Shown here: piece after piece, positions 1 to 64,000 of the stretch | Layout of the letters: each line of letters starts with the position of its first letter | Position numbering within the stretch: position 1 is the stretch's first letter | Source of the DNA: an uncultured Acidobacteriaceae bacterium | GTDB lineage: Bacteria > Acidobacteriota > Terriglobia > Terriglobales > Acidobacteriaceae | Direction: 5' to 3' | DNA: 64,000 nt | Assembly (NCBI GenBank): GCA_963850805.1 | Contig: CAWKNF010000027.1 | Location: forward strand, 43,201 to 107,200 | Made by a program: the position numbers and the translations under genes | Notes under the pieces: generated by a model | What the model was told of the DNA's origin: nothing | Database searches by the model: none | What the model saw: the letters and a program-made list of their open reading frames with translations, nothing else

Positions 1-198
1 CGTTACCGACGCGTAAGAAACCGCCGCGCCCTGCGGCGCTGGCGCCGCGGAAGCGACGCTTCCCTGCGCCGAATATTGCGGATCTGCATGCGCGGCAGGC
101 GGCGTGGCCGCAGCAGACTGGCTGAATGCTGCCCCGGTCCACAACACGAAAGACAGCCCAAAGGAAAGAGAATAAGAGAGGATGAGTTTGAGGTTCAT
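1..198 (-). CDS. secreted protein, N-terminal fragment (gene runs off left edge)
   Basis: Minus-strand ATG at 196-198. Translation MNLKLILSYSLSFGLSFVLWTGAAFSQSAAATPPAAHADPQ... is signal-peptide-like and stays open to position 1. It is absent from the ORF track because there is no stop in the window. Confidence 0.4.
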   Translation of the reverse strand, partial: MNLKLILSYSLSFGLSFVLWTGAAFSQSAAATPPAAHADPQYSAQGSVASAAPAPQGAAVSYASVT

Positions 199-431
199 TG
201 TTTGTAATCTGTTTGAAGACGGCGGCGTGCAACAGAATATCGACAAGCCGAGGATACTACAAGCCGCGTTCTTTCGTGGGTTCTTTGAGATTCCGTGAAG
301 CCCCTTCATGAGTGCGACCGATGTTTCACTACTTGAGCAGTTTCGCTTGACAGTCGACGAGCAAGAGAGCAATATTTTGCCTGTATTAAACGCATTTAAT
401 AGGCCGGTTTCCGCGCGGCCAGGAGCAAGCC

Positions 432-2642
432 ATGGCGCCTCCCAGTTCTCGTCCTTCGATCCGCTTCCGACTCGTTCCAATTGTCGGCGCTTTACTCGCT
501 TTGCTTGCCTACACCCGGCCCGCTCGGGGGCAATCTGCGTACGTGCGCGTCAGCCAGGTCGGCTATGAATCCGGTGAGACGCCGTTTCGAGCGTACCTGA
601 TGTCCACGGTAGAGGAAGGCGGAGTAAGTTTCGCAGTGGTCAACTCGAAAGGTGCCACCTCCTATTCTGGCCATGTCGGCGCCTTGCTGGGCACGTGGAG
701 CCACAGTCCAAAAGCAAGTTATGACATTTACGCTCTCGATTTCACGGTTCCGGGAGGCGAGACCTACGCCATTTCGGTGTCCGGACCGGCGCACGCAACT
801 TCCCCGTCTTTCGCGGTAGACGCGCCGGAAACGCTCTATTCCGGTTTGCTCCTGAACACTCTGTTCTTCTATGAAACGGAGCGTGATGGGCCGAACTTTA
901 TCCGCAACGCGCTGCGCCCGGAACCCGGACACCTCAAAGACAAGAATGCGCGCGTTTACGAAACGCCTCCGCTCGACGGCAACGACTTTATCGTTGACGT
1001 GCCGCCAATCTCGCCATTGGTACCGGCGAAGCTCCCGAATATCGACGCCACTGGCGGCTGGTGGGACGCTGGCGACTATGTGAAATACGTCGAAACGCTC
1101 AGCTATACGACCGCGCTGATGGAGATCGGAATTCGCGACTTTCCGAATCAGATGGGCGCAGGCGCTCCAATGCATCCTCCGGCGCCGCCAGCCTCTGTTT
1201 CCTTTGCCGGCAGGAGCGGATCGGGAGCGCTCGCGTCCTCCGACTTCACTGGCGAAGCGAGGTTTGGGATCGACTGGCTGATGAAGATGTGGAATGACAA
1301 AACGCAAACCTTGTACTACCAGGTGGATAACACTCAGGACTGGGATTATTACGGTGAGGGCGATCCCAGTTCAGCGACCGGCAACTGTGGCGGAACCTAT
1401 GCGACGCCTTACTGTTTGATCACCGAGTACGACATCTGGACCCTTCCCCAGGCTGCCGACAACTTCGAGCAAGCCGGAGATCCCGAGCCTTGCGACCCGT
1501 ACACCACGTTCTTCATCTGCTATCGCGCGGTGTTCGTTGCCGGCCCCGCGGGTTCGCCCATCAGCCCGAATCTGGGCGGCCGTCTGGCAGCGGACTTTGC
1601 GCTGTGCTACCAGCTCAACCGGGCTGCGGATCCTTCTCTGGCAAATCAGTGCCTGAAGAATGCCGAGGACATTTTTTCGCTCGCGGACACCTCATATCCA
1701 GACCCGGCGCCTACAGCAGGTTCGGGCACGTGCGCCAACTGCCTGCTGACCATTACTCCATTTGACGGCTATCCCGAAAACGTGTGGGAAGACGATATGG
1801 AACTGGGCGCAACCGAACTGTACTTTGCACTGCAATCGGCTGGAGGAACCGAGAACCTGCCGGCCGGGCTGCTGCACACCAATCCCATGGACTATCTACG
1901 ACAGGCGGCGCAGTATGCCAGGAATTACGTCACTAACATCTACGACACAGGGAACACAGACACGCTGAATCTGTACGACGTAAGCGGCCTGGCGCACTTC
2001 GAACTGTATCGGGCGTTGGAAATGGCGGGAAATCCGGGCGGCTTGCCAGTCTCGCAATCGAGCATTCGCAATCAACTGTTGCGGCAGGTGAATGACGCGA
2101 TCACCAAGGCGGGCAACGACTCCTGGGGATTCGGTTACCCGTGGAGTTACGGCGACACCACCTCGCACGGCGCCGGTTTGTCGGTGATGGCCAGCGAAGC
2201 GTATTCCCTCACTCAGTCCAAGAATTACGAAATTTACTCGCAAAGATGGCTGGCCAACATTCTCGGGGCGAATTCCTGGGGCTCGTCGTTTATTGTGGGC
2301 GACGGGAGCACGTTTCCAAATTGCATCCAGCACCAGGTGGCCAACCTGGCGGGCGCGCTGAATGGGACCTCCGGGGGTATTCCAGTGCTTTGGGGCGCGG
2401 CTACTGAAGGTCCAGCCGGCTCTGCCACTTCAGGCGTAGTCGATGGCATGATTTTGTGTCCGGCAAACGGGTTGGACACGTTCGGCAAGTTCAACGGAAA
2501 CAACGGCGCTTTTAACGCCTCCCAGGTAGCGGTGTATCGGGACAACATGCAGTCCTTCAGCACCACCGAACCGGCGATCGACCTCACAGCGACATCGTTT
2601 CTCATGTGGTCCTGGAGAATGGCGCAGCAACCCAGCTTCTGA
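432..2642 (+). CDS. glycoside hydrolase family 9 (endoglucanase-like), secreted
   Basis: 736-aa ORF with an N-terminal signal-like segment (IVGALLALLAYTRPARG) and the GH9 signature GGWWDAGDYVKYV. Confidence 0.85.
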   Translation: MAPPSSRPSIRFRLVPIVGALLALLAYTRPARGQSAYVRVSQVGYESGETPFRAYLMSTVEEGGVSFAVVNSKGATSYSGHVGALLGTWSHSPKASYDIYALDFTVPGGETYAISVSGPAHATSPSFAVDAPETLYSGLLLNTLFFYETERDGPNFIRNALRPEPGHLKDKNARVYETPPLDGNDFIVDVPPISPLVPAKLPNIDATGGWWDAGDYVKYVETLSYTTALMEIGIRDFPNQMGAGAPMHPPAPPASVSFAGRSGSGALASSDFTGEARFGIDWLMKMWNDKTQTLYYQVDNTQDWDYYGEGDPSSATGNCGGTYATPYCLITEYDIWTLPQAADNFEQAGDPEPCDPYTTFFICYRAVFVAGPAGSPISPNLGGRLAADFALCYQLNRAADPSLANQCLKNAEDIFSLADTSYPDPAPTAGSGTCANCLLTITPFDGYPENVWEDDMELGATELYFALQSAGGTENLPAGLLHTNPMDYLRQAAQYARNYVTNIYDTGNTDTLNLYDVSGLAHFELYRALEMAGNPGGLPVSQSSIRNQLLRQVNDAITKAGNDSWGFGYPWSYGDTTSHGAGLSVMASEAYSLTQSKNYEIYSQRWLANILGANSWGSSFIVGDGSTFPNCIQHQVANLAGALNGTSGGIPVLWGAATEGPAGSATSGVVDGMILCPANGLDTFGKFNGNNGAFNASQVAVYRDNMQSFSTTEPAIDLTATSFLMWSWRMAQQPSF

Positions 2643-2672
2643 CACAGATCGAAGTATCAAGATGCCAGGATT

Positions 2673-4100
<1,428 letters not shown>

Positions 4101-4325
4101 GCGGCGAAGATCATGCGCTACAGCAGCTAACGTAATGCGGCGCCTTTGCCATGCCGCAACTGTCTTCTGGACGACATTCATGTAGCTATCCATAGCTTGT
4201 TTCACCTGCCTGCCGAGTCGAAGGCTCGAATAACTTCCGGTTGGCCGACAAACCAATACCGATCAGGATCAACTCTTAATTGGGTAGTTTGCTCAGAGAC
4301 AGGGTGGTACCGGTGTCCTTGACAC

Positions 4326-4988
4326 TTAGTTTGCGGGCCCAGCAAACAGTAGCAGATTGCCATCCGGATCCTTGACGACGAAATTCCTGGCGCCCCAAGG
4401 CTGCTTTTTCAGCATCTGGTGAAAGGCAACACCAGCGGACTGAAACTCAAGAAACAGCAGCTTGATCTCGTCCGCTGTAGCGACGGTCATAGACACCGAC
4501 AACAGTTCCTCCCGATCGCGAACCGTCGACTCGATTACTGATCGCTCGACGCATCTTAGATTGAGACGCGCCGCGTCGCGGCTCACCTGGGCATAGTAGG
4601 GAGGTTTGCCGTAACTGAATACCAGCGAAAAGCCTAACTTCTCACGGAAAAAGTCGCATGACCTCTTGATATCGGCGACGAACAGTTGCGGCTCTGCACC
4701 GACAATCGTTGCTTTGGATGGCGTTGATTTGGATGACGATGATTTCACCTTGCGCGACATGGTCGAAAGTCCGGTTTTCAGGGCCTGCCAACTATCGAAG
4801 CCTTGCTGTCTTGCGACCATTTCTTGCGCATCGCTGAGCTTAAAGCTTGCTGCAAGAATCTCGGAGTCGGGCATATTCAGGAAACGAGGCAAATGCCCGC
4901 GGATTTGTACGGCGACGGGATAGTGCCGTTCGCGATGCCACCGCAATATGAGCTTGGCTTGCTTTTTGAGGTTTTCTAGATTGGGCAT
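4326..4988 (-). CDS. glyoxalase/bleomycin-resistance (VOC) family protein with N-terminal helical domain
   Basis: C-terminal VOC-like sequence FVADIKRSCDFFREKLGF...PWGARNFVVKDPDGNLLLF. Start placed at ATG 4986-4988, preceded by GGAGG. The longer ORF to 5021 is possible. Confidence 0.7.
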   Translation of the reverse strand: MPNLENLKKQAKLILRWHRERHYPVAVQIRGHLPRFLNMPDSEILAASFKLSDAQEMVARQQGFDSWQALKTGLSTMSRKVKSSSSKSTPSKATIVGAEPQLFVADIKRSCDFFREKLGFSLVFSYGKPPYYAQVSRDAARLNLRCVERSVIESTVRDREELLSVSMTVATADEIKLLFLEFQSAGVAFHQMLKKQPWGARNFVVKDPDGNLLLFAGPAN

Positions 4989-5257
4989 GTAGACCTCCAC
5001 GATGAGATCGTAGGTGGGCATTGCCCTTCGGCGACGTGCCGTTGCATCCTACATGCGCAAATTGCAGTATCTGCGACCGTGTCAGCGGTTGTCAATTGAG
5101 AAACGACGCTGCGCCACACGTTGTTGGGCCGTACGGACGCATTTTGTCGGATCACCGGCAAACCGGATGTAAGCGGCGCACGACACACGTTCCGCTCAAA
5201 CTAGAAATCGACGATAATATCTATTAACAGCCAAATACCCGCGCATCAAAGAGAAGT

Positions 5258-6310
5258 ATGCCCCGAGCAAACACAACATCGCCATCCCGTCGCGCGTTCC
5301 TCTTTACCGCCATCACTCTGGCAGTGCTCGGTCTCGCACTCCACGCCCCGGCGCAGGACCTCGCCAAGCGTCTGATCCTTAAAGACGGCTCCTATCAACT
5401 GGTCACCCGCTACGAGGTGAAAGGCGACCGCGTCCGCTACCAGAGCGCCGAGCGCAACGAGTGGGAGGAACTTCCCGCTTCGCTGGTGGATTGGCCGGCC
5501 ACCGAAAAATACGAGAAAGACCGTGCTACCTCCGCCATTCCCGAGGCCGCCGCTCTGGACAAAGAGAAAGACAAGGAAAGAGAAGCCGAATCGTCCCATC
5601 TTCCGCAAGTCGCTCCCGGACTGCGCCTCCCGGAAGATTCCGGCGTCTTCCTTCTGGATAATTTTCAAGGCCAGCCGCAAGTCGTCGAAATGCAACAAAC
5701 CGAGGGCGACATTAACCGCAACACCCGGGGCAACATTCTTCGCGGACCCCTCAGCCCCATCGCCAGCAACAAACAGTCCGTGGAACTCGAAGGCGAACAC
5801 GCGGCCCTGCACGTCCACGTAGCCGTGCCTTCCATCTACATTAATGTCGACGAAGAAGACCGCAGGCTGCCCCCGAGCGGCGAAACCGCGTCTGCACAGA
5901 TGTCTCAGCCCAGTCTCGATGCTCCACGCGCCGAGCAGCAACACCCCCAGGAGCCGCAGAAACCCGAGCAACCCATTGTTCCTTTCAATCGCTTCCACAT
6001 CGTGCGCACAAAAGTAAAAAGCGGCAAGCGCGTCGTCAGTGATCTCAAGCGCAACGCCGCCGGCAAGGCCAGCCAGGATCAGGATTTCGTTAGCACCACC
6101 ATCGACCGAATCAGCGGCGGATGGCTCAAGCTAACTCCCACCCACGACCTCGAACCCGGCGAATACGCCCTGGTCGAAATCCAGGGCAACGAAGGCATGA
6201 ACCTCTACCTTTGGGACTTCAGCGTGAACCCCAACGGCCCTCCCAACGCCAACCCATGGAAGCCGGATGTGAAGCCAGCGGAATTGCAGAAGCTCAAGGA
6301 GAATCTGTAG
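5258..6310 (+). CDS. hypothetical secreted protein
   Basis: 350-aa ORF with a signal-like N-terminus (RRAFLFTAITLAVLGLALHAPAQD). Core-like codon bias. No recognisable catalytic motif. Confidence 0.6.
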   Translation: MPRANTTSPSRRAFLFTAITLAVLGLALHAPAQDLAKRLILKDGSYQLVTRYEVKGDRVRYQSAERNEWEELPASLVDWPATEKYEKDRATSAIPEAAALDKEKDKEREAESSHLPQVAPGLRLPEDSGVFLLDNFQGQPQVVEMQQTEGDINRNTRGNILRGPLSPIASNKQSVELEGEHAALHVHVAVPSIYINVDEEDRRLPPSGETASAQMSQPSLDAPRAEQQHPQEPQKPEQPIVPFNRFHIVRTKVKSGKRVVSDLKRNAAGKASQDQDFVSTTIDRISGGWLKLTPTHDLEPGEYALVEIQGNEGMNLYLWDFSVNPNGPPNANPWKPDVKPAELQKLKENL

Positions 6311-6328
6311 TCCTGTGAGCAAAAAATC

Positions 6329-6634
6329 ATGCCGATGAAAAACCCGCCGCACCCCGGACGCAGCATTCGAACCGCGTGCCTTGAACCCTTGGGCCTTTCC
6401 GTCACGGAGGGAGCGGAGGTCCTTGGCGTCACCCGGCAGACCTTCAACAACGTCCTCCACGGCAAGTCGGGGATCAGCCCCCAGATGGCGATCCGTCTCT
6501 CAAAGGCATTTGGCAGGACGCCGGAGACGTGGCTACGGATGCAGCTTGCCTATGATCTCGCGCAGGCTAGAAAAGAAGAGGGCAAAATCAAGGTCCGCCG
6601 CCAGCATGCGCCCCAGGAACTACACGCGCAGTGA
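6329..6634 (+). CDS. higA: HigA-family antitoxin / XRE-type HTH regulator
   Basis: HPGRSIRTACLEPLGLSVTEGAEVLGVTRQTFNNVLHGKSGISPQMAIRLSKAFGRTPETWLRMQLAYDL matches the HigA HTH pattern. No HigB-like ORF is adjacent. Confidence 0.8.
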   Translation: MPMKNPPHPGRSIRTACLEPLGLSVTEGAEVLGVTRQTFNNVLHGKSGISPQMAIRLSKAFGRTPETWLRMQLAYDLAQARKEEGKIKVRRQHAPQELHAQ

Positions 6635-6728
6635 GGAGTTTTGGAAAAAATGCTGGTGATCATCTTCCGGCCGGACGGCTGAGGGCTTCAAACCAGAAGC
6701 TAAGAGCTAGAAACTAGAAGCCGCTTTC

Positions 6729-7781
6729 CTACTTCATCAATCCCCGCTGCGCAATCCCAATATTGTCCCGGGTCGTGTTCTTCACCAGATACATCATCTC
6801 GTCGGCCTGCCGGATGATGTCGTGCGCGTCGCGCGCATCGTGCGGATAGGTCGCCAGCCCGATGGAAGCGCTCACATTCAAATTCATTCCTTCGTCGTGG
6901 CAGAAACCGGTGGCGCGTAGCGCTTCACGCAACCGCTTGGCCACCACCAGCGCCTGATCCTTGCCCGTCTGCGGCAGCAGGACCACGAACTCGTCGCCTC
7001 CGTAACGGAAGGCATAGTCAATCAACCGCAGTTGCGCTTTTACCAGGTTCCCAATTTCCGCCAGCAGCCTGCTGCCTACCAGGTGCCCGTGCGTATCGTT
7101 GACCACCTTGAAGCGGTCGAGGTCGATGAACAGCACGCTGAACTCGTAGCCGAAACGCGACGAGCGGTAAACCTCGGTCTCCAGCGTTTTGTACAAGTGC
7201 CGCGCGTTGTAGAGTCCGGTGCAGTCGTCAGTGATCGTCAGTTCCTGTATCTTTTCCACCCAGCGCGCGTTCTCGATGGCGATGGCCGCGTAGTCGCACA
7301 GCGCCCGCAGAAAGAAAACTTCCGCCTCGTGGAATTGCGCCATGTCCACATTCACCAGTTGGATCACGCCCAGCACTCGCAGCCGCGACCGCAGCGGCAC
7401 GCAAATCACCGAGCGCGTCTCCCACTGCGTAACCTCGTCGACCCGCTTGGCATACCGCGGATCATGTTCCACATCGGTCGAGATCACCTGTTCCCCATGC
7501 TTCGCCACCCACCCCGCAATGCCCTCGCCCATCTTCAACCGGACATTCTTCAGAGCCTCCGCCGCATCGCCCACCGCGATCGCAAAGTATAATTCATCCC
7601 GCTGCTCGTCCACCATCAGCAACGACCACGTGTCCGGACGAAAGTACTCCGCCATCTTCTCCATGATGGTCTGCAGAATGGAGTCAAGGTCCAGCGACGA
7701 CGTGAGCGCCTTGGCCACGTCGTGGAAGATGGTCAGTTCCTGGCTCTGGCGGGTCAATTGCGTGCCGGCGGCCTCGGACAT
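6729..7781 (-). CDS. GAF domain-containing diguanylate cyclase (GGDEF)
   Basis: RYGGDEFVVLL active-site motif with an upstream GAF-like region. Start set at ATG 7779-7781 (MSEAAG...). A GTG at 7847 is the alternative. Confidence 0.85.
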   Translation of the reverse strand: MSEAAGTQLTRQSQELTIFHDVAKALTSSLDLDSILQTIMEKMAEYFRPDTWSLLMVDEQRDELYFAIAVGDAAEALKNVRLKMGEGIAGWVAKHGEQVISTDVEHDPRYAKRVDEVTQWETRSVICVPLRSRLRVLGVIQLVNVDMAQFHEAEVFFLRALCDYAAIAIENARWVEKIQELTITDDCTGLYNARHLYKTLETEVYRSSRFGYEFSVLFIDLDRFKVVNDTHGHLVGSRLLAEIGNLVKAQLRLIDYAFRYGGDEFVVLLPQTGKDQALVVAKRLREALRATGFCHDEGMNLNVSASIGLATYPHDARDAHDIIRQADEMMYLVKNTTRDNIGIAQRGLMK

Positions 7782-7896
7782 ACCTGATTCCTTGATCTCA
7801 GCTGGACGGAGTGACAGTTCTAAAAAAGTATATGGCCGCACCTCCACCGGAGCAATGAACCTTGGTAACCAGAACCCCTAAAGCCAATGGCACGAA

Positions 7897-8421
7897 TCAA
7901 ATACAGCCGAGCCGAATTAACAGCTTGCGGCTGCGAGCCTTCATCGCAGGTGTACCTTTCCGAGTAGCCTCGTTCAGGATTTCCACCACTCTCGTTCGAA
8001 AACCCGGCTCCGCCTCAGCCAGGTCAGCCAGTCCCTGAAGAGCGAAGGTCTTCACAATCGAGCTGCGATCTTCGAGGTAACTGATCAACATAGACATCGC
8101 GGCCTGTTGTTCCCTCGCAGTCAGCACGAGCCGCGGAACCATGACCGCCAGATGCCAGCGCAACTCTTGCTCCTGCGCCTCGCTCATCAAGCCGAGCAGT
8201 TCCGTCTTGTACGGCTTGAGCAATTCCGGATGCTTCCGCGTGACTTTCTCGGCCGCATCCGCGGCCCGCATCCGCACCAGCGGATCTGCGGACCACAAAC
8301 CGGCAATCAGCGCAGGAAAAAGTTTGGCATCGTCGGCCACCATTGCGGCAACTCGGTCCGCCTGCCCGATCATGCGTCGATCCCCTCCGCCCAGGAGGGC
8401 AAGAATGTCTTTTCGCGGCAT
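7897..8421 (-). CDS. HEAT-repeat-like hypothetical protein
   Basis: 174-aa all-helical-looking ORF with repeating LxxL/AxxA periodicity. Core-like composition. Function unknown. Confidence 0.5.
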   Translation of the reverse strand: MPRKDILALLGGGDRRMIGQADRVAAMVADDAKLFPALIAGLWSADPLVRMRAADAAEKVTRKHPELLKPYKTELLGLMSEAQEQELRWHLAVMVPRLVLTAREQQAAMSMLISYLEDRSSIVKTFALQGLADLAEAEPGFRTRVVEILNEATRKGTPAMKARSRKLLIRLGCI

Positions 8422-8541
8422 GGAGAGGAGCCAGGGGCAAATGATAAACCGCTCCCGGCTGATTCTGGGAAATCCTCTCTTAGAACCACGGGATGCAGAT
8501 CTCAGGCGGGAGACTCAAACCGCACGGTACACTTGTCAATC

Positions 8542-9312
8542 ATGCGAACTATATCCCTATCCCTGCTCTGTTGGAGTTGCCTCCTGCTCTCGGCCGCTAC
8601 TCAGGCGCAAGTCGGATTCCAGGATGACTTCAAGAGCGGGAAGCTCGACACCACGAAATGGATGATAGCGACCTACAAATCGCCAGACTCCTCACCCGGC
8701 ATAAACCAGGGCACCTATGTGTCATCTGCGATTGACTTCACGCAAGGCATGCTGCGCATTACCGTCAAGCAGCATGCGACGGCCAGCGGTGTCGAATCGC
8801 TGGGTGGCGCCATCATTTCCAGGGAGCGTTTCGGCTTCGGCACCTACGACTTCGAGATGCGTATGAGCAGCCTCTCGCCCACCCCTCAGGGTGACGGCAC
8901 AGCTTCAACCGGCGCGGTATCGTCCGGTTTTATTTTCTACAACAAGTCGGAGAGCGAAATCGATTTGGAGTTCCTGGGAAACGAGAACGCCATGTGGGTA
9001 AGCACATGGCGCAACCCCGATCCTGATCTCGAGCCTACGCCGCTGCAGAGGGCCACCGATAAATTGGCCGATCCCGGCTTGGCGACTCAATTCCGACACT
9101 ATTCTCTCGTCTGGACCTCAGGAACAGTAGATGTCTACATCGACGGCACGAGAGTCGCTCACCAGACCGAACACGTGCCGCAAACTCCAGCACACATCAT
9201 TCTTCAGCATCGCGGTACCAACAGCAACAAATGGGGTGGCGTGGCTGCCGTCGGCGTGGAGCGCTATTTCTTTGTTCGCTCCGTAAAATTCACGCCCCCG
9301 GACGCCAAATAG
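8542..9312 (+). CDS. glycoside hydrolase family 16 (secreted)
   Basis: Catalytic ExDxxE-type motif ESEIDLEFLG. Signal peptide MRTISLSLLCWSCLLLSAATQAQ begins at ATG 8542. The upstream part of ORF 8107.. overlaps the opposite-strand gene and was discarded. Confidence 0.8.
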   Translation: MRTISLSLLCWSCLLLSAATQAQVGFQDDFKSGKLDTTKWMIATYKSPDSSPGINQGTYVSSAIDFTQGMLRITVKQHATASGVESLGGAIISRERFGFGTYDFEMRMSSLSPTPQGDGTASTGAVSSGFIFYNKSESEIDLEFLGNENAMWVSTWRNPDPDLEPTPLQRATDKLADPGLATQFRHYSLVWTSGTVDVYIDGTRVAHQTEHVPQTPAHIILQHRGTNSNKWGGVAAVGVERYFFVRSVKFTPPDAK

Positions 9313-9446
9313 CGCTACATCTTACAAATTCTCGACAGCGACCCGAAAGTTCCACCCCGTGGTAACCTCTATCTCCCCACCCGTCTGGCATCCGCCTCCG
9401 CCTTTCGCCTATGATGATTGCAAGCGGAACTTAACAGGAGCCGGCC

Positions 9447-10838
9447 TTGGGAGCCTTCGGAGAAAAACTTCGCAAGCAGCGCGAGCGGCGAGGCATCGAA
9501 CTCGAGGCCATCTCCAACACCACCAAAATCAGCACCCGCATGTTGCGTGCCCTCGAAGATGAAAACTTCGACCAGCTCCCCGGCGGCGTTTTCAATAAAG
9601 GCTTCGTCCGCGCCTACGCCCGCCAGATCGGGCTGAACGAAGAACAAGCGGTAGCCGAATATCTCGAAGCCTTGCGCGACAGCCAGCTCCAGCAACAGTC
9701 CATTACGCCGGACTTCCGCGCCCCGGCCGTGAAACCCACTCCGGTCGCCGCCGCGCCCGACCTTGGCAACCAGGCTCCTCCCGCCGACAAGATTCCCGAC
9801 CACGTTTCTCCCAGCGCCGGCCTTCCGGTCACCGACAGCAGCAAAGATGGCGTCGACCACAAAGTCGACAACCAAAACGATCACCAGGACAAGGAAAAGG
9901 ACAACAACAAAGATGAGCTTAGCTTAGAAAATCGCCGCAAACAGGCTCGTCGCATCGAAGATCGTCGCAATGAAGAACGTCGCCTCGAAGATCGTCGCCT
10001 CGAAGCCCGCCGCATCGAAGCCCGTCGCGATGAAGATCGTCACGATGAAGATCGTCACGATGAAGATCTGCAGAATGAAGATCTGCCCAAAGAAGATAGT
10101 CATCGTCAGAATCAGACTCAGACTCAGACTCAGAATAAAGACTTCCCCGCGTTGCCGGCGTCAACGCCCCAGGCCGCGGCAGCCAATCCTCCCGCCTCGC
10201 GCTTCCGCCAAAAATATCCAGCAGGAGACCCCGCGCCCGCCGATCAGTCTTCCGTGTCGGTCCCATGGGGCAGGCTAGCCCTGGCTTTACTGCTGGTAAC
10301 CTTGATCCTGGCCTTCTGGAATTTTCGCCGCAACCCCCAGCCCACGGCAGCATCGCCGGCCGGAGCCTCTTCCAATCAGTCTCCGGCTCCTGCGCCCGGC
10401 GCAGCGCCAACAGCAACCCAGCCCTCCGGTTCTGCCACGCCGCTAACCGGGTCAGCATCGCCCGCAGGACCTCCATCGGCAGGAACACCCTCATCAACCA
10501 TCTCCGCCACAACGACGCCACCCGCAAACTCTGCCCCGCCAACCCACACCGCAGCTCGCCCTGCAGTAAAACCGCCCGCAACTTTCACCCTGCTGATCCG
10601 CGCCGAGGAGAGCACATGGGTCTCCCTCACGGCTGACGGCGAACCCGTCGTCACTAACGAAACTCTGATCGCGCCCGCGCAGACCTCCGTCCGCGCCACC
10701 CGCGAGATCGTCGTGAAAACAGGAAACGCCGCCGGCATCAGCTTTCTGCTAAACGGCAAGTCCATCCCAGCTCAAGGCAACGAAGGCGAACCAAGAACCT
10801 ACGTCGTCGACGCCACCGGAGTTCACGTTGCGCAGTAA
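9447..10838 (+). CDS. RodZ-like HTH membrane protein with long low-complexity linker
   Basis: N-terminus FGEKLRKQRERRGIELEAISNTTKISTRMLRALEDENFDQLPGGVFNKGFVRAYA is RodZ/XRE-HTH-like. There is a central charged repeat and Pro/Ser/Thr-rich linkers with a TM segment (LALALLLVTLILAFW). The C-terminal part is DUF4115-like. TTG start. Confidence 0.75.
   Translation: MGAFGEKLRKQRERRGIELEAISNTTKISTRMLRALEDENFDQLPGGVFNKGFVRAYARQIGLNEEQAVAEYLEALRDSQLQQQSITPDFRAPAVKPTPVAAAPDLGNQAPPADKIPDHVSPSAGLPVTDSSKDGVDHKVDNQNDHQDKEKDNNKDELSLENRRKQARRIEDRRNEERRLEDRRLEARRIEARRDEDRHDEDRHDEDLQNEDLPKEDSHRQNQTQTQTQNKDFPALPASTPQAAAANPPASRFRQKYPAGDPAPADQSSVSVPWGRLALALLLVTLILAFWNFRRNPQPTAASPAGASSNQSPAPAPGAAPTATQPSGSATPLTGSASPAGPPSAGTPSSTISATTTPPANSAPPTHTAARPAVKPPATFTLLIRAEESTWVSLTADGEPVVTNETLIAPAQTSVRATREIVVKTGNAAGISFLLNGKSIPAQGNEGEPRTYVVDATGVHVAQ
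9948..10133 (+). repeat. in-frame tandem array: 10 x 15-nt units (9948-10097) plus CAGACT x3.5 (10113-10133)
   Basis: Units read directly: cgtcgcatcgaagat / cgtcgcaatgaagaa / cgtcgcctcgaagat ... ctgcccaaagaagat. They encode RRxED-type pentapeptides. These are followed by cagactcagactcagactcag (QTQTQTQ). Confidence 0.9.
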
Positions 10839-10956
10839 ATGTGCGTAACGCAACCTCACAGCAATCGCGCGACGCAGTGGGCTTGCCGCCCAATCTTAGC
10901 GATCCAGGTTCACTTGTTCACTGATCCTGAATTCTGCTTTAGTGAAACGGCGGCAT

Positions 10957-11739
10957 TCAATCAGTAAGGAACGTTCCAGTCCCGACCCAGAACGCTGCCA
11001 GGCGCTTTAGATTTTTCTTATAGGTGCGCGTGACCGTATATTCTTTTCCATCCCTCATGCCAAGCTGGTACTCACCGGTGGCGCAAGGGCGAATCTCTTG
11101 TACGAAAGATGCATTCACCAGCACTGACCGATGAATTCGAACAAATCCATATGCCTTGAGTTTCTCCGCAAGAGTCGAAATCGATTCTCGCAGCAGATCC
11201 GATCCTGTCTCCCGCTGAAGCAACGCATAATTACCCTGCGCTTGCACCACGACCACTTCGCGAGGATCAATGAAAAGAATCCTTCCGTTGCTCTTGATTC
11301 CGATCTTGGAGGAGTTCTGCTGCGTCAGCGTCTGAAGATGGGGCATCAACTCCATCAATCTTGCCGCCCGCTCGCTCGCGTTTCTTCGACAGGCGAACTC
11401 CAGAGCCTGGTTTACGCGTTCTGTTGAAAAGGGCTTCAAGACGTAGTCCGCGGCATGTTTTTCGAAGGCAGCCACAGCATACTGGGCGTACGCGGTAACG
11501 AAGACCACGGAGGGCAACGGTTGCTCGTTTTGCCGCAGGCGGCGTAAGAGGTCAAGCCCCGAGAGCTCCGGCATACTGATGTCGAGCAACATCACATCAT
11601 AGCTGTCTTTAGATAAACGCTCCTGAGCCTCGATCGCGTCATTCGCGGAATCAAAACTCTCGACCTCGGGATTGGCCGTCAAAATCTTCGCCAGGGCGGC
11701 ACGGGCTAGGGGTTCGTCATCGACGATGAGAACGCGCAT
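10957..11739 (-). CDS. LytTR-family response regulator
   Basis: Receiver domain (MRVLIVDDEPLAR...MLLDISMPELSG) plus a C-terminal LytTR-type DNA-binding region. It overlaps the upstream kinase gene by 34 nt. Confidence 0.85.
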   Translation of the reverse strand: MRVLIVDDEPLARAALAKILTANPEVESFDSANDAIEAQERLSKDSYDVMLLDISMPELSGLDLLRRLRQNEQPLPSVVFVTAYAQYAVAAFEKHAADYVLKPFSTERVNQALEFACRRNASERAARLMELMPHLQTLTQQNSSKIGIKSNGRILFIDPREVVVVQAQGNYALLQRETGSDLLRESISTLAEKLKAYGFVRIHRSVLVNASFVQEIRPCATGEYQLGMRDGKEYTVTRTYKKNLKRLAAFWVGTGTFLTD

Positions 11740-12881
11740 AACGGGTCCTCCCCCTGTTTGACAGCGACAGTCTGGACGTGGCGCGCCTGTACGCCTGCAG
11801 GTTGCGAGTTCAAGGCCGGAACGGCCAGACGCACGGTGGCAGTGCGGTCTTCAGCGACAGTAAGATGCAGGCTCGCGTCACCTGAATAGAGATATCTCAA
11901 ACGGGCTTCGGCATTGCGCAACCCCACCCCCGTTCCGATGGAGGTCGTTCCACCCACACTGTTGCGCACGTGAATGTTCAGGACCCCATTGTCTGCGCTC
12001 GCCGCGATTTCGATCCAGCCTCCCTCGCGTGCGGACGCAACTCCATATCGAATGGCATTTTCCACCAGCGGCTGAAGGATCATCTGTGGCACCAGCAACC
12101 GGCAAGTCTCAGCGGCGACCGACCACTCGATTTTGAGGCGACTCCCAAAGCGCATCTTCTCCAGATCCAGATATCCCCCCACAAACTTGAGTTCGTCCTC
12201 AAGAGGAATTAGATCCGAACTGTCGCGGTCCAGCGCTGTCCGCAACAGACTCGACAGTTTGATGATCATAGCCTTGGCATTTTTGGCGTCACCATCAATC
12301 AAGGTCGCAATTCCATGCAGGGTATTAAAAAGAAAGTGGGGATGGAGTTGCATCTTCAGGGCTTGCAGTTCACTGGCAGCAAGCGCCTGCTGATACTCAT
12401 ATTTCTCGCGTTCCTGACTTCGCAAACGCTTCAAGTACTCGTAAGCGTGAGCCGCCACCACGATCGCAATGTATATGAATATCTGGTCGGCAAATCCGCC
12501 TCGAACCATCTCAACCCATGAAGACAAGGAGCGCGACGTGTATTTCTGCAAGGCGTCGTCATAGGGAGGCACAAGCACCCAGAATACGGACGTATAAAGC
12601 AGTACAAAGGGCACAGCTCCAAGGCTCCAGAGCAGCGCGTAGCGAAAACGGCTCCTCGAAAAACCAATATACTTCCCCACCAGATAAAAGATGGGCGGCG
12701 TCCAAAACGCTAACGCAAGGCCGTGAAGCGCCACCTCCATAAGCAGGCTGGCCAGCCAGTGCCAGAAATTCTGCCGATCGAGAGGTCTGTACTGCAAGCC
12801 CATGAGCAGCGAGATCCCGCACCAGAAGGCGATCGACATCAGGTAGGCTCGCGCGATTCCACGGAGGCTGGGCGACTGCAT
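11706..12881 (-). CDS. LytS/YehU-type sensor histidine kinase
   Basis: Multiple N-terminal TM segments. His_kinase motif LHPHFLFNTLHGI and a C-terminal HATPase region (ENAIRYG...GTGVGLRN). Confidence 0.85.
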   Translation of the reverse strand: MQSPSLRGIARAYLMSIAFWCGISLLMGLQYRPLDRQNFWHWLASLLMEVALHGLALAFWTPPIFYLVGKYIGFSRSRFRYALLWSLGAVPFVLLYTSVFWVLVPPYDDALQKYTSRSLSSWVEMVRGGFADQIFIYIAIVVAAHAYEYLKRLRSQEREKYEYQQALAASELQALKMQLHPHFLFNTLHGIATLIDGDAKNAKAMIIKLSSLLRTALDRDSSDLIPLEDELKFVGGYLDLEKMRFGSRLKIEWSVAAETCRLLVPQMILQPLVENAIRYGVASAREGGWIEIAASADNGVLNIHVRNSVGGTTSIGTGVGLRNAEARLRYLYSGDASLHLTVAEDRTATVRLAVPALNSQPAGVQARHVQTVAVKQGEDPLCAFSSSMTNP

Positions 12882-13228
12882 GGCGACATTCTACTCCTTG
12901 AATTCTTCTCCTTGAAAAGATCACAGCTGAATTCGAAATACGAAAATACGCCGCGCTCAAGTTCTCCTAAACTCCAAACTGACAGAAGTCGGCGCGGCGC
13001 CGTCGTCGCCCGTTTTCGGAGACCTACCTTCAAAAGACCGCGTGAATATTTTACGGTTTTCTGTAGAACTCTTGAGTGAAAATTGCATTTCTCATACCGA
13101 AACACGCGGTTCTATCCGCCACGAAAACCAGAACTCAGTTCCACTCGAATCTCCGCTGCGTAGTTCTGTTGCTCCTCGTTGTAGGGTCAAACCTGATTTC
13201 TTCTGTTTCGTAATTCTGCTCGGAACCC

Positions 13229-13594
13229 GTGCTCCACCTGTGGCAGATGGCAGGATGGATGCACATAAGTGTCCCGGATTGGCCAACAGATCTACCCTGC
13301 TTGATATGTGCCATGCCGCTTCGTGTTCGCCATTGCGTCGAGTGTCCGGAGTGCCTCACTCGATATCTCGTTGGTTTCAGCCCATACCGTAACGGTTCAT
13401 ACCTGCTGCCCATGGTTGCCGGATTCAGCGAAGAATGGACCTTGTACTGTTCCTGCGGCAGGCCTGCCGTGTGCAGCCGATGGAACTGGAACCAATTGAA
13501 GATGTACGCCATCCCCAGGTCGGCTCACGATCGCGGTTATGGCCCACCCGAGGAGATCGTGCCGATCGCCAGAACGTCGAGCCATCCGGGCTAA
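13229..13594 (+). CDS. hypothetical Cys-rich small protein
   Basis: ORF with CLICAMPLRVRHCVECPECLTRY...LYCSCGRP, a zinc-ribbon-like CxxC spacing. It lies in an otherwise unassigned spacer of about 1 kb. The start codon is uncertain. Confidence 0.35.
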   Translation: MLHLWQMAGWMHISVPDWPTDLPCLICAMPLRVRHCVECPECLTRYLVGFSPYRNGSYLLPMVAGFSEEWTLYCSCGRPAVCSRWNWNQLKMYAIPRSAHDRGYGPPEEIVPIARTSSHPG

Positions 13595-13763
13595 GTGCGC
13601 CGGCTCTTTGAAGCTCCTTTTGAAGCACTGGGCTAAGAGCCTATTTCCCCCCGGGTTGCTGGGATAACCTCCTGTTTGCCCGTCACTCGCCCGCAATAAG
13701 CGCCCAACGAATGTGGTTTGGCATTATTGCTGATCTCCATCCTCGTAAGCTTGCCTATTTATA

Positions 13764-13783
13764 TTAACTATGGTTAACTATGG
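13764..13783 (+). repeat. tandem decamer TTAACTATGG x2 upstream of the TonB-dependent receptor
   Basis: Read directly: ttaactatggttaactatgg, about 85 nt upstream of ATG 13867. Possible regulator binding site. Confidence 0.6.
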
Positions 13784-13866
13784 AGGATAATCACTGGTTA
13801 ATCGGCTCGGAGTTTGACGGTCGCCATGGTTGTGGGCTGTGAAGGAAACAAAATGAGTCTAAAGAC

Positions 13867-16800
13867 ATGACGCACCTCCGTCGACTGCTGATCATTCTCG
13901 CGGTCGTTGCATCTCTACCCCCTTCTCAAGCGCAGGCACAAGGCGAAACCACGAGTGCCATCGTTGGCCAAGTTCAGGATACAACCAACGCGTTCGTGTC
14001 GGGTGCCACAGTGGCAATTGCCAACCTTGAGACTGGACTGAGGCGGAGCGCCAAGACTGATGACGCTGGCCGGTTCAACTTCCCACAGTTAAAGCCGGGG
14101 ACCTACTCGGTCAAAGCGGAAGCGCAAGGCTTCGAACCGCAGCAAAATGACAACGTCATTGCGGGCCTGGGCCAGAAGCAAACAGTTGATTTCACGCTCA
14201 GAGTGGCCAGATCAAGTGAGACAGTTGAGGTGAATAGTGAGGCTCTACTTATCAACCCGGAGAACGCAAACACATCCACAACTCTGAATACTTCGGCGCT
14301 GGAGGACCTTCCGAATCCGGGCGGTGACCTCACCTATCCACTGCAGTTTTCGCCCGGAGCACTCATTAACACGGCCGGCAGCGGCAACGATTTCGTTGGC
14401 GGCACAAACGGCTATGGCAATGTGGAGTTCAACGGGCTGCCCGCTCTCTCCAACGGCTACATCGTCGACGGGCTGGAAACCAACGACCCGCTCACGAATC
14501 TCAATAGCGGCCTCTCAACCAACCTTGTCCTGGGATTGAATTCGATCTCAGAAGTGACTGTCAACACCCTTTCCTATTCCGTGGATCAGGGAAGGTATGG
14601 AGCAGCCCAGGTCAACTATGTCACCAAGTCCGGCACGAATCAGTTTCACGGAAATCTGTATGAACTGTGGAATGGTTCGCTGCTGAATGCAGCGGACTAC
14701 TTTACCAACGCGACGCCGGGAAACCACAAGCCGGGAGCGACCGTGAACCATTTTGGAGGCAGTGTCGGTGGGCCGATCGCGCACGACAAACTGTTCTTCT
14801 TCTTTGATAGTGAATGGGTGCGGATAGCACTGCCCATCATCACGCCGACGATCGTTCCCAGCACGGCGTTCCAAGCATACGTCTTGCGACAACTTTCTGG
14901 GGGGCAAACAACCGGCTGCGGGTCAAGCGATCCGAATGAGAACTGTCTGTTCTATCAACAGATGTTCAACCTCTACCGAAATGCCGGCGGCACACCCACG
15001 GCGATACTTGGCTGCCCGCTTGGTGCCGCCGGGGATGGTTGTGCCAACCGGCAAAGCGTCTCGCACTCCAGCGATGACCACGAGCAGGTCCAAACCGTCC
15101 GTCTCGACTACAACATCAACCCGAAAGATACGGCATGGCTTCGTTTTCAGTCGGACACAGGGCTGCAAGCCGCATACACGGATCCCATCAACCCAGTGTT
15201 CAATGCGCTTTCGCCGCAACCTCTTTATTCGTTCGCCGCAGGACACACACACGTTTTCTCGCAGAACCTGGTGAACTACTTCAACCCGGCGTTCTCGTGG
15301 TATGAAAGCTTGTTTGGGCCGAGCAACCTCCCGAAGACCATTTCGGCTTTCCCGATCGTATTGCAGGGTAGCGGGGCGAACGCCTTCACGCCCGTTGGAG
15401 GGCTCGACAACACTTGGATACAAGGGAGGCGCGCATCCCGGTTTTTCATCAATGACAACCTCGCCTGGAGCCGCGGCTCTCACGAACTGCGGTTCGGAAC
15501 GAATATCCGCATCTTCCGCCTGAACGACTACGACTTCGGCGAAGGCACGGTTCCCACCGTGACCTACGCAAACTTGCAACAATTTATCGATGGGGTGGCA
15601 AACACCGCGTCGGAGACATTCCCTTCGCACTTAAACGAGCCCTTCAACTTTCTCAATCTTGATGTCTACGCGCAAGACACCTGGAAAGTGACTCGCACAC
15701 TAACCTGGACGTTTGGCCTGCGCGACACTTTCAACTCCAATCCCCTGAATCCACATGATCAAGTCGCCCGTCTTCGCGGCTCCTTCAGTTCCATTCCCCA
15801 TGACAATCAACCGTTGAACACCGTTATTCAAACGCATCTCGGCAATCTATTCTCGTCTACACCGGTGGCTATTCTGCAGCCGAGAACGGCGATTGCGTGG
15901 CAGTTCAAGCCGAAATCAGTGCTTCGCACCGGCTTCGGCATTTTCAGCGATATCTTGCCAGGCACGGTGGCCGACTTGATTGGCACGAATCCTCCCTACG
16001 ACAAGACGTTTCAGGGGGGAGTGCTCGGCAGCGTCGGTGGCACCGCCGTAGCGCCGGGAGCGCCCAACAGCGCGATCGGCGCAATCGTCGCCGCCAATCA
16101 GACCTTTACTTCGGGATTTCCCCAGGGCCAGCCTTTTCTTCCACCGGTTGCGATCACAGCCATTCCAGATGGCAAACTCCATGCGCCGTATTTCATGGAG
16201 TGGAGCCTGGGAATCGAACATCAATTCGGAACGACGGCTAGCTTACACGCACAATATGTCGGGACGCGCGCCGTGAACCAGCCCTACTCAACGCAACTCA
16301 ACGGTTACCAAACCGTGTGTCAGGGCTGTTTTGCACCATTCCCTTATCTCCAGCCTACTGATGCGCGATTCGCCGCGGTGACACAGTTGTCCACCGGTGC
16401 GAACAGCCACTACAACGGTCTTCAACTGACCGCGATGAAGCGACTCGGCCATGGCTTGCAAGGACAGGTCAACTACACCTGGAGCCGTTGTATGGATACG
16501 GTCTCGAACGGAGGATTCCTTCCGTTCTCTGCGGGAGGGATTCTTTCGCCTCTGCCGGGAGATCTGGCCCGTGATTATGGTCCTTGCGACTACGACATCC
16601 GGCACAACCTCAACGCCCAGTATGTGTATCAGTTGCCGATTAGAGTCCGCAGTCATTCTCTGGGCTACGTGCTGAACGGCTGGCAGATCTCCGGAACAGC
16701 GTTTTGGCACAGCGGAGTTCCGTTCTCGGTGTTGAGCGCGCCTTATTCGGCAAACGGAAACGGCATCGTGCAGGGCAGCGGACCGCAGTTCGCCAGTGTC

Positions 16801-17262
16801 GTTCCCGGCGTTCCGCTGTATGAGCATCATCCGATTCCGAGTGTGACGCAGGCAGGAACGCTGCAGTGGCTCAATCCGGACGCATTTGTGTCGGCAGTCG
16901 ATCCGAGCACTGGGCAGTGCTATCGCGGCGACAGCCCACAGAATTGCCAATTCGGAAACCTCGGCCGTAATGCCCTGCGTGGCCCCGATTTCCTCTGGAG
17001 CGACTTCTATCTGACAAAATGGTTTCCTTTGAGCGAGCATGTAAAACTGCGGTGTGAGAGCCAATTTTTTAATGTCTTCAACCACCCGAATTTTGGGCTG
17101 CCAAGCATGGTGCTGGCCGGTATTCCGGGAAAGCCTTCCAGCCAGACTGGTTTTGGAGCGCTCACTTACGTAACTGCTCCGCCGACCGGATTGCTGGGCG
17201 TCGGTTTGGGTGGCGATAGCAGTCCCCGCATGATCGCCTTCCAGGCGCGGGTGGAGTTCTGA
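13867..17262 (+). CDS. TonB-dependent receptor with N-terminal carboxypeptidase-regulatory-like domain
   Basis: 1131 aa. Signal peptide, then GQVQDTTNAFVSGATVAIANLETGLRRSAKTDDAGRFNFPQLKPGTYSVKAEAQGF (CarboxypepD_reg-like). Long beta-barrel-like body ending in a terminal aromatic (..RVEF). Confidence 0.9.
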   Translation: MTHLRRLLIILAVVASLPPSQAQAQGETTSAIVGQVQDTTNAFVSGATVAIANLETGLRRSAKTDDAGRFNFPQLKPGTYSVKAEAQGFEPQQNDNVIAGLGQKQTVDFTLRVARSSETVEVNSEALLINPENANTSTTLNTSALEDLPNPGGDLTYPLQFSPGALINTAGSGNDFVGGTNGYGNVEFNGLPALSNGYIVDGLETNDPLTNLNSGLSTNLVLGLNSISEVTVNTLSYSVDQGRYGAAQVNYVTKSGTNQFHGNLYELWNGSLLNAADYFTNATPGNHKPGATVNHFGGSVGGPIAHDKLFFFFDSEWVRIALPIITPTIVPSTAFQAYVLRQLSGGQTTGCGSSDPNENCLFYQQMFNLYRNAGGTPTAILGCPLGAAGDGCANRQSVSHSSDDHEQVQTVRLDYNINPKDTAWLRFQSDTGLQAAYTDPINPVFNALSPQPLYSFAAGHTHVFSQNLVNYFNPAFSWYESLFGPSNLPKTISAFPIVLQGSGANAFTPVGGLDNTWIQGRRASRFFINDNLAWSRGSHELRFGTNIRIFRLNDYDFGEGTVPTVTYANLQQFIDGVANTASETFPSHLNEPFNFLNLDVYAQDTWKVTRTLTWTFGLRDTFNSNPLNPHDQVARLRGSFSSIPHDNQPLNTVIQTHLGNLFSSTPVAILQPRTAIAWQFKPKSVLRTGFGIFSDILPGTVADLIGTNPPYDKTFQGGVLGSVGGTAVAPGAPNSAIGAIVAANQTFTSGFPQGQPFLPPVAITAIPDGKLHAPYFMEWSLGIEHQFGTTASLHAQYVGTRAVNQPYSTQLNGYQTVCQGCFAPFPYLQPTDARFAAVTQLSTGANSHYNGLQLTAMKRLGHGLQGQVNYTWSRCMDTVSNGGFLPFSAGGILSPLPGDLARDYGPCDYDIRHNLNAQYVYQLPIRVRSHSLGYVLNGWQISGTAFWHSGVPFSVLSAPYSANGNGIVQGSGPQFASVVPGVPLYEHHPIPSVTQAGTLQWLNPDAFVSAVDPSTGQCYRGDSPQNCQFGNLGRNALRGPDFLWSDFYLTKWFPLSEHVKLRCESQFFNVFNHPNFGLPSMVLAGIPGKPSSQTGFGALTYVTAPPTGLLGVGLGGDSSPRMIAFQARVEF

Positions 17263-17321
17263 GCGTACACGGCGATTCTGGATGGTTGGTCGGCAAAAAG
17301 GAAGTAATCATGGATGGATTT

Positions 17322-17398
17322 TCTCCCGCCTGGAAGGACGCCGACACGACATTCCTATCCCGAGGGAAGCCAATGCGGAGTACGCGAAGTTGCAGTAA
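17322..17398 (+). other. decayed gene-tail remnant (..WKDAD..DIPIPREANAEYAKLQ*)
   Basis: Homologous at DNA and peptide level to 25123-25239 (shared gcggagtacgcgaag). Here a 1-nt frameshift separates WKDAD from DIPI...AEYAKLQ-stop. Confidence 0.5.
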
Positions 17399-17541
17399 CG
17401 GGCAAAGTCCCGCCCCCTTCGCTTGCTGTTTAGCGATTCGGTGTCGAGGTTGGGATGCTCTTGAGCTAAGACTTGAGGCTCCGTTTGGCGATTGCGGGTT
17501 TGAGGCCTCGGAGCACCAGCCCTGCGCCGCAGATCACTGGA

Positions 17542-18285
17542 TCACTTCACAGGTTCCCAGTCCTCGGGCAGCATATCGAATGCCAGCGTGTCACGGTAGG
17601 CGTACTGATTGCCTTCCAGCACTCCCACCGGTGTCAACATATGCCAGACGCGGTCATCGTCGAAGACATAACACTCACCAGTTTCCCGCATCGTGAAGCG
17701 ATCCATTTCGTGTTTGTCATTGTCGGTTATGATGACTTCTCCACCCTGAGCGCCGCAGCGGCCCACTAGATGCGTCGCGATATACTTTTCCCCGTCTTTA
17801 TGTAAGCCCGGTGGGCTGGTGTCGCAAGGCCGGCACGGCGTAGCAGTGAACCTTATTAAATGGACGTTTACCAAATACTTCGTACCCACCGTCGAGAGCG
17901 GCAGGGAGTGAAGGTGGTGGGCAATCATCTTGCGGACGCCTATGGAAGCTGCGATCTCCGGGGGCAGCGGCGCGTACTCACGCGGCTTACCGCCGAGTGT
18001 CGTGTTGTATTTTTTCAGCTGCACATAGGGCGCGTTCTCATCGCTCGACCAAACTCTTACCCCACCCGCAACAATCTCGGCCCGCACACGATTTAACGAC
18101 CGATACCTGTCACCCCCGTTATAGTACTTGTCCCTCGGAATAGACCATGCAGCATGGGCTAACTCTTCCAGCGAGTGTGCTATGTCCACATCAATTCTGA
18201 GCGGCTGACGACTGAACCCGCGCTCGACGATGTCGTTTCGCGACTTGGGATTTTCTGCAACCGGAATGAAGCCGTCTTGACTCAT
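17542..18285 (-). CDS. 2OG-Fe(II) dioxygenase family protein (2OG-Fe_Oxy_2-like)
   Basis: PPGLHKDGEKYIATHLV (HxD) and a downstream H in VWHMLTP. Start set at ATG 18283-18285 (MSQDGF...). The upstream ORF extension is made of repeat DNA. Confidence 0.7.
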   Translation of the reverse strand: MSQDGFIPVAENPKSRNDIVERGFSRQPLRIDVDIAHSLEELAHAAWSIPRDKYYNGGDRYRSLNRVRAEIVAGGVRVWSSDENAPYVQLKKYNTTLGGKPREYAPLPPEIAASIGVRKMIAHHLHSLPLSTVGTKYLVNVHLIRFTATPCRPCDTSPPGLHKDGEKYIATHLVGRCGAQGGEVIITDNDKHEMDRFTMRETGECYVFDDDRVWHMLTPVGVLEGNQYAYRDTLAFDMLPEDWEPVK

Positions 18286-18367
18286 GATTGCTCCTGACGG
18301 ATGGTTCGGAGATTGGGCGGTTGGCCCACCTTTGATAGATGGTGTCTGTGTGCACCATTCCCACAGA

Positions 18368-18541
18368 GGGTGCCCCATCCTTGCGTTCTTTGCAAGGGCC
18401 TGCCCTGAGCGGAGCCGGAGGGCTGGGCGGCGATGCTGCCTGCGCTGCTTGATTTGTTTTTGCGGCGGAGTGACCAAGCCCACCTGGCGCCGGCATTGCC
18501 GACTCCCGCACTTCGCAGAGAACGCGAAGGACGGGGCACCC
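18368..18541. repeat. dispersed REP/MITE-like element: inverted pair of AKDAxNGAP-type cores
   Basis: The left arm gggtgccccatccttgcgttctttgcaag is the reverse complement of the right-arm type cttcgcagagaacgcgaaggacggggcaccc. Related cores occur at 25516-25545 and 29780-29810. Confidence 0.75.
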
Positions 18542-18620
18542 ACGCTGCGGCCCGCCAGGGGGCGGGCGCTCGACCAAAGATTCGTTACAATTTTCGCATC
18601 GACAAGACGGGAAGGGGATT

Positions 18621-19118
18621 ATGTCGGAAGCACCAGACCAAAACCTGCTTGAGGCTCTGCTGGATTCCTGGGACCGGAACAACACCATTTTGCTCAACCT
18701 GCTCCGCGCCCTCCCGCAGGGAGCACTGCAGGTCAGGGCGATGGAGGGCAGCCCATCCATCGCGCAGCTGTTCACACACATCCACTACGTGCGACTTGTG
18801 TTTGTCTCCGAGGACGCCCCTGAGTTCGCCAGAAACCTGCCCGCGGAAGAGTGGGGGGTCGAGCCCGACCCCGGTCGCATGGCGCAGATGCTGAACGACA
18901 GCGCCATGGCGGTGCGGGACGCGGTAAAGAGCCGAGCGGAGGCAGGTCGGGAAATGAACCTTCACTACGATCACCCGATCCTCCTGCTCCAGCACATGCT
19001 CTGGCACGAGGGCTACCATCACGGCCAGATCAAGCTGACCCTCAAGCTGGCCGGCCGCCCCATGATTAATAAGGAAGCCGGGCCGCTCACCTGGGGCGTC
19101 TGGATGCGCAAGAAGTAA
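18621..19118 (+). CDS. DinB-family protein
   Basis: Four-helix-bundle His triad pattern (HIHYVRL ... LWHEGYHHGQI). Confidence 0.75.
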   Translation: MSEAPDQNLLEALLDSWDRNNTILLNLLRALPQGALQVRAMEGSPSIAQLFTHIHYVRLVFVSEDAPEFARNLPAEEWGVEPDPGRMAQMLNDSAMAVRDAVKSRAEAGREMNLHYDHPILLLQHMLWHEGYHHGQIKLTLKLAGRPMINKEAGPLTWGVWMRKK

Positions 19119-19410
19119 AGCGGGGATTTGTCTCTTCCTGACGCGAGCCGCTTGAAGCCCGGATCATTCCATCCACCAGGCCAATTCCGCTATTGGATTC
19201 ATCCTGCGGCATTTAGGGCTAAAATCATTGCCCGGTCGGAAGTCGTCTGTTAGCCTTTTTCAAGGACTTTTTTGCGACGGATCTTGTGCTGGATTGGTCC
19301 CGATAGTATGATGTTCGTTCGGTCTTTCATGTGACCTGCATGACCGCGAGTAGTACCCCCCACCGTCGCTGGAAATAAGGTCCAAAGCAGTTCCTTAAGG
19401 AGACAAAATC

Positions 19411-20604
19411 TTGGCTGCAGCCACAATAACGAAGAACCGCATTCTTTTCACTTCCGAATCCGTAACCGAAGGCCATCCCGATAAAATCGCCGACCAGATT
19501 TCCGACGCCATCCTCGACGCCTGCCTGGCCGAAGACACCGCCAGTCGCGTAGCCTGCGAAACCCTCACCGCCACTGGCCTCGTAGTCATCGCCGGAGAAA
19601 TCACCACCAAAGCCTACGTCGATTTCCAGAGCGTAGTCCGCGGCACCGTCGGCGCCATCGGCTATGACAACGCCGTCTACGGCTTCGACTGCAACACCTG
19701 CGCCGTAATCTCCAGCATCAACAAACAGTCCGGCGACATAGCCATGGGCGTAGACACCGGCGGCGCCGGCGACCAGGGAATGATGTTTGGCTACGCTTGC
19801 AATGAGAATGAGGAGTTGATGCCTACTCCCATTTCTCTCGCGCACAAACTGACTATGCGGCTGTCGCAGGTGCGCAAGAATGGAACGCTTCCCTTCCTTC
19901 GTCCGGATGGAAAATCCCAGGTTACAGTTGAATATGATGCCAATGGCAAGGTGCTGCGGGTGGATGCGGTTGTGATTTCCACGCAGCATGCGGAGACGGT
20001 TGGCAACGAGGAGTTGCGGTCGTCGATTCTGAAGCATGTGATCCAGGCGGTGGTTCCGGCGCACCTGCTGGACGAAGACACCAAGTACCACATCAATCCC
20101 ACAGGACGTTTCGTGATTGGCGGGCCGATGGGCGACACGGGGCTGACGGGGCGCAAGATCATCGTCGACACCTACGGTGGGATGGGGCGTCACGGCGGCG
20201 GAGCCTTCAGCGGCAAGGATCCGACCAAGGTGGATCGTTCGGCGGCTTACATGGCGCGTCACATCGCGAAGAATATTGTCGCGGCGAAGCTGGCCGACCG
20301 TTGCGAAGTGCAACTGGCTTACGCCATCGGCGTCGCCGATCCGGTGAGCGTGCGCGTGGATACATTTGGCACGGAGAAAGTGGATCCGGCGGTTATTCCG
20401 GATTTAATTCGGGCACACTTCAAGCTGACTCCACGGGGCATCATCGAGTCGCTGAACTTGCGGCGGCCGATCTATAAAAAGACAGCCGCTTACGGGCATT
20501 TTGGGCGGAACGATCCTGACTTCACCTGGGAAGCTACCGACAAGGCGGCCTCGCTGGCGAGCGACGCCGGCGTGCGTGAGCCGGTGCATGCTGGGCGCAA
20601 GTAA
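19411..20604 (+). CDS. metK: S-adenosylmethionine synthetase
   Basis: Unmistakable MetK sequence: [59 protein letters not shown] start. Confidence 0.97.
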
Positions 20605-20881
20605 CGGGCGAAAAATCTTTACCACAGAGGACACGGGGTTTCACGGGGTAAATCTGGTGGGCCTCACCTCTTATTTTGGGGACTCACATTTTACGGACTC
20701 ACCAAGGTGAAACTCGGGATGGGCCGAAGGTGCCACTCCCTAAAGGGCCGGTTGGGCATGCTGAATTTTGTCTTGATTCGTGTATTCTGATTTTGCTGGC
20801 AATCAAACTTTCCCCCTAATCGCATAAGGTAACCAGGTAACCAAAACAACTTTTCGCAGGTGCAAGCGCCACAGGAGGCGT

Positions 20882-22156
20882 ATGTCGACAGCAGCACAAA
20901 TCAATAGCGATATCAAGAGCCTGGAACTGGCCGAACTGGGCAAAAAGCGCATCGAGTGGGCGAACCAGTCCATGAAGGTGTTGCAGATTATCCGCAAGGA
21001 GTTCATCAAGAACCAGCCGCTGAAAGGGATCCGCATCTCGGCCTGCCTGCATGTGACGGCAGAGACGGCGAACCTGGCGATCTGCCTGCGCGACGGCGGG
21101 GCCGACGTTGTGTTGTGCGCCTCGAATCCACTTTCGACGCAGGACGATGTTTCCGCCAGCCTGGTGCGCGATCAGGGAATTTCGGTCTACGCCATCAAGG
21201 GTGAGGATAACGATACCTATTACCAGCACATTCTTTCGGCGATCGATCACAAACCGCATGTAACCATGGACGACGGCGCCGATCTGGTGACGATTCTGCA
21301 CACCAAGAGAACGGACGCTCTGGAAGGCGTGATCGGCGGAACGGAAGAGACGACTACGGGCGTAATCCGGCTGCGCGCGATGGCGAAGGAAGGCGTGCTG
21401 AAGTTTCCGATCGTGGCGGTGAACGACGCCGACACCAAGCATCTTTTTGATAACCGTTATGGCACCGGGCAGTCGACCATTGACGGCATTATCCGCGCGA
21501 CCAACTTCCTGCTGGCCGGGTCAAAGTTTATCGTGGCCGGCTATGGCTGGTGCGGCCGCGGGCTGGCGAGCCGCGCGCGGGGTAACGGCGCGGAAGTGAT
21601 CATCACCGAAGTCGATCCGACGAAAGCGCTGGAAGCAACGATGGACGGTTTCCGCGTGATGTCGATGACCGAGGCGGCGAAGCTGGGCGACGTGTTCTGC
21701 ACGGTCACGGGCAACAAGAATGTGCTGACCAAGGAGCACTTCGACTTGATGAAAGACGGCGCGATCATTTCGAACTCCGGGCACTTCAATGTGGAGATCG
21801 ACATTCCGGCGCTCGAGAAAATGTCGTCGTCGAAGCGCACTACGCGCGCCTTCGTCGACGAATACTCGTTGAAGGATGGCCGCAAGATCAATCTGCTGGG
21901 CGAAGGACGGCTGATCAACCTGGCGGCGGCCGAGGGGCATCCCGCGTCGGTGATGGACATGAGCTTTGCCGACCAGGCGCTTTCGGTCGAGTACATGGTA
22001 AAGAATTTCAAGACGCTGGAGAAGAAGGTCTATCGTGTGCCTGACGAACTCGACAAGCGCGTCGCCAAGCTGAAGCTGGAGTCGATGGGGATTAAGATCG
22101 ACCGGCTGACTCCGGAGCAGGAGGAGTATTTGGCGGGGTGGTCGGAGGGGACGTAG
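20882..22156 (+). CDS. ahcY: adenosylhomocysteinase
   Basis: Typical AhcY sequence: [19 protein letters not shown]-binding [18 protein letters not shown]. Confidence 0.97.
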
Positions 22157-22180
22157 GCCAGTGATTAGTGGTCAGTTTTG

Positions 22181-22212
22181 ACGGGGCGGCATTGCTGCCC
22201 CGTTTTGTTTTT
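22181..22212 (+). terminator. Rho-independent terminator after ahcY
   Basis: Stem acggggc (22181-22187) / gccccgt (22197-22203), followed by tttgttttt. Confidence 0.75.
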
Positions 22213-22364
22213 CCGTCCCTCGCCTCCGGGAATAAATATCAAGGCGCGGCTCCGGCGAGATCAATGAGTGTACTCGCGATTTATCAACAACCATGGCCTG
22301 AGCCACTCGCCAACTCCACGGCTTTCATTGACTTGCCCCGTTTTCGCCGCGTAAGATTCTGCGC

Positions 22365-25112
22365 GTGATCGGCCAGACCATTTCCCACTATCGCATCGTC
22401 GACAAACTCGGCGGCGGGGGGATGGGTGTGGTTTACAAGGCTGAAGATGTCAAGCTGCACCGCTTTGTCGCCCTGAAGTTCCTGCCCGACGAGATTGCAA
22501 AAGATACCCAAGCTCTAGCCCGCTTCCAACGTGAAGCGCAGGCGGCATCGGCGCTGAATCACCCCAACATCTGCACCATCTACGAAATTGACGACCAGCA
22601 TGGCGAGGCGTTCATCGCCATGGAGTTTCTCGACGGGCTGACCCTGAAACACCGCATCGCGGGGCGTCCGCTGGAAACGGAATTAATTCTGTCGCTCGCC
22701 ATCGAGATCACCGACGCCCTCGATGCTGCCCACACCGAAGGCATCGTCCACCGTGACATCAAGCCTGCGAACATCTTTGTTACCAAGCGCGGACATGCCA
22801 AGATTCTCGATTTCGGATTGGCGAAGGTGAAAGCCGGGAGCAGTTCGGCCAGCCAGGTGGCGGCAGCAGCGACACAGACACTGGACGAGGTGCACCTCAC
22901 CAGCCCAGGGCAAGCGGTTGGAACCGTCGCCTATATGTCGCCGGAGCAGGCGCGGGCCAAGGAACTAGACAACCGCACGGATCTGTTCTCCTTCGGAGCG
23001 GTGCTGTACGAGATGGCGACCGGCTTGGTGCCATTTTACGGTGAGAGCGCCGCGACCATTTATGACGGGATTCTGAACCGTGACCCGATACCACCGACGG
23101 AGATCAACCGCGAGGTTCCGGCGAAGCTGGAAGAGATCATTCATAAGGCGTTGGAGAAAGACCGGGCGCTTCGTTATCAGCACGCCGCCGATATCCGCAC
23201 TGACTTGCAACGCCTCAAGCGTGACACGACGTCCGGGCGCATCCCGGCGCCAATGGGAGCGGCCTCTGGGTCTGGGTCCGCTGTCGGCTTGCCCGCCGCC
23301 ACGGGTTCCGGCATCGCCGTGCGTAGTCAGGCAAAGCTCTTCTATGGTTTGCTCGTTGCGTTGATTCTCATCGCGTTCGGCTTGGGATGGTTCTGGTTCA
23401 AGGGCAGGCAATCCGCGCCACAGAGGGCGTTAAGCGAGGTGCAGATCACGCATACTCTGGCAGAGGACAGCGTGTTGGGCGGCTCTATTTCGCCGAACGG
23501 CAAGCGCGTCGCCTATATTGACCATAAGGGCCTGCACTTAATTGCCATTGAATCCGGGGAATCTCACGACATGGCGCTGCCAGAGGAATTGCGAACTCAT
23601 CTCTGGGATGTGACGTGGTTTCCCGATGGGGAGAAGTTGATCATCGAGTCTCAAAGCGAGTCCGAGGGCAAGGTTCTCTGGTCGATTTCCGTTTTCGGAG
23701 GTGCGCCTCGTAAGCTCCGTATTCACAGCTCACATGCAAAGGTTTCTCCAGACGGATCGACCATCGCTTTCATTAGCGGCTACACCAGCGGCCGCGGGCA
23801 CGAGATCTGGGTGGCGGGAGCCGATGGGGAAAATGCAAGAAAAATTCAAGACAAGGAAAGTGACGAATACAAGTCGCTTGCCTGGTCCCCTTCCGGCCAG
23901 CGCCTCGCGTACCTGAAGAAATTCGAAAAAGGAGGGGTAGATAATCGGAATTCTGGGGGCAGCATCGAGACGCTTTCCATTAATGGAGGAGCGCGAAGTG
24001 TTGTGGTCTCGGATCCTGGATTATTGATTTGGGCTGGTATGGTCTGGCTTCCCGATGGGCGCCTGGTGTTTTCATCGTCGAGAGAAAAGGTAATTGGGGG
24101 ACAGCCGAAACTTTGGGCTATCTTGACAGACTCGCAGACGGGAGTGTTTTCGGGGAAGCCAGCGCAGATAACCAACTGGCCCGATTCACTCGCGCACGAC
24201 CCGAGCGTCAGCCATGATGGCAGTCGTCTGCTTGCAGGAAAGAACCGACAGCGGAACGACGCCTACGTCGGTGAGCTCAAAGAAAACGGCACGCGGCTGG
24301 ATTCGCTCAAACGCCTGACTTCGAGCGATAGCAGCAACGCGGCAACCGGATGGACACGTGACAGCGGAACCGTTCTTCTCATGTCTAACCGTGCGGGCAG
24401 GTTTCAGATCTACAAACAGCGAATTGACGCGGATGCACCTGAACTTCTTGCCAGCGGTCCAGATAATCTGTTGTACCCTTCGTTTAGCCCGGATGCCGCA
24501 TGGGTTCTTTATTGGGCGGTGAGCCAGTCTCAGTCGGCTTCGCAGAGATTGATGCGTGTTCCCGCTTCCGGCGGATCGCCCGAGCAAGTGCTTGAAGCCC
24601 CTGTTGACCCGACGATTGTGTTCGACTGCCCTTCGCTGCCCTCCAGTTCATGCGTCATCAGCCGTGAGGAGCAAGGCCAGCTTGTTTTCTATGCCTTGGA
24701 TCCCGTGCAAGGGCAAGGTAAGGAAATCATTCGGACTAAGCGGGGACAAACTAGCGACCTGCAGTGGTGCCTTTCCCCAGACGGTTCGCATGTCGCTTTT
24801 GCGAGTCGGACCCAGCTTCGTGAACAGATCCGCATACTCGATTTGCAGAATGGCACTGAGCGGAGTCTTTCGTTGCCAAAGGGGTGGTGGATCTACGGTT
24901 TCTCGTGGGCCGCGGATGGGAAGGCCTTGTTCGCCAGTGTTCCTTCGACTGAGTTCCTTATCGCGCGCATCGATCTGGATGGAAATACTCACATACTCTT
25001 CAAACGGGCTGCTGCGTGGATCGGAGTGCCTTTTTCGTCCCCGGATGGTAAACACCTGGCCTATTTCGAGGGAATTGTCGATGACAACTTTTGGCTCCTC
25101 GAAAACTTCTAA
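22365..25112 (+). CDS. Ser/Thr protein kinase with TM segment and TolB-like beta-propeller repeats
   Basis: Kinase motifs [31 protein letters not shown]-like SPEQ. TM segment [21 protein letters not shown]. The C-terminal half has repeated SP(D/N)G propeller-like units. GTG start. Confidence 0.9.
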
Positions 25113-25122
25113 GTCTTCCTAA

Positions 25123-25239
25123 GAGAGTACGAACGAAGGCCGCAGCGCTTTCACGGCATCTCCCGTTCTCTGGAACGACCCTGACCGCGATATCCCCATC
25201 CTGAAGCAAGCCAAGGCGGAGTACGCGAAGCTTCAATAG
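25123..25239 (+). other. start-less gene-tail remnant (..LWNDPDRDIPILKQAKAEYAKLQ*)
   Basis: Open frame begins right after a TAA (25120-25122) with no start codon. It ends with TAG at 25237-25239. Paralogous to 17322-17398. Confidence 0.5.
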
Positions 25240-25440
25240 TCAACTGACCCTAATCAGGCGTTTACACTCATTGACCTGTCCAGCGGTCGGGCGTCCCCAC
25301 CCTTTGTCCTTGGAGACGGTGGGATTCGGCGGCCGGGTCCCGCTTGGAGTTTCCTCGACGACTCGCGCTAACGGGCGATTCCGGGAGAACGCCCTTAGAC
25401 GGCTTATGCACGAACAGCCGTGCAGGGGTCCTTCGACTGC

Positions 25441-25545
25441 GCATGCGGATTCATAAGGCGAATCCGCATGCTCCGCTCAGGATGACAGGGCTCTCATTTG
25501 GAGCACAATCCCCACTTCTCGCAAAGGACGCGAGAAACGGGGCGC
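25441..25545. repeat. dispersed repeat copy: perfect 12-bp hairpin plus gctcaggatgaca motif plus AKDARNGA core
   Basis: Hairpin gcatgcggattc-ataaggc-gaatccgcatgc (25441-25471). Core ttctcgcaaaggacgcgagaaacggggcgc (25516-25545). Confidence 0.7.
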
Positions 25546-25547
25546 GG

Positions 25548-25880
25548 CTATCGCGATATTACAACAACTGCCCCCGGGTGGGCGATGGAATGAGAGCGGT
25601 CAAACTGCATGCAGAGTAGGAAGAATAAAATCATCAACACCCAAGTAGCTAAGTATAAAAATCGAAGGTAGCTCTCGTGGAAGAACTGCCGATGCAGTCG
25701 CCAAATTTTGATCTGGTTAGTCGGCGCGCGAGCGGACATCCGCGAAAATGCCCACACCGAGGTAGTATATTGTTCGCTGTCTGGGAGGTGTTGGTTAACC
25801 TCTCTGGTGATTCGCTTCCAAACCATCCATTGGGCTAGACCAGTCGAATAGAATATTCCGAAATAAAACAGAATGCCCAT
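25548..25880 (-). CDS. hypothetical small membrane protein
   Basis: 110-aa ORF in an AT-richer patch with two hydrophobic segments (GILFYFGIFYSTGLAQWMVW, YLATWVLMILFFLLCM). Its 3' end abuts repeat DNA. Weak call. Confidence 0.3.
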   Translation of the reverse strand: MGILFYFGIFYSTGLAQWMVWKRITREVNQHLPDSEQYTTSVWAFSRMSARAPTNQIKIWRLHRQFFHESYLRFLYLATWVLMILFFLLCMQFDRSHSIAHPGAVVVISR

Positions 25881-26075
25881 GATGTACGGAGCCGCAACTG
25901 CGATTGCTCCCCATACGAGGCTAGTGCGCCGTTCTAAGCCCGTCTACGTTACTTTCGACCGCAATGCCGGCTCGCTCATGAGCTACATTTCTCAATTCGG
26001 TTTGGCATGATCATGATCCTCGATTCGCCATGAATGCTTTCAAGCCTCTGGCATGCAGGTGACGCCCTGCGGGCG

Positions 26076-29000
26076 TCAAGGCTTTGCCTTGAACGTAGCC
26101 ATCTGCATCACCCAATAGCCGGCGCTATTAGTGGCTGTGGCCGCGTTACTGCCAGTGCTGCTAACAACCTTGTCTTCCGCAATGCTGCCGTAGATGTTGA
26201 TCACCCTCTCCGTGAATCCGGAACCGGCTGTCGTGAAGTGGTGAGCGGAATTGCCGGCGCCAAAAATCAGCTCGTTTGCTGAAGTTGTAGTAGCAGAACC
26301 GCTGCTCGCAGTAGTTCCGGTGCCAGTTGCCGCGGCGGTGACGTCCAGCGGACTGGTGGGGTCAAGGCCGCTGTACTCCAGAATGCGGACATCGGGATAA
26401 GCCGCTGCCTGGTTGAACTTGACCGTCACTGTGTTGGTGCCGCCGACAATGTTCTTGGCGTAGTAAATGGACTCTTGCAATCCGGTACCGGTGGTCGGGC
26501 CCACCGCCCGAGTGTAGGTGTTGCCTTTGCTGTCGGTCACCGAACTGATCGAGGAAGTAGTGTCGCCCCATCCCGCCACCACGATATTCAGGTTGCCCGC
26601 GGTCTGCGTGTTTACGTAAGCAACCGCAACAGAGGTATTGGAAGCCTGGATTGTAGATGGACCTGAGGCTACCTGGACGAACATGATGGTTCCGCTTGAG
26701 GTGTAGGTGTAGCCGCTGGTCAGAGTGCCACTCTGGCCGTTGCTGTTGGTCACTACTACATTCACGACCCCGGCTGCATGTGCGGGAGTGGTAGCGGTGA
26801 TCGTGGTACTGCTGACCACGACGACGCTGGTCGCCGCCGTTCCACCAAAAGTCACGGTTGCACCGGACGCGAAGTTGGTTCCGGTGATCGTCACCGGGGT
26901 TCCGCCGCTCGTCGTGCCCGATGTGGGCGAGATCGCGGTAGGCGCAGGAGGCGATGGCGAAGTTTGCAAGCTGCCCCGGAAGGCAACCATCTGCATCACC
27001 CAGGTGCCGCCGTTGTCGGTTGCCGTGGCTGCGTAAGCTCCAGCGCCGTTGACGATTTGGTCTTCTGAAATGCCACCGAAAGGGTTGATCAGCCGGTTAC
27101 TGAATCCGGACCCGGCCGCGGTGAAATGACCACTGGTATTGCCGGCGCCAACGATCAGCTCATTCGCGGAAGTTGTGGTGGCAGGACCACTGCTCGCAGT
27201 GGGCCCGCTGCCGGTAGCAGCTGCCGAGACGTCCAAGGGATTGGACGTATTCAAGCCGTTGTATTCCGTCACATTCACGTTGGGGTAGCTTGCCGATGAA
27301 TTGAATTTCACGGTGACGGTATTGCTGCCGCCAACGATGTTCTTGGCGTAGTAGATGGACTGTTGCAATCCGGTGGTGGTGGTGGGACCCACCGCCCGGG
27401 TGTAGGTATTGCTTTTGCTGTCGGTGACCGAACTTATCGAAGAGGTGGTGTCTCCCGACATCACCGCCACTACGTTCAAGTCTCCCGCGATTTGGGGGGT
27501 GTTATACGGGATTGCGATGGACGTGCCTGAGTTTGCAGTCGCGGAGTTGCTTTGCACGAAATTGATGCCGCTGGGTGGAGGCGGAAGTGGAGTGCCGGAT
27601 GGCACCTGGACCATCGTTGAGAGTGAGGGGACGCCCGCGCTGTTCAATAAAAAAAGCATGTAATAGCCGGGCGGCGCGATGTCACCGCTGGGCGGTGCAG
27701 TGACTGTCAGACTTCCACTCCCTGCCGTGAAAGACAGCCCGACCATACGCTGGTCCATGTTGAAGGCATGAGTCACGGCACCGTTTCGCATCAAGACCAC
27801 TGAGGAAATGCTGGAAGCGTTCGGGGTTTGAACCGTGAATGGTACGCCGTAAGCGATGCTGGCAGGGGCACTGGCAATGGTTGGCCTTGTGGCCAGTGTT
27901 CCGTTGGAGTTGAAGAGATAGGCGGGTTGGTAGATCTCCATGTGGGGCTCGTACGTGCCCTGCTCCGGATTTCCACCCGCGAACCAGACAGTGGCGTCTG
28001 GCAGGAGCAATGACGTGGAGTGATACAGGTGGGCATAGGCATTTACCCCCGCAGATGAAAAAGCATTCAAGACCGGGTCGTACAGATCCGCATCCAGACT
28101 GGCGGTGGTTGGGTCCTCGTCGTTCGTGGAGCCTCCAATCGCCAACACTTTGCCGTTGGGCAGAATGGTTGCGTTCATTTCCATGCGGGGCTCAGACATG
28201 TTCGGACCCGATTGCCATTCCGGGTGGGAAACACCGAGGTCAATGATCTCGGTGGTGTCGGTGGACGGGTTCCCCGTGGTGCCGACGCCGGCGCCTCCAA
28301 GAATCATGACGCGAGGGTCATAGTTATTGGGAGTCAGCGGAAGGAGCACGGACGTGCCATAGCCGCGGCTGGCATCGTAGATAGTCGTGGCCACGTCGAG
28401 CGTCCAGGTCTGATCGGAGGGGTCAAAGAGAGCTGAAGTTGGTTCTGGAGCCGAGTAAAACACGTTGCCGTCGGGTAAGAGATGCAGGCGCGGGTAAAGA
28501 GGTGGAGTCCAAGTCGCAGGAACCGGGTACTCCTGACTCCATCCGGACCCGACGGTGTAGAACTCGACGGTGCTGTTGGTGATGCCAGTCAGATTTTGGT
28601 TGTGGTGATCCCAGCCGGAGATTGCCCCGGAGAGAACCATCACCTGACCGTTGCCCAACACGATCGCCGTGGGATACCAGCGTCCATGCCCCATGGCCTG
28701 CTGTCCGCTGAAGATTCCGGTCGCAGGATCATAAGTCGCTGTAGCAGAGTAGCCCGTGAACTGAGGATCAGAACTCGGGCCGTACGATACGGTGCCTCCC
28801 ATGATGAAGGGACGACCGTCGGGAAGAACGACCATGGCATTGCAGAACATGTCCCAAGGCAGTGTGTACTGAGTGATAGTGCCGGCGACAGGATCAAGAA
28901 GCTCAGCGCCGGACTCATTCCCCGGACCATACGGCGGGCCTGATGGACAATAACTTAGATAAGGCGGGCAGCTTCCTGAACCGGCGACGATGAGTATCTT

Positions 29001-29171
29001 CCCATTTGACAATAGCGCCGCGTGAACTGGATTGATGGGCGTCGTGTAGGACAGAGTGGTCCACTTGCCTTGAACATTGGCTTGTCCGGTTGCAAACTGA
29101 ATTGCAACCACCAGGAACAGAACTGCGCATAGAGAGCCAGAGCCGAAAACTGACGACGTAGCGCGTTTCAT
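26076..29171 (-). CDS. large secreted galactose-oxidase/glyoxal-oxidase-like protein with IPT/TIG domain and duplicated C-terminal modules
   Basis: ATG 29169-29171 preceded by GGAGG. Signal peptide MKRATSSVFGSGSLCAVLFLVVAIQFA. Kelch/glyoxal-oxidase-like part (GHGRWYPTAIVLGNGQVMVLSG) and DUF1929-like part (VVLMRNGAVTHAFNMDQR...PPGYYMLFLL). IPT/TIG-like TITGTNFASGATVTFGG. Confidence 0.8.
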   Translation of the reverse strand: MKRATSSVFGSGSLCAVLFLVVAIQFATGQANVQGKWTTLSYTTPINPVHAALLSNGKILIVAGSGSCPPYLSYCPSGPPYGPGNESGAELLDPVAGTITQYTLPWDMFCNAMVVLPDGRPFIMGGTVSYGPSSDPQFTGYSATATYDPATGIFSGQQAMGHGRWYPTAIVLGNGQVMVLSGAISGWDHHNQNLTGITNSTVEFYTVGSGWSQEYPVPATWTPPLYPRLHLLPDGNVFYSAPEPTSALFDPSDQTWTLDVATTIYDASRGYGTSVLLPLTPNNYDPRVMILGGAGVGTTGNPSTDTTEIIDLGVSHPEWQSGPNMSEPRMEMNATILPNGKVLAIGGSTNDEDPTTASLDADLYDPVLNAFSSAGVNAYAHLYHSTSLLLPDATVWFAGGNPEQGTYEPHMEIYQPAYLFNSNGTLATRPTIASAPASIAYGVPFTVQTPNASSISSVVLMRNGAVTHAFNMDQRMVGLSFTAGSGSLTVTAPPSGDIAPPGYYMLFLLNSAGVPSLSTMVQVPSGTPLPPPPSGINFVQSNSATANSGTSIAIPYNTPQIAGDLNVVAVMSGDTTSSISSVTDSKSNTYTRAVGPTTTTGLQQSIYYAKNIVGGSNTVTVKFNSSASYPNVNVTEYNGLNTSNPLDVSAAATGSGPTASSGPATTTSANELIVGAGNTSGHFTAAGSGFSNRLINPFGGISEDQIVNGAGAYAATATDNGGTWVMQMVAFRGSLQTSPSPPAPTAISPTSGTTSGGTPVTITGTNFASGATVTFGGTAATSVVVVSSTTITATTPAHAAGVVNVVVTNSNGQSGTLTSGYTYTSSGTIMFVQVASGPSTIQASNTSVAVAYVNTQTAGNLNIVVAGWGDTTSSISSVTDSKGNTYTRAVGPTTGTGLQESIYYAKNIVGGTNTVTVKFNQAAAYPDVRILEYSGLDPTSPLDVTAAATGTGTTASSGSATTTSANELIFGAGNSAHHFTTAGSGFTERVINIYGSIAEDKVVSSTGSNAATATNSAGYWVMQMATFKAKP
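26079..27566 (-). repeat. intragenic duplication: two modules of about 200 aa (26079-26687 and 26973-27566) flanking the IPT/TIG segment
   Basis: The modules align residue by residue. Example: GDTTSSISSVTDSK(G/S)NTYTRAVGPTT.TGLQ.SIYYAKNIVGG.NTVTVKFN...TTTSANELI.GAGN. Similarity is also visible at the DNA level. Confidence 0.9.
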
Positions 29172-29473
29172 AAAATTTTCCTCCCACGAGCTGCCAATCC
29201 TTGCTAATAAACTGGGGTGCGCACGTGCCATCGGACAGCTGGACACTTGTGTCGCAGCTCCTTCGGCGCAGCCGTTTAATGCCAGGCCCACCGCCGGGAC
29301 CAGAAGGACCGTCCCACGTCTTCAACAGGCGCCATCCATCCGAATTGTCAACACCGTTGGCGGAGATTTTGTCCACGGTTGAAACCAGAAGCACGAGTCT
29401 GGCTTTCATCGAATCAATCCTCATTCTCTGGACGTGACTCTGCGGCTCCCCGAGAACGGAGATCGCCCCCCGG

Positions 29474-29509
29474 AATTCTGCTTCGAAATTCTGCTTCGAG
29501 ATTCTGCTA
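29474..29509 (+). repeat. 13-nt tandem repeat AATTCTGCTTCGA x2.8
   Basis: Read directly: aattctgcttcga aattctgcttcga gattctgcta. It lies in the divergent spacer between 29171(-) and 29885(+). Confidence 0.85.
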
Positions 29510-29779
29510 CTTAGTGTTTGATGGGGCCGTGCCCTGGAGTCTCGAACACGTCGCGGTGAGGAGCAGAGGCGCGGCCAGTCGCCTTTTGCTGAACGGGGGG
29601 ATTTATTTCCTTAGAAAGCGGCGCAATTTGGACGCTAAGACTAAAGTGCTATTTCGTCAATGGCACTTTAGTGGTGTGTGGACTCGTGACCCTAACGTCA
29701 AGGTCGAAGGCAGCGGACAAGAGGTCTCCGCTCCCACACAATCGAAATCCCCACCCTTCGGCTTCGCTCAGGGCAGGCT

Positions 29780-29810
29780 TTCTTACAAAGGCCGCGAGAA
29801 ATGGGGCGCC
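29780..29810. repeat. dispersed repeat core copy (ttcttacaaaggccgcgagaaatggggcgcc)
   Basis: Same family as 18368-18541 and 25516-25545. Preceded by cttcggcttcgctcagggcagg. Confidence 0.65.
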
Positions 29811-29884
29811 GCAGCAAGCGTGTATTGAGAATGATAGAGTAGCAAGCCTGATCGATTGGCACAGTTGCGGGAAGGAGCCGATGT

Positions 29885-31468
29885 ATGCACGTTGGCGCGC
29901 CAAGCTTTAACGTGCGTTTCAATCGAATCTGGTCGGCGCTGACGCTGCTTTTCTTTCTGGTGCGGGTAGAGCCTGCTTTGTGGGCCCAAGATGGCGAATG
30001 GGACAAACACATGAAGGCGGGCAGCAAGGCCTCCGCGTCATTTAAGTATGCAAGGGCGGAGGAAGAGCTTCAAGCCGCGCTTGCGCAAACTCAGGCATTT
30101 CCCCCAAATGATTTTCGGACAGCAGAGACGCTGAGTAAACTTGCGGCTTTGTACGTGAAAGAAACAAAATTTACCGAGGCGGAAAACCGGCAGAAGCAGG
30201 CCGTCGCCATCTTCGAAGCCTCCGCCGGGCCTGACGATCCTCGATTGGCCTATGCCCAGATTGGCTTGGCGGTGATCTATGAGTTCGAAAGCAGACGCGA
30301 GGAAGCTGCGCCGATTTGGAGTCAGTCTTTCCCTATGCTGGAGAAGGCAGCGAAACCGAGCGATCCCGAAGCCTTGTCGACGCTGATTGATTTGAGGGAC
30401 GCACTGCAGAATTTAGCCCGGCTGTACGAACGGCAGAAGCAAGTTTCGGATGCCGAGACGATGGAGACCAGAATCCTGGCAATCGACGAAAGAGCCTTTG
30501 GTCCAACCATGCCTGTATGGGCGTGGCGCGGCTTGGTTGAACGCGACCCAACCGGTAGCGACGCGGAAACACTCGGCCGGCTCTACGAGCGCGAGGGCAG
30601 GTATGGAGCTGCATTTCCACTTCTGCTGCTCAGAGTGGAAATCAGTCAGAACGCATACCGGAAAGACAGATCCGTTTCCGGTCTCCACAGGGATGCAGCG
30701 ACGGCCTTAGATGTGATAGTAGGCATGGTCGAAGTTCCTATTTTCCATGAGAGCCTACCGGGGCCGTTGTTGGATCCCCACTGGGGAAGCGGTGGCGAGT
30801 TGCTCCGTGAATACAGGGAACTGGCAAAGGTCGGTGCCGAATCTGGAAAATATCCTGAGGCTGCCGAACTGTACAAGCAGATCGTACCCCTGGCTGAGAA
30901 AGCGGCTGGTTCCAATCTAGAGTTTAAGGTCAGGGAACTGGCCGAGGATTTGATGGATTTATCCAGAGTGTATCGTCATCAAAAACGCTATGACGATGCG
31001 ATGGACACGATCAAGCGATCTGAAATGGTTGATGAAAGGGCTGCGAAAGCGAAATTTCCGAAACCAAAGCAAGTGGCGCTGTTGCATTGGTACAGCCAGA
31101 ACGAACTGGCGGAGATCTATCGCGAAAAAGGCGATATCGCGGCCGCAATTCCCCTTTTCGAGCGGTCTCTGGAGACGTCGGACAAAATACCTTTGGGGGC
31201 AGGACATCCCCGGATTGCTGAGTTGCTGAGCGATTACGCCAACTTGCTGGGAGACCAGGGAAATTTCGACGCGGCCGAATCATTTTACAAGCGCGCTCTC
31301 GATACCTGGGCGAAGAGTTGGTATCCGCAGCAACTGGAACAAGCCGAGACTCTCACGAACTATGCCGCTCTGTTGCGAAAATTGGACCGGCCGGTGGAAG
31401 CAGAACCCCTGGAAGCACAAGCCGCCGCCATTCACGCGAAGGTTAGTGCCTCAACCCCGGCGAATTGA
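29885..31468 (+). CDS. tetratricopeptide-repeat protein (secreted or membrane-anchored)
   Basis: 527 aa. Hydrophobic N-terminus (IWSALTLLFFLV). Repeated 34-42 aa helical units with AxxLxxLAxLY-type TPR patterns. Confidence 0.75.
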   Translation: MHVGAPSFNVRFNRIWSALTLLFFLVRVEPALWAQDGEWDKHMKAGSKASASFKYARAEEELQAALAQTQAFPPNDFRTAETLSKLAALYVKETKFTEAENRQKQAVAIFEASAGPDDPRLAYAQIGLAVIYEFESRREEAAPIWSQSFPMLEKAAKPSDPEALSTLIDLRDALQNLARLYERQKQVSDAETMETRILAIDERAFGPTMPVWAWRGLVERDPTGSDAETLGRLYEREGRYGAAFPLLLLRVEISQNAYRKDRSVSGLHRDAATALDVIVGMVEVPIFHESLPGPLLDPHWGSGGELLREYRELAKVGAESGKYPEAAELYKQIVPLAEKAAGSNLEFKVRELAEDLMDLSRVYRHQKRYDDAMDTIKRSEMVDERAAKAKFPKPKQVALLHWYSQNELAEIYREKGDIAAAIPLFERSLETSDKIPLGAGHPRIAELLSDYANLLGDQGNFDAAESFYKRALDTWAKSWYPQQLEQAETLTNYAALLRKLDRPVEAEPLEAQAAAIHAKVSASTPAN

Positions 31469-31524
31469 TAGCGTATCAGTTCACCTCTGCGCCAAGATGA
31501 CAGGGCAGGCATTTCGTCGGATTG

Positions 31525-32061
31525 CTATTGCGGCTGGGCCGCCGGTGCAGCGGGCGAAGCGGTGGCTGTTGGATCGAGGGCTCCGGCGCAGTAGGGGCAA
31601 AACTTGTCGCCGAGGTCAACGCTGCGTTGGCAGTGTGGGCAGGCGGGGCGCAGGCGGGTGCGGCAGCGGGGACAGAAGCTGAAGCTGGGCTCGACCTCGG
31701 CAGCGCAATGGGGACAGTGGGCGATGCGGGGTTTGCGCAAGATGAAATAGAGGACGATGCCCAGGCCGTTGGGGACAAACATGGCCAGCAGAGTCCACCA
31801 CGCGCGGCTCATGCCTCGCCGCCCGGAGTCCTGGTTGATGTAACCGATCAGCACGGCGTAGCAGGCGAGGAAGGCTCCGCAAAGGAGGCCGAGCAGGCAT
31901 CGAACCGGAAGCCGGGGTGCTTTGGGATCCATGCCCACCACCGTCACAAAGAGCACAGAGATAACCACGAAGACCGCTGTGAATAAGTAGTAGGCCCAAG
32001 GCGCAAGGATGCGGATCTCGTCTTTGGATTGCGTGGAAGATTGATTTCTATCGTTCGTCAT
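31525..32061 (-). CDS. membrane protein with C-terminal double zinc-ribbon
   Basis: ATG 32059-32061 preceded by AGGAG. TM segments, then CPHCAAEV...FCPRCRTRLRPACPHCQRSV...FCPYCAG. Confidence 0.7.
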   Translation of the reverse strand: MTNDRNQSSTQSKDEIRILAPWAYYLFTAVFVVISVLFVTVVGMDPKAPRLPVRCLLGLLCGAFLACYAVLIGYINQDSGRRGMSRAWWTLLAMFVPNGLGIVLYFILRKPRIAHCPHCAAEVEPSFSFCPRCRTRLRPACPHCQRSVDLGDKFCPYCAGALDPTATASPAAPAAQPQ

Positions 32062-32114
32062 AAATCTCCTGACTCCGTACTTCGTTTGCCGCAAGAATCT
32101 TGTTCCTGGCCCCA

Positions 32115-32630
32115 TCAGCCGCGATAAGAGCCGACATGGTCTGCCAGGTGCTTATCTTTAGCAAGCAGCAGGATTGCCACGACCAGGGCCGGCATCCCGC
32201 AGAAGACCAGGAAAGCTACCTGCCATACCGAAGCAGGCAAGTGCGCCCACGAGCCCAGCCATTCAAAACCGCGCCACAAAACGATTGCGCTGAGCAGCGC
32301 GCCCAGGGTCACGGCGGTACAACTCACCGAAACCAGCCACACGCGCTCGCGATGGCGCTGCAATTCGAGGGCGCGGCGGCGCACTCTCATCTGCGTGGTC
32401 GAGACCAGACTGCGGTCGGCGGCGATGGGGATCGAGCGCAATCCGCGAATCGTTTCGGCGGCATTCTCGGCGAAGGCGCGGCATGAGGCACAGGTTTCCA
32501 GGTGGGCGGCCAACCATGCATCCGACGACGGTTGGCTGGAAGCCCGACCGGCCACGGAAGTCGCTTCGGTACCGGATAGTGCAATCAATTCCCTCGCCCG
32601 CTCATGTGCGTCGTTGTTGCTAGCGTTCAC
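32115..32630 (-). CDS. anti-sigma factor (zf-HC2-like) membrane protein
   Basis: AHLETCASCRAF zinc-finger-like motif plus a C-terminal TM region. A GTG at 32628-32630 gives a GTGA overlap with the sigma-factor stop. A longer start at 32651 is possible. Confidence 0.7.
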   Translation of the reverse strand: MNASNNDAHERARELIALSGTEATSVAGRASSQPSSDAWLAAHLETCASCRAFAENAAETIRGLRSIPIAADRSLVSTTQMRVRRRALELQRHRERVWLVSVSCTAVTLGALLSAIVLWRGFEWLGSWAHLPASVWQVAFLVFCGMPALVVAILLLAKDKHLADHVGSYRG

Positions 32631-33226
32631 AGCTGGGCTCCTTTTAGCCACGGTTCGAGCGCGCTCAGACCGCGGTAGATTCTGGATTTCACGGTTCCCA
32701 AGGGCACGCGTGCCAGGCTCGCGATCTCCTCGAGAGACATGCCTTCCTGAAATCGAAGCACGAGCGCTTCACGGTATTCCGCTGGGAGATGTTCCATGCC
32801 GGCCGCAATGTGCTCGTTCTGCTCGCGCTGCAGAGTCAGATCGAAAGCCGAGGCGCTGCCGGTCGCCGGCACGTCGAACGGTGCGGCGTCATCGTTATTA
32901 TTCATCAAACCGTCGAGGCTCGTGGGTTGCTTGCGCCGCATGTGATCGATGGCGAGGTTGCGTGCAACCGAGAACAGCCAGGTGCTGAATGCGTATTTGT
33001 CGTTGAACTGGTGGCCGCGTTCGAGCACGCGGATCCAGGTTTCCTGGAAGAGGTCTTCCGCTAATTCGCGGCGCCCGGTCAGGTGCACAAGATAGCGGAG
33101 AAGGCGATGCTGGTATTGCTCGATCAGGCGGTCGAGCAAGTCGGGATCTCGGCGTCGAAGTCCACGAGCGATCTCGGTGCTCTCTTGCGCCATCGAGCTC
33201 TCGAAATAGAAGGCAGCCGCGTTCAT
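32627..33226 (-). CDS. ECF (sigma-70 family) RNA polymerase sigma factor
   Basis: Region 2 (DLFQETWIRVLERGHQF, FSTWLFSVARNLAIDHMRR) and region 4 (EEIASLARVPLGTVKSRIYRG). Start at ATG 33224-33226; 33193 is the alternative. Confidence 0.85.
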   Translation of the reverse strand: MNAAAFYFESSMAQESTEIARGLRRRDPDLLDRLIEQYQHRLLRYLVHLTGRRELAEDLFQETWIRVLERGHQFNDKYAFSTWLFSVARNLAIDHMRRKQPTSLDGLMNNNDDAAPFDVPATGSASAFDLTLQREQNEHIAAGMEHLPAEYREALVLRFQEGMSLEEIASLARVPLGTVKSRIYRGLSALEPWLKGAQL

Positions 33227-33339
33227 ACTACTGTGATTACGGGGGTGGGGGGAGAAAAGACGCAGGCGATTGGGGTGAGAGGTGCAACCGCTGTAAGGCA
33301 TTGAAACGAAATGAGTCTTGGACTGGTATCATCCCCAAG

Positions 33340-34041
33340 ATGCCGCGGCGCGGGAAATTTATCACCTTTGAAGGGCTGGATGGGACCGGCAAGAGCACGC
33401 AGATGCATAAGCTGGCGACGGTGCTGCGCGCGGCGGGAAACAAGGTCGTAGAAACGCGGGAGCCTGGGGGAACGGCTACGGGGGAGAAGATTCGGCGGGT
33501 CTTGCTGGACTCGTCGACCGAGGGTCTGGCGCCGTTGGCGGAGATGGCTTTGATGTTCGCTTCGCGGGCGCAGCACATTGCGGAGGTGATTGAGCCGGCG
33601 CTGGAGCATGGGCAGATTGTGCTGTGCGACCGCTTCACTGATTCCACGGAAGCTTACCAGGGCAACGGCCGGAAGCTGGGTAGCGAGGTGGTGATGGAGC
33701 TTCATCGTCTGCTGTGCGGAGGGTTGCAGCCTGACTTGACGATCCTGCTCGACTCGGATCCGGCGATGAGTGTGGGACGGGCGCGGCGGAGAAACCGGCG
33801 GGCGGCGCACGGGGCGAATGCTATTTCACACAAGAACGCGGGGAGACATCCTGACGAGAACCGGTTTGAGCAGCAGAACCGCGGCTTTTTTACTCGCGTG
33901 CGGGAAGGCTACATGGCGCTTGCCGCGAGAGAAACGCAGCGCGTTGTGGTGGTGGATGCGAGTGGGACGCCGGGGCAGACGCATGGGCGGATTATGGAGA
34001 TCTTGGGGCGGAAGCTGAGATTGGCGTCGAAAAACGCATAA
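33340..34041 (+). CDS. tmk: dTMP (thymidylate) kinase
   Basis: P-loop FITFEGLDGTGKSTQ, plus DRFTDST and the LID region. Start at ATG 33340. Confidence 0.9.
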   Translation: MPRRGKFITFEGLDGTGKSTQMHKLATVLRAAGNKVVETREPGGTATGEKIRRVLLDSSTEGLAPLAEMALMFASRAQHIAEVIEPALEHGQIVLCDRFTDSTEAYQGNGRKLGSEVVMELHRLLCGGLQPDLTILLDSDPAMSVGRARRRNRRAAHGANAISHKNAGRHPDENRFEQQNRGFFTRVREGYMALAARETQRVVVVDASGTPGQTHGRIMEILGRKLRLASKNA

Positions 34042-34134
34042 CTTCAACCGAACATAGATTCCAAGGATCTGCGGCGCGCTGAGTTCGTGTCATTGCTATG
34101 CCATTTGACATTATTACAAGTATGACATATTATA

Positions 34135-34398
34135 TTGAATGTCATGAAGGTGAACGAAAGCCATACTCGCATTAACGAGAACGGACGAGTTGTGATCCCC
34201 GCTCCGTTTCGACGAGCTCTTGGTATCCAGTCGGGCGACACCATTGTTCTGCGCATCGAAAACGACGAACTGCGAATCACTACTTTGCGGCAGCGTCTAG
34301 CCAGAGCGCAGCAACTGGTACGCGCACACGTGGCCCCGAAGACGTCTCTGGTGGACGAGTTGATTGCCGAGCGCCGCGAGGCCGCGAAACGTGAATAG
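34135..34398 (+). CDS. vapB: AbrB/SpoVT-type antitoxin (VapB-like)
   Basis: INENGRVVIPAPFRRALGIQSGDTIVLRIEND swapped-hairpin motif. It overlaps the downstream PIN gene. Confidence 0.8.
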   Translation: MNVMKVNESHTRINENGRVVIPAPFRRALGIQSGDTIVLRIENDELRITTLRQRLARAQQLVRAHVAPKTSLVDELIAERREAAKRE

Positions 34399-34783
34399 AA
34401 TCGTACTGGATTCTTCTGCACTTCTCGCGATTCTCCATCAAGAGCCGGGCGCGGAAGTATTCACCAAGCAATTTGATTTGCTGGAGAACGCCACGATGAG
34501 CACCGTGAATGTGGCTGAGGCATACGGCAAGCTGGTGGGGCGAGGAATCGGTCCCGAAGATGCATGGGAGGCTGTGCTTGCTCCTGTCCCCGAGATTTTG
34601 GACTTCGACAAAGAACAGGCAAGGATTGCAGGCTGGCTGCAGCCGCAAACTCGTTTGCTGGGGCTATCGTTGGGAGACCGCGCGTGCCTGGCTCTCGGGA
34701 TCGCTCTCAACGCGCCCGTCTACACAGCAGATCGGGCATGGAAGAACTTGAAGATTAAGGTTGCGATCCACGTCATCCGATAA
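34391..34783 (+). CDS. vapC: PIN-domain toxin (VapC-like)
   Basis: IVLDSSALLAIL (first acidic residue) and later acidic residues. GTG 34391 overlaps the vapB stop (34396-34398) by 8 nt. Confidence 0.8.
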   Translation: MNRIVLDSSALLAILHQEPGAEVFTKQFDLLENATMSTVNVAEAYGKLVGRGIGPEDAWEAVLAPVPEILDFDKEQARIAGWLQPQTRLLGLSLGDRACLALGIALNAPVYTADRAWKNLKIKVAIHVIR

Positions 34784-34824
34784 CGCCGGTAGAGTGGGTT
34801 CGCGTCCGCTAGATGTTGTAAACC

Positions 34825-35922
34825 ATGAGCTTCTCTGATTTTCACGGTAATGCCGATACGGTTCATCGCCTGCGCGATATGCTGGCGCGGAAGCGGTTTC
34901 CGCATGCGGTGATTCTTTCGGGGGCGCGCGGGGCGGGGAAGTACACGCTGGCTCTCATGCTGGCGCAGGCTTTGAATTGTCTGGCTCCAACTGAGACCGA
35001 CGGGCTACCTGATTTCTGCGGGCAATGCTCGAACTGCCGGCGCATCGCCCAGGCTGCCGATCTCGATGCCCGCTTTGCCGAAGCGGTGGAGACGCGCGAA
35101 GGCTTGCGCGATGCCGACAAGAAGGATACACGGCTGTTTGTGCAGACTCATCCGGATGTGCTGGTGATTCCTCCAGATCCTCCGCAGATGATGATCAAGG
35201 TGGATCAGGTTCGGCGGGTGATTGAGACCATCTATTACCGACCTGCGGAGGCGCGGGAGCGGGTTTATATTTTCACCGACTCGGCCTTCATGAAGGAAGC
35301 GGCGAATTCTCTGCTTAAAGTTCTGGAGGAGCCTCCGGAGTTCGCTACGATTTTCTTGCTCTCGGAGAATCCGGGCGAACTGCTGCCTACTATCCGATCG
35401 CGAGCGGCGGTCTTCGCGCTCGGGGCGATGCCGGCGGAGGAAGCGGAGCGCTACCTGGCGAAGTACCGTCCGGAATGGAAACCACCGCAGCAAGCTTTGG
35501 TCGCAAGACTGAGCGAAGGCGCTCTGGGCCGGGCTCGTGGCTTCAATGTGGAGTCCTATGTCGCCGCGCGCGCGGACGCGATCGCCATTCTTAACTCGGC
35601 TTTGCTGGGAGGCGAGCACACGCAGCTCTTCAAGATCACAGAAACCTATCGCGCTGGAGCCGAGGGGCGGGAGAAGACCGACCAGCTTCTCCGCACACTT
35701 TATTCGCTGCTGCGCGACCTGATGTTTCTGGGGTCGGGAGCGGCCGAGATGGTTCAGAACACCGACATTCAGAGCCAGCTTGTGAAGATGGCTGAGGCTG
35801 CTGATTTTGAATGGATCGCCGCCGCTTCGGAGCGTTTGGCTGAGGTGGAACGGGGGATGCGGCGGAATCTGCTGCGGTCGTTGTCGCTGGATGGGTTGAG
35901 TTTGGCGCTGGAGAAGGCGTGA
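34825..35922 (+). CDS. holB: DNA polymerase III subunit delta prime
   Basis: AVILSGARGAGKYTLALMLAQALNC, plus a zinc-module-like CGQCSNCRR and SLLKVLEEPP. Confidence 0.9.
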   Translation: MSFSDFHGNADTVHRLRDMLARKRFPHAVILSGARGAGKYTLALMLAQALNCLAPTETDGLPDFCGQCSNCRRIAQAADLDARFAEAVETREGLRDADKKDTRLFVQTHPDVLVIPPDPPQMMIKVDQVRRVIETIYYRPAEARERVYIFTDSAFMKEAANSLLKVLEEPPEFATIFLLSENPGELLPTIRSRAAVFALGAMPAEEAERYLAKYRPEWKPPQQALVARLSEGALGRARGFNVESYVAARADAIAILNSALLGGEHTQLFKITETYRAGAEGREKTDQLLRTLYSLLRDLMFLGSGAAEMVQNTDIQSQLVKMAEAADFEWIAAASERLAEVERGMRRNLLRSLSLDGLSLALEKA

Positions 35923-35962
35923 GGGTGATGCTTCTGCCCTCAGACTCGATTACGTAGACCAC

Positions 35963-36340
35963 TCATCGCAACACATTTTCTGCCGCGATGGAGTGGCATT
36001 TCGGGAGCTGCAAGTAGCCGAGCGAACCGGCGTAGCAGAGACCCGCGATGATGGCTAAGGATAGGACAAAACCCAGCAGTAATCTCGAAGGCGCCAGTCC
36101 GGACTCTCCGAGAGCCAGGTAGGCATCCCCGGCCGGCACGAGGGTTGAACTGGTTGCGGCCGGCTTCAGCCAAGAGCGCACAATCGCAAGGCTCGTGTCG
36201 CTGAAGATCAGGGGCCATTCACCCGGCTCGGCTGCTTCGGCCAACTCCAGCATCTCGGGCGCAAAACGTTGTCTGAATGCGTAGGGGTAGAGCTGGAGCA
36301 AAAGACGGTAGGTGCACAGCAAGCAGCGCCGCATGCTCAT
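35963..36340 (-). CDS. small membrane protein with permease-prefix-like N-terminus, co-transcribed with PadR
   Basis: LLQLYPYAFRQRFAPEMLEL resembles the N-terminal prefix of PadR-associated membrane proteins. One TM segment (LLLGFVLSLAIIAGLCYA). The start overlaps the padR stop by 4 nt. Confidence 0.55.
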   Translation of the reverse strand: MSMRRCLLCTYRLLLQLYPYAFRQRFAPEMLELAEAAEPGEWPLIFSDTSLAIVRSWLKPAATSSTLVPAGDAYLALGESGLAPSRLLLGFVLSLAIIAGLCYAGSLGYLQLPKCHSIAAENVLR

Positions 36341-36684
36341 GCGCCCAACTTTCCTAATCGCGTCCGTGCGACATCAACCACTTGCCGCAGGCGCCGGACT
36401 TCGAACCGCAGCGCCTGCTCGCCGCTGGGGGTCAGGCAATATTCCCGCCGGGTATCGCCATTTTTGAGTTTCCGCTCCGTCTCACCGACGAGACCGCTGG
36501 CCAGCAAGCGATCCAAATTGGCGTAGAGCGTGCCAGGTCCCAACTTGTAGTTTCCCCCGGACTGCCGTTTGACCGACTGCATGATCCCGTATCCGTGCAG
36601 ATTAGACTCGGCGAGAGCTAGAAGGATATGCAAGGCGGCGGACGATAATGGCCGGTCATTGACTAGTCGATCCTTGACTTCCAT
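36337..36684 (-). CDS. PadR-family transcriptional regulator
   Basis: LHILLALAESNLHGYGIMQSVKRQSGGNYKLGPGTLYANLDRLLASGLV. Start at ATG 36682-36684. Confidence 0.9.
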   Translation of the reverse strand: MEVKDRLVNDRPLSSAALHILLALAESNLHGYGIMQSVKRQSGGNYKLGPGTLYANLDRLLASGLVGETERKLKNGDTRREYCLTPSGEQALRFEVRRLRQVVDVARTRLGKLGA

Positions 36685-36694
36685 ATCGTATTTT

Positions 36695-36717
36695 GATATA
36701 TCACATTGTGATATATA
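36695..36717. promoter_or_regulatory. palindromic operator candidate GATATATCACA-T-TGTGATATATA
   Basis: 10/11 inverted repeat read directly. It sits 11 nt upstream of the padR start, in the 70-nt divergent spacer to gene 36755(+). Confidence 0.6.
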
Positions 36718-36754
36718 TGGCAAGTCTGTGATTCCACCGAAGGGCCACAAGATT

Positions 36755-37372
36755 ATGCAATTATCCTGGCATATTCGCACGTATTTTTTATTCTGCGCTC
36801 TGGTTTTCACAGCGTGCCCGTCATTGCCGGCAGCGCAGGCGAAAACAGCAGCGCCGAAACCGGCCCCGCAAACAGTCGCCATGGAGCGGGATGGGAAACA
36901 CGATTTTGATTTTGAGTTGGGGAACTGGAAGATTCACCTAAAACGCCGCCTGCACCCTTTGACCGGCTCCAATACATGGGTCGAATTTGATGGCACCTCT
37001 GTTACTCGAAAAGTTTGGGAGGGCCGCTCTCAACTTGAGGAATTCGAGACAGGTGGCGCGGGCGGGCACATCGAAGGTCTTACATTGCGTCTCTACAATC
37101 CGCAAACCCACCAATGGAGCCTCTACTGGGCTAACCAAAAGGATGGCACCATCGTGGCACCCCAGGTCGGCCAGTTCAAGGAGGGGCGCGGCGAGTTCTA
37201 CGGTCAGGACACGGTTGACGGCAAATTGATCTACATCCGATTTATCTGGTCAAACACCGATTCTGACGTGCCCCATTTTGAACAGTCATTCTCGAATGAT
37301 GGAGGCAAGACCTGGGAAGTGAACTGGATCACGGACCAGACACGAGTCAGCGAACGGAGAAACTCACCATGA
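36755..37372 (+). CDS. hypothetical secreted protein
   Basis: Signal peptide MQLSWHIRTYFLFCALVFTACPSLPAAQA starts at ATG 36755. Divergent from padR. The upstream part of the tracked ORF overlaps padR. Confidence 0.6.
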   Translation: MQLSWHIRTYFLFCALVFTACPSLPAAQAKTAAPKPAPQTVAMERDGKHDFDFELGNWKIHLKRRLHPLTGSNTWVEFDGTSVTRKVWEGRSQLEEFETGGAGGHIEGLTLRLYNPQTHQWSLYWANQKDGTIVAPQVGQFKEGRGEFYGQDTVDGKLIYIRFIWSNTDSDVPHFEQSFSNDGGKTWEVNWITDQTRVSERRNSP

Positions 37373-38469
37373 GGCAGTCATCGCGTTCGCTAATTGCGGT
37401 TGCTTTGTTTGCCGTCGTCATAGCCAGTCTCTACGGCCAGGGCCAGTCGCAGAGTCAAACGCCGCGCCCGGCGCGTTCCCGAGTTGAGGAGACGCTGGAC
37501 ATGTGGAACGCGATCGGGAACAAACTTGTCGCTATGGCCGAGGATTTTCCAGAAGAAAAGTACGATTACAAACTGCAGAAAGACCAGCGCACCTTTGCGC
37601 AAAATCTTCTCCATGAGGCCGCACTCGATTTCGTTTTGATACGCAGGGTTTCCGGATCAAACATCGGGCCCGATTTCGGTGAAGGCGACAATCCGTCGCG
37701 CGACGTTTTCAAGACGAAGGCCGACGTGGTGAAGTTCGTGCGGGAGGCCGTGACGGACGGGGCACAAGTGATTCAACAGCAGGGCGACGCGGGGCTGGAC
37801 AATACATCGAAATTTCTTGGGAACCGGCTGGCCCATAACTCCTACATCTGGATGTTCGCTATCGAGCACAGTGCAGAGCACTACGGCCAGCTTGTTGTCT
37901 ACTACCGTGCGAACAACCTGGTGCCTCCGGATTCGCGGCGGAACCAGGCGCAGCAATCGCAACAGGCACAACAGCCGCCAACCTTAGCTTCAACCCTGGA
38001 CCACGAGATCAGTGGCATCGAAACGTTAATTGTGGAAGCTGCCGAAGCAATGCCGGAAGACAAATTCAAATTCACACCTGAGGGCCTGAATATTCCCGGC
38101 GCTGACTACAAGGGCGTGCGCACCTTTGCCCAGCAGGTCAGGCATGTCGCCGCTTCCAACTATGCAATCTGGTCACCGCTCACCGGCGATAAGTTCCCCG
38201 ATAGCTTCATGGGGGGCAACGGTCCTGAGAACGTGAAGACCAAGGCCGATATCATACAGTTCCTGAAGGATTCTTTTGCCCTGGGTCACAAGGCCGCGGC
38301 CACGTTGACAACCGAGAACATGTTGCAACCGGTGGGGAACAGCAAATCGCTGCGCCTTCCCCGGGCAACATTCGCCGTAGCCCACGCTTTTGATCATTAC
38401 GGACAAATGGTCGAGTATCTACGCATGAACGGCATCGTGCCACCGGCCAGCCGTGCAAAGTCAGACTGA
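37369..38469 (+). CDS. tandem DinB-domain protein (secreted)
   Basis: Two DinB-like halves, each ending in a His motif (HSAEHYGQLVVYYRAN; HAFDHYGQMVEYLRMN). Signal-like N-terminus. 4-nt overlap with the upstream gene. Confidence 0.7.
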   Translation: MRQSSRSLIAVALFAVVIASLYGQGQSQSQTPRPARSRVEETLDMWNAIGNKLVAMAEDFPEEKYDYKLQKDQRTFAQNLLHEAALDFVLIRRVSGSNIGPDFGEGDNPSRDVFKTKADVVKFVREAVTDGAQVIQQQGDAGLDNTSKFLGNRLAHNSYIWMFAIEHSAEHYGQLVVYYRANNLVPPDSRRNQAQQSQQAQQPPTLASTLDHEISGIETLIVEAAEAMPEDKFKFTPEGLNIPGADYKGVRTFAQQVRHVAASNYAIWSPLTGDKFPDSFMGGNGPENVKTKADIIQFLKDSFALGHKAAATLTTENMLQPVGNSKSLRLPRATFAVAHAFDHYGQMVEYLRMNGIVPPASRAKSD

Positions 38470-38588
38470 ACGGCAGAAGCACCATAATTGACAGCTAGCG
38501 CTTGTGTTGTGGATTGTTGCTATATTAACTATTTTGTTTTCATTGAGTTACATAGATTACTCTGGTGGTTCTAGGCCCTTCAGATAGG

Positions 38589-38617
38589 TTGCCGCTGCCA
38601 TCTCCAGCGCCTATAAT
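38589..38617 (+). promoter_or_regulatory. sigma-70-like promoter candidate (TTGCCG-17 nt-TATAAT)
   Basis: Read directly, about 100 nt upstream of the lytic transglycosylase start at 38721. Confidence 0.4.
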
Positions 38618-38720
38618 TGTCTTACTCTGGATTAGGAATTCTCCGTCAGGTTCCGGGTAGCGACATGCGAGGGTGAAGTCTGTCTTTAAGGTCTTTGCCC
38701 ATTGAGGTTAAAGCCCGGTA

Positions 38721-39602
38721 ATGCGAAAGCGCCTGCAAATCGCCCTGATGGCCTGCAGCTTAGCCGCGACCTCGCTTTCTCTCACCCAACTCCGTGCCGC
38801 CGATGATGGCGACGGATCCTCTGACAAGATCGTTGCTACGAAGATCGTTGCTACGAAGATCACGGCTACCGACGAGCATGGTCGCAAGGTCTACGTGAAT
38901 GATTCCGTGGCGGCGGCTCCGTCGCACCGTGCGCAAGAGCCTGACGCACCCCGGCGCACGCTGAGATATTGGAGTTCTAAAGAAAATCGGTGGAAGCCGG
39001 TGCCTGCGCCGAATGCGGCGGTTATGCGAGCCGCTAAGTCGGCGGCCGCCGAGGTTGACGAGTACCTGGGGCATGAGTCCAGCCAATCGGCAAGCGTCAA
39101 GATTGTTGCCGCAAACTTCCGCGGACCGCTGGCTACGTCTGCCGATATTGATAGCGCGATCGAGCAAGCCGCGGCGCGGCATAACGTGGACCCCAACCTG
39201 GTGCGCGCGGTGGTGAAAGTAGAATCGAACTTCAACCCCAACGCGGTGTCGCGAAAGGGCGCGATGGGGCTGATGCAATTGATGCCCTCGACGGCACGGC
39301 AGTTGAAGGTGAAGAATCCGTTTGATCCGGAACAGAATGTGGACGCCGGGGTGCGGCAGTTGAAGCAGCTTCTGGAAAGTTATGGCGGCGATGTGAAGCT
39401 GACCCTGGCCGCTTATAACGCGGGTGCGGGAGCGGTGGCGCGCAGTTCCGGCGTGCCGCACTATGCCGAAACCCAAAACTACGTCCGGCGTATCACCAAT
39501 CTGTATTACGGCGGGTCCGTTTTTGAGTCGGGCGCTTCGCATGATCCGGTTACGGTTCAACGGGATGCGCGGGGCGTACTCTACATCAGCAACACCGATT
39601 AG
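38721..39602 (+). CDS. lytic transglycosylase (SLT domain)
   Basis: VESNFNPNAVSRKGAMGLMQLMPSTA and AYNAG motifs. Signal peptide. Confidence 0.88.
   Translation: MRKRLQIALMACSLAATSLSLTQLRAADDGDGSSDKIVATKIVATKITATDEHGRKVYVNDSVAAAPSHRAQEPDAPRRTLRYWSSKENRWKPVPAPNAAVMRAAKSAAAEVDEYLGHESSQSASVKIVAANFRGPLATSADIDSAIEQAAARHNVDPNLVRAVVKVESNFNPNAVSRKGAMGLMQLMPSTARQLKVKNPFDPEQNVDAGVRQLKQLLESYGGDVKLTLAAYNAGAGAVARSSGVPHYAETQNYVRRITNLYYGGSVFESGASHDPVTVQRDARGVLYISNTD
38826..38870 (+). repeat. 15-nt in-frame tandem repeat x3 (KIVAT KIVAT KITAT)
   Basis: aagatcgttgctacg aagatcgttgctacg aagatcacggctacc, read directly. Confidence 0.85.
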
Positions 39603-39735
39603 GTTTCACAGCGCCGGTTTTCCTTTAATCTCTTTACAGGTTCGATCTTTACCAGGTTCGTTCTGGGCTGTATCTGGCACCCAGGCACTTGTTCAACCAA
39701 CTGGTTCAAACGAGCAGGAACGAAGGCACGGGCTG

Positions 39736-41919
39736 GTGATCTTGAAGACCTCATCGCGCCAGTGTGGTCTGCGGAGAGCGTTGTTTGGGTTCGCCGTGTT
39801 CGCGGCGTTCACTTCTATTGCTCCGGCAGCACACGCACGTGCGCACCATTCCGACACCTGGGCGCGAGAGCATTTTGCCACAGCCGAGCGGATGCGCGAG
39901 GCGCTGAACGGAAGGCCTCCAGCGGACCGCACCCGGCGCGACTATCAGCGTGTGTTGAACGCCTACCGCTATGTGTATCTGGGAGCGCCCGCTTCCACCA
40001 AAGCCGATCCCAGCGTGGTTGCGGCGGCCGAGACGCTGGTGGAAATGGGACGGCGTTTCGACGACGACAAAATTCTGCACGAGGCCGTCGAGCAGTATAA
40101 GTTTCTGCGCCGGGAGTATCCCGGGAGCAAGTACCGTTTCGACGGGCTGTTCACCATCGGCGAGATTTACAAGGACGATCTCCACGATACGGAAGCTGCA
40201 CGCAACGCCTTCGAGGATTTTCTGCGCCGTTATCCGCACAATCGCCTGGCCGACGATGCGCGTCAGGCCATTGTCGAACTCGATCAGCAAGCGCAGGCCG
40301 AGAAAGCCGCGGAAGCGCGAAGGACTGCGGAGAAGAAACAGGCGGCGAAGAACGGCGGCAGCAACAAGAACGGGAGAGTTGCCGAGGACGGTCATGCATC
40401 TCAGTCTTCTCCTCAACAGTCTTTTTCTGGGGAATCTTCTCATCAGCAGTTCAGGAACGATGAATCGGCAGCGGCGCGTTCTGACCGCCTGCCGCGGGTG
40501 ACAGGCATCCGGCACTGGTCTACTCCCGACTACACGCGGGTTGCGATAGACGTGGATGGCGACTTGAAGTTTGAGTCTCAGCGGATCGACAACCCATCGC
40601 GCATTTTCTTCGATCTGCACAATACCAAGCTCGCCTCCACACTGGTGGGCAAGAGTTTCGACGTGGATGACGGTTTCCTGAAGAAGGTTCGTGTGGCTCA
40701 GTTTGTTCCGGGCAGCACGCGGGTAGTGCTCGAGGTCGACGACCTTTCCGATTACGACGCCTTTCTGCTGCCCAATCCCTACCGCCTGGTTATCGACATT
40801 CATGGCAAGGACGGGCAGGCAAAGCAGGTCAGAGAGAAAGATGCGGGCGAAAGCGCCTCGGCGGGAGCAGGTGATGGCGTTTCTTCGCCGAAAGCCGGCA
40901 CGGGCTACAGTCAAGAATCGACCGCATCTGCCTCAGAGACCGCTGCGACTCAGCAGCCGACCTCGGTCGTCAAGAAAATCGTAGAGGCTGATGACGACAC
41001 GAGCCCATCCGCGGCCGAAGTGGCCAGGCGAAATGCTCTACAGGTTAAGAGAGGATCGACGTCTGCGCGGAATGCTGCCGCGAAAAAGCAGACGGAGCAT
41101 GATCTTAATGGCGATGAGCTTGACGGCGACTCGGACGCTTTGAGCATTCGCGAGGCGAAGCCTACTGCGGGCGGCGACCGGTCGCTGATTCGCGCCCTGG
41201 GACTGAAGATCGGCAAGATTGTGATTGATCCCGGACACGGAGGCCACGATACCGGGACGATCGGTCCGAACGGACTGGAAGAGAAAGATCTCGTCCTCGA
41301 TGTGGGCCGGCGTTTGGGCAAGCTGCTGGAGACGCGACTGGGAGCGGAAGTGGTTTATACGCGGAAGAGTGACACCTTCATCCCGCTCGAAACACGGACG
41401 GCAGTTGCCAACCAGGCGCGCGCGGATTTGTTCGTCTCCATCCACGCCAACTCGAGCCGCGACCCCGACGCCCGGGGAGTTGAGACTTACTACCTGAATT
41501 TCACTTCTTCCCCGGGGGCGCTGGAAGTGGCGGCGCGGGAGAATGCGGTTTCGGAGAAATCGATCTATGAGTTGCGCGATCTGGTGAAGAAGATCGCACT
41601 CAAGGAAAAGATCGAGGAGTCGCGCGAGTTTGCCGGGGACGTGCAGGAATCGCTGCATAGCGGGCTGGCGGCGAAGAGTCCGGCGATTCGCGACCGGGGA
41701 GTGAAAAAGGCTCCGTTCATTGTGCTGATCGGCGCCAACATGCCCTCGATTCTCGCCGAGATTTCGTTTGTCAGCAATCCTGTCGACGAGCATCGGCTGG
41801 AGACAGCCGAATACCGGCAGCGCATCGCGGAGTCGCTTTACCGCGGCATCGCCAAGTATGCGCACGGGCTGAGCGGGGTCAAGGTGGCGAGCAAGATGGA
41901 TAAGGGCTCGGTGCAGTAA
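39736..41919 (+). CDS. N-acetylmuramoyl-L-alanine amidase (AmiC-like) with TPR-like and AMIN-like N-terminal regions
   Basis: Amidase_3 motifs IVIDPGHGGHDTG and FVSIHANS. AMIN-like GIRHWSTPDYTRVAIDV. Signal-like LFGFAVFAAFTSIAPAAHA. Start guessed at GTG 39736. The 39424-39735 extension overlaps the SLT gene. Confidence 0.82.
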   Translation: MILKTSSRQCGLRRALFGFAVFAAFTSIAPAAHARAHHSDTWAREHFATAERMREALNGRPPADRTRRDYQRVLNAYRYVYLGAPASTKADPSVVAAAETLVEMGRRFDDDKILHEAVEQYKFLRREYPGSKYRFDGLFTIGEIYKDDLHDTEAARNAFEDFLRRYPHNRLADDARQAIVELDQQAQAEKAAEARRTAEKKQAAKNGGSNKNGRVAEDGHASQSSPQQSFSGESSHQQFRNDESAAARSDRLPRVTGIRHWSTPDYTRVAIDVDGDLKFESQRIDNPSRIFFDLHNTKLASTLVGKSFDVDDGFLKKVRVAQFVPGSTRVVLEVDDLSDYDAFLLPNPYRLVIDIHGKDGQAKQVREKDAGESASAGAGDGVSSPKAGTGYSQESTASASETAATQQPTSVVKKIVEADDDTSPSAAEVARRNALQVKRGSTSARNAAAKKQTEHDLNGDELDGDSDALSIREAKPTAGGDRSLIRALGLKIGKIVIDPGHGGHDTGTIGPNGLEEKDLVLDVGRRLGKLLETRLGAEVVYTRKSDTFIPLETRTAVANQARADLFVSIHANSSRDPDARGVETYYLNFTSSPGALEVAARENAVSEKSIYELRDLVKKIALKEKIEESREFAGDVQESLHSGLAAKSPAIRDRGVKKAPFIVLIGANMPSILAEISFVSNPVDEHRLETAEYRQRIAESLYRGIAKYAHGLSGVKVASKMDKGSVQ

Positions 41920-41989
41920 TCCTTCCGGAACCTTTTTCCCTCCTCTGTGGTCTAATCATGGAAGGTGTTCTGTGCCCAGCGGTTCATCC

Positions 41990-43183
41990 ATGCTTCGATC
42001 AAAGTCTTTAGTCCTGTTCGCTATCGCAGTTTGTCTGGTGAGTGTTTGTCTGGTGAGCGCCGGCTTCGCCGCCGTCCCGGGCACGGATTCGCCTACGCCG
42101 ACAATCCTGCCCAAGCAGTTTGCCGGGTGGCAGATCCAGGGGACGGCTCAGGCCAGCAAAGACGCGGCTGCGGCCGACCCCACCAACGCCGCGCTGCTCA
42201 AGGAATACGGGTTCACGGATTTCGAGGCGGCTACCTACAAGAGTGATGACGGGCGGACGCTGAAAATCCGCGCTGCGCGGTTTGCCGATGCCAGCGGCGC
42301 GTTCGGCGCTTACAGTTTCTACCTGCAGCCGGAGATGGCGCGGGAGGAGATCGGCGACCAGGGCGCATCGGTGAATCAGCGGGTGTTGTTTTACCGCGGT
42401 CACATCGTGGTGGAGGCGGTCTTCAGCCAGTTGACGCCGATGTCACCGGCGGGACTGCGTGAATTGGCGGGCGTGTTGCCGCGGCCCGGCGGAAATGCAG
42501 GTAATTTGCCTCCGATCCTTGCTTTCATGCCGCATCATGGCTATCAGGCAAATACCGAAAAGTATGCGGAGGGACCGCTGGGGCTGGGGGCGATCGCATC
42601 TCCGCTGCCTGCGGATCTAGTCGATTTCAACGCTAGCCCGGAAGTGGTACTGGGGCAGTATTCCACTTCCGGCGGCGGAGCTACGCTGATGCTGATTGAG
42701 TATCCGACGCCGGCATTGGCTGCCGAACATGTGCGCCGTATCGATGCCGCTCAGCACGCGGCGCAACCCCAGGCTGGGGTTGCGGCCATCGAAAACGTTG
42801 GTCCGTTTTTTGACAAGCGCACTGGACCAATCGTCGCCATTGCGGCCGGTCCGCTCTCGCAGAGCGACGCCCAAACGCTTCTGGGTGCAGTGAACTGGGA
42901 CCCCAGCGTCACCTGGAACGAGAACACGTATTTCGACAAGAAAAACAACATCGCCAACCTGCTGGTGAACATTATTCTTCTGTGCATTATCGTGGGTGCG
43001 ATCTCGCTGGCGGCGGGAGTCGCATTTGGCGGTGCCCGCGTGCTCTTGCGGCGCTATTTTCCGGGTCCGGTGTTCGGCCGTTCCGACCAGGCTGAATTCA
43101 TTTCTCTCCACCTGGGAGAGACCGCAGCGCAAGGATCTTCGGCTCGCCCTCGGACTACGCCCGAGACCTCAAACGGTTCTTAA
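41990..43183 (+). CDS. hypothetical exported protein with C-terminal TM anchor
   Basis: Signal peptide MLRSKSLVLFAIAVCLVS... and C-terminal TM LLVNIILLCIIVGAISLAAGVAF. No motif recognised. Confidence 0.6.
   Translation: MLRSKSLVLFAIAVCLVSVCLVSAGFAAVPGTDSPTPTILPKQFAGWQIQGTAQASKDAAAADPTNAALLKEYGFTDFEAATYKSDDGRTLKIRAARFADASGAFGAYSFYLQPEMAREEIGDQGASVNQRVLFYRGHIVVEAVFSQLTPMSPAGLRELAGVLPRPGGNAGNLPPILAFMPHHGYQANTEKYAEGPLGLGAIASPLPADLVDFNASPEVVLGQYSTSGGGATLMLIEYPTPALAAEHVRRIDAAQHAAQPQAGVAAIENVGPFFDKRTGPIVAIAAGPLSQSDAQTLLGAVNWDPSVTWNENTYFDKKNNIANLLVNIILLCIIVGAISLAAGVAFGGARVLLRRYFPGPVFGRSDQAEFISLHLGETAAQGSSARPRTTPETSNGS
42029..42058 (+). repeat. 15-nt tandem duplication inside the signal peptide (VCLVS VCLVS)
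   Basis: gtttgtctggtgagt gtttgtctggtgagc, read directly. Confidence 0.85.
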
Positions 43184-43345
43184 GTGGCTCAGGAATATTG
43201 GCTTAGGGTGGTTTTCGTGGCGCTCCGTCTCAAATTGAAACAGTTGGGGTGCGTGTTGATTAATTCTGTAAGTTGTTGAAAATGAAGACATTTATTTCCC
43301 AAAAATTGCTTGACACCCTGCTTTTTCGGCTCATAAGATTTTGTC

Positions 43346-43440
43346 CATAGAAAGTTTTGACGGAAATCCAAGCCTCCGTTGGAACTATTCTCCCTTGAAA
43401 AGAGAAGGTCGCCCTGTTGCCGGGCGGCCTTTTCGTTTTG
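43346..43440 (+). ncRNA. candidate small RNA or attenuating leader (about 95 nt)
   Basis: Promoter-like TTGACA (43310-43315), 18 nt, TAAGAT (43334-43339). Two small hairpins (acgga..tccgt; ttctc..gagaa). Then a terminator: aaggtcgccc (43405-43414) / gggcggcctt (43422-43431) followed by ttcgtttt. No convincing ORF. Confidence 0.4.
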
Positions 43441-43550
43441 CCGGCACTTTTACTAAACTCTTACGCACGATTTGCGTATCATCTGTTGGGAATCGTCTGT
43501 TAGTCCAGAGGTGGTGGCAACGATCCGGTTTGCGAGTTGCGGAGGAAATT

Positions 43551-44051
43551 ATGTTCTGCGATGGATGTGGCACCACGGTGCAACCGGGCCAGGCGTTTTG
43601 CAGCCGGTGCGGCAAGCAAATTGTCGGGCCGGTGGCGGTGATGCAGCAGCGCCCGGGGCGGGTGCAGGGACACCTTCATTTACTCGGGATACTCTGGCTG
43701 GCCATCTCCGCGTTCAACACCCTGGGCGGGGTGATTCTGTACGTCCTGGCCAACACGTTGTTCGCTCATATGCACGAGATGGGAGCGCCTGAGGCGCCCA
43801 CGGCATTTCTGCGTCCACTGCTGAGTGTGGTCGGCATTTTGATACTAGCCAAGGCGGCTTGCGGATTCTTTGCCGGATGGGGATTGATGCAACGCGAACC
43901 CTGGGCTCGCGTGATCGCGCTCGTCCTGGGGTTCATCTCGCTGTTCAACGTTCCTTTCGGTACGGCCGTCGGCGTCTATACTCTGTGGGTTCTGCTACCC
44001 GCCCAGTCGCAAGAGGAATACGATGCGCTGGTTACCGCTCGCGCTGCATAG
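43551..44051 (+). CDS. zinc-ribbon membrane protein
   Basis: ATG 43551 preceded by GGAGGA. MFCDGCGTTVQPGQAFCSRCGKQI, then four hydrophobic segments. Confidence 0.7.
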   Translation: MFCDGCGTTVQPGQAFCSRCGKQIVGPVAVMQQRPGRVQGHLHLLGILWLAISAFNTLGGVILYVLANTLFAHMHEMGAPEAPTAFLRPLLSVVGILILAKAACGFFAGWGLMQREPWARVIALVLGFISLFNVPFGTAVGVYTLWVLLPAQSQEEYDALVTARAA

Positions 44052-44170
44052 TTGACGCTTTCCCGTCACTGGCCCCTGCGATTGTCCCAAGCACCGATGA
44101 AACAGAAAGCTGTCCCGCTGCACTGAAATAAAAAGATTCTAACCACACGCTGGACTTCGACAAGGTACGC

Positions 44171-45928
44171 ATGCCCCGATTGCTTTCAGTAAATGTCGGC
44201 CTTCCGCGCGACGTGACATGGAACGGCAAAACGGTCCGAACGTCAGTCTGGAAATCTCCGGTTACGGGACGCCGGATGGTGCGCAAGCTCGATATCGATG
44301 GTGATGCGCAAGCCGATCTCTCCGGTCACGGAGGGGAACACCGCGCCGTATTCGTGTACCAGATGGATTCTTACCATTACTGGGAGAGCTTTCTGGGCCG
44401 CAGTGATGTCACTTTCGGCCAGTTCGGAGAAAATTTCACCGTCGAGGGACTTCCTGATAACGAGGTGTGCATCGGCGATCGCTACCGTATCGGTGGTGCT
44501 GAATTTGAAGTAACCCAGCCGCGCGTAACGTGCTACCGCGTCGGCATCAGGCTGAACGAACCTCGCATGCCAGCACTGCTCGTAGCACATCACAGACCAG
44601 GATTTTACTTTCGCGTGTTGCAGGAAGGAGAAGTCGGAGCCGACGACGACATCGTAAAAATCGCCGATGGTCCAGAAAGGATCACGGTGGCCGACGTTGA
44701 CGCCCTCCTGTATTTGCCAGGACATTCCGACGAACTACTGCACCGCGCGCTACGGATTCCTGCGCTTAGCAAGGGTTGGCAGAGTTCGTTCCAGGCAATG
44801 CTCCAACAAGACTTGAACTCCAAAACTGTGGCCGGGAATCCGGGACTCGCCGATGAGGAACAAGCGCCAGCATGGCCCGGCTTTCGACCAATGCGAGTCG
44901 CGAATATTCGCAAGGAAAGCGATAGCGTAACTTCCTTCATTCTGGAGCCAATCGATGGGCACCCTCTTGCTGTCTGCCAGGCAGGTCAATTTGTCGTCTT
45001 GCGGTTGCTCGTCGATCCCGGCAAACCGCCGGTTCTTCGCAGCTATTCGCTGTCTGATCTGCCGGCCGCCGATCATCTACGCATCAGCGTCAAGAGCGAA
45101 TTGAATGGAGTTGGAAGTTCATTTCTGTGCAACCGCGCGCGAGAAGGCGATCTGTTAGATGTTAGTGCGCCGCGCGGTAGCTTTACTCTGCGTCCAGGCC
45201 AGAATCCTGTGGTTCTGCTGAGCGCTGGAGTCGGCGCGACGCCCGTAATGTCGATGCTGCACTCACTCGCTGCGGAAAGATCGCAACGAGCGATCTGGTG
45301 GATCTATGGAGCGCGCAATAGCGTTGACCATCCATTTGCAGAAGAGTCGCGTTCATTACTGAAACAGCTGGCTCGCGGACGAGGATACATCGTGTACAGC
45401 AGGCCCGCTGCAACTGACCACGTCGGGACAGACTTTGATGCTCCCGGGCACATTGACATAGCTTTGCTGGAGAAACTTGGTGTGTCAAAGGGTAGTGACT
45501 TCTATCTGTGTGGCCCCTCGTCATTCTTACAGAATATGCGCGATGGGCTGCGGAACTGGGGTGTGCTCGCCGGGAATGTGCACACGGAAATCTTCGGTTC
45601 TCTCGAGGCGATTACCTCTGGTATGGCGCAGGTTGTTCACACCCCTCACGCGCCACAAGGGCCGCCTGGATCTGGTCCCCCAGTCTCATTCGCGCGCAGC
45701 GGGATTACGGCCGCCTGGGATCGTAAGTTTGCGAGTTTGCTTGAACTGGCGGAAGCGTGCGACGTTCCGGTCAGATGGTCGTGCCGGACCGGGGTCTGCC
45801 ATACCTGCATGACCGGTCTGATTAGCGGATCGATTACTTATAACCCTGAGCCGCTGGAGAGGCCCGCTCCCAGGAACGTGCTCGTATGCTGTTCCCAGCC
45901 AAACGCGGGCGTCACTTTGGACCTTTGA
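44171..45928 (+). CDS. MOSC domain / FAD-NAD(P)-binding reductase / 2Fe-2S ferredoxin fusion protein
   Basis: MOSC-like N-terminus (DLSGHGGEHRAVFVY...GENFTVEG...VTQPRVTCYRVG). FNR-like RSYSLS and GVGATP. C-terminal CRTGVCHTC 2Fe-2S motif. Confidence 0.85.
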   Translation: MPRLLSVNVGLPRDVTWNGKTVRTSVWKSPVTGRRMVRKLDIDGDAQADLSGHGGEHRAVFVYQMDSYHYWESFLGRSDVTFGQFGENFTVEGLPDNEVCIGDRYRIGGAEFEVTQPRVTCYRVGIRLNEPRMPALLVAHHRPGFYFRVLQEGEVGADDDIVKIADGPERITVADVDALLYLPGHSDELLHRALRIPALSKGWQSSFQAMLQQDLNSKTVAGNPGLADEEQAPAWPGFRPMRVANIRKESDSVTSFILEPIDGHPLAVCQAGQFVVLRLLVDPGKPPVLRSYSLSDLPAADHLRISVKSELNGVGSSFLCNRAREGDLLDVSAPRGSFTLRPGQNPVVLLSAGVGATPVMSMLHSLAAERSQRAIWWIYGARNSVDHPFAEESRSLLKQLARGRGYIVYSRPAATDHVGTDFDAPGHIDIALLEKLGVSKGSDFYLCGPSSFLQNMRDGLRNWGVLAGNVHTEIFGSLEAITSGMAQVVHTPHAPQGPPGSGPPVSFARSGITAAWDRKFASLLELAEACDVPVRWSCRTGVCHTCMTGLISGSITYNPEPLERPAPRNVLVCCSQPNAGVTLDL

Positions 45929-45972
45929 GAGAAGAAGAGAAGATCTTTGAGAGAAACGGGAGGAGTCTAATC

Positions 45973-46578
45973 ATGCGTTCTGATATCTTGCCCGGAGGCA
46001 TTTTCCCCAACTACGAACTGCCTGATCACACGGGCAATCTGCGCAAGCTCAGCGAGCTACAGGGCGATGATCCGCTGATCCTCACGCTTGCGCGCGGCCA
46101 CTATTGCCCAAAGGAGCACCAGCAGCATCTGGAACTCGCCGCGTTCTACCCGAGAATCGCGGTGGCGTACACCCAGATCGCCACGATCGCCACCGACGAT
46201 CACCATACTCTTCAGGAATTCCGTGCGTCAGTGGGAGCCCAGTGGACCTTCCTTTCGGACCCCGACCGAACCATTCAAAAAGATCTCGACATCCAGGAGT
46301 ACACCGACCCGGAGCATAATCCGATGATCCCGCATACGCTCGTGCTCAAGCCAGGCCTCGTGATCTACAGCATCTATAACGGCTACTGGTTCTGGGGGCG
46401 TCCATCGGTCATCGATCTTTGGCACGATCTGCGCGTCGTGACGAGTGAAATCCGCCCAGACTGGGATCTGAGCAAACCCGGACTCCGTGAGGCATGGAAC
46501 ACCGGGGATCTCTCGCCTTTCCACGGGTGGAACAAGCAGGCCAGTAAGGAAGATGCCTCAATTGTACGGAGCAAATAG
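45973..46578 (+). CDS. redoxin / peroxiredoxin-like (AhpC-TSA family) protein
   Basis: ATG 45973 preceded by GGGAGGAG. FPNYELPDHTGNLRKLSEL...LILTLARGHYCPKEHQQ thioredoxin-fold pattern. Confidence 0.7.
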   Translation: MRSDILPGGIFPNYELPDHTGNLRKLSELQGDDPLILTLARGHYCPKEHQQHLELAAFYPRIAVAYTQIATIATDDHHTLQEFRASVGAQWTFLSDPDRTIQKDLDIQEYTDPEHNPMIPHTLVLKPGLVIYSIYNGYWFWGRPSVIDLWHDLRVVTSEIRPDWDLSKPGLREAWNTGDLSPFHGWNKQASKEDASIVRSK

Positions 46579-46786
46579 CACAGCCACCAACTTCGATCTA
46601 CTGTGGAGCTGCAACATTGAATTCTCGGGAATCTGTCGGCTGGCGTGCTTGCTTGACTTAGCGAGCAGCTACCGCGGCCATGAAGCATTCCGAAGCTCAG
46701 ATTGCTCAACAGTAGCTGCACAGCAAGAACCAGCGAGCGATTTGATAAACTGGGACAGTCGTTCGTTTGGACGATCTCACCAAGAA

Positions 46787-46824
46787 GCCGACGTAGCTCA
46801 GTTGGTAGAGCAGCCGATTCGTAA
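46787..46824 (+). pseudogene. truncated tRNA-Thr(CGU): 5' half only
   Basis: GCCGACG-TA-GCTC-AGTTGGTA-GAGC-A-GCCGA-TTCGTAA gives the acceptor 5' strand, an intact D-arm, the anticodon-stem 5' strand and loop (anticodon CGT). The following bases (cgcact...) do not pair and no T-arm follows. Confidence 0.75.
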
Positions 46825-46876
46825 CGCACTCAGCCTTGCGTATGTTGTTGTGAAGTATGGTGGGCTCAGGGTGGTT

Positions 46877-47227
46877 TTAGGGGGTTCTAGGGTGTCCCTG
46901 AGCACCTTTTGTACAGCGTTTTGTACAGCAATTGGACTTGCCGATTTCAGATCGGCTGGTCTTTGCTCTTCCTTCGCTCCCCCATTCACTACAGCACGTC
47001 CCGCTCAAACCCCGCATCAATTTTTGCCGTCCAGTTTGAATTGCCGCCTCGATTGCCAATTCCTCCGTGGGAAATGTGTCAGGCAAATAGAACTGAGTCT
47101 CAGTCACGCCGGAGGCATCATGTTCTTCGATCCAAAGCTCCGCCGAGAATCTCGCATCCTGTTGCTCGTATGAGCGTGCCTCGATAACGTAGCCCTTGTA
47201 CCCCTGCCTGCTTTTCATGACCCGCAC
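46877..47227 (-). CDS. small hypothetical protein (3' part doubtful)
   Basis: The N-terminal 70 aa look protein-like (YKGYVIEARSYEQQDARFSAELWIEEHDASGVTETQFYLPDTFPTEELAIEAAIQTGRQK). The Cys-rich tail runs through non-coding-looking repeats. A 1-nt shift near 47025 would give ..KIDAGFERDVL-stop at 46989-46991. Confidence 0.4.
   Translation of the reverse strand: MRVMKSRQGYKGYVIEARSYEQQDARFSAELWIEEHDASGVTETQFYLPDTFPTEELAIEAAIQTGRQKLMRGLSGTCCSEWGSEGRAKTSRSEIGKSNCCTKRCTKGAQGHPRTP
46907..46929. repeat. tandem TTTTGTACAGC x2 (TGTACA palindromes 12 nt apart)
   Basis: Read directly: ttttgtacagc g ttttgtacagc. About 85 nt inside the island from the tRNA break. Confidence 0.8.
46940..46961 (+). other. 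degenerate second copy of the tRNA-Thr anticodon arm plus variable region
   Basis: GCCGA-TTTCAGA-TCGGC-TGGTC reuses exactly the anticodon-stem sequence of the truncated tRNA (GCCGA/TCGGC) and forms a hairpin. No D- or T-arm, so it is not a tRNA. Confidence 0.45.
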
Positions 47228-47328
47228 CCCTCTACATGCAATTTATCGCACTTGGACGCTCGGCAGACTTGCAGCAGCAGCTCCTGTACTTCTCCCTGCC
47301 CAAATTAGGAGTTGTCCATCCATCCCAG

Positions 47329-48102
47329 TTATCGTTTGTCGAGCACCCGACGAAGCCTCGCCGCTTCACTATCTAATCCCGCTTTCTGAAGCGCATAAAT
47401 CGCATCCCAGACCAAACGGTCTAATCTCTGAATCTCCGCCTCCCTCTGAGCTACCGTCGCGTCGTACCCAGCCCACTGACGGAGCAGCGCCCATGACGCC
47501 CGGTACTCGTTCAGGAGAGACACGATGTACTCCTCGCCCGGTGTTGCAGCCTTCCGGCTCCATTCTCGTTCCGTGACCTCAACCTCAACCAAGACAGTTG
47601 AGGGTTCCGCTGTGCAAAACTTCCGAGCGAGTTCCAGTGCATAGTCGAAGGGCAAGTGAATCGTGCCCTTACGGCCTATGTACATAGCGGGCGAGTTCGC
47701 CGTTTGAGTCATGCCCGCCCTGTGCCTGACGCGCTCCAGTGCATCGGGCGATCCTGAGAGCACACCTCTGCAAAACTGAATCCCATCTTTAACGGTCTCG
47801 AACACCTGCTCGACAGCCTTGGTGAGTGGTGACTCAGGAATGTAGCCGTAGGTTTCGTTGTGCTCTCGAAGACGCTGCGCCTCAGTCTCTTCTTTGAGAA
47901 AAGCTTTGTGCTCTTTCCAAACGCAGATCAGTTGACCTGACTCAACGTAGTGAACTAAACCGGGGTTTGGGTCAATCCATTCAGCTTTCCATTTATTCCC
48001 GCGAATGTGTTCGATGATCCTTATTCGCTGAAACGGAACTCCCGGCAATCGCTTCTCGCGCAGGGCATATTCAGTTCGAGGTTTGATTTCAGATTTCAGC
48101 AT
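47329..48102 (-). CDS. hypothetical protein
   Basis: 257 aa from ATG 48100-48102 (MLKSEIKPRTEYALREKR...). No motif recognised. Divergent from the FmdB-like gene. Confidence 0.55.
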   Translation of the reverse strand: MLKSEIKPRTEYALREKRLPGVPFQRIRIIEHIRGNKWKAEWIDPNPGLVHYVESGQLICVWKEHKAFLKEETEAQRLREHNETYGYIPESPLTKAVEQVFETVKDGIQFCRGVLSGSPDALERVRHRAGMTQTANSPAMYIGRKGTIHLPFDYALELARKFCTAEPSTVLVEVEVTEREWSRKAATPGEEYIVSLLNEYRASWALLRQWAGYDATVAQREAEIQRLDRLVWDAIYALQKAGLDSEAARLRRVLDKR

Positions 48103-48264
48103 TGCTGGATTGTTTCCTCCGCAAGGTGCGTCCATTGGCCAGAACCAAAATCCACAAAGCCAAATTTTGCCCTCCAATCTGCTTAATTGTCGAGAGACCG
48201 TCACAAGCCGTTAGCGCTACAATTTCAACAATAGGTCGTGATCGCAATCGAGCGGGAGGTTCCC

Positions 48265-48429
48265 ATGCCCGTGTACGACTACGTTTGCAATGTTTGTCAC
48301 AAACCCTTTGAACGGGTTCTCACCCTGAAGGAACGCGAACTAGAGGCGATATGCCCCAACTGCGGCACCAAGAACGTTGAGCAAGAGGTCACCGCTTTTT
48401 ACGCCGTGACCGGGAAGAAGAGTAGTTGA
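48265..48429 (+). CDS. FmdB-family zinc-ribbon protein
   Basis: MPVYDYVCNVCHKPFE...CPNCGT (CxxC...CxxC). ATG 48265 preceded by GGGAGG. Confidence 0.75.
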   Translation: MPVYDYVCNVCHKPFERVLTLKERELEAICPNCGTKNVEQEVTAFYAVTGKKSS

Positions 48430-48455
48430 ACCGGAAATAGCCAAGCGGTGCCGTC

Positions 48456-48523
48456 TGGCGAAGTTGGTGGGTTTTGCTTGCCCCTGGGATTCTAGTGGCG
48501 CGTGGCGAAGTTGGCGGGTTTTG
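48456..48523 (+). repeat. 21-nt imperfect direct repeat, 47-nt period
   Basis: tggcgaagttggtgggttttg (48456-48476) versus tggcgaagttggcgggttttg (48503-48523), 20/21 identical. It lies in a 440-nt non-coding gap between convergent genes. Confidence 0.8.
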
Positions 48524-48872
48524 TGCGCCTCAGATGAAACTCAAACTGAAGGCACGCGTCAACCGCTCAGATGCTGCGTTGAGTCCATGCCCCAGTGAGC
48601 TTGGCACGCATGGCGCGGTTGACCTTCCCAGATCAGCAGCAGGACTTCAGACGCAGCGGAGCACAGTGTAGCAAGCGAATGTGACGGGAATGTTAAGTTC
48701 CTGATCCCTTGCTCCCAGACTAGATGCTGAAACGGCGGAGGGTGAACTCTTGGGGCAGCCCTCAGGAAGGCGATTCTGGGGGGATTTGGGCAGTCCGGAG
48801 GGGTTTGGGTCGGGTCAGGCGTTCAATGGGTGCAGGCAGCCTTTGTGACCACCCCTAACGGCGATTGCGAGG

Positions 48873-49373
48873 CTACTGAGGCAAGCTGGCTCTGGTCTTT
48901 AACTCGTCAACCAACCTCTGGGCAGAGTTGATCGTTTCCTTCTCACGGTTCTTTTCCCTCCGAGCCAACCTGCGGTGGTCGATTGTTTCCCACAAAGAAT
49001 TCTTAGTCTTTGCGTCATAGATCGTCAGCACAAGTTGCGGGTCTACAATCTGCGTGCTGTGAACCTGAGTGGTTCCGTTGTAGGTGTTGTTTGTGCTCCA
49101 CACGCGGGTTCCGCCATGCTCCACGTGATAAGAAATCTCAACTATCAGATCGGCATCATCTGGAGAGCCTACGATCTCGTACTTGCCCCAGTTTTTCATT
49201 TCTGAATAGAACGTGTCGTAGGCGAGGTCGCTGCCTCCACCGTTTGTTAGGAAAACCTTCTTCGCGTTCACAACGACCGACGGCAAAGGCGCTGGCGGAA
49301 TGTCTTTTCTGCTCTTCCCGGCATATGCGTAAACCGACAGGAACAGGCACAACGATACTGCGAGCTTGCGCAT
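48873..49373 (-). CDS. hypothetical secreted protein or lipoprotein
   Basis: Signal peptide MRKLAVSLCLFLSVYAYA. 166 aa. No motif recognised. Confidence 0.6.
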   Translation of the reverse strand: MRKLAVSLCLFLSVYAYAGKSRKDIPPAPLPSVVVNAKKVFLTNGGGSDLAYDTFYSEMKNWGKYEIVGSPDDADLIVEISYHVEHGGTRVWSTNNTYNGTTQVHSTQIVDPQLVLTIYDAKTKNSLWETIDHRRLARREKNREKETINSAQRLVDELKTRASLPQ

Positions 49374-49531
49374 GTTGATCGCTCCATCTTCCGGGGGAAG
49401 CTGACGGTTGGATTGTACAGCGGAAAAGAGAACGTCGGTAGAATCTGATCGTTCTCAACTCTGCAAGCACCGGTAAGACTCCCGGTGTACTCTGTGAACA
49501 TGCTACGACGAGAAACTAGCGGGACGGTCAC

Positions 49532-50161
49532 ATGGGACGAAACAAGCCACATTTTCGTTTGAAAGAGAATGACTCGAAGGTTGCGCTTCACATCGTTTTT
49601 CAGCAAGTTTACGCTTGCGTTTACCACCTCTCGACTGTGCGCCTATTCTTGAAACAAAGTGCCGCGTTTACGCACCACGAGTCCCAGTTTCACAATCCTG
49701 CAAGGGAGTTCACGGAGCGTGCGAACTCGGATCGTGTCGTACTCTTCGCCCACCTTCGTGGTTTCTTTTGGGAGCTTCACAGCATCGTAGATTCATTGCA
49801 GGGCTACTGCCTGCGACAGGCTAAGAAAGAAGGAAGCATAGTCCCTCCAGAAGTGAAGAATTCAGTAAGAGACTTTTTGAAGAGTCAAGCGTGGAAAGAT
49901 ATTCAAGCAATCCGAAATTTCAGCCACAGTACTGCTTCCCCGCTAGGCGCACGATTAGAGGGTGGGCAACTGATATATTTCTTGGAAACCGCTGACGGTA
50001 GGGAAATTCCTGTTCCAGACCACCTTGAAACCTACCTCGGTGTGGTACGGCAGCTTCTTCAGTCAGTGTTGGTCATTCCTCCAGAACTGATGGCGGCGAA
50101 AGTGCACTTCAATCTTCCTCCGCCGAGCGTTTCATTTACACAGCAGAGCACTGCACCTTGA
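49532..50161 (+). CDS. hypothetical protein (all-helical-looking)
   Basis: 209 aa. The stop lies 4 nt before the next gene. Contains R-x6-H (LRGFFWELH), but I cannot assign a HEPN fold with confidence. Confidence 0.55.
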   Translation: MGRNKPHFRLKENDSKVALHIVFQQVYACVYHLSTVRLFLKQSAAFTHHESQFHNPAREFTERANSDRVVLFAHLRGFFWELHSIVDSLQGYCLRQAKKEGSIVPPEVKNSVRDFLKSQAWKDIQAIRNFSHSTASPLGARLEGGQLIYFLETADGREIPVPDHLETYLGVVRQLLQSVLVIPPELMAAKVHFNLPPPSVSFTQQSTAP

Positions 50162-50165
50162 TGAA

Positions 50166-50804
50166 GTGGGGGAAGCGACAATATCAGTAGAGAAACAGAT
50201 CATGCCCAAAACCCTCTTTTTGTGCGGCACGACTCACGGTCAGCAGCTTCCGACGTTCAAGTGGGCGGATAAGTTTCGTAAAGCTCTCCAGCTTCTCTTA
50301 GCCAAAGGTGTTGAGGCGGTTCTGGAGGAGTGGGATCACTACGGCAATGTTGTTCTGAAGTCGAGCACACAAGTGATCTGCGAAAAGCGAGGCATTCATT
50401 GGGAAGAATTGGGTCTTCCGAATGACACCCCCACATTCGGAGACACGCTGTTCGATCCTCCACTTCCCGCCGAGTTAGACACAGTGCGCCTAATTCCACC
50501 GCCTGACACCATTATGGAGTTTGTCGCCGGACGGACACCTGAAGCCAAGGCTTGGGAAAAGGTCGCAGCTCAAAATTCAATGATAGTTGTGGGTCGTTAC
50601 CGTTTGGATCATCACATCAAACGCGAAGACCACATGTTTGCTCAGATTGAAGATCAGCTTGCCAAGCATGACCGCGTTCTCGCGATAGTAGGGGCAACCC
50701 ACATGGGGAGTCTTCTACGAAAATGCAAAGACGCCGACCTCAACGTCGAGGGATTCCTTTTCACATTTTGCGAAGAGTGCAGCGTTAAACTTCCGAAGAA
50801 GTAA
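50166..50804 (+). CDS. Tiki/TraB/GumN-superfamily-like protein
   Basis: GTTH near the N-terminus (LFLCGTTHGQQ), a mid-region acidic stretch (VLEEWDH) and C-terminal REDHMF...LAIVGATHMGSL, resembling the paired GxxH motifs of TraB/Tiki-type proteins. Start is GTG 50166 or ATG 50202. Confidence 0.5.
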   Translation: MGEATISVEKQIMPKTLFLCGTTHGQQLPTFKWADKFRKALQLLLAKGVEAVLEEWDHYGNVVLKSSTQVICEKRGIHWEELGLPNDTPTFGDTLFDPPLPAELDTVRLIPPPDTIMEFVAGRTPEAKAWEKVAAQNSMIVVGRYRLDHHIKREDHMFAQIEDQLAKHDRVLAIVGATHMGSLLRKCKDADLNVEGFLFTFCEECSVKLPKK

Positions 50805-50903
50805 AACGGAGAGTCGGTGTCATTTCAATCCGTGATACCGCATCAACATCTCAGGAGGCAGTAACTTTCCTTGATTCCCTACGGCAAAGGCTCTCGCGCT
50901 GGG

Positions 50904-51092
50904 CTATGTATTGTGGGTCGTCTTCGAGCCGCGCTTGTACTTGAACTGATTCCCCGACTCCGATGTCGGCGGGATCGTTTCGCCTTGCTCGATCACCGTG
51001 CGGCGACCATCCGGTACCTTGCCGCCACGCGGCCCGACTTCAATCAGTTCGCCGGAGTCCGGCGCTGTCTCACCCGGCTTATAAGTGGTCAT
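50904..51092 (-). CDS. YjzC-family small protein
   Basis: KPGETAPDSGELIEVGPRGG...GETIPPT...KYKR matches the pattern I recall for YjzC-like proteins. GGAGG precedes the ATG. Confidence 0.55.
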   Translation of the reverse strand: MTTYKPGETAPDSGELIEVGPRGGKVPDGRRTVIEQGETIPPTSESGNQFKYKRGSKTTHNT

Positions 51093-51199
51093 GCGAAAAG
51101 ACCTCCATCAGAAAACTGTAGCAAGAACTGTGGGCATGGGCAACGGCAAACTCCTGATAGTAGTAGGAGAGGAAGTGAGCGCAGGGACGATCCAGACGA

Positions 51200-51505
51200 T
51201 CAATTTTCGATGTCAAATTCTAGCGTTACTTCCTGCTCCCCGTCTCCAGCGAATGGGGTCATCGTGTCGGCGGAAAAATGGCATTCGCGAACCACTCCGT
51301 TGTCATTCAGGAAGAAACTCCCAGCCCGACCTTGACAAGCCATGAACAAGCCGACCACTTGAGCGAGGGATGACGACGGTGAGGCGTCTAAACGTCCCGA
51401 CACCTGAACCAGAGCCGTGTAGTGAGTCCCGTTCCGATGAATCGTGGCAGGAAGATCAATTTTGTTTGCAACTTTGTCCTTAAGCCATGCCGTGAAAACT
51501 TCCAT
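51200..51505 (-). CDS. hypothetical protein, downstream partner of the RusA-like gene
   Basis: 101 aa. Starts 18 nt after the stop of 51524-52288 on the same strand. Confidence 0.5.
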   Translation of the reverse strand: MEVFTAWLKDKVANKIDLPATIHRNGTHYTALVQVSGRLDASPSSSLAQVVGLFMACQGRAGSFFLNDNGVVRECHFSADTMTPFAGDGEQEVTLEFDIEN

Positions 51506-51523
51506 GTGTCTGCTCCTCGGCTT

Positions 51524-52288
51524 CTAGAAATAGTTGTCAAACGTTCGCGCGTCTCTGTGATTCAATCTGACGTGGATCACGACATACGCATCATTGACTT
51601 TTGTTTCTCCATGCCGACGCAAGACAGACTGCGCCAATTTGAACGCTACCTTCTCATCCGCTGAGAATTTGCACGCAGCGTCTTGCAACATTAGATTGAA
51701 TGCGCCGATAGCTTCATCGCGCTTGCGTAGTTCGCTCTCTGGGAGTTCAGGCAGCATCAAGAGCTTGTCAGTCGTGATCTTAACTTCTGAAATTAGCTTA
51801 TCGTTTTCAAGCAAACAAAAGAATGGACACTCGTCTTCATCCGGCGTAGCGCCGCCTGCTTCATCGACATTTTGCGCCCTTTGCAGAGCATCGAATAGCG
51901 TCTTGACTTGTCCATCAATATCCGCCCATTCATTGACAAGCTCGTAGTTCTCTGGACGTAAAAGCAGAATATCTAGGCTGCATTGCAGAGCAAATTCCGG
52001 CACGACTAATGGCACCCAATGGAAACCCGCCTTTTGCCAAGTTTCGCCGATTGACTGTAGTCCGATCTTGAAACGTTCGTCTGGAGCATGCGGTACATCA
52101 GGCTTCGGTCGTCTATCTATTGAACGGCAATAGGCACCATCGGCTAATTGCCTTAAATTCGGTCTGACCTGCCACAATCGGCGCAGTTGGGGATGAAATA
52201 TACGCCGAATCCGGTGCTTATCTTCTGGACGAGGCTTGTTAGCCGAAGGCGGTAATTCGCCCTGATACAGCAAGCGAAATTCCATCAC
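51524..52288 (-). CDS. RusA-fold (Holliday-junction-resolvase-like) nuclease homologue with insert and C-terminal extension
   Basis: EFRLLYQGELPPSANK...KHRIRRIFHPQLRRLW at the N-terminus. ADIDGQVKTLFDALQ resembles the RusA DxDN..K...DaL acidic motif. It is followed by LLENDKLISEVKI. Confidence 0.5.
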   Translation of the reverse strand: MMEFRLLYQGELPPSANKPRPEDKHRIRRIFHPQLRRLWQVRPNLRQLADGAYCRSIDRRPKPDVPHAPDERFKIGLQSIGETWQKAGFHWVPLVVPEFALQCSLDILLLRPENYELVNEWADIDGQVKTLFDALQRAQNVDEAGGATPDEDECPFFCLLENDKLISEVKITTDKLLMLPELPESELRKRDEAIGAFNLMLQDAACKFSADEKVAFKLAQSVLRRHGETKVNDAYVVIHVRLNHRDARTFDNYF

Positions 52289-52433
52289 GTTTGTTTCCTC
52301 AATCTGATCGCCTCCATTAACGTAGACCTGTTCATAGAGTCAAGTCAAAAGCCCGGATTTGATGCCTGATCCGTACTTCAGTTTATGCGGACATTGCGGT
52401 TGGGAGCGACAAGAGAAGGGGATGAACTAAATG

Positions 52434-52853
52434 CTATGGCGTGAGCGTGCGCCGCCCTGCTTTGAGCTTTGATGGATTTGGCGCGATCATTTTCTCAGCC
52501 CCAAAAGTGTTCACATACACGGAAGACTCCCGACATCGGTGACAGAAATACCAGTCATACGGAATGTCGCCATGAAATTCCTGTATCCCCTGCAAAATCA
52601 GTTCGTGACTCTTGCAGTACGGGCATCTGAAAGTTCGCCAATGGTGTATCTGAGCAAACAGCTTCTTGATTGCTGCGTAGGATGGAGGCAGAAAGAAGTA
52701 CGCGGCGTAGTAAGCGGTCACTCCAGCTAATAGCCACTCTTTCCTCAGCGGTGTGAGGGTCAGACCCAGCAGGAGAAGAATCAGGGGCACAGCGATCTTT
52801 GCATCTTCTTTATCGAAGTCGTAATCTGCCCAACTCCCGATCTTGATTTTCAT
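52434..52853 (-). CDS. small membrane protein with C-terminal zinc-ribbon
   Basis: ATG 52851-52853. TM segments (IAVPLILLLLGLTL; LLAGVTAYYAAYFFL), then CPYCKSH...CHRCRE. Confidence 0.55.
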   Translation of the reverse strand: MKIKIGSWADYDFDKEDAKIAVPLILLLLGLTLTPLRKEWLLAGVTAYYAAYFFLPPSYAAIKKLFAQIHHWRTFRCPYCKSHELILQGIQEFHGDIPYDWYFCHRCRESSVYVNTFGAEKMIAPNPSKLKAGRRTLTP

Positions 52854-52922
52854 TGGTTTAGATTCTACGCTCACACCGCGTTGACCTTGGCACGAACCTT
52901 CGCCCGTATAATTTGTATCAGC

Positions 52923-53717
52923 ATGGCACCACTCAAATTCGGTGAGAAGCGCAAACTCGAAGAGTTTCTGGGAATGGGCGGGGGTTACGTCCTTAGTTTC
53001 TCGGATCGCACCTTCAGGGAGTTCGTCCACGACAGCACTGGGTTGGACATTGATGATCCCGAAGTAGGCGGTCTAGGTTCCAAGGGTCGTAGGCTTCGAC
53101 ATTTCTGGGACAATCAACCAGATTACATAGTGGGAAAGCTGATCAAGGATTTGATTGATTCCGTGGATGCTGATCCACCTGAGGAATCGCAGAGTTTCGG
53201 TGAAGTGAGGTATGGCGTCCGCCGTCCTGCGGCTTTTAAGGACGAATGTCTGAAGATCGCAGACAGACTCTTGCAATCCGCCCCTGTCCCCGACACGACC
53301 GTTATTTCCGTGCTGTCTCAACGTGAGGAGTTTGAACGCCTCGCCAGCGGCGTAATGGACAGCATCACTAAAAACGACCCGGAATCTGGGTTGGACAGGC
53401 TTCACACGTTCACTATGGCGTTCGTCCGGTCGCTATGCGAGAAGCACGGAATCACCGTGGATAAAGACAAGCCGCTTCACAGCGTGTACGGCGAGTATGT
53501 GAAGAAACTGAAGGAACTCAATCTCATCGAATCGCCCATGACCGAACGCATCCTGAAGTCGTCCATCTCTGTGTTGGATTTTTTCAATGATGTTAGAAAC
53601 AACAAAAGCCTAGCGCATGATAACCCGGTGCTCAACCGCAACGAGAGCTTGCTAATATTTCAACACGTCACCAGTGTCATCCGATTTCTTTGGACTATCG
53701 ACCAAGGGCACGACTGA
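52923..53717 (+). CDS. AbiJ-like abortive-infection protein (N-terminal AbiJ-NTD-like plus C-terminal Abi_C/HEPN)
   Basis: N-terminus KLEEFLGMGGGYVLSFSDRTFREFVHDSTGLDIDD...SKGRRLRHFW. C-terminus LDRLHTF...FFNDVRNNKSLAHDN (R-x6-H HEPN-type motif of Abi_C). Confidence 0.65.
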   Translation: MAPLKFGEKRKLEEFLGMGGGYVLSFSDRTFREFVHDSTGLDIDDPEVGGLGSKGRRLRHFWDNQPDYIVGKLIKDLIDSVDADPPEESQSFGEVRYGVRRPAAFKDECLKIADRLLQSAPVPDTTVISVLSQREEFERLASGVMDSITKNDPESGLDRLHTFTMAFVRSLCEKHGITVDKDKPLHSVYGEYVKKLKELNLIESPMTERILKSSISVLDFFNDVRNNKSLAHDNPVLNRNESLLIFQHVTSVIRFLWTIDQGHD

Positions 53718-53764
53718 TAGAGGTTGCTGGTGGGACGCCAATCTATGAAGCCGTTGGCGATGGG

Positions 53765-54787
53765 CTAGATAAAGCTGAAAAGCCGATTGCTGCTGCCGTA
53801 ACTTTGACGATTCAACTTTTCTACGATCACTTTTTGATCGTCAATTCGGTGCCACTCGACGGCGGCTTCTTCGATTGTTCGACCGTAAGCCAATACCTTC
53901 TTCTCGGCGTCCTCTACCGTGAAGAAGCCGTTGGTTTCTTTCGGTGGACGAGCAAACATGTGGATGTTGTCCGAAATAGAGGTTCCCGGTTTGTTGTAAG
54001 AAACATTGGCGAGTGGTGGGGTGTCGTTTGGCGGTGGTAGAGCTTTAGGCTTTCTGCGTGTATCAGACCATTTTTTATTCAGAGCGACAAGCCCCTGAAT
54101 CAGGTCTCTCGGAAAAAGACGAACGTCTATATCTGCCTCCACAAGTGAGACATGTCCGTACACCGATTCGTCTTTGTCCGGCATACCGTAAACAACTCGT
54201 GCGACTTTGGCATTGATCAGGCGTGTAGCGCAAGCTGTTTTGTTTGATGAGTTTCTTTTGGAACACGGCTCCAGCGTTGTGTAGACCGTGCAACCGCTCA
54301 GATCAACATTATCGACATCGTCGTTGACCTTTCTGAGAGCACAATATTCTGCGTGTCTTCCTTCACCCGTTTCGCCTCGAAATCCTGTCGCCACAACATT
54401 GCCCTCTTTAACGACAACCGCCCCGACATACGGGTGTAGTTCGCCGTCATTCTCAGGGATGCTCTTTCGAGCTTCAGCGACCGCCATTTCGCAGAATTTC
54501 CGATCAAAGACGGTCTGACCCAGTTCCGATCCTGTTTCCGTCAGAAAAATATCCGCAAGAAATTCATCAGGTATCGCCATATTTTTCAACTTCGTGAGAT
54601 GCCCACTAGCGATAGCGGTACTGAACATGGTGTACTGCACCGTTGCTTGAATGGAATGAGCACCGAGGTTGTCGTCAATGGTGTGACCACCACGGAAATA
54701 ATTCAAAAAGTCGGCGTAGGTGGTGACTGGTGCTTGAGTAATCTGGGGATAGATATATCCCTGTGGCAGCTTTTGATTGATAAGCAT
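53765..54787 (-). CDS. stand-alone RibD-type zinc deaminase with unknown N- and C-terminal extensions
   Basis: HAEYCALRK ... YTTLEPCSKRNSSNKTACATRLINAKVARVVYG = HAE / PC-x9-C deaminase signature with RibD-like spacing. No reductase domain. Start at ATG 54785-54787, 10 nt after the upstream stop. Confidence 0.75.
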   Translation of the reverse strand: MLINQKLPQGYIYPQITQAPVTTYADFLNYFRGGHTIDDNLGAHSIQATVQYTMFSTAIASGHLTKLKNMAIPDEFLADIFLTETGSELGQTVFDRKFCEMAVAEARKSIPENDGELHPYVGAVVVKEGNVVATGFRGETGEGRHAEYCALRKVNDDVDNVDLSGCTVYTTLEPCSKRNSSNKTACATRLINAKVARVVYGMPDKDESVYGHVSLVEADIDVRLFPRDLIQGLVALNKKWSDTRRKPKALPPPNDTPPLANVSYNKPGTSISDNIHMFARPPKETNGFFTVEDAEKKVLAYGRTIEEAAVEWHRIDDQKVIVEKLNRQSYGSSNRLFSFI

Positions 54788-54797
54788 ATATGGCGAT

Positions 54798-56030
54798 TCA
54801 GAGGCGACTGATGTCAACCGTCTGCATATGAAGGTGCCCGAAAAGTTCCTCCCCGGCTGCGATGTCAGCCGCATCCGGTTCGTATTCAGGGTTTGTTAGC
54901 ATCAGATCGTAGTGCTCCCCGTCGCGGTCAATAACCACGAGACAGTTCTTCTTCTGATAGTGAGCCAAAGCACCCCCGGCGAGCCTTTTGGCACGCCCGT
55001 GTCGCGTCGGTTTATCGACTCCTCTGCACGAGATAAAAACGAAAACCCAATCCTTACCATCGGCGTGAGCAGCCGCGAAAGTAAAACCGCTGGTCTTTCC
55101 CCGCATCGACTCAGCCACGTCATGAAACTTTCGACCCATCATCGCTCGCTCAGTCAGCCGCATGTCGGTCAGGATTTCCTGTAAGATCAAATAGTTCTTC
55201 CGTTCGCCTTCTTTGTCGAATAGAGCAACAGCATCAGGCGGTAGCCCGTCAGCGTAGTTCGGGTCTCTCGTGGATAGGGCATGGGCTACACGCTCGATTT
55301 CACTGCTGTAGAGCTTATATTCTTCGCTGCGCTCCAACGCCTCTCGCAGCAAGTCATCGTGAGTTTCGGTAGCGCGTCTGGCATCCGCGTGCCCTAAACA
55401 ACTCTTGAGGCTGTCGGCGATACCACCGTTCATTATGTACAACTCGTAGAAAGGCAATTCATCGCCGACCATACGCAGGCAAGCAATTGGCAACTTCCGT
55501 CTGGCATTCAGATATTCAAGAACCTCAGGCAGGGTTCGTAGTTGCCAGACGATGTTCAGGAAGTCGTTAATGGACATGTAGGTCAGCGGCACGCCCAAAT
55601 ACTCCAACGGCAACTTATCGGCGATCTGCTTTAGATCAACGGGATGCCACGTTTCCGCCAGCACAACTCCGTGGATTATGCGGGGAAGAGTGCTGAACTC
55701 AACCCTGCCTCTGCGTGGATGGTCACACCATTTCGGGCGGTCGTCAGGTCTTTTGATTGAGCCACAAATCGGCTTCAATGCGTCCTGAATATTCTTCAGA
55801 ACCCACAACTCGTTCTTCTCCACACTGCGGCTCGTGGGGTCTTCTTGCGCCTTCTGAGAAATCAGAATGCCGTCGCCCTTGTGGACGATGAGATGATCTA
55901 TGACTTCCTTTTCGGTTGGGTCGTTGTGCTTCGGACTGCGGAACACGAATTCCGAGATAAGTGGCAGAGACAATACCTCCCCGACCTGTCTTTCTGCGAA
56001 AAGCGTTCGTGTTGTCGCTGCTTCGACCAT
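54798..56030 (-). CDS. NERD / PD-(D/E)xK-like nuclease-fold protein with large C-terminal region
   Basis: ERQVGEVLS...EKEVIDHLIVHKGDGILISQKAQ fits a GE ... D ... (S)QK restriction-endonuclease-fold pattern. Start at ATG 56028-56030. A GTG at 56099 would collide with gene 56091(+). Confidence 0.55.
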   Translation of the reverse strand: MVEAATTRTLFAERQVGEVLSLPLISEFVFRSPKHNDPTEKEVIDHLIVHKGDGILISQKAQEDPTSRSVEKNELWVLKNIQDALKPICGSIKRPDDRPKWCDHPRRGRVEFSTLPRIIHGVVLAETWHPVDLKQIADKLPLEYLGVPLTYMSINDFLNIVWQLRTLPEVLEYLNARRKLPIACLRMVGDELPFYELYIMNGGIADSLKSCLGHADARRATETHDDLLREALERSEEYKLYSSEIERVAHALSTRDPNYADGLPPDAVALFDKEGERKNYLILQEILTDMRLTERAMMGRKFHDVAESMRGKTSGFTFAAAHADGKDWVFVFISCRGVDKPTRHGRAKRLAGGALAHYQKKNCLVVIDRDGEHYDLMLTNPEYEPDAADIAAGEELFGHLHMQTVDISRL

Positions 56031-56090
56031 GGTGGATTTCTCTGACAAGTCTGCTCCAAATACCCTATGATTGTCGAGAAGGAGCCAGAC

Positions 56091-56474
56091 ATGGCACACT
56101 TCCCGCCCGTTTACAGTGACGACGAGAGCAAGATTCTGATCGCCATCTACGAGAATCCCGACGTGTCATACGACACCTACGCGCTTACTCAACTCCTAAC
56201 TGGCATCACCGCCGCTTCCCTTGATTTCGAGGCAGCATTAAAGAAAACGCTGAAGGCTATTGAGCAACTGATCGTGCGAGGACTCGTTGACGGCAAACAA
56301 TTGAAGGGTGGTCTCGGCATGTATTACCACGAGTTGAAACTGAAATACAAGGGGAAGCAGGAAGCTATCCGAGAACGTGACAGAGTTGCGGAGTGGAACA
56401 AGCAATTGCCGAAGATCATCGCCGAATCGAACGCGGTGGTCGAAGAAATGAGAAAAGCAGAGCAGAAGAAATAG
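56091..56474 (+). CDS. hypothetical winged-helix-like protein with coiled-coil tail
   Basis: ATG 56091 preceded by AAGGAG. SKILIAIYENPDVSYDTYALTQLL...IEQLIVRGLVDG, then a charged helical C-terminus. Divergent from the nuclease gene. Confidence 0.5.
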   Translation: MAHFPPVYSDDESKILIAIYENPDVSYDTYALTQLLTGITAASLDFEAALKKTLKAIEQLIVRGLVDGKQLKGGLGMYYHELKLKYKGKQEAIRERDRVAEWNKQLPKIIAESNAVVEEMRKAEQKK

Positions 56475-56513
56475 ATTTCTCCTCCTGACCATCATCTGCA
56501 CGCGGAACTCACA

Positions 56514-56801
56514 ATGACCTTGGACGATTTCCGCCAATCTCTCACCGCGACCGAGCCGCCAGCCGGACTCACGCACGCGCTCGCTGGACTGTGGTGGGAT
56601 GCCAAGGGCGATTGGACGCGGGCGCACAAGTCCGCGCAGCGGGACGAAGGCGTCGAAGGTTCATGGGTGCATGCCTATCTGCACCGCAAAGAAGGCGATC
56701 AGGGCAACGCCGCTTATTGGTATCGCCGGGCGGGCAAGCCCGTTTGTCGGGAGCCGTTCGATGCAGAGTGGATAAACATTGTCAAGGTACTGCTGGCATA
56801 A
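56514..56801 (+). CDS. conserved small hypothetical protein
   Basis: 95 aa, GC-richer than its neighbours. WWDAKGDWTRAHKSAQ...WVHAYLHRKEGDQGNAAYWYRRAG pattern. Confidence 0.5.
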   Translation: MTLDDFRQSLTATEPPAGLTHALAGLWWDAKGDWTRAHKSAQRDEGVEGSWVHAYLHRKEGDQGNAAYWYRRAGKPVCREPFDAEWINIVKVLLA

Positions 56802-56813
56802 TCGGTAAGGGGG

Positions 56814-57473
56814 ATGACGCTGCGCCACAGTCTGTTCAAGTATTACGACCAGCGGATTTGGGCTGAGAAATTCCTCGACGGTGAGATGCTGTTCCGTTCC
56901 CTCGCATATTTTCGCGATTGTGAAGATGCCGTGCGCGGTGACGAGTACGAAGGCACCTCCCGGTTTTCGCCGGATGGTGGTTTGCAAATTACGAATCAAA
57001 CGCAGGGCACACAATTCACGCTTTCGGAATATGCTTTTGAATCTACAGTCAAAGCCAACGAGATATTTGTCTTTTGCACAAGTCGCAGGTTTGGGGACGA
57101 TCTGGCTAAGGAATTCAATGCCATTGTCGCCGTGGAGATCAACCGAATGCCGATGTTTTGCGAGCGAATTCGAGCAGCATTGCCGCCCACAGCTACATTC
57201 AGGGCAAGGCGCGTTGACTACTACCCGCAGTCTGAAGGTGGGAATCCACGCTGGGCGCTGCCCGATGATATTGCGACTTCAAAGCTGGACAAGTGGGCGC
57301 ATCAGGAAGAAACTCGGTTCATATTCTCGCTAACGGACGCCCTCACGTTCGAGAACGTAAAGTGTCAACTGTCGCGCCGTAAAACTCGGACTCCGGCTAA
57401 GCCTGAGGAACATCTCTCCCACCTGCTAAAGGTTGGCAATCTCCGCGACATCTGCCGCCTGCGGGAGTTCTAG
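56814..57473 (+). CDS. hypothetical protein
   Basis: 219 aa. N-terminal LFKYYDQRIWAEKFLDGEMLFRSLAYFRDCEDAVRGDEYEG is loosely reminiscent of DUF2971-type proteins. Not assignable. Confidence 0.5.
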   Translation: MTLRHSLFKYYDQRIWAEKFLDGEMLFRSLAYFRDCEDAVRGDEYEGTSRFSPDGGLQITNQTQGTQFTLSEYAFESTVKANEIFVFCTSRRFGDDLAKEFNAIVAVEINRMPMFCERIRAALPPTATFRARRVDYYPQSEGGNPRWALPDDIATSKLDKWAHQEETRFIFSLTDALTFENVKCQLSRRKTRTPAKPEEHLSHLLKVGNLRDICRLREF

Positions 57474-57516
57474 TCATGAAGGGGCTACTGACACTTGTTT
57501 TTCCAAATAAGTATGC

Positions 57517-59103
57517 CTACCTGAATAACCAGTCGAGAATCTTCCCGATGACGCCTTTGCTTTTTTGCTGACCCGGACGGGACGGGGATGGGGTCGGAGG
57601 GTATGGGATTGTCTGGGGGGGAATTCCCTGAGCTTGCCGGAGCTTCGCCAAGATCGCTTGATTCTGAGACGCAGGCTTAAAACTTCTTATGGGAGAAGGT
57701 TTGCGTAGGGGGTTCCTGCCCGCGATTTTGTCAAGAACTCCGGCGTTATCCACAATAGCTCTGCCTGTTGAACCGCTACTGCCAAGTCTGAATGCCGCTT
57801 CTTCTGCGGAGATGAAGGAAATCTGCTGGTTCTGCGTAATACTGATTGCGAGATGTGAATACCGATACCGTTTAGAGGCATAAGGAGGTTCCATTAAGCC
57901 AACGACGCTGATGTGCTTGCCGACCCAACTTTGGCTTGGTTTCGGATGCAATGCTGCTAGCCCTTCCGACCACACACTGATCTTGACGATCTGCCCCTGC
58001 CATGGCCCGAAGTTGATGAAGACGTACGGTTTGCCATGACGTGTTCGAGATTCTTTGACTTCTACTATCTGCCCAATCAGTTCGACACGGTCTCCAACAT
58101 GCCTCATGCACAGGTCGAAATCTTTGGCATCGAGAACGGGGTATGCCGAGATATATACGCGAACCTTTTGCAGGGCTGGCGTCGTCGATATTTTGATTAC
58201 CTCGTGCGGGATGTTGCGACCGGAGAGAAAGTCATCGAGTGTCGGAATCCTTGCTAAGGGAGCTTTGCAAATAGACGCAAACCAACTGGCGTCTTGCGAG
58301 AAAGCCGTTTTTCCGTATAACAGGGAAAACACTGCTGAGGACTGTGGATCATCAAAGTCATTTGCTCGGAAGAGAACCCCATCCCCATCTGAACGGGTCT
58401 TGTCCCACAGGCTAGGGTCGGCTTCTAGTGCTCTAAGCGCACAATTCAACTCTATAAATGAAAAGCGATCCAAAGTGGCGTCAAACGGGCGCGTTCTAGG
58501 ACGTTCTGGGTGTTGGAAATTTCGGTGCCCCATCTCGGAGCTTCCTAGGGACTGAATCTCATCGACGTACATGCCGTCGTAGTCAATTAGCTGCAATGTC
58601 GAACCGTTCCCTGAGACCATGAGGTTTCCTGTTTGGACATCTCCATGCGCGATACCCTCACGCTCCAAGTAAGACGCCAATGCCTTCATCGAATTGATGA
58701 GATTTTGCAACGCGCCCTTATCGTGACGCCGACTTTCGAGAAATGAGCCGAGCGTCTCGCCGTTCGCCCACGTCATTTTGACGACGGGGTAAGCATGTTG
58801 ATTGATTCGGATTCCGTTAGGCTGAAATTCGAAATCAAGAAAATAAGGCGAGTGAAGCTGTTGGAGCTTCTTGGAGATCGCTTGGTATCTCCGTTCAAGC
58901 GCAGGCGACTCCTTATGAAAGCACCGGACAGCAAACTTGCGGGTGCGTGTGCTAAGCGTGTAGGTAAGGGCAAAACCACCACAAAGAGCCAGCGGCAGTC
59001 CAAGCCCCGTCGTGGTCACCGATCCAGTCTTGAGTTCTGGGTCGGTCAGAACAATGGGATGTTGCAGTGCCTCCTGATATTGTTCGAGACTTGGGTAGCT
59101 CAT
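57517..59103 (-). CDS. protein kinase-like protein with C-terminal OB-fold-like domain (TerY-P kinase component)
   Basis: VRCFHK (beta3 Lys region), catalytic HGDVQTGNLMV, metal-binding LIDYDGM. C-terminal DRVELIGQIVEVKESRTRHGKPYVFINFG is OB-fold-like. Confidence 0.75.
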   Translation of the reverse strand: MSYPSLEQYQEALQHPIVLTDPELKTGSVTTTGLGLPLALCGGFALTYTLSTRTRKFAVRCFHKESPALERRYQAISKKLQQLHSPYFLDFEFQPNGIRINQHAYPVVKMTWANGETLGSFLESRRHDKGALQNLINSMKALASYLEREGIAHGDVQTGNLMVSGNGSTLQLIDYDGMYVDEIQSLGSSEMGHRNFQHPERPRTRPFDATLDRFSFIELNCALRALEADPSLWDKTRSDGDGVLFRANDFDDPQSSAVFSLLYGKTAFSQDASWFASICKAPLARIPTLDDFLSGRNIPHEVIKISTTPALQKVRVYISAYPVLDAKDFDLCMRHVGDRVELIGQIVEVKESRTRHGKPYVFINFGPWQGQIVKISVWSEGLAALHPKPSQSWVGKHISVVGLMEPPYASKRYRYSHLAISITQNQQISFISAEEAAFRLGSSGSTGRAIVDNAGVLDKIAGRNPLRKPSPIRSFKPASQNQAILAKLRQAQGIPPQTIPYPPTPSPSRPGQQKSKGVIGKILDWLFR

Positions 59104-59118
59104 TGTCTGAAGCGCTTA

Positions 59119-59841
59119 TTAGAAACGTATCGCTAGCAATGTTGAGTCGTCGGTACGGATCGCCTTGCCTAACCGCGCCTGTGCAACTATCTCCGCTAAA
59201 TCAGGGTCACCTCTAGCGGCAAGAAGTTTGTGCCAATTTGGGTCGCCCTTTTCTACCAGTCTTAGAGTCCACTGACCAAGAGCATCAGTCATGCACAATA
59301 GAGTGAGACGAAGGAAGCCATCCAGTGACCAAACGACGCGGTGGCAAGAGACGAAATCACTCTCTGAAACGAAACTGTTGAGATTGTGTTGCGTAGAAAG
59401 CAAGGTTGGACGCGCTTCAAACTCAACAGCCGTGGAATAGGGCCAACTTCTTAAGACGTTGAACTCATCGTCCACTAGCAAGGCAAGGGTGTCACCAATC
59501 GCGACGATCTCAATGCTGTTGACGACGGTCTCGGTGTTGACTCCAAGAAGTGTGGAGAAACTTCCACGCTCGAACGAAGCCTGTTTCGAATAAGAAAGCT
59601 CGCTAAAGTTGTATGCGGTGGAGTACGAGATCGCCGCTTCCTGCACCCATTCTGGACTGATTTCGGGCTTCGCAATAAATCTCTCTGCAAGAATCTTAGC
59701 CCACGCTTTTGAGTCGAATGATTCACTTGCGCCGTCGCAGAGTGCGAATCGCCCCAAGGTTGTATCCACGCGCAGGCAGTCTTCATTCTCGTCCGGGGTC
59801 GATGGGTCTTTCGGAAAAGTTCCCGCGAATAAGACCTCCAT
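59119..59841 (-). CDS. PP2C-family protein phosphatase
   Basis: FALCDGASESFDS and IVAIGDT / CMTDAL acidic motifs typical of PP2C_2-type phosphatases. 15 nt upstream of the kinase gene. Confidence 0.65.
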   Translation of the reverse strand: MEVLFAGTFPKDPSTPDENEDCLRVDTTLGRFALCDGASESFDSKAWAKILAERFIAKPEISPEWVQEAAISYSTAYNFSELSYSKQASFERGSFSTLLGVNTETVVNSIEIVAIGDTLALLVDDEFNVLRSWPYSTAVEFEARPTLLSTQHNLNSFVSESDFVSCHRVVWSLDGFLRLTLLCMTDALGQWTLRLVEKGDPNWHKLLAARGDPDLAEIVAQARLGKAIRTDDSTLLAIRF

Positions 59842-59852
59842 GAAGATGTTAC

Positions 59853-60686
59853 CTATCGTAGCTGCGAAGCTCGCGTGCCAATATCGAAGAAATCTACAAT
59901 TTCTGGAGCTTCAGCGTTGAACATGAAGCCACGCGCTTCCGCCGTGACTTGATGACCCTTCTCTTGAGCAAAACGGAGGAGATGATCGGGTAGTTGGCTC
60001 GACATCCGAAAAAGCATCTTCGAGTAGGCGTCGGGCAGCAACATTTCACTTGAAGGGAATCTTATGGGGTCTGCACCCGCAGCACTCACATGGATGTTGA
60101 AGAGCAATGCTTCGCCGTCGTTTGTTCTAATTTGGCGCAGATGGGTTGCCAGTTCTTCGGGATCACCGTCCGTCGATTCTCCATCCGTGATGTGAAGAAT
60201 TGTCGGCGGATAGCAATCAGGGTGCCCATCGCACCAAGCAACCAAGTCTTCCGCAGTCTTGGTTAGAGCAGCACGCATCGGGGTTCCACCACTGGCTACT
60301 GCTTCGATCCATACCGGAAACTTCACCGTTTGCTCGGCGAGTCCACCCGCACCGTCGTCAATCCTTTTTCTTCTGTCTTCGATACGCAGAGGATTTGCTT
60401 CGATCTTGGACATAGGGTTCAACGAAGTTCCTCCAAGTGCCCCCTGAAAGCCATTTTGGACTCCGTGACCGCCATAACCAATGACTCCAACATAAAAGTA
60501 ATCGCGAGTACCTCCGGCGCTCGTACATCGGGTGACGAGAGTGTTCAACGTTCGATTTAGAGCGTCAGCAACGAACTGTGATTTGCTGCGCCCTCCTGCC
60601 ATCTTGTCTTCCATTGACCCAGATTGATCGACAACGAAAATAAAGCCTGTCGGATTTGCCCGACTGATTTCTGCTGTGTACGCCAT
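59853..60686 (-). CDS. vWA-domain protein (TerY-like)
   Basis: MIDAS motif FVVDQSGSM, plus later ASGGTPM and HITDGES. Confidence 0.8.
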   Translation of the reverse strand: MAYTAEISRANPTGFIFVVDQSGSMEDKMAGGRSKSQFVADALNRTLNTLVTRCTSAGGTRDYFYVGVIGYGGHGVQNGFQGALGGTSLNPMSKIEANPLRIEDRRKRIDDGAGGLAEQTVKFPVWIEAVASGGTPMRAALTKTAEDLVAWCDGHPDCYPPTILHITDGESTDGDPEELATHLRQIRTNDGEALLFNIHVSAAGADPIRFPSSEMLLPDAYSKMLFRMSSQLPDHLLRFAQEKGHQVTAEARGFMFNAEAPEIVDFFDIGTRASQLR

Positions 60687-60695
60687 GTCGCTCCC

Positions 60696-60992
60696 TCACG
60701 AGAAGAATTTGATTATTGCCCACAGCAATGCCAAGAACGCCAGACCGAGTAGATAGACCTTGGGCGCGGAAAACCAAGAGGCAAGAGTCGGTCGGCTAGA
60801 TTGGCTGGGTTGCCCCTCATAGTCTCGCCGATATATCCCAGTGCCGGGAATGCTGACTTGTTGATACTTCTTGCCCTTTGCGTTTGTGCCGATGCGGTAT
60901 CCGGGCACACCCAGAGAGTATCCAATGCCGCTTTTAGACAGGTTGATTCTCAGCGGACCAAAACGCAGACCCTTGCGCCAGTTCCAACTCAT
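60696..60992 (-). CDS. DUF4236-domain protein with C-terminal TM anchor
   Basis: WRKGLRFGPLRINLSKSGIGYSLGVPGYRIG matches the DUF4236 pattern. C-terminal hydrophobic LLGLAFLALLWAII. 9 nt upstream of the vWA gene. Confidence 0.7.
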   Translation of the reverse strand: MSWNWRKGLRFGPLRINLSKSGIGYSLGVPGYRIGTNAKGKKYQQVSIPGTGIYRRDYEGQPSQSSRPTLASWFSAPKVYLLGLAFLALLWAIIKFFS

Positions 60993-61235
60993 AGCAGCCT
61001 TCGTGAACGACCTCTACATCGGTAGCCAACTATAACAAAACGCAAAGAGTAACGCACATACCACCACGCGGTGATCGGTAGCCGAACCAGATTGTGCGGA
61101 GAGCCAACAAAGTTGGCGTGCGTCATTCCGAAAGCCATGTGACGATCAAAGAAAGATCGACAACACACTGGATCGTGGAAATTGCTGTGATCCGGCAGCG
61201 CCTAAACTTGGACATCCCGTGATCTAATATCGGCG

Positions 61236-62141
61236 ATGAGCGCTCTCATGGTCGGGAAATCTTCACTCTCATTTCTGCTGTTGGCGCTTGCATTTCAACC
61301 GCAAGCAGCGTGGGCATGGGGCAACGACGGGCACATGTACGTGAACCGAGTTGCAGCCGAAAAGCTGCCGCCAGACATCCCCAGCTTTTTGCGAAGTGCC
61401 GTTTCCGAGTTGGCGTATCTTGGCCCGGAGCCTGACCGTTGGCGGGAGGACTCCGGGCCAGCACTGAAGGGTGCGCAGGAGCCGGATCATTACATTGATC
61501 TGGAGAGGATCGCTTGGTTGAATCCGCTGCCGGAAGATCGGTACGAGTTTTATAGGAAGCTGTACGAGAAACGGGCGCAGACAAAAGACAATCCCGACGA
61601 TTACCTCCCTGAGCGGGTCGGTCTACAACCCTACATTGTCATGGAAATTTTCGGGCGGTTGAAAAATGCGTTTCGAGAATATCGACACCTGCGCGAGCAT
61701 CATCAGCCGACAGACTTCATTGAACACAAAATCGTGTTCCATGCAGGGTGGTTGGGTCATTACGTCGCGGACGGATCGCAGCCCCTCCATACGACCATCC
61801 ATTACAACGGTTGGGTGGGTACAAACCCGAAGGGATACGTGGCGCACGGGGGTATTCATGCTGAGTTCGAGACCGCCTACGTGTCACGCAACATCGCCCC
61901 CGCCGACTTCGCTGGTTTGGTTCATCCTCCAGAGCGCATTGCCAATCCCTTCGACGGCTATGTCCAGTATTTAAGGGATTCAAATAAACTGGTTGAAAGA
62001 GTCTATGAATTGGACAAGGCTGGCGGCTTTCGTGATGCCGGATCAAAAGAAGCGTTCGTTTTCACAACACAAAGACTCGCCGCTGGCAGCCAGATGCTCG
62101 TGAACCTGTGGTATACAGCTTGGCTGGACAGTGCAGAATGA
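61236..62141 (+). CDS. S1/P1-type nuclease (zinc-dependent), secreted
   Basis: The mature N-terminus WGNDGHMYV after the signal peptide, and HYVADGSQPLHTT, match S1/P1 nuclease zinc ligand motifs. Confidence 0.7.
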   Translation: MSALMVGKSSLSFLLLALAFQPQAAWAWGNDGHMYVNRVAAEKLPPDIPSFLRSAVSELAYLGPEPDRWREDSGPALKGAQEPDHYIDLERIAWLNPLPEDRYEFYRKLYEKRAQTKDNPDDYLPERVGLQPYIVMEIFGRLKNAFREYRHLREHHQPTDFIEHKIVFHAGWLGHYVADGSQPLHTTIHYNGWVGTNPKGYVAHGGIHAEFETAYVSRNIAPADFAGLVHPPERIANPFDGYVQYLRDSNKLVERVYELDKAGGFRDAGSKEAFVFTTQRLAAGSQMLVNLWYTAWLDSAE

Positions 62142-62154
62142 TGGGGAGGATGAG

Positions 62155-62529
62155 ATGATCTGCTACAAAACAAGAGCCTTCGTAGTTCCGGCTGTCGTCG
62201 TTCTGGCGGTTACACTAGGCTACGCACAAACCTCGATTTCGGCAGCCGAAGCCAAGAAGCATGTTGGGGAGAGGGGAACAGTTTGCGGAGAAGTGGCGAG
62301 CACCCACTATGCCGCACGGAGTCGCGGAAATCCGACGTTCATCAATCTCGATAAGCCCTACCCCGACGAGATTTTCACGGTGCTGATTTGGGGGAGTGAC
62401 CGACCGAAGTTTGGCGACCCTGAGGAGATGTATCGGAACAAGCGCATCTGCGCGACTGGAAAGATCAGCGATTACAAAGGTGTCCCTGAAATAGTCGCCT
62501 ACGAACCTTCGCAGATCACGATCCGCTAA
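62155..62529 (+). CDS. small exported OB-fold-like protein
   Basis: ATG 62155 preceded by GGGGAGGA. Signal or TM segment, then GERGTVCGEVAST...TFINLDKPYPDEIFTVLIW...ICATGKISDYKGVPEI. Confidence 0.55.
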   Translation: MICYKTRAFVVPAVVVLAVTLGYAQTSISAAEAKKHVGERGTVCGEVASTHYAARSRGNPTFINLDKPYPDEIFTVLIWGSDRPKFGDPEEMYRNKRICATGKISDYKGVPEIVAYEPSQITIR

Positions 62530-62604
62530 TTCCGGGTTACGAAGAAACGCGCATTCAAGATATGGTCTGCACGACGGGAGGTCTCCGATACCGGGGAGGA
62601 ACAA

Positions 62605-62975
62605 ATGAACCGACTTTTCGGATTAGCATTACTGTGCCTTGCCCTTGTTCCTTTGGCATCGGCTGAAACTCGCTCGGCTCAAGACATGGCGAAGGAGTGC
62701 CGGGTCGCGCTAGACCTTTTCCAAAACCGCGTCGAGAAGAGCTTTGAGAACACGCTCTTGCAGGCGAGTGCATCGGGTACATACAAGGTGCAGGCGACGT
62801 TTCACTCGCGATGGCAGACAACGTGAAGTGGTTCAAAGTCTGTGTTCCTGACAGCACGTCAACCATGACTCTTATCCAGAAGTTCATCGCATTCGTGGAT
62901 AAGAATCCGAAATACACGCTCGCATCAACGGCATTTCAGTTGATGCTTGGTCAGGAGTTTCCGTGCTCGAAGTGA
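62605..62975 (+). pseudogene. frameshifted Rap1a/Tai4-like (T6SS-immunity-like) exported protein
   Basis: Frame 1 gives the signal peptide plus ..ECRVALDLFQNRVEKSFENTLLQA, then junk and a stop at 62826. From about 62748-62768 the frame shifted by one base reads ECIGYIQGAGDVSLAMADNVKWFKVCVPDSTSTMTLIQKFIAFVDKNPKYTLASTAFQLMLGQEFPCSK-stop (62973-62975). Confidence 0.55.
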
Positions 62976-63119
62976 GGCAAGGCAAGGGGACTTCTTGACC
63001 CGCATGGGAGGGGTGTTGAGCGCGGTGTGAAGAGACCTCTGACCTCTGATGGCGGGTTTGCGTCAGGCGACGAAAGTGTGCCAGAATTCGCTTGGTTCCT
63101 TCCCCCATCCAAGGAAAAC

Positions 63120-64000
63120 ATGAATAGTCCGGTCGTAGTGGGGATGGTCGTATCCGCTTGCTTGCTGATTGGTTGCACGGCATCAGCACAGCAGACACAA
63201 TCCACAGGTACAAAGCATCCTGCGAGCAAGGCTTCGAGTCTGCCAACCGCAGACACCCTGCGGATACGCCTTCAGTTCCATCCCCACGACGCTGATGCCC
63301 ACAAGCAACTCATCAAGCTACTGCACGACAAATATGCGTTCCGGGCGATTGTCGCGGAAGATACCACTTGGCTGAGCAACAATCGCAGCGACTCGTGGGC
63401 ACTCACCGAGATTGTTAGTTACTCGGAGACTGCTCTGCATGATCCCGAATACGCTATAGCGCAGTTGCGTCTGCAACTTGCCGCAGTCTCGCGAAAAGAT
63501 GACCCCGAAGATTTTGACGACTGGTCGGATCAACTCGCCGCTAAACTGCAAAAAAGAGGCAGACCAGAAGAGGCTCTCCCACTGCTCAGTGAGCTAGTTC
63601 GGCTGAACCCTAATGAGGCAGGTTTCTGGGCTGACTATGGCGACTTGCTCTCTGCGCTAGGTCAGAATGCGGACGCAATTAAAGCGTTTCGACGATCAAT
63701 TGAACTCAATCCGTCGATGGAATCCTTTCACGAAGGTTTTGCGGAAGCACTAGTCAAGTCCGGGGACTTGAACGGCGCGGAATCCGAGTACCGCGCTGCT
63801 CTTTCTGTCTATGATGCCCAGTATAAGAAGGGAGAACCGACTGACTCGTATCACTCCTTCATCAGCGGTATGGTGAAGATTGAGGCTGCCCACGGTGAGG
63901 AACACGCCCTAGCCGAAACGCGAATGAAACTCGCACACATTTTGCTTCTTGATAAGAAGTACGACGAAGCCCTCGTTCAAGCAAAGGCTGCGTTGGATGC
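63120..64000 (+). CDS. TPR-repeat lipoprotein-like protein (3' end beyond window)
   Basis: ATG 63120. MNSPVVVGMVVSACLLIGCTASAQ lipobox-like signal. TPR-like units (EALPLLSELVRLNPNEAGFWADYGDLLSALGQNADAIKAFRRSIELNP). Open to the window end, so it is absent from the ORF track. Confidence 0.7.
   Translation, partial: MNSPVVVGMVVSACLLIGCTASAQQTQSTGTKHPASKASSLPTADTLRIRLQFHPHDADAHKQLIKLLHDKYAFRAIVAEDTTWLSNNRSDSWALTEIVSYSETALHDPEYAIAQLRLQLAAVSRKDDPEDFDDWSDQLAAKLQKRGRPEEALPLLSELVRLNPNEAGFWADYGDLLSALGQNADAIKAFRRSIELNPSMESFHEGFAEALVKSGDLNGAESEYRAALSVYDAQYKKGEPTDSYHSFISGMVKIEAAHGEEHALAETRMKLAHILLLDKKYDEALVQAKAALD

Follow-up and report, generated by a model that had tools for sequence, protein, structure and literature searches.

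Organization of the locus

The window analysed in the current study is the whole stretch of 64,000 nucleotides, which comes from a soil acidobacterium. The locus within it consists of two minus-strand ORFs, 54798-56030 (410 amino acids, referred to as the partner) and 53765-54787 (340 amino acids, a deaminase), which are 10 nt apart; this gap, given in the preliminary description, was reproduced by the ORF listing and by reading the sequence. The partner stop codon TGA lies at 54798-54800, and the deaminase gene runs from its ATG at 54787 to its stop codon at 53765-53767. The start codons of the partner (MVEAATTRT, 56030) and of the deaminase (MLINQK, 54787) were set by alignments of homologues. 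The features of the region are as follows.

52881..53717, plus strand: Abi_C-domain protein, convergent with the deaminase, context (Pfam PF14355, 4.4e-12)
53765..54787, minus strand: 340-amino acid three-domain zinc deaminase, stop codon included (Pfam, PDB matches, family, AF2 model)
53768..54052, minus strand: C-terminal beta-rich domain of the deaminase, residues 246-340, conserved; four strands, a helix and a strand predicted
54053..54502, minus strand: deaminase core, residues 96-245; HAE at 54347-54355, PC-x10-C at 54230-54268
54503..54787, minus strand: N-terminal domain of the deaminase, residues 1-95; conserved family-wide, no Pfam match
54788..54797, minus strand: 10-nt spacer between partner stop and deaminase start, 'atcgccatat', read from the sequence
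54798..56030, minus strand: partner, 410-amino acid protein of a family without annotation, stop codon included (ORF, homologues, AF2 model)
55641..56009, minus strand: N-terminal alpha/beta domain of the partner, residues 8-130 approximately, NERD / PD-(D/E)xK-like; E42, D45 and K60 invariant
56067..56474, plus strand: wHTH-like gene, 135 amino acids, divergent, context (weak matches)
57517..60686, minus strand: TerY-P triad of STK_OB kinase, PP2C phosphatase and TerY vWA protein, context (PADLOC)

The setting looks like a defence island, with TerY-P and Abi_C genes close by, and the GC content at the island drops from about 0.57 to 0.51. The triad was detected by PADLOC with E-values of 3e-154 (TerY), 1.5e-85 (PP2C) and 5e-229 (STK_OB), and Pfam assigned the Abi gene to Abi_C. 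While these neighbours had been named correctly, the partner is separated from the triad by three ORFs (the wHTH-like gene, orf95 and orf219). Neither gene of the pair gave a meaningful PADLOC match, and the pair is thus unclassified in this respect.

The divergent wHTH-like gene, previously suggested as a possible regulator, showed weak matches to HU-HIG (Pfam, E 0.0099) and to a PHROG 'transcriptional regulator' (E 0.027). Only L040, L060 and L076, all relatives of at least 95% identity, have it next to the partner, and a copy that is 43% identical lies beside a degraded deaminase in L032. The gene is treated here as context, and only as a candidate member of the pair. The same Abi_C gene (90–95% amino acid identity) was found in L037 beside a degraded deaminase without the partner. 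A promoter and terminator scan of 53500-56600 detected no more sites than were found in shuffled sequence.

The deaminase

The 340-amino acid protein matched dCMP_cyt_deam_1 (PF00383; 8.4e-19, 68 bits), and its zinc-binding and catalytic motifs (H145-A-E147, P174-C175 and C186) are invariant in the family alignment. The AF2 model (pLDDT 88) was matched by Foldseek to RibD, TadA and dCMP deaminases with a probability of 1.00, and by motif and fold the protein belongs to the helix-4 division of the CDA-fold zinc deaminase superfamily. The best match in both sequence and fold was the deaminase domain of RibD/RibG (PDB 2g6v, 2b3z and 3zpc; 28–38% identity over about 110–160 amino acids), both have the HxE motif, and in both the zinc cysteines are set apart by a long insert. 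The earlier assignment of a RibD-related zinc-deaminase core therefore holds, although two details were corrected: the cysteines are separated by 10 residues rather than 9 (C175...C186; 9 in some relatives), and the N-terminal extension, put at about 125 amino acids, is about 95, the first Pfam-matched residue being 95. The intact motifs support a catalytically competent enzyme, as judged from the sequence.

The flanking regions, which had been regarded as novel, had no detectable relatives. Profile searches of the PDB with the N-terminal domain and with the C-terminal domain gave no significant match, and beyond residue 224 nothing was matched in Pfam or NCBIfam. The predicted lack of a reductase domain was confirmed by Pfam, NCBIfam and PDB profile searches, and tblastn with RibG found the reductase nowhere in the window. 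With the RibD model TIGR00326 the score was 65 bits, where the cut-off is 156.35, and only profile positions 4-118 of 343 were matched. Full-length relatives at 65–99% identity exist; the deaminase, which is not RibD, belongs to a three-domain family that is highly conserved and whose members come mainly from Terriglobia.

In the alignment with RibG, N23 of RibG corresponds to the invariant H118 of the deaminase, and the DPNP motif to D204-K-D-E (DKDE). The register of the RibG query in this alignment is the same as in the match to 2b3z. We take N23 (the Asn before strand 1) and D-P-N-P to be substrate-binding positions, while three further invariant residues, R178 and K183 of the Cys-Cys loop and D204, are aligned with what are presumably the phosphate- and ribose-binding positions of B. 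subtilis RibG. The enzyme would deaminate a phosphorylated pyrimidine nucleotide hydrolytically, most likely a (d)C nucleotide; with H118 and DKDE in place of N23 and DPNP, its specificity could be entirely different.

The family was present in 39 of 185,579 species genomes, and an exact look-up of the deaminase sequence of the window returned no record. No conserved neighbour was found across the genome loci. In many of them both flanking genes lie on the opposite strand, and a TATAAT-like box is located directly upstream of many stand-alone copies, whereas the deaminase of the window has none. The 3' end of an integrase gene lies upstream of some copies. Of 138 neighbouring genes only a handful (raw count) matched defence models, namely Kiwa, PD-T4-6, mad2, a methyltransferase and, twice, HEPN_AbiU2; integrases were also present, and some stand-alone copies have housekeeping neighbours. 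Of the 38 genome copies, 16 (42%) are degraded and 22 are intact, the latter all without the partner.

An ordinary metabolic enzyme acting on a pyrimidine, pterin or flavin precursor, placed by chance of location in a variable region beside an unrelated gene, would account for RibD deaminase domains as closest relatives, for the housekeeping neighbours and for the JGI name 'pyrimidine deaminase RibD-like protein'. This explanation is improbable in view of the score far below the RibD cut-off and confined to the deaminase part, the missing reductase, the altered substrate motifs and the two extra conserved domains. The patchy distribution, the lack of a conserved metabolic neighbour, the high proportion of degraded copies and the integrases adjoining some of them also argue against it.

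A toxin restrained by the upstream protein, as in a toxin-antitoxin or toxin-immunity pair, was likewise considered, as the deaminases of polymorphic toxins (MafB19-deam, SCP1.201-like; Iyer et al. 2011, PMC3239186) also have the CDA fold and belong to conflict systems. The MafB19-deam (4.4e-11) and Inv-AAD models were matched above their Pfam cut-offs, and the many degraded copies are what would be seen for a costly gene. However, these matches are weaker than that to dCMP_cyt_deam_1 (43 versus 68 bits), and RibD also matches better. Unlike polymorphic-toxin deaminases, which form the C-terminal tip of large secreted proteins, the deaminase is a stand-alone protein, and it has no secretion or trafficking domain. 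An immunity gene has no counterpart here, since no conserved gene lies downstream of the deaminase or elsewhere beside it, and the 22 intact copies do without the partner. A toxin pair is accordingly regarded as very unlikely.

The partner protein

The partner belongs to an unannotated family of proteins of about 400–430 amino acids, with 291 homologues and 694 representative clusters at E<=1e-3. The protein itself had no match in Pfam, NCBIfam, PHROG or PADLOC, and none in the PDB by single-sequence or profile search. It was modelled with AF2 (pLDDT 87, pTM 0.87); an alpha/beta domain at the N-terminus is followed by a helical region in the middle and by a second alpha/beta domain at the C-terminus.

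The motif EVIDHLIV...ISQK, noticed in the preliminary description, proved to be a true family feature, as E42, D45 and K60 are invariant in the family-wide alignment. In the model, the N-terminal domain has the order helix-strand-strand-strand-helix, which fits the alpha-beta-beta-beta-alpha-beta core of PD-(D/E)xK nucleases, where D is located at strand 2 and (D/E)xK in strand 3. The acidic position of (D/E)xK is occupied by S58, for which the invariant E42 might substitute. NERD (PF08378), which for example provides the nuclease domain in Nhi-type defence proteins, was the only recurrent Pfam family among 42 partner homologues examined. It was found below threshold in 5 of them (E 0.0012–0.1), always at consistent positions within the N-terminal 90 or so amino acids, with scores of at most 19.8 bits against a gathering threshold of 22.1. 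Foldseek searches of the PDB and BFVD gave nothing at E<0.01; the list of weak matches is rich in PD-(D/E)xK nucleases, with Nt.BspD6I, Cas4, McrC, HamA and Can2 at E>=0.026 and TM<=0.27. The nuclease-fold assignment thus received a consistent signal, although every score lies below significance, and the N-terminal domain is plausibly of the NERD / PD-(D/E)xK type.

Association of the two genes

The two genes had been put forward as a candidate new conflict system. The tight pair was indeed seen again on 7 other metagenome contigs, but each gene mostly occurs without the other. From the deaminase side, no partner was found within 10 kb in any of the 39 species genomes with the deaminase; even P0125, which is 81% identical to the deaminase of the window, is stand-alone. 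From the partner side, the deaminase lies directly downstream in 7 of 80 partner contigs, all 7 belonging to one close subclade (at least 83% identity), and in 72 of the 80 loci the deaminase is absent altogether. In L076, whose partner is 98% identical and the nearest for which the downstream sequence can be read, no deaminase follows; only a divergent copy is present, some 3 kb upstream. The lack of co-occurrence named beforehand as evidence against a system therefore applies to most of both families, this one subclade being the exception.

Within the close subclade no other gene follows the partner as often as the deaminase does (7 of about 16 distinct contexts), and the gap is 7–17 nt in most paired loci. 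For a family found in so few species genomes this is far above chance, indicating some functional or recombinational link. In a neighbour-joining tree the paired deaminases are scattered among the stand-alone ones at four or more positions. The pairing is non-obligate, and these data describe a loose pairing of mobile genes rather than a fixed new two-gene immune system.

Mosaic structure downstream of the partner gene

Comparison of 20 junctions showed that close-subclade loci are homologous up to the partner stop codon and no further, and blastn blocks between loci end at ORF borders. The spacer after the stop is 1–17 nt in most of these loci. In place of the deaminase, a 336-amino acid gene, a 279-amino acid protein with two TM segments, or others were found, which are mutually unrelated. 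Ten of these alternative genes gave almost nothing in Pfam and PADLOC, the one clear match being Hypoth_Ymh. One of them, cl5, was also found without the partner; its reading as PIN-like (WLDTSV...VVTDKR) was dropped, as neither Pfam on 36 members nor a PDB profile search supported it. In more distant clades the downstream genes are variable or convergent, and most partner clades have no co-directional gene downstream. Near partners, type I RM, IS3, ParB-like and, by eye, ArdC-like genes were observed. The locus is thus a mosaic, and the 10-nt spacer, read at sequence level, is a recombination junction. The pairing may have arisen several times independently, in line with the scattered tree positions, but a single ancestral junction, later altered by indels and exchange of alleles, could also have given rise to the sequences at the junctions.

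These findings may be read in two ways. The partner may be a NERD-like sensor of invading nucleic acid or damage that controls an interchangeable downstream effector, the two genes forming one tightly packed operon of a modular defence system. The short spacers and the unrelated downstream genes, a membrane protein among them, resemble effector swapping; the deaminase fills this position repeatedly and from several lineages, that of the window lacks the TATAAT-like box of stand-alone copies, and the setting is a defence island. On the other hand, all 39 of the 39 genome loci have a stand-alone deaminase, in many cases preceded by a TATAAT-like box, cl5 does without the partner, no gene follows in the same direction in most partner clades, and L076 has no downstream effector. 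A modular system is thus possible, but on balance unlikely. A wider version of it, in which Acidobacteriota have a novel family of modular immune systems that couples the NERD-like protein translationally to swappable effectors including the three-domain deaminase, the latter also serving as a single-gene immune protein beside integrases, is held to be rather doubtful.

In the other, preferred reading, to which we give an even chance, two independently mobile conflict-type genes of Terriglobia have been joined into one operon in this lineage. Under this joining of mobile genes, the deaminase would probably be expressed here by read-through from the partner. From their neighbourhood, both genes may serve in conflict with phages or mobile elements. 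The deaminase would corrupt or deplete the nucleotide pool, its activity possibly controlled by the flanking domains, and the partner would be a nuclease dependent on metal ions. Either gene could work alone; here the two would be co-expressed, with or without cooperating.

To our knowledge the defence repertoire of Acidobacteriota is almost unstudied. The partner family with its gene-swapping position offers a concrete case of recombination of island genes at ORF borders. If the two genes are mere neighbours, tight spacing in one genome is no evidence of a system, and the stand-alone deaminase is the unit worth testing. If the deaminase is an immune effector, its two flanking domains are candidates for new sensor or regulatory modules. 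No description of the pair or of either family was found in the literature, and a scan of IMG/VR with alignments of both genes found viral relatives of neither.

Comparison with known systems

Unlike RibD, its closest relative, the deaminase has two extra conserved domains, a patchy, mobile distribution and frequent decay. The partner resembles NERD proteins in its E...D...xK-type pattern, but has Ser instead of Asp or Glu before xK; unlike Nhi-type NERD proteins it has no helicase, and its C-terminal two-thirds are without assignment.

In the Kongming system (KomABC), dITP made by a deaminase is an immune signal; that deaminase has the ADA fold (PF00962) and works with HAM1 and SIR2 partners (bioRxiv 10.1101/2024.12.20.629578). 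The locus is similar in that a deaminase lies in a putative immune operon and its product may be a signal rather than a poison. By analogy, the deaminase might make a base-modified nucleotide that activates the NERD-like nuclease as the killer, a reversal for which dITP provides a precedent (same reference) and with which the tight coupling in the window is consistent. Pfam found ADA, HAM1 and SIR2 in none of ten proteins scanned around the locus, sister loci fill the deaminase position with genes that do not look enzymatic, and each gene mostly occurs without the other, making this scheme highly improbable.

A functional parallel is drawn with the bacterial dCTP deaminase defence gene (PADLOC 'dCTPase'), which acts by nucleotide depletion (bioRxiv 10.1101/2021.04.26.441389), and with AvcD of AvcID (PMC10511110). 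The deaminase of the window is comparable in that one protein carries a CDA-fold zinc deaminase and would, by the functional analogy proposed, be a nucleotide-directed immune effector. The dCTPase profile was matched over 46 residues with 21 bits at the zinc site (residues 145-200 versus positions 440-485 of 630), but the kinase-like or P-loop N-terminal domain of dCTPase and AvcD was not detected in the deaminase by Pfam. AvcID combines a P-loop NTPase and a dCMP deaminase with an antitoxin sRNA upstream, whereas the 10 nt upstream of the present deaminase abut another ORF. If the modular family proved true, its architecture would be unlike those of dCTP deaminase, AvcD, RADAR and Kongming, and if the deaminase is an immune effector, it would represent a third architecture of CDA-fold nucleotide deaminases in bacterial immunity.

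Organization of the gene pair and its island

The deaminase gene (340 aa) lies directly 3' of a gene for a 410-aa candidate nuclease, here called the partner. The preliminary description of two minus-strand genes 10 nt apart was confirmed by the ORF list and the sequence, the spacer between partner stop and deaminase start being atcgccatat. The AbiJ-like and TerY-P neighbours it had named are also real, the former carrying an Abi_C domain by Pfam and the latter being recognized by PADLOC. Both starts were fixed by homologue alignment. From roughly 49 kb through the window end, G+C is lower, dropping from ~0.57 to ~0.51.

51195-51518, minus strand: orf101, 101 aa
52881-53717: Abi_C-domain protein (Pfam 4.4e-12)
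53765-54787, minus strand: deaminase; ATG at 54787 (MLINQK), stop at 53765-53767
54798-56030, minus strand: partner; start at 56030 (MVEAATTRT), stop TGA at 54798-54800
56067-56474: wHTH-like gene
56514-56801: orf95, 95 aa
56814-57473: orf219 (PHROG 13198 match, 1.2e-14)
57517-60686: TerY-P triad (PADLOC: TerY 3e-154, PP2C 1.5e-85, STK_OB 5e-229)

Three ORFs (the wHTH-like gene, orf95 and orf219) fill the interval between the partner and the triad. The triad is complete (STK_OB kinase, PP2C and TerY), with very strong PADLOC matches, and was seen alongside the pair in no other fetched locus.

Co-occurrence of the two genes

With each species represented by a single genome, a scan gave 39 deaminase loci (handles beginning with L denote fetched loci), nearly all from MAGs of Terriglobales and Acidobacteriaceae. 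None had a partner homologue within 10 kb, and no other conserved neighbour was found among them. In many, the genes to either side run on the opposite strand, indicating that the deaminase stands alone there. P0125 (81% identity to the window deaminase, 38 member sequences) is likewise stand-alone.

Scanning metagenomes for the partner gave 80 loci, seven of which (L043, L044, L049, L053, L054, L055 and L056) have the deaminase directly downstream of a partner 83-90% identical to that of the window. What lies downstream varies, and is often convergent, in the partner clades of 45-67% identity. In L076 the partner is 98% identical to the window's but frameshifted, and the wHTH-orf95-orf219 side is kept (the orf219 counterpart shows 92% identity); a convergent unrelated gene lies downstream, and the only deaminase is a 59%-identical copy 3 kb upstream. 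The conserved two-gene system proposed earlier was thus not upheld by either scan (0/39 and 7/80); partner and deaminase are not a family-wide system, and pairing is not obligate. That they form a toxin-antitoxin or toxin-immunity pair is considered very improbable.

The slot behind the partner gene

In the close partner subclade, DNA homology among loci ends exactly at the partner TGA. The position just after it (the slot) is occupied by different genes, including:

deaminase: mostly 7-17 nt from the partner; 62 nt away in L053, ~500 nt in L054
cl5, a protein of 336 aa: 1-6 nt away
a protein of 279 aa whose C-terminal part has two TM helices: 10 nt away

Further, different genes were also found. 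The deaminase occupies ~7/16 distinct contexts (near-duplicate contigs counted once), too many for chance in so rare a family, and a partner-deaminase link therefore exists within this subclade.

The cl5 family behaves like the deaminase in being found apart from the partner, and is itself mobile. In other loci it comes after a 547-aa gene with Mrr, HATPase_c_3 and integrase alongside, or lies inside a Prim-Pol/Mom element, the partner being absent from both settings. In the former, cl5 (338 aa in these loci, no Pfam match) is 3 nt from the 547-aa gene, with integrase, HATPase_c_3, DUF6602 and Mrr adjacent; the latter is a Prim-Pol/Mom/SRAP element. The settings are:

L123, 4355-7017
L124, 873-3535
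L120, 6001-7017

Mobility, decay and ancestry

The region is a mosaic. When the window was compared with all fetched loci by blastn, the matching blocks ended at ORF borders:

51195-51518: orf101
52905-53721: Abi_C, in L037 only
53765-54787: deaminase
54798 to ~56030-56080: partner

Upstream of stand-alone deaminases there is often a TATAAT-like box, its distance from the ATG being 12-20 nt or ~45 nt (in the 90 nt before the ATG of L001, L008, L011, L014-L016, L018, L020, L022, L023, L028, L030 and L033); the longer, ~45-nt upstream variant terminates in TTTAGAATTC. A conserved box so near the ATG suggests that the transcripts are leaderless or have a very short leader, the box travelling with the gene. 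No such box precedes the window deaminase, which probably relies on transcription from the partner.

This loss, together with the tight spacing and the varying genes of the slot, would suit a modular system of a sensor with a swappable effector, but every component is also found stand-alone, and such a system is thought rather unlikely. The most probable reading, at about even odds, is that two independently functional mobile genes have been joined in one operon here. The deaminase would then be a self-contained nucleotide deaminase with activity gated by its flanking domains, and the partner a metal-dependent nuclease.

A tyrosine-integrase gene ends 22-23 nt before the deaminase in two loci:

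L014, 8872-9978
L035, 8849-9979

Remnants of the same integrase 3' end (..VNAVWA*) were read by eye in L013, L021 and L037, suggesting that integrative elements often carry the deaminase as their first cargo gene. Among 38 assessable genomic copies, 22 are intact and 16 degraded, i.e. truncated, frameshifted, interrupted or with stop codons (L017, L019, L023, L025-L029, L032-L039); that of L028 is split by ~4.3 kb.

In a neighbour-joining tree, paired deaminases fall at no fewer than four positions among stand-alone copies, the window deaminase being nearest to stand-alone L001-L003 (77-81%, versus 66-75% to paired copies). Since one ancestral junction could nevertheless be the source of all junction sequences, repeated capture and allele exchange are indistinguishable here. 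Scans of IMG/VR found no relatives of deaminase or partner.

Genomic surroundings

Both TerY-P and Abi_C belong to the window island. For stand-alone deaminases, 138 immediate neighbours were scanned, and the families recurring by Pfam were integrases (4) and HEPN_AbiU2 (2); a methyltransferase, PD-T4-6, mad2 and one Kiwa pair were also present. Near partner loci, ParB-like, ArdC-like (by eye), IS3 and type I RM genes were found. These surroundings fit accessory conflict genes, and a defence role may be supposed. Housekeeping genes are numerous among the 138 neighbours. That the deaminase serves plain metabolism is considered improbable.

Several island genes recur elsewhere. Orf101 is found at 82-83% DNA identity in L055/L056 and L032, two other kinds of deaminase-bearing locus, suggesting that it is another travelling island gene. 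Orf95 recurs at ~80% identity beside cl5, beside partners and near a deaminase (L123/L124, L125, L060, L076, L023). A 43%-identical homologue of the wHTH-like gene (L032, 9590-9985) precedes a degraded, partner-less deaminase by 16-30 nt and has the same orientation. The Abi_C gene recurs in L037 (10834-11648) with 87% identity at the DNA level; the deaminase it converges on is degraded, far more divergent (71%) and partner-less. The right flank is thus common to both loci and the left is not. Two of the 138 neighbours are deaminase-domain proteins by Pfam, and L002 (7126-7617, minus strand) carries a second deaminase paralogue (38% identity) 3 kb from the main copy.

The deaminase

The RibD-related core without reductase, bearing N- and C-terminal extensions, was recovered by Pfam, NCBIfam, PDB and Foldseek searches, as described initially. 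Residues 95-202 match dCMP_cyt_deam_1 (8.4e-19). RibD/RibG deaminase domains are the closest solved structures, both in sequence searches (1e-11 to 1e-12) and in Foldseek (probability 1.00, 28-34% identity, ~155 columns); TadA, guanosine deaminase and dCMP deaminase come next. Identity as RibD itself was rejected, the NCBIfam equivalog giving 65 bits where the cut-off is 156, with the match confined to the deaminase part of the profile; the protein lacks the reductase domain.

H145, E147, C175 and C186 are invariant across the family alignment, and the enzyme is thus very probably active. Also invariant are R178 and K183 in the Cys-Cys loop, and D204; these align with RibG positions that bind substrate phosphate and ribose, suggesting a phosphorylated pyrimidine nucleotide as the putative substrate. 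Unlike B. subtilis RibG, the family has an invariant His (H118) in place of N23, and DKDE replaces DPNP; the register of this alignment agrees with the 2b3z match.

Residues 1-95 and 246-340 are conserved to the same degree as the core and are confidently predicted to be folded domains (pLDDT 88); Pfam and PDB profile searches detected no relatives of them. The family, named 'pyrimidine deaminase RibD-like protein' by JGI, is large and very uniform (120 clusters among the matches listed, 65-99% identity, all ~335-340 aa).

The partner protein

The partner had no match in Pfam, NCBIfam, PHROGs or PADLOC, nor in PDB by sequence. Its family is coherent (~400-430 aa; 291 word-indexed homologues, 694 representative clusters). 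AF2 models the protein with confidence (pLDDT 87, pTM 0.87), predicting an alpha/beta domain at each terminus and a helical region between the two. Only E42, D45, K60 and R295 are invariant in the family-wide alignment (identity down to 20%), D45 opening strand 2 and K60 closing strand 3 of the N-terminal domain.

Foldseek matches were weak (E at least 0.026) and dominated by PD-(D/E)xK nucleases, namely Nt.BspD6I, Cas4 SSO0001, McrC, HamA, Can2, Cdn1, R2 endonuclease and tRNA splicing endonucleases. NERD was the sole recurring family among 42 members scanned, with sub-threshold matches over the first ~90 residues in five. These matches weakly suggest a nuclease fold, which makes the 'NERD / PD-(D/E)xK-like' assignment plausible without establishing it.

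Comparison with known systems

A literature search found no description of the pair or of either family, and the two genes are regarded as candidate conflict genes (a deaminase and a nuclease) and not as a demonstrated new system. The known deaminase defences (dCTP deaminase, AvcD, RADAR and Kongming) are unlike this deaminase in architecture, a difference noted for dCTP deaminases and RADAR in the preliminary description and supported by the PADLOC comparison and the Kongming definition. A Kongming-like logic, with one gene providing a signal and the other the effector, is considered very improbable. The gene-swapping slot and the three-domain deaminase in its stand-alone form merit most attention.

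Follow-up and report, generated by a model that had tools for sequence, protein, structure and literature searches.

The closest described relative of the locus reported here is TerY-P, in which a metal-binding vWA protein (TerY), a PP2C phosphatase and a kinase are encoded in that order. With an OB-fused kinase, TerY-P is a stand-alone defence system (PMC10542128), and the same source, where it refers to Gao et al. 2020, gives the modules validated in that study as those with a C-terminal OB fold on the kinase. TerY-P acts on T7-like phages (Autographiviridae), and the infected cells survive (PMC7699616; bioRxiv 10.1101/2022.08.12.503731). The system is validated but mechanistically opaque: our literature search found no mechanistic study of it, and sequence search found no PDB structures of any TerY-P component. 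Here, in a 64,000-nucleotide stretch of DNA (the window) from an uncultured Acidobacteriaceae bacterium, a triad of this kind shares an operon with a small tail-anchored DUF4236 protein encoded upstream of it. The recurrence of DUF4236 as a companion of kinase/phosphatase triads is so far undescribed; the system is known, and its optional fourth component is new.

The locus consists of four tightly packed ORFs on the minus strand (57517-60992; all features below are on this strand), with successive gaps of 9, 11 and 15 nt in the ORF listing. The PADLOC models TerY, PP2C and STK_OB match genes 2 to 4 at full length. Gene 2 (TerY, vWA, 277 aa; 59853..60686) matches PDLC02224 over positions 1-277 of 277 (510 bits, E=3e-154), its MIDAS residues are all present (D20, S22, S24, T135 and D168, each kept in at least 95% of 38 homologues), and the gene is 68% identical at the nucleotide level to an E. 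coli gene annotated as [quoted passage not shown] Gene 3 (PP2C-family Ser/Thr phosphatase, 240 aa; 59119..59841) matches PDLC02222 over its full length (284 bits, E=1.5e-85) and has the conserved metal-binding acidic residues D21, D36-G37, D117, D186 and D231-D232; it has no Pfam match of its own, and its homologues match Pfam PP2C_2. Gene 4 (STK_OB kinase, 528 aa; 57517..59103) matches PDLC02223 over residues 1-500 (760 bits, E=5e-229), and its AF2 model (pLDDT 83.5) resolves into a Hanks-type kinase domain (residues 1-295), an OB-fold barrel, a Pro/Ser-rich disordered tail and a terminal helix. The kinase fold finds ASK1 and PknB in Foldseek (E about 1e-8), with conserved catalytic residues at HGD 153-155, N160 and DYD 174-176. 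The OB-fold domain, placed at about residues 318-445 (57769..58152) by the AF2 model and a homologue profile search, is modelled as a five-strand barrel with one helix, the barrel proper spanning about residues 323-431; in the profile search, Pfam PF01336, the OB-fold nucleic-acid-binding domain, matches 8 of 22 homologous kinase regions, and the domain also weakly matches the N-terminal OB region of MCM.

The three genes are contiguous and co-oriented, an order that 9 of 10 genome loci share. E. coli has it too, and RefSeq annotates the collinear homologues there as “TerY-P anti-phage system” proteins. Judged by sequence, genes 2 to 4 are a canonical OB-type TerY-P anti-phage system, and from its homology to systems that have been tested the locus should guard against T7-like podophages without the cell being killed. 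The original prediction, made from the letters and their ORFs, therefore stands in its essentials: the close packing with its three short gaps is as the ORF listing gives it; the complete MIDAS is conserved; the phosphatase is supported by both the PADLOC match and the PP2C acidic residues, and the kinase by STK_OB, Foldseek and the HGD/DYD motifs; an OB-fold-like module and a Pro-rich tail do occupy the C-terminal half of the kinase; and the identification of the triad as TerY-P is borne out by the PADLOC profiles and by the RefSeq-annotated E. coli homologues. Where it went astray was in setting the OB fusion outside the described system. PADLOC's own TerY-P kinase model is named STK_OB, and fusion of the kinase to an OB fold is what defines the validated system (PMC10542128), so the fusion is rejected as a novelty.

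Beyond the OB domain, the kinase tail carries two copies of a short motif, VDNAGVLDKIAG at residues 451-462 (57718..57753) and SQNQAILAKLRQ at residues 479-490 (57634..57669), recognized by homologue comparison and modelled by AF2 as helices in an otherwise disordered tail. The consensus, N-x-x-h-L-x-x-h-K/R-G, is kept in nearly all STK_OB kinases. The protein ends in an amphipathic helix, KGVIGKILDWLFR, at residues 516-528 (57520..57558; AF2 helix 518-527). In orthologous kinases, the C-terminus alternates between the same amphipathic motif and a hydrophobic TM helix, and this end is presumably a membrane-targeting sequence.

Gene 1 (98 aa; 60696..60992) matches Pfam DUF4236 (PF14020) over profile positions 1-55 of 55, scoring 65.6 bits where the cut-off is 27 (E=5.7e-18). 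It comprises the DUF4236 beta-hairpin domain (residues 1-59), whose invariant PGTG turn is encoded at 60834-60851, a disordered linker (60-75) and a C-terminal TM helix (77-98; nt 60699-60764); the AF2 model (pLDDT 83.8) has six strands and the TM helix. No fold relatives of the DUF4236 domain were found in the PDB, where the best match (E=1.6) is a faint resemblance to RHS/MORN-like hairpin repeats, and a search of BFVD returned only other DUF4236 proteins. We call this tail-anchored architecture class A. The DUF4236 partners seen at other triads also include class B, which is soluble, and class C, which has a large extra C-terminal domain; neither has a TM segment. A PDB sequence search with a class-C protein, with TerY or with PP2C returned nothing.

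Gene 1 is closely coupled to TerY. The junction between them reads TGA-GGGAGCGAC-ATG, and with this 9-nt spacer the Shine-Dalgarno sequence of TerY abuts the DUF4236 stop codon. The whole four-gene block recurs in an independent peat contig (the sister contig, L015) with 97.3% nucleotide identity, and there the gene 1 protein is 100% identical. Upstream of gene 1, the intergenic region at 60993..61235 is a divergent spacer common to the operon and an S1/P1 nuclease gene (61236-62141), and from the ORF layout and sequence it is presumed to hold the operon promoter; since a consensus scan gave no convincing sigma-70 match there, the promoter is inferred rather than located. In a search for transcript evidence of co-transcription, the operon sequence was found in DNA metagenomes only. 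The operon is flanked by the S1/P1 nuclease gene and by Rap1a-like and defence-type genes, and it lies in a defence-type island beside AbiJ-like and deaminase/nuclease genes.

The question then is whether gene 1 belongs to the triad or is an island gene for a small membrane protein that has hitch-hiked beside it with no functional tie. The latter would agree with the canonical definition of TerY-P as three genes and with the presence of DUF4236 in many other settings, phages and plasmids among them; moreover, a DUF4236 gene accompanies only 6 to 7 of 19 independent OB-type TerY-P loci, roughly a third, which leaves about two thirds without one. Against this, all 8 sampled homologues of the tail-anchored protein (44-73% identity) adjoin a vWA-PP2C-kinase triad, and these 8 span three triad subtypes that share only 35-50% identity. 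Of the 7 DUF4236 hits at OB-type loci, 5 are no more than 350 nt from the triad. Measured against a background of 14,291 DUF4236 proteins among 1.84e9 representative proteins (~8e-6 per protein), its presence beside triads is enriched roughly thousand-fold. A DUF4236-TerY spacing of 9-10 nt is kept, and the TerY ribosome-binding site lies at the DUF4236 stop codon. DUF4236 also recurs beside triads in differing positions and orientations, and among the OB-type loci its architecture varies as well. Finally, the soluble class-B proteins of other TerY-P loci carry at their C-terminal end the same helical motif as the kinase tail, and an HMM made from kinase tails alone, applied to 6,083 ORFs, scored the three independent class-B DUF4236 proteins higher than any other ORF that is not a kinase. 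A chance neighbour is, on this evidence, an improbable account of gene 1.

The original prediction that the extra gene is a non-canonical feature was thus sound as to its recurrence beside triads, and too strong if it is taken to mean a fixed fourth gene. DUF4236-positive loci are scattered across the TerY tree in at least 6 places and with three architectures, and no DUF4236 adjoins the nearest TerY relatives (75-79% identity); inheritance of a fixed fourth gene in one clade is rejected on this scatter. Three-gene TerY-P systems, such as the E. coli loci that lack DUF4236, defend without it, so it is dispensable in some hosts at least. Neither is DUF4236 a general marker of TerY-P. DUF4236 turns up in 25 phage records and 43 plasmid records, and TerY in 0 phage and 2 plasmid records; none of three spot-checked plasmid contexts has a triad beside the DUF4236 gene; and most of the wider family, which is found in phages and plasmids, has no link to a triad. 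Scans of viral contigs with TerY and with DUF4236 found no relatives.

The association of DUF4236 with triads, the tail motif in common and the terminal helix of the kinase together point to a complex close to the membrane, with DUF4236 as an accessory partner. Taken as a whole, the explanation that we consider probable is a functional-looking canonical OB-type TerY-P with an accessory tail-anchored DUF4236 gene upstream in the same operon, working as follows. The kinase would sit at the inner membrane face, held there by its C-terminal amphipathic helix, with the OB domain placed for contact with nucleic acid. Kinase and phosphatase would form a phosphorylation switch, with the MIDAS site of TerY reading or gating it. 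DUF4236, a partner of the triad that would most likely serve as adaptor or substrate, would reach the site of the kinase through its own membrane anchor in this locus, and in others through its own version of the docking motif in the kinase tail; it would be an optional, modular part rather than a core component. In this scheme, the physical interaction, the membrane localisation, the OB ligand and any phosphorylation of DUF4236 are what we infer.

A different role for gene 1 would be that of the effector: once the kinase switch fires, the tail-anchored protein would damage the membrane and abort the infection, leaving the triad as sensor only. A small tail-anchored protein does head the operon, no domain of the triad is an obvious effector, and the extra C-terminal domain of class C could be an alternative output module (one class-C protein weakly matches PADLOC mREase_IV, E=4e-5). 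But three-gene systems already defend, and cells protected by TerY-P mostly survive infection at high MOI, unlike in abortive infection (bioRxiv 10.1101/2022.08.12.503731). A single TM helix joined to a folded cytoplasmic beta domain resembles an anchor, not a pore former, and since the class-B and class-C partners lack a TM segment, membrane damage cannot be the common function of DUF4236. Such a killing role is unlikely. Last, that the operon is a housekeeping or stress (tellurite or metal) signalling module rather than an anti-phage one, as could be argued from the derivation of the name TerY from tellurite-resistance loci and from the fact that the triad was at first predicted to be a phosphorylation switch that senses metals (Anantharaman et al. 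2012, cited through PMC10542128), is very improbable given the full-length match to a defence-validated subtype, the other defence-type genes of the island, the lack of terZABCDE/terD-family genes among the ORFs at 52-64 kb, and a patchy, horizontal spread of the TerY family across many phyla at 70-79% TerY identity that is typical of defence genes.

A bolder form of the accessory-partner reading can be put forward only tentatively. It would make the DUF4236 subfamily a fourth modular subunit of the OB, Zn and short-vWA triads alike, with a conserved beta-hairpin domain that the triad would act on or through, for example by phosphorylating the invariant PGTG threonine or by binding the domain at the TerY MIDAS site, and that would be delivered to the kinase by a membrane anchor or by the N-x-x-h-L-x-x-h-K/R motif, present twice in the tail of the kinase itself. 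If true, this would locate TerY-P signalling at the inner membrane and provide the first testable protein-protein wiring of the system. In any case, DUF4236 offers a first handle on how TerY-P may work, in the form of three testable hypotheses: a recurrent DUF4236 partner, a motif common to partner and kinase tail, and a membrane-targeting kinase helix. It also gives functional context to a domain that has no assigned function and numbers about 14,000 sequence clusters, and it draws attention to the Zn-type and short-vWA triads, which are missed wholly or partly by current defence-finder models.

How far the locus departs from what is known is best seen by comparison. Like gene 1, the DUF4236 proteins of Pfam at large begin with a glycine-rich beta-hairpin domain of 55 residues that includes the PGTG turn; unlike gene 1, most continue into other C-terminal extensions, which reach about 580 aa, and most lie in phages, plasmids and other triad-free contexts. 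The uncatalogued short-vWA triads (L054-L059) have an adjoining tail-anchored DUF4236 with 44-63% identity to gene 1, and in L056-58 it is convergent with the kinase. They consist of a 224-aa VWA protein, a PP2C_2 protein and a Pkinase of 295-657 aa; the first two have no match to the PADLOC TerY-P models, and the kinase matches generic STK (PD-T4-6-type) only.

The TerY-P of E. coli G3/10 (H4P47_RS00305-RS00315) has the same three proteins in the same order, at 277/239/561 aa against 277/240/528 aa here. Common to both are the MIDAS, the PP2C and the kinase catalytic residues and, in the kinase, the OB fold, the two tail motifs and the C-terminal amphipathic helix. The hosts differ, a peat or soil acidobacterium here and a proteobacterium there, and the tail-anchored DUF4236 upstream of TerY, co-oriented and tightly coupled, is extra here with respect both to the E. 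coli loci and to the PADLOC definition. The closest relatives of gene 1 (56-73% identity) are found instead in Zn-type TerY-P, the CoCoNuT-associated form (Bell et al.; loci L011-L014), in the same upstream position and with the same 9-10 nt spacing. These loci have the same vWA-PP2C-kinase order, but their TerY is only about 50% identical to that of our locus and their kinase about 35%, and the kinase ends in an Ada-type Zn-binding domain (Pfam PF02805, E=1e-8) instead of an OB fold. Nor does our locus belong with the TerY-P associated with CoCoNuT, a type IV restriction system, which is marked by neighbouring McrBC-like CnuB/C and CnuH/E genes and by a zinc ribbon at the C-terminus of the kinase: the kinase here has the OB fold, not the Zn ribbon, and the ORF listing shows no McrB-/McrC-like or helicase genes flanking the operon. 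Hence, with its closest DUF4236 relatives in loci whose kinase is not of the OB type, the locus is an OB-type triad joined to a DUF4236 that is otherwise associated with the Zn type.

The four genes form a compact block on the minus strand, in the order DUF4236 (gene 1; 60696-60992, a 98-aa ORF), TerY, the vWA gene (59853-60686, 277 aa), PP2C (59119-59841, 240 aa) and the STK_OB kinase (57517-59103, 528 aa), and the ORF gaps of 9, 11 and 15 nt confirm the tight packing first noted. The 9-nt spacer between the first two genes reads, from the stop codon of one to the start codon of the other, TGA-GGGAGCGAC-ATG, so the TerY Shine-Dalgarno sequence starts directly at the upstream stop codon; to judge from the sequence, a junction of this kind is typical of genes in one operon, whose translation may be coupled. 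On one side of the block a plus-strand gene runs convergently up to 57473, and on the other an S1/P1-nuclease gene diverges from 61236; consensus scans of the region gave neither a promoter nor a terminator that rose above background. Other defence-type genes of this peat or soil acidobacterium share the island: an AbiJ-like gene, a nuclease and deaminase pair, and a RusA-like gene. The stretch 61236-64000 is syntenic with an independent peat contig (L015:1-5441), with a secreted S1/P1 nuclease, a Rap1a-like gene and a TPR protein, and thus the left boundary of the operon, at about 61 kb, is common to both strains.

The assignment of genes 2 to 4 to a TerY-P-type vWA-PP2C-kinase triad had been argued from motifs, since Pfam is weak here (VWA at 24 bits for TerY, Pkinase at 23.5 bits for the kinase, and no match for the phosphatase). 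The PADLOC models bear it out: TerY (PDLC02224) scores 510 bits over positions 1-277 of 277, PP2C (PDLC02222) 284 bits end to end, and STK_OB (PDLC02223) 760 bits over residues 1-500. The MIDAS motif is complete, as claimed, and each of its residues (D20, S22, S24, T135 and D168) is kept in at least 95% of homologues, as are the PP2C acidic residues D21, D36-G37, D117, D186 and D231-D232. The kinase has its catalytic residues (G42-G43, E70, H153-G154-D155, N160 and D174), and its AlphaFold2 model (pLDDT 83.5) aligns structurally with Hanks kinases, ASK1 and PknB among them (Foldseek E ~1e-8), with residues 323-431 modelled as a five-strand barrel plus one helix; PF01336, the Pfam OB-fold nucleic-acid-binding domain, matches 8 of the 22 homologous copies of this region. 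TerY is highly conserved, at 70-79% identity across Proteobacteria, Acidobacteriota and others, with PP2C (36-50%) and the kinase (47-55%) diverging faster.

Several features of individual loci are recorded here for their own sake. The beta3 position, which is the catalytic Lys (VAIK) in Hanks kinases, is an invariant Arg, R60, in each of the 22 TerY-P kinases aligned (FAVRCF, kinase residues 57-62, window 58918-58935), with E70, HGD, N160 and D174 retained; a Lys-to-Arg change throughout the family is unusual for an active kinase. One TerY-P copy (L002:339-1601) is disrupted by an insertion sequence, because its TerY lacks the 5′ end (residues 95-276 are left) and adjoins transposase-like ORFs. 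In a contig assigned by binning to a Methanoregulaceae archaeon, all that is present is a 290-aa fragment of the kinase domain, at 52% identity (L009:6001-6870), and both TerY and PP2C are missing upstream; the fragment is a remnant or else an artefact of binning. In E. coli G3/10, type I restriction-modification M and S subunit genes and a DUF4268 gene directly follow the TerY-P operon (L052:9407-12825), which is preceded by a conserved 136-aa hypothetical gene with no PADLOC match.

Gene 1 is a clear DUF4236 member (65.6 bits in Pfam). Its AlphaFold2 model (pLDDT 83.8) has three beta-hairpins (residues 6-58), a disordered linker (60-75) and a C-terminal TM helix (77-97), and because of this helix the protein is predicted to be tail-anchored. 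A triad adjoins all 8 of the DUF4236 homologues looked up (44-73% identity to gene 1), and these triads are of three kinds. The OB type includes peat contig L015, 97.3% identical in nucleotides to the window over 3.9 kb and 100% identical in the DUF4236 protein. The TerY of the Zn type (L011-L014) shares about 50% identity with the window's, an Ada-type zinc-binding domain replaces the OB fold at the kinase C-terminus, and the DUF4236-TerY spacing is again 9-10 nt. Three of these operons, with the kinase ending in PF02805 (L012:5001-8497, L013:3662-7158, L014:291-3092), are closer to the window in DUF4236 (56-73%) than in TerY (~50%) or kinase (~35%), which suggests movement of the accessory gene between triad subtypes. 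The third, short-vWA type (L054-L059) is not recognised as TerY-P by PADLOC, whose TerY and PP2C models give zero matches; it has a 224-aa Pfam-VWA protein, a PP2C_2 phosphatase and a 295-657-aa kinase, occurs with a tail-anchored DUF4236 gene at L054:5001-8755, L055:5001-7714, L056:1870-5639 and L059:3711-7452 (convergent with the kinase gene in L056-58), and looks like an uncatalogued TerY-P-like system.

From the triad side, OB-type loci were gathered with a kinase or TerY query only and then scanned in six frames with a local DUF4236 HMM. A full gene was found in 6 of 19 independent loci with adequate flanks, and a fragment in one more; 5 of the 7 matches lie within 350 nt of the triad. 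The domain occurs in 14,291 of 1.84e9 representative proteins in a profile search, or ~8e-6 per protein, and therefore chance cannot account for its lying beside the triad in a third of the loci. Three architectures were seen: class A, ~100 aa and tail-anchored (the window and L030); class B, ~105 aa, soluble, with a C-terminal N-x-R-L/V-L-E-x-I-K/R (downstream on the same strand in L023-26, convergent in L007, divergent with a weak domain match in L027, a fragment in L001); and class C, ~393 aa with a long C-terminal region (directly upstream in L006, 4 kb away in L016). The class C proteins (393-394 aa; L006:2915-4096, L016:612-1790) have a coiled-coil-like middle and a conserved uncharacterised C-terminal domain; the L006 protein weakly matches PADLOC mREase_IV (E=4e-5), and the L016 gene lies beyond RmuC and AAA_15 genes, with a TIR-domain gene close by. 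Positive loci are scattered on the TerY tree, and, L015 excepted, the window's closest TerY relatives (75-79% identity) have no adjacent DUF4236 gene. On this evidence DUF4236 is a modular accessory gene, one that has been acquired, lost and moved over and over, and not a fixed fourth gene.

Beyond triads, the domain is found in 25 phage and 43 plasmid records, versus 0 and 2 for TerY, and three spot-checked plasmid contexts had no triad. The phage hosts are Clostridium/Clostridioides, Mycobacterium, Pasteurella, Faecalibacterium and Microcystis, examples being NC_011273.1 14112-14282 (Mycobacterium phage Myrna gp31/32) and OP172752.1 38172-38330. Many of the best 150 library matches have long C-terminal extensions, and a structure search returned no characterised relative. 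Only particular DUF4236 subfamilies are triad partners. Such a distribution might suit a hitch-hiker gene that happens to travel beside the triad; set next to the recurrence in OB-type loci, this is unlikely.

A possible link to the kinase is found in its disordered tail, where nearly all STK_OB kinases have two copies of the motif N-x-x-h-L-x-x-h-K/R-G (residues 451-462 and 479-490 in the window); the tail of the window's kinase is modelled as helical only at these copies and a terminal helix. When an HMM made from the kinase copies alone was searched against 6,083 ORFs (all loci plus the window), no non-kinase ORF rose above the 4.2-bit noise level except three independent class B DUF4236 proteins, L027 (15.3, the top of all matches), L023-26 (8.9) and L007 (5.4). 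The extreme kinase C-terminus is an amphipathic helix, KGVIGKILDWLFR in the window and KNIVTKILKWLFG in E. coli, and in other lineages a hydrophobic TM helix; for this reason the kinase appears to be membrane-associated. Of the DUF4236 partners, class A has a membrane anchor and class B a copy of the kinase tail motif, and we infer that both would bring the domain to the kinase's site. That DUF4236 is instead a membrane effector, as the class A anchor might invite one to think, is unlikely; class B is soluble.

The literature searched contains no mechanistic study of TerY-P, and a PDB sequence search found no structure. The triad was first predicted as a metal-sensing phosphorylation switch (Anantharaman et al. 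2012, as quoted in PMC10542128), and the idea that the operon is a stress module could be read in that light; it is unlikely. TerY-P protects E. coli from T7-like phages (PMC7699616), and in P. aeruginosa it does the same against Autographiviridae, at both low and high MOI, and most cells survive (bioRxiv 10.1101/2022.08.12.503731). In the best model, the kinase/phosphatase pair would be a membrane-proximal switch, with the TerY MIDAS site as its reader or gate, the kinase OB domain contacting nucleic acid, and DUF4236 serving as an optional adaptor or substrate.

The OB fusion, once thought to lie outside the described system, was rejected as a novelty: the PADLOC TerY-P kinase model is itself named STK_OB, and an OB-fused kinase typifies stand-alone TerY-P defence systems (PADLOC STK_OB; PMC10542128). 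According to Bell et al. (PMC10542128), the modules for which Gao et al. 2020 demonstrated stand-alone defence are those with a C-terminal OB fold on the kinase; in CoCoNuT-associated triads a zinc ribbon takes its place (PMC10542128). The collinear E. coli genes (277, 239 and 561 aa) are labelled in RefSeq as TerY-P anti-phage system-associated VWA domain-containing protein, serine/threonine phosphatase and serine/threonine kinase. Since the PADLOC models, catalytic residues, kinase/OB model and these annotations agree, the window triad is a plain member of a known system, TerY-P of the OB type, and its DUF4236 companion is real, recurrent, modular and, in the literature that could be searched, undescribed.
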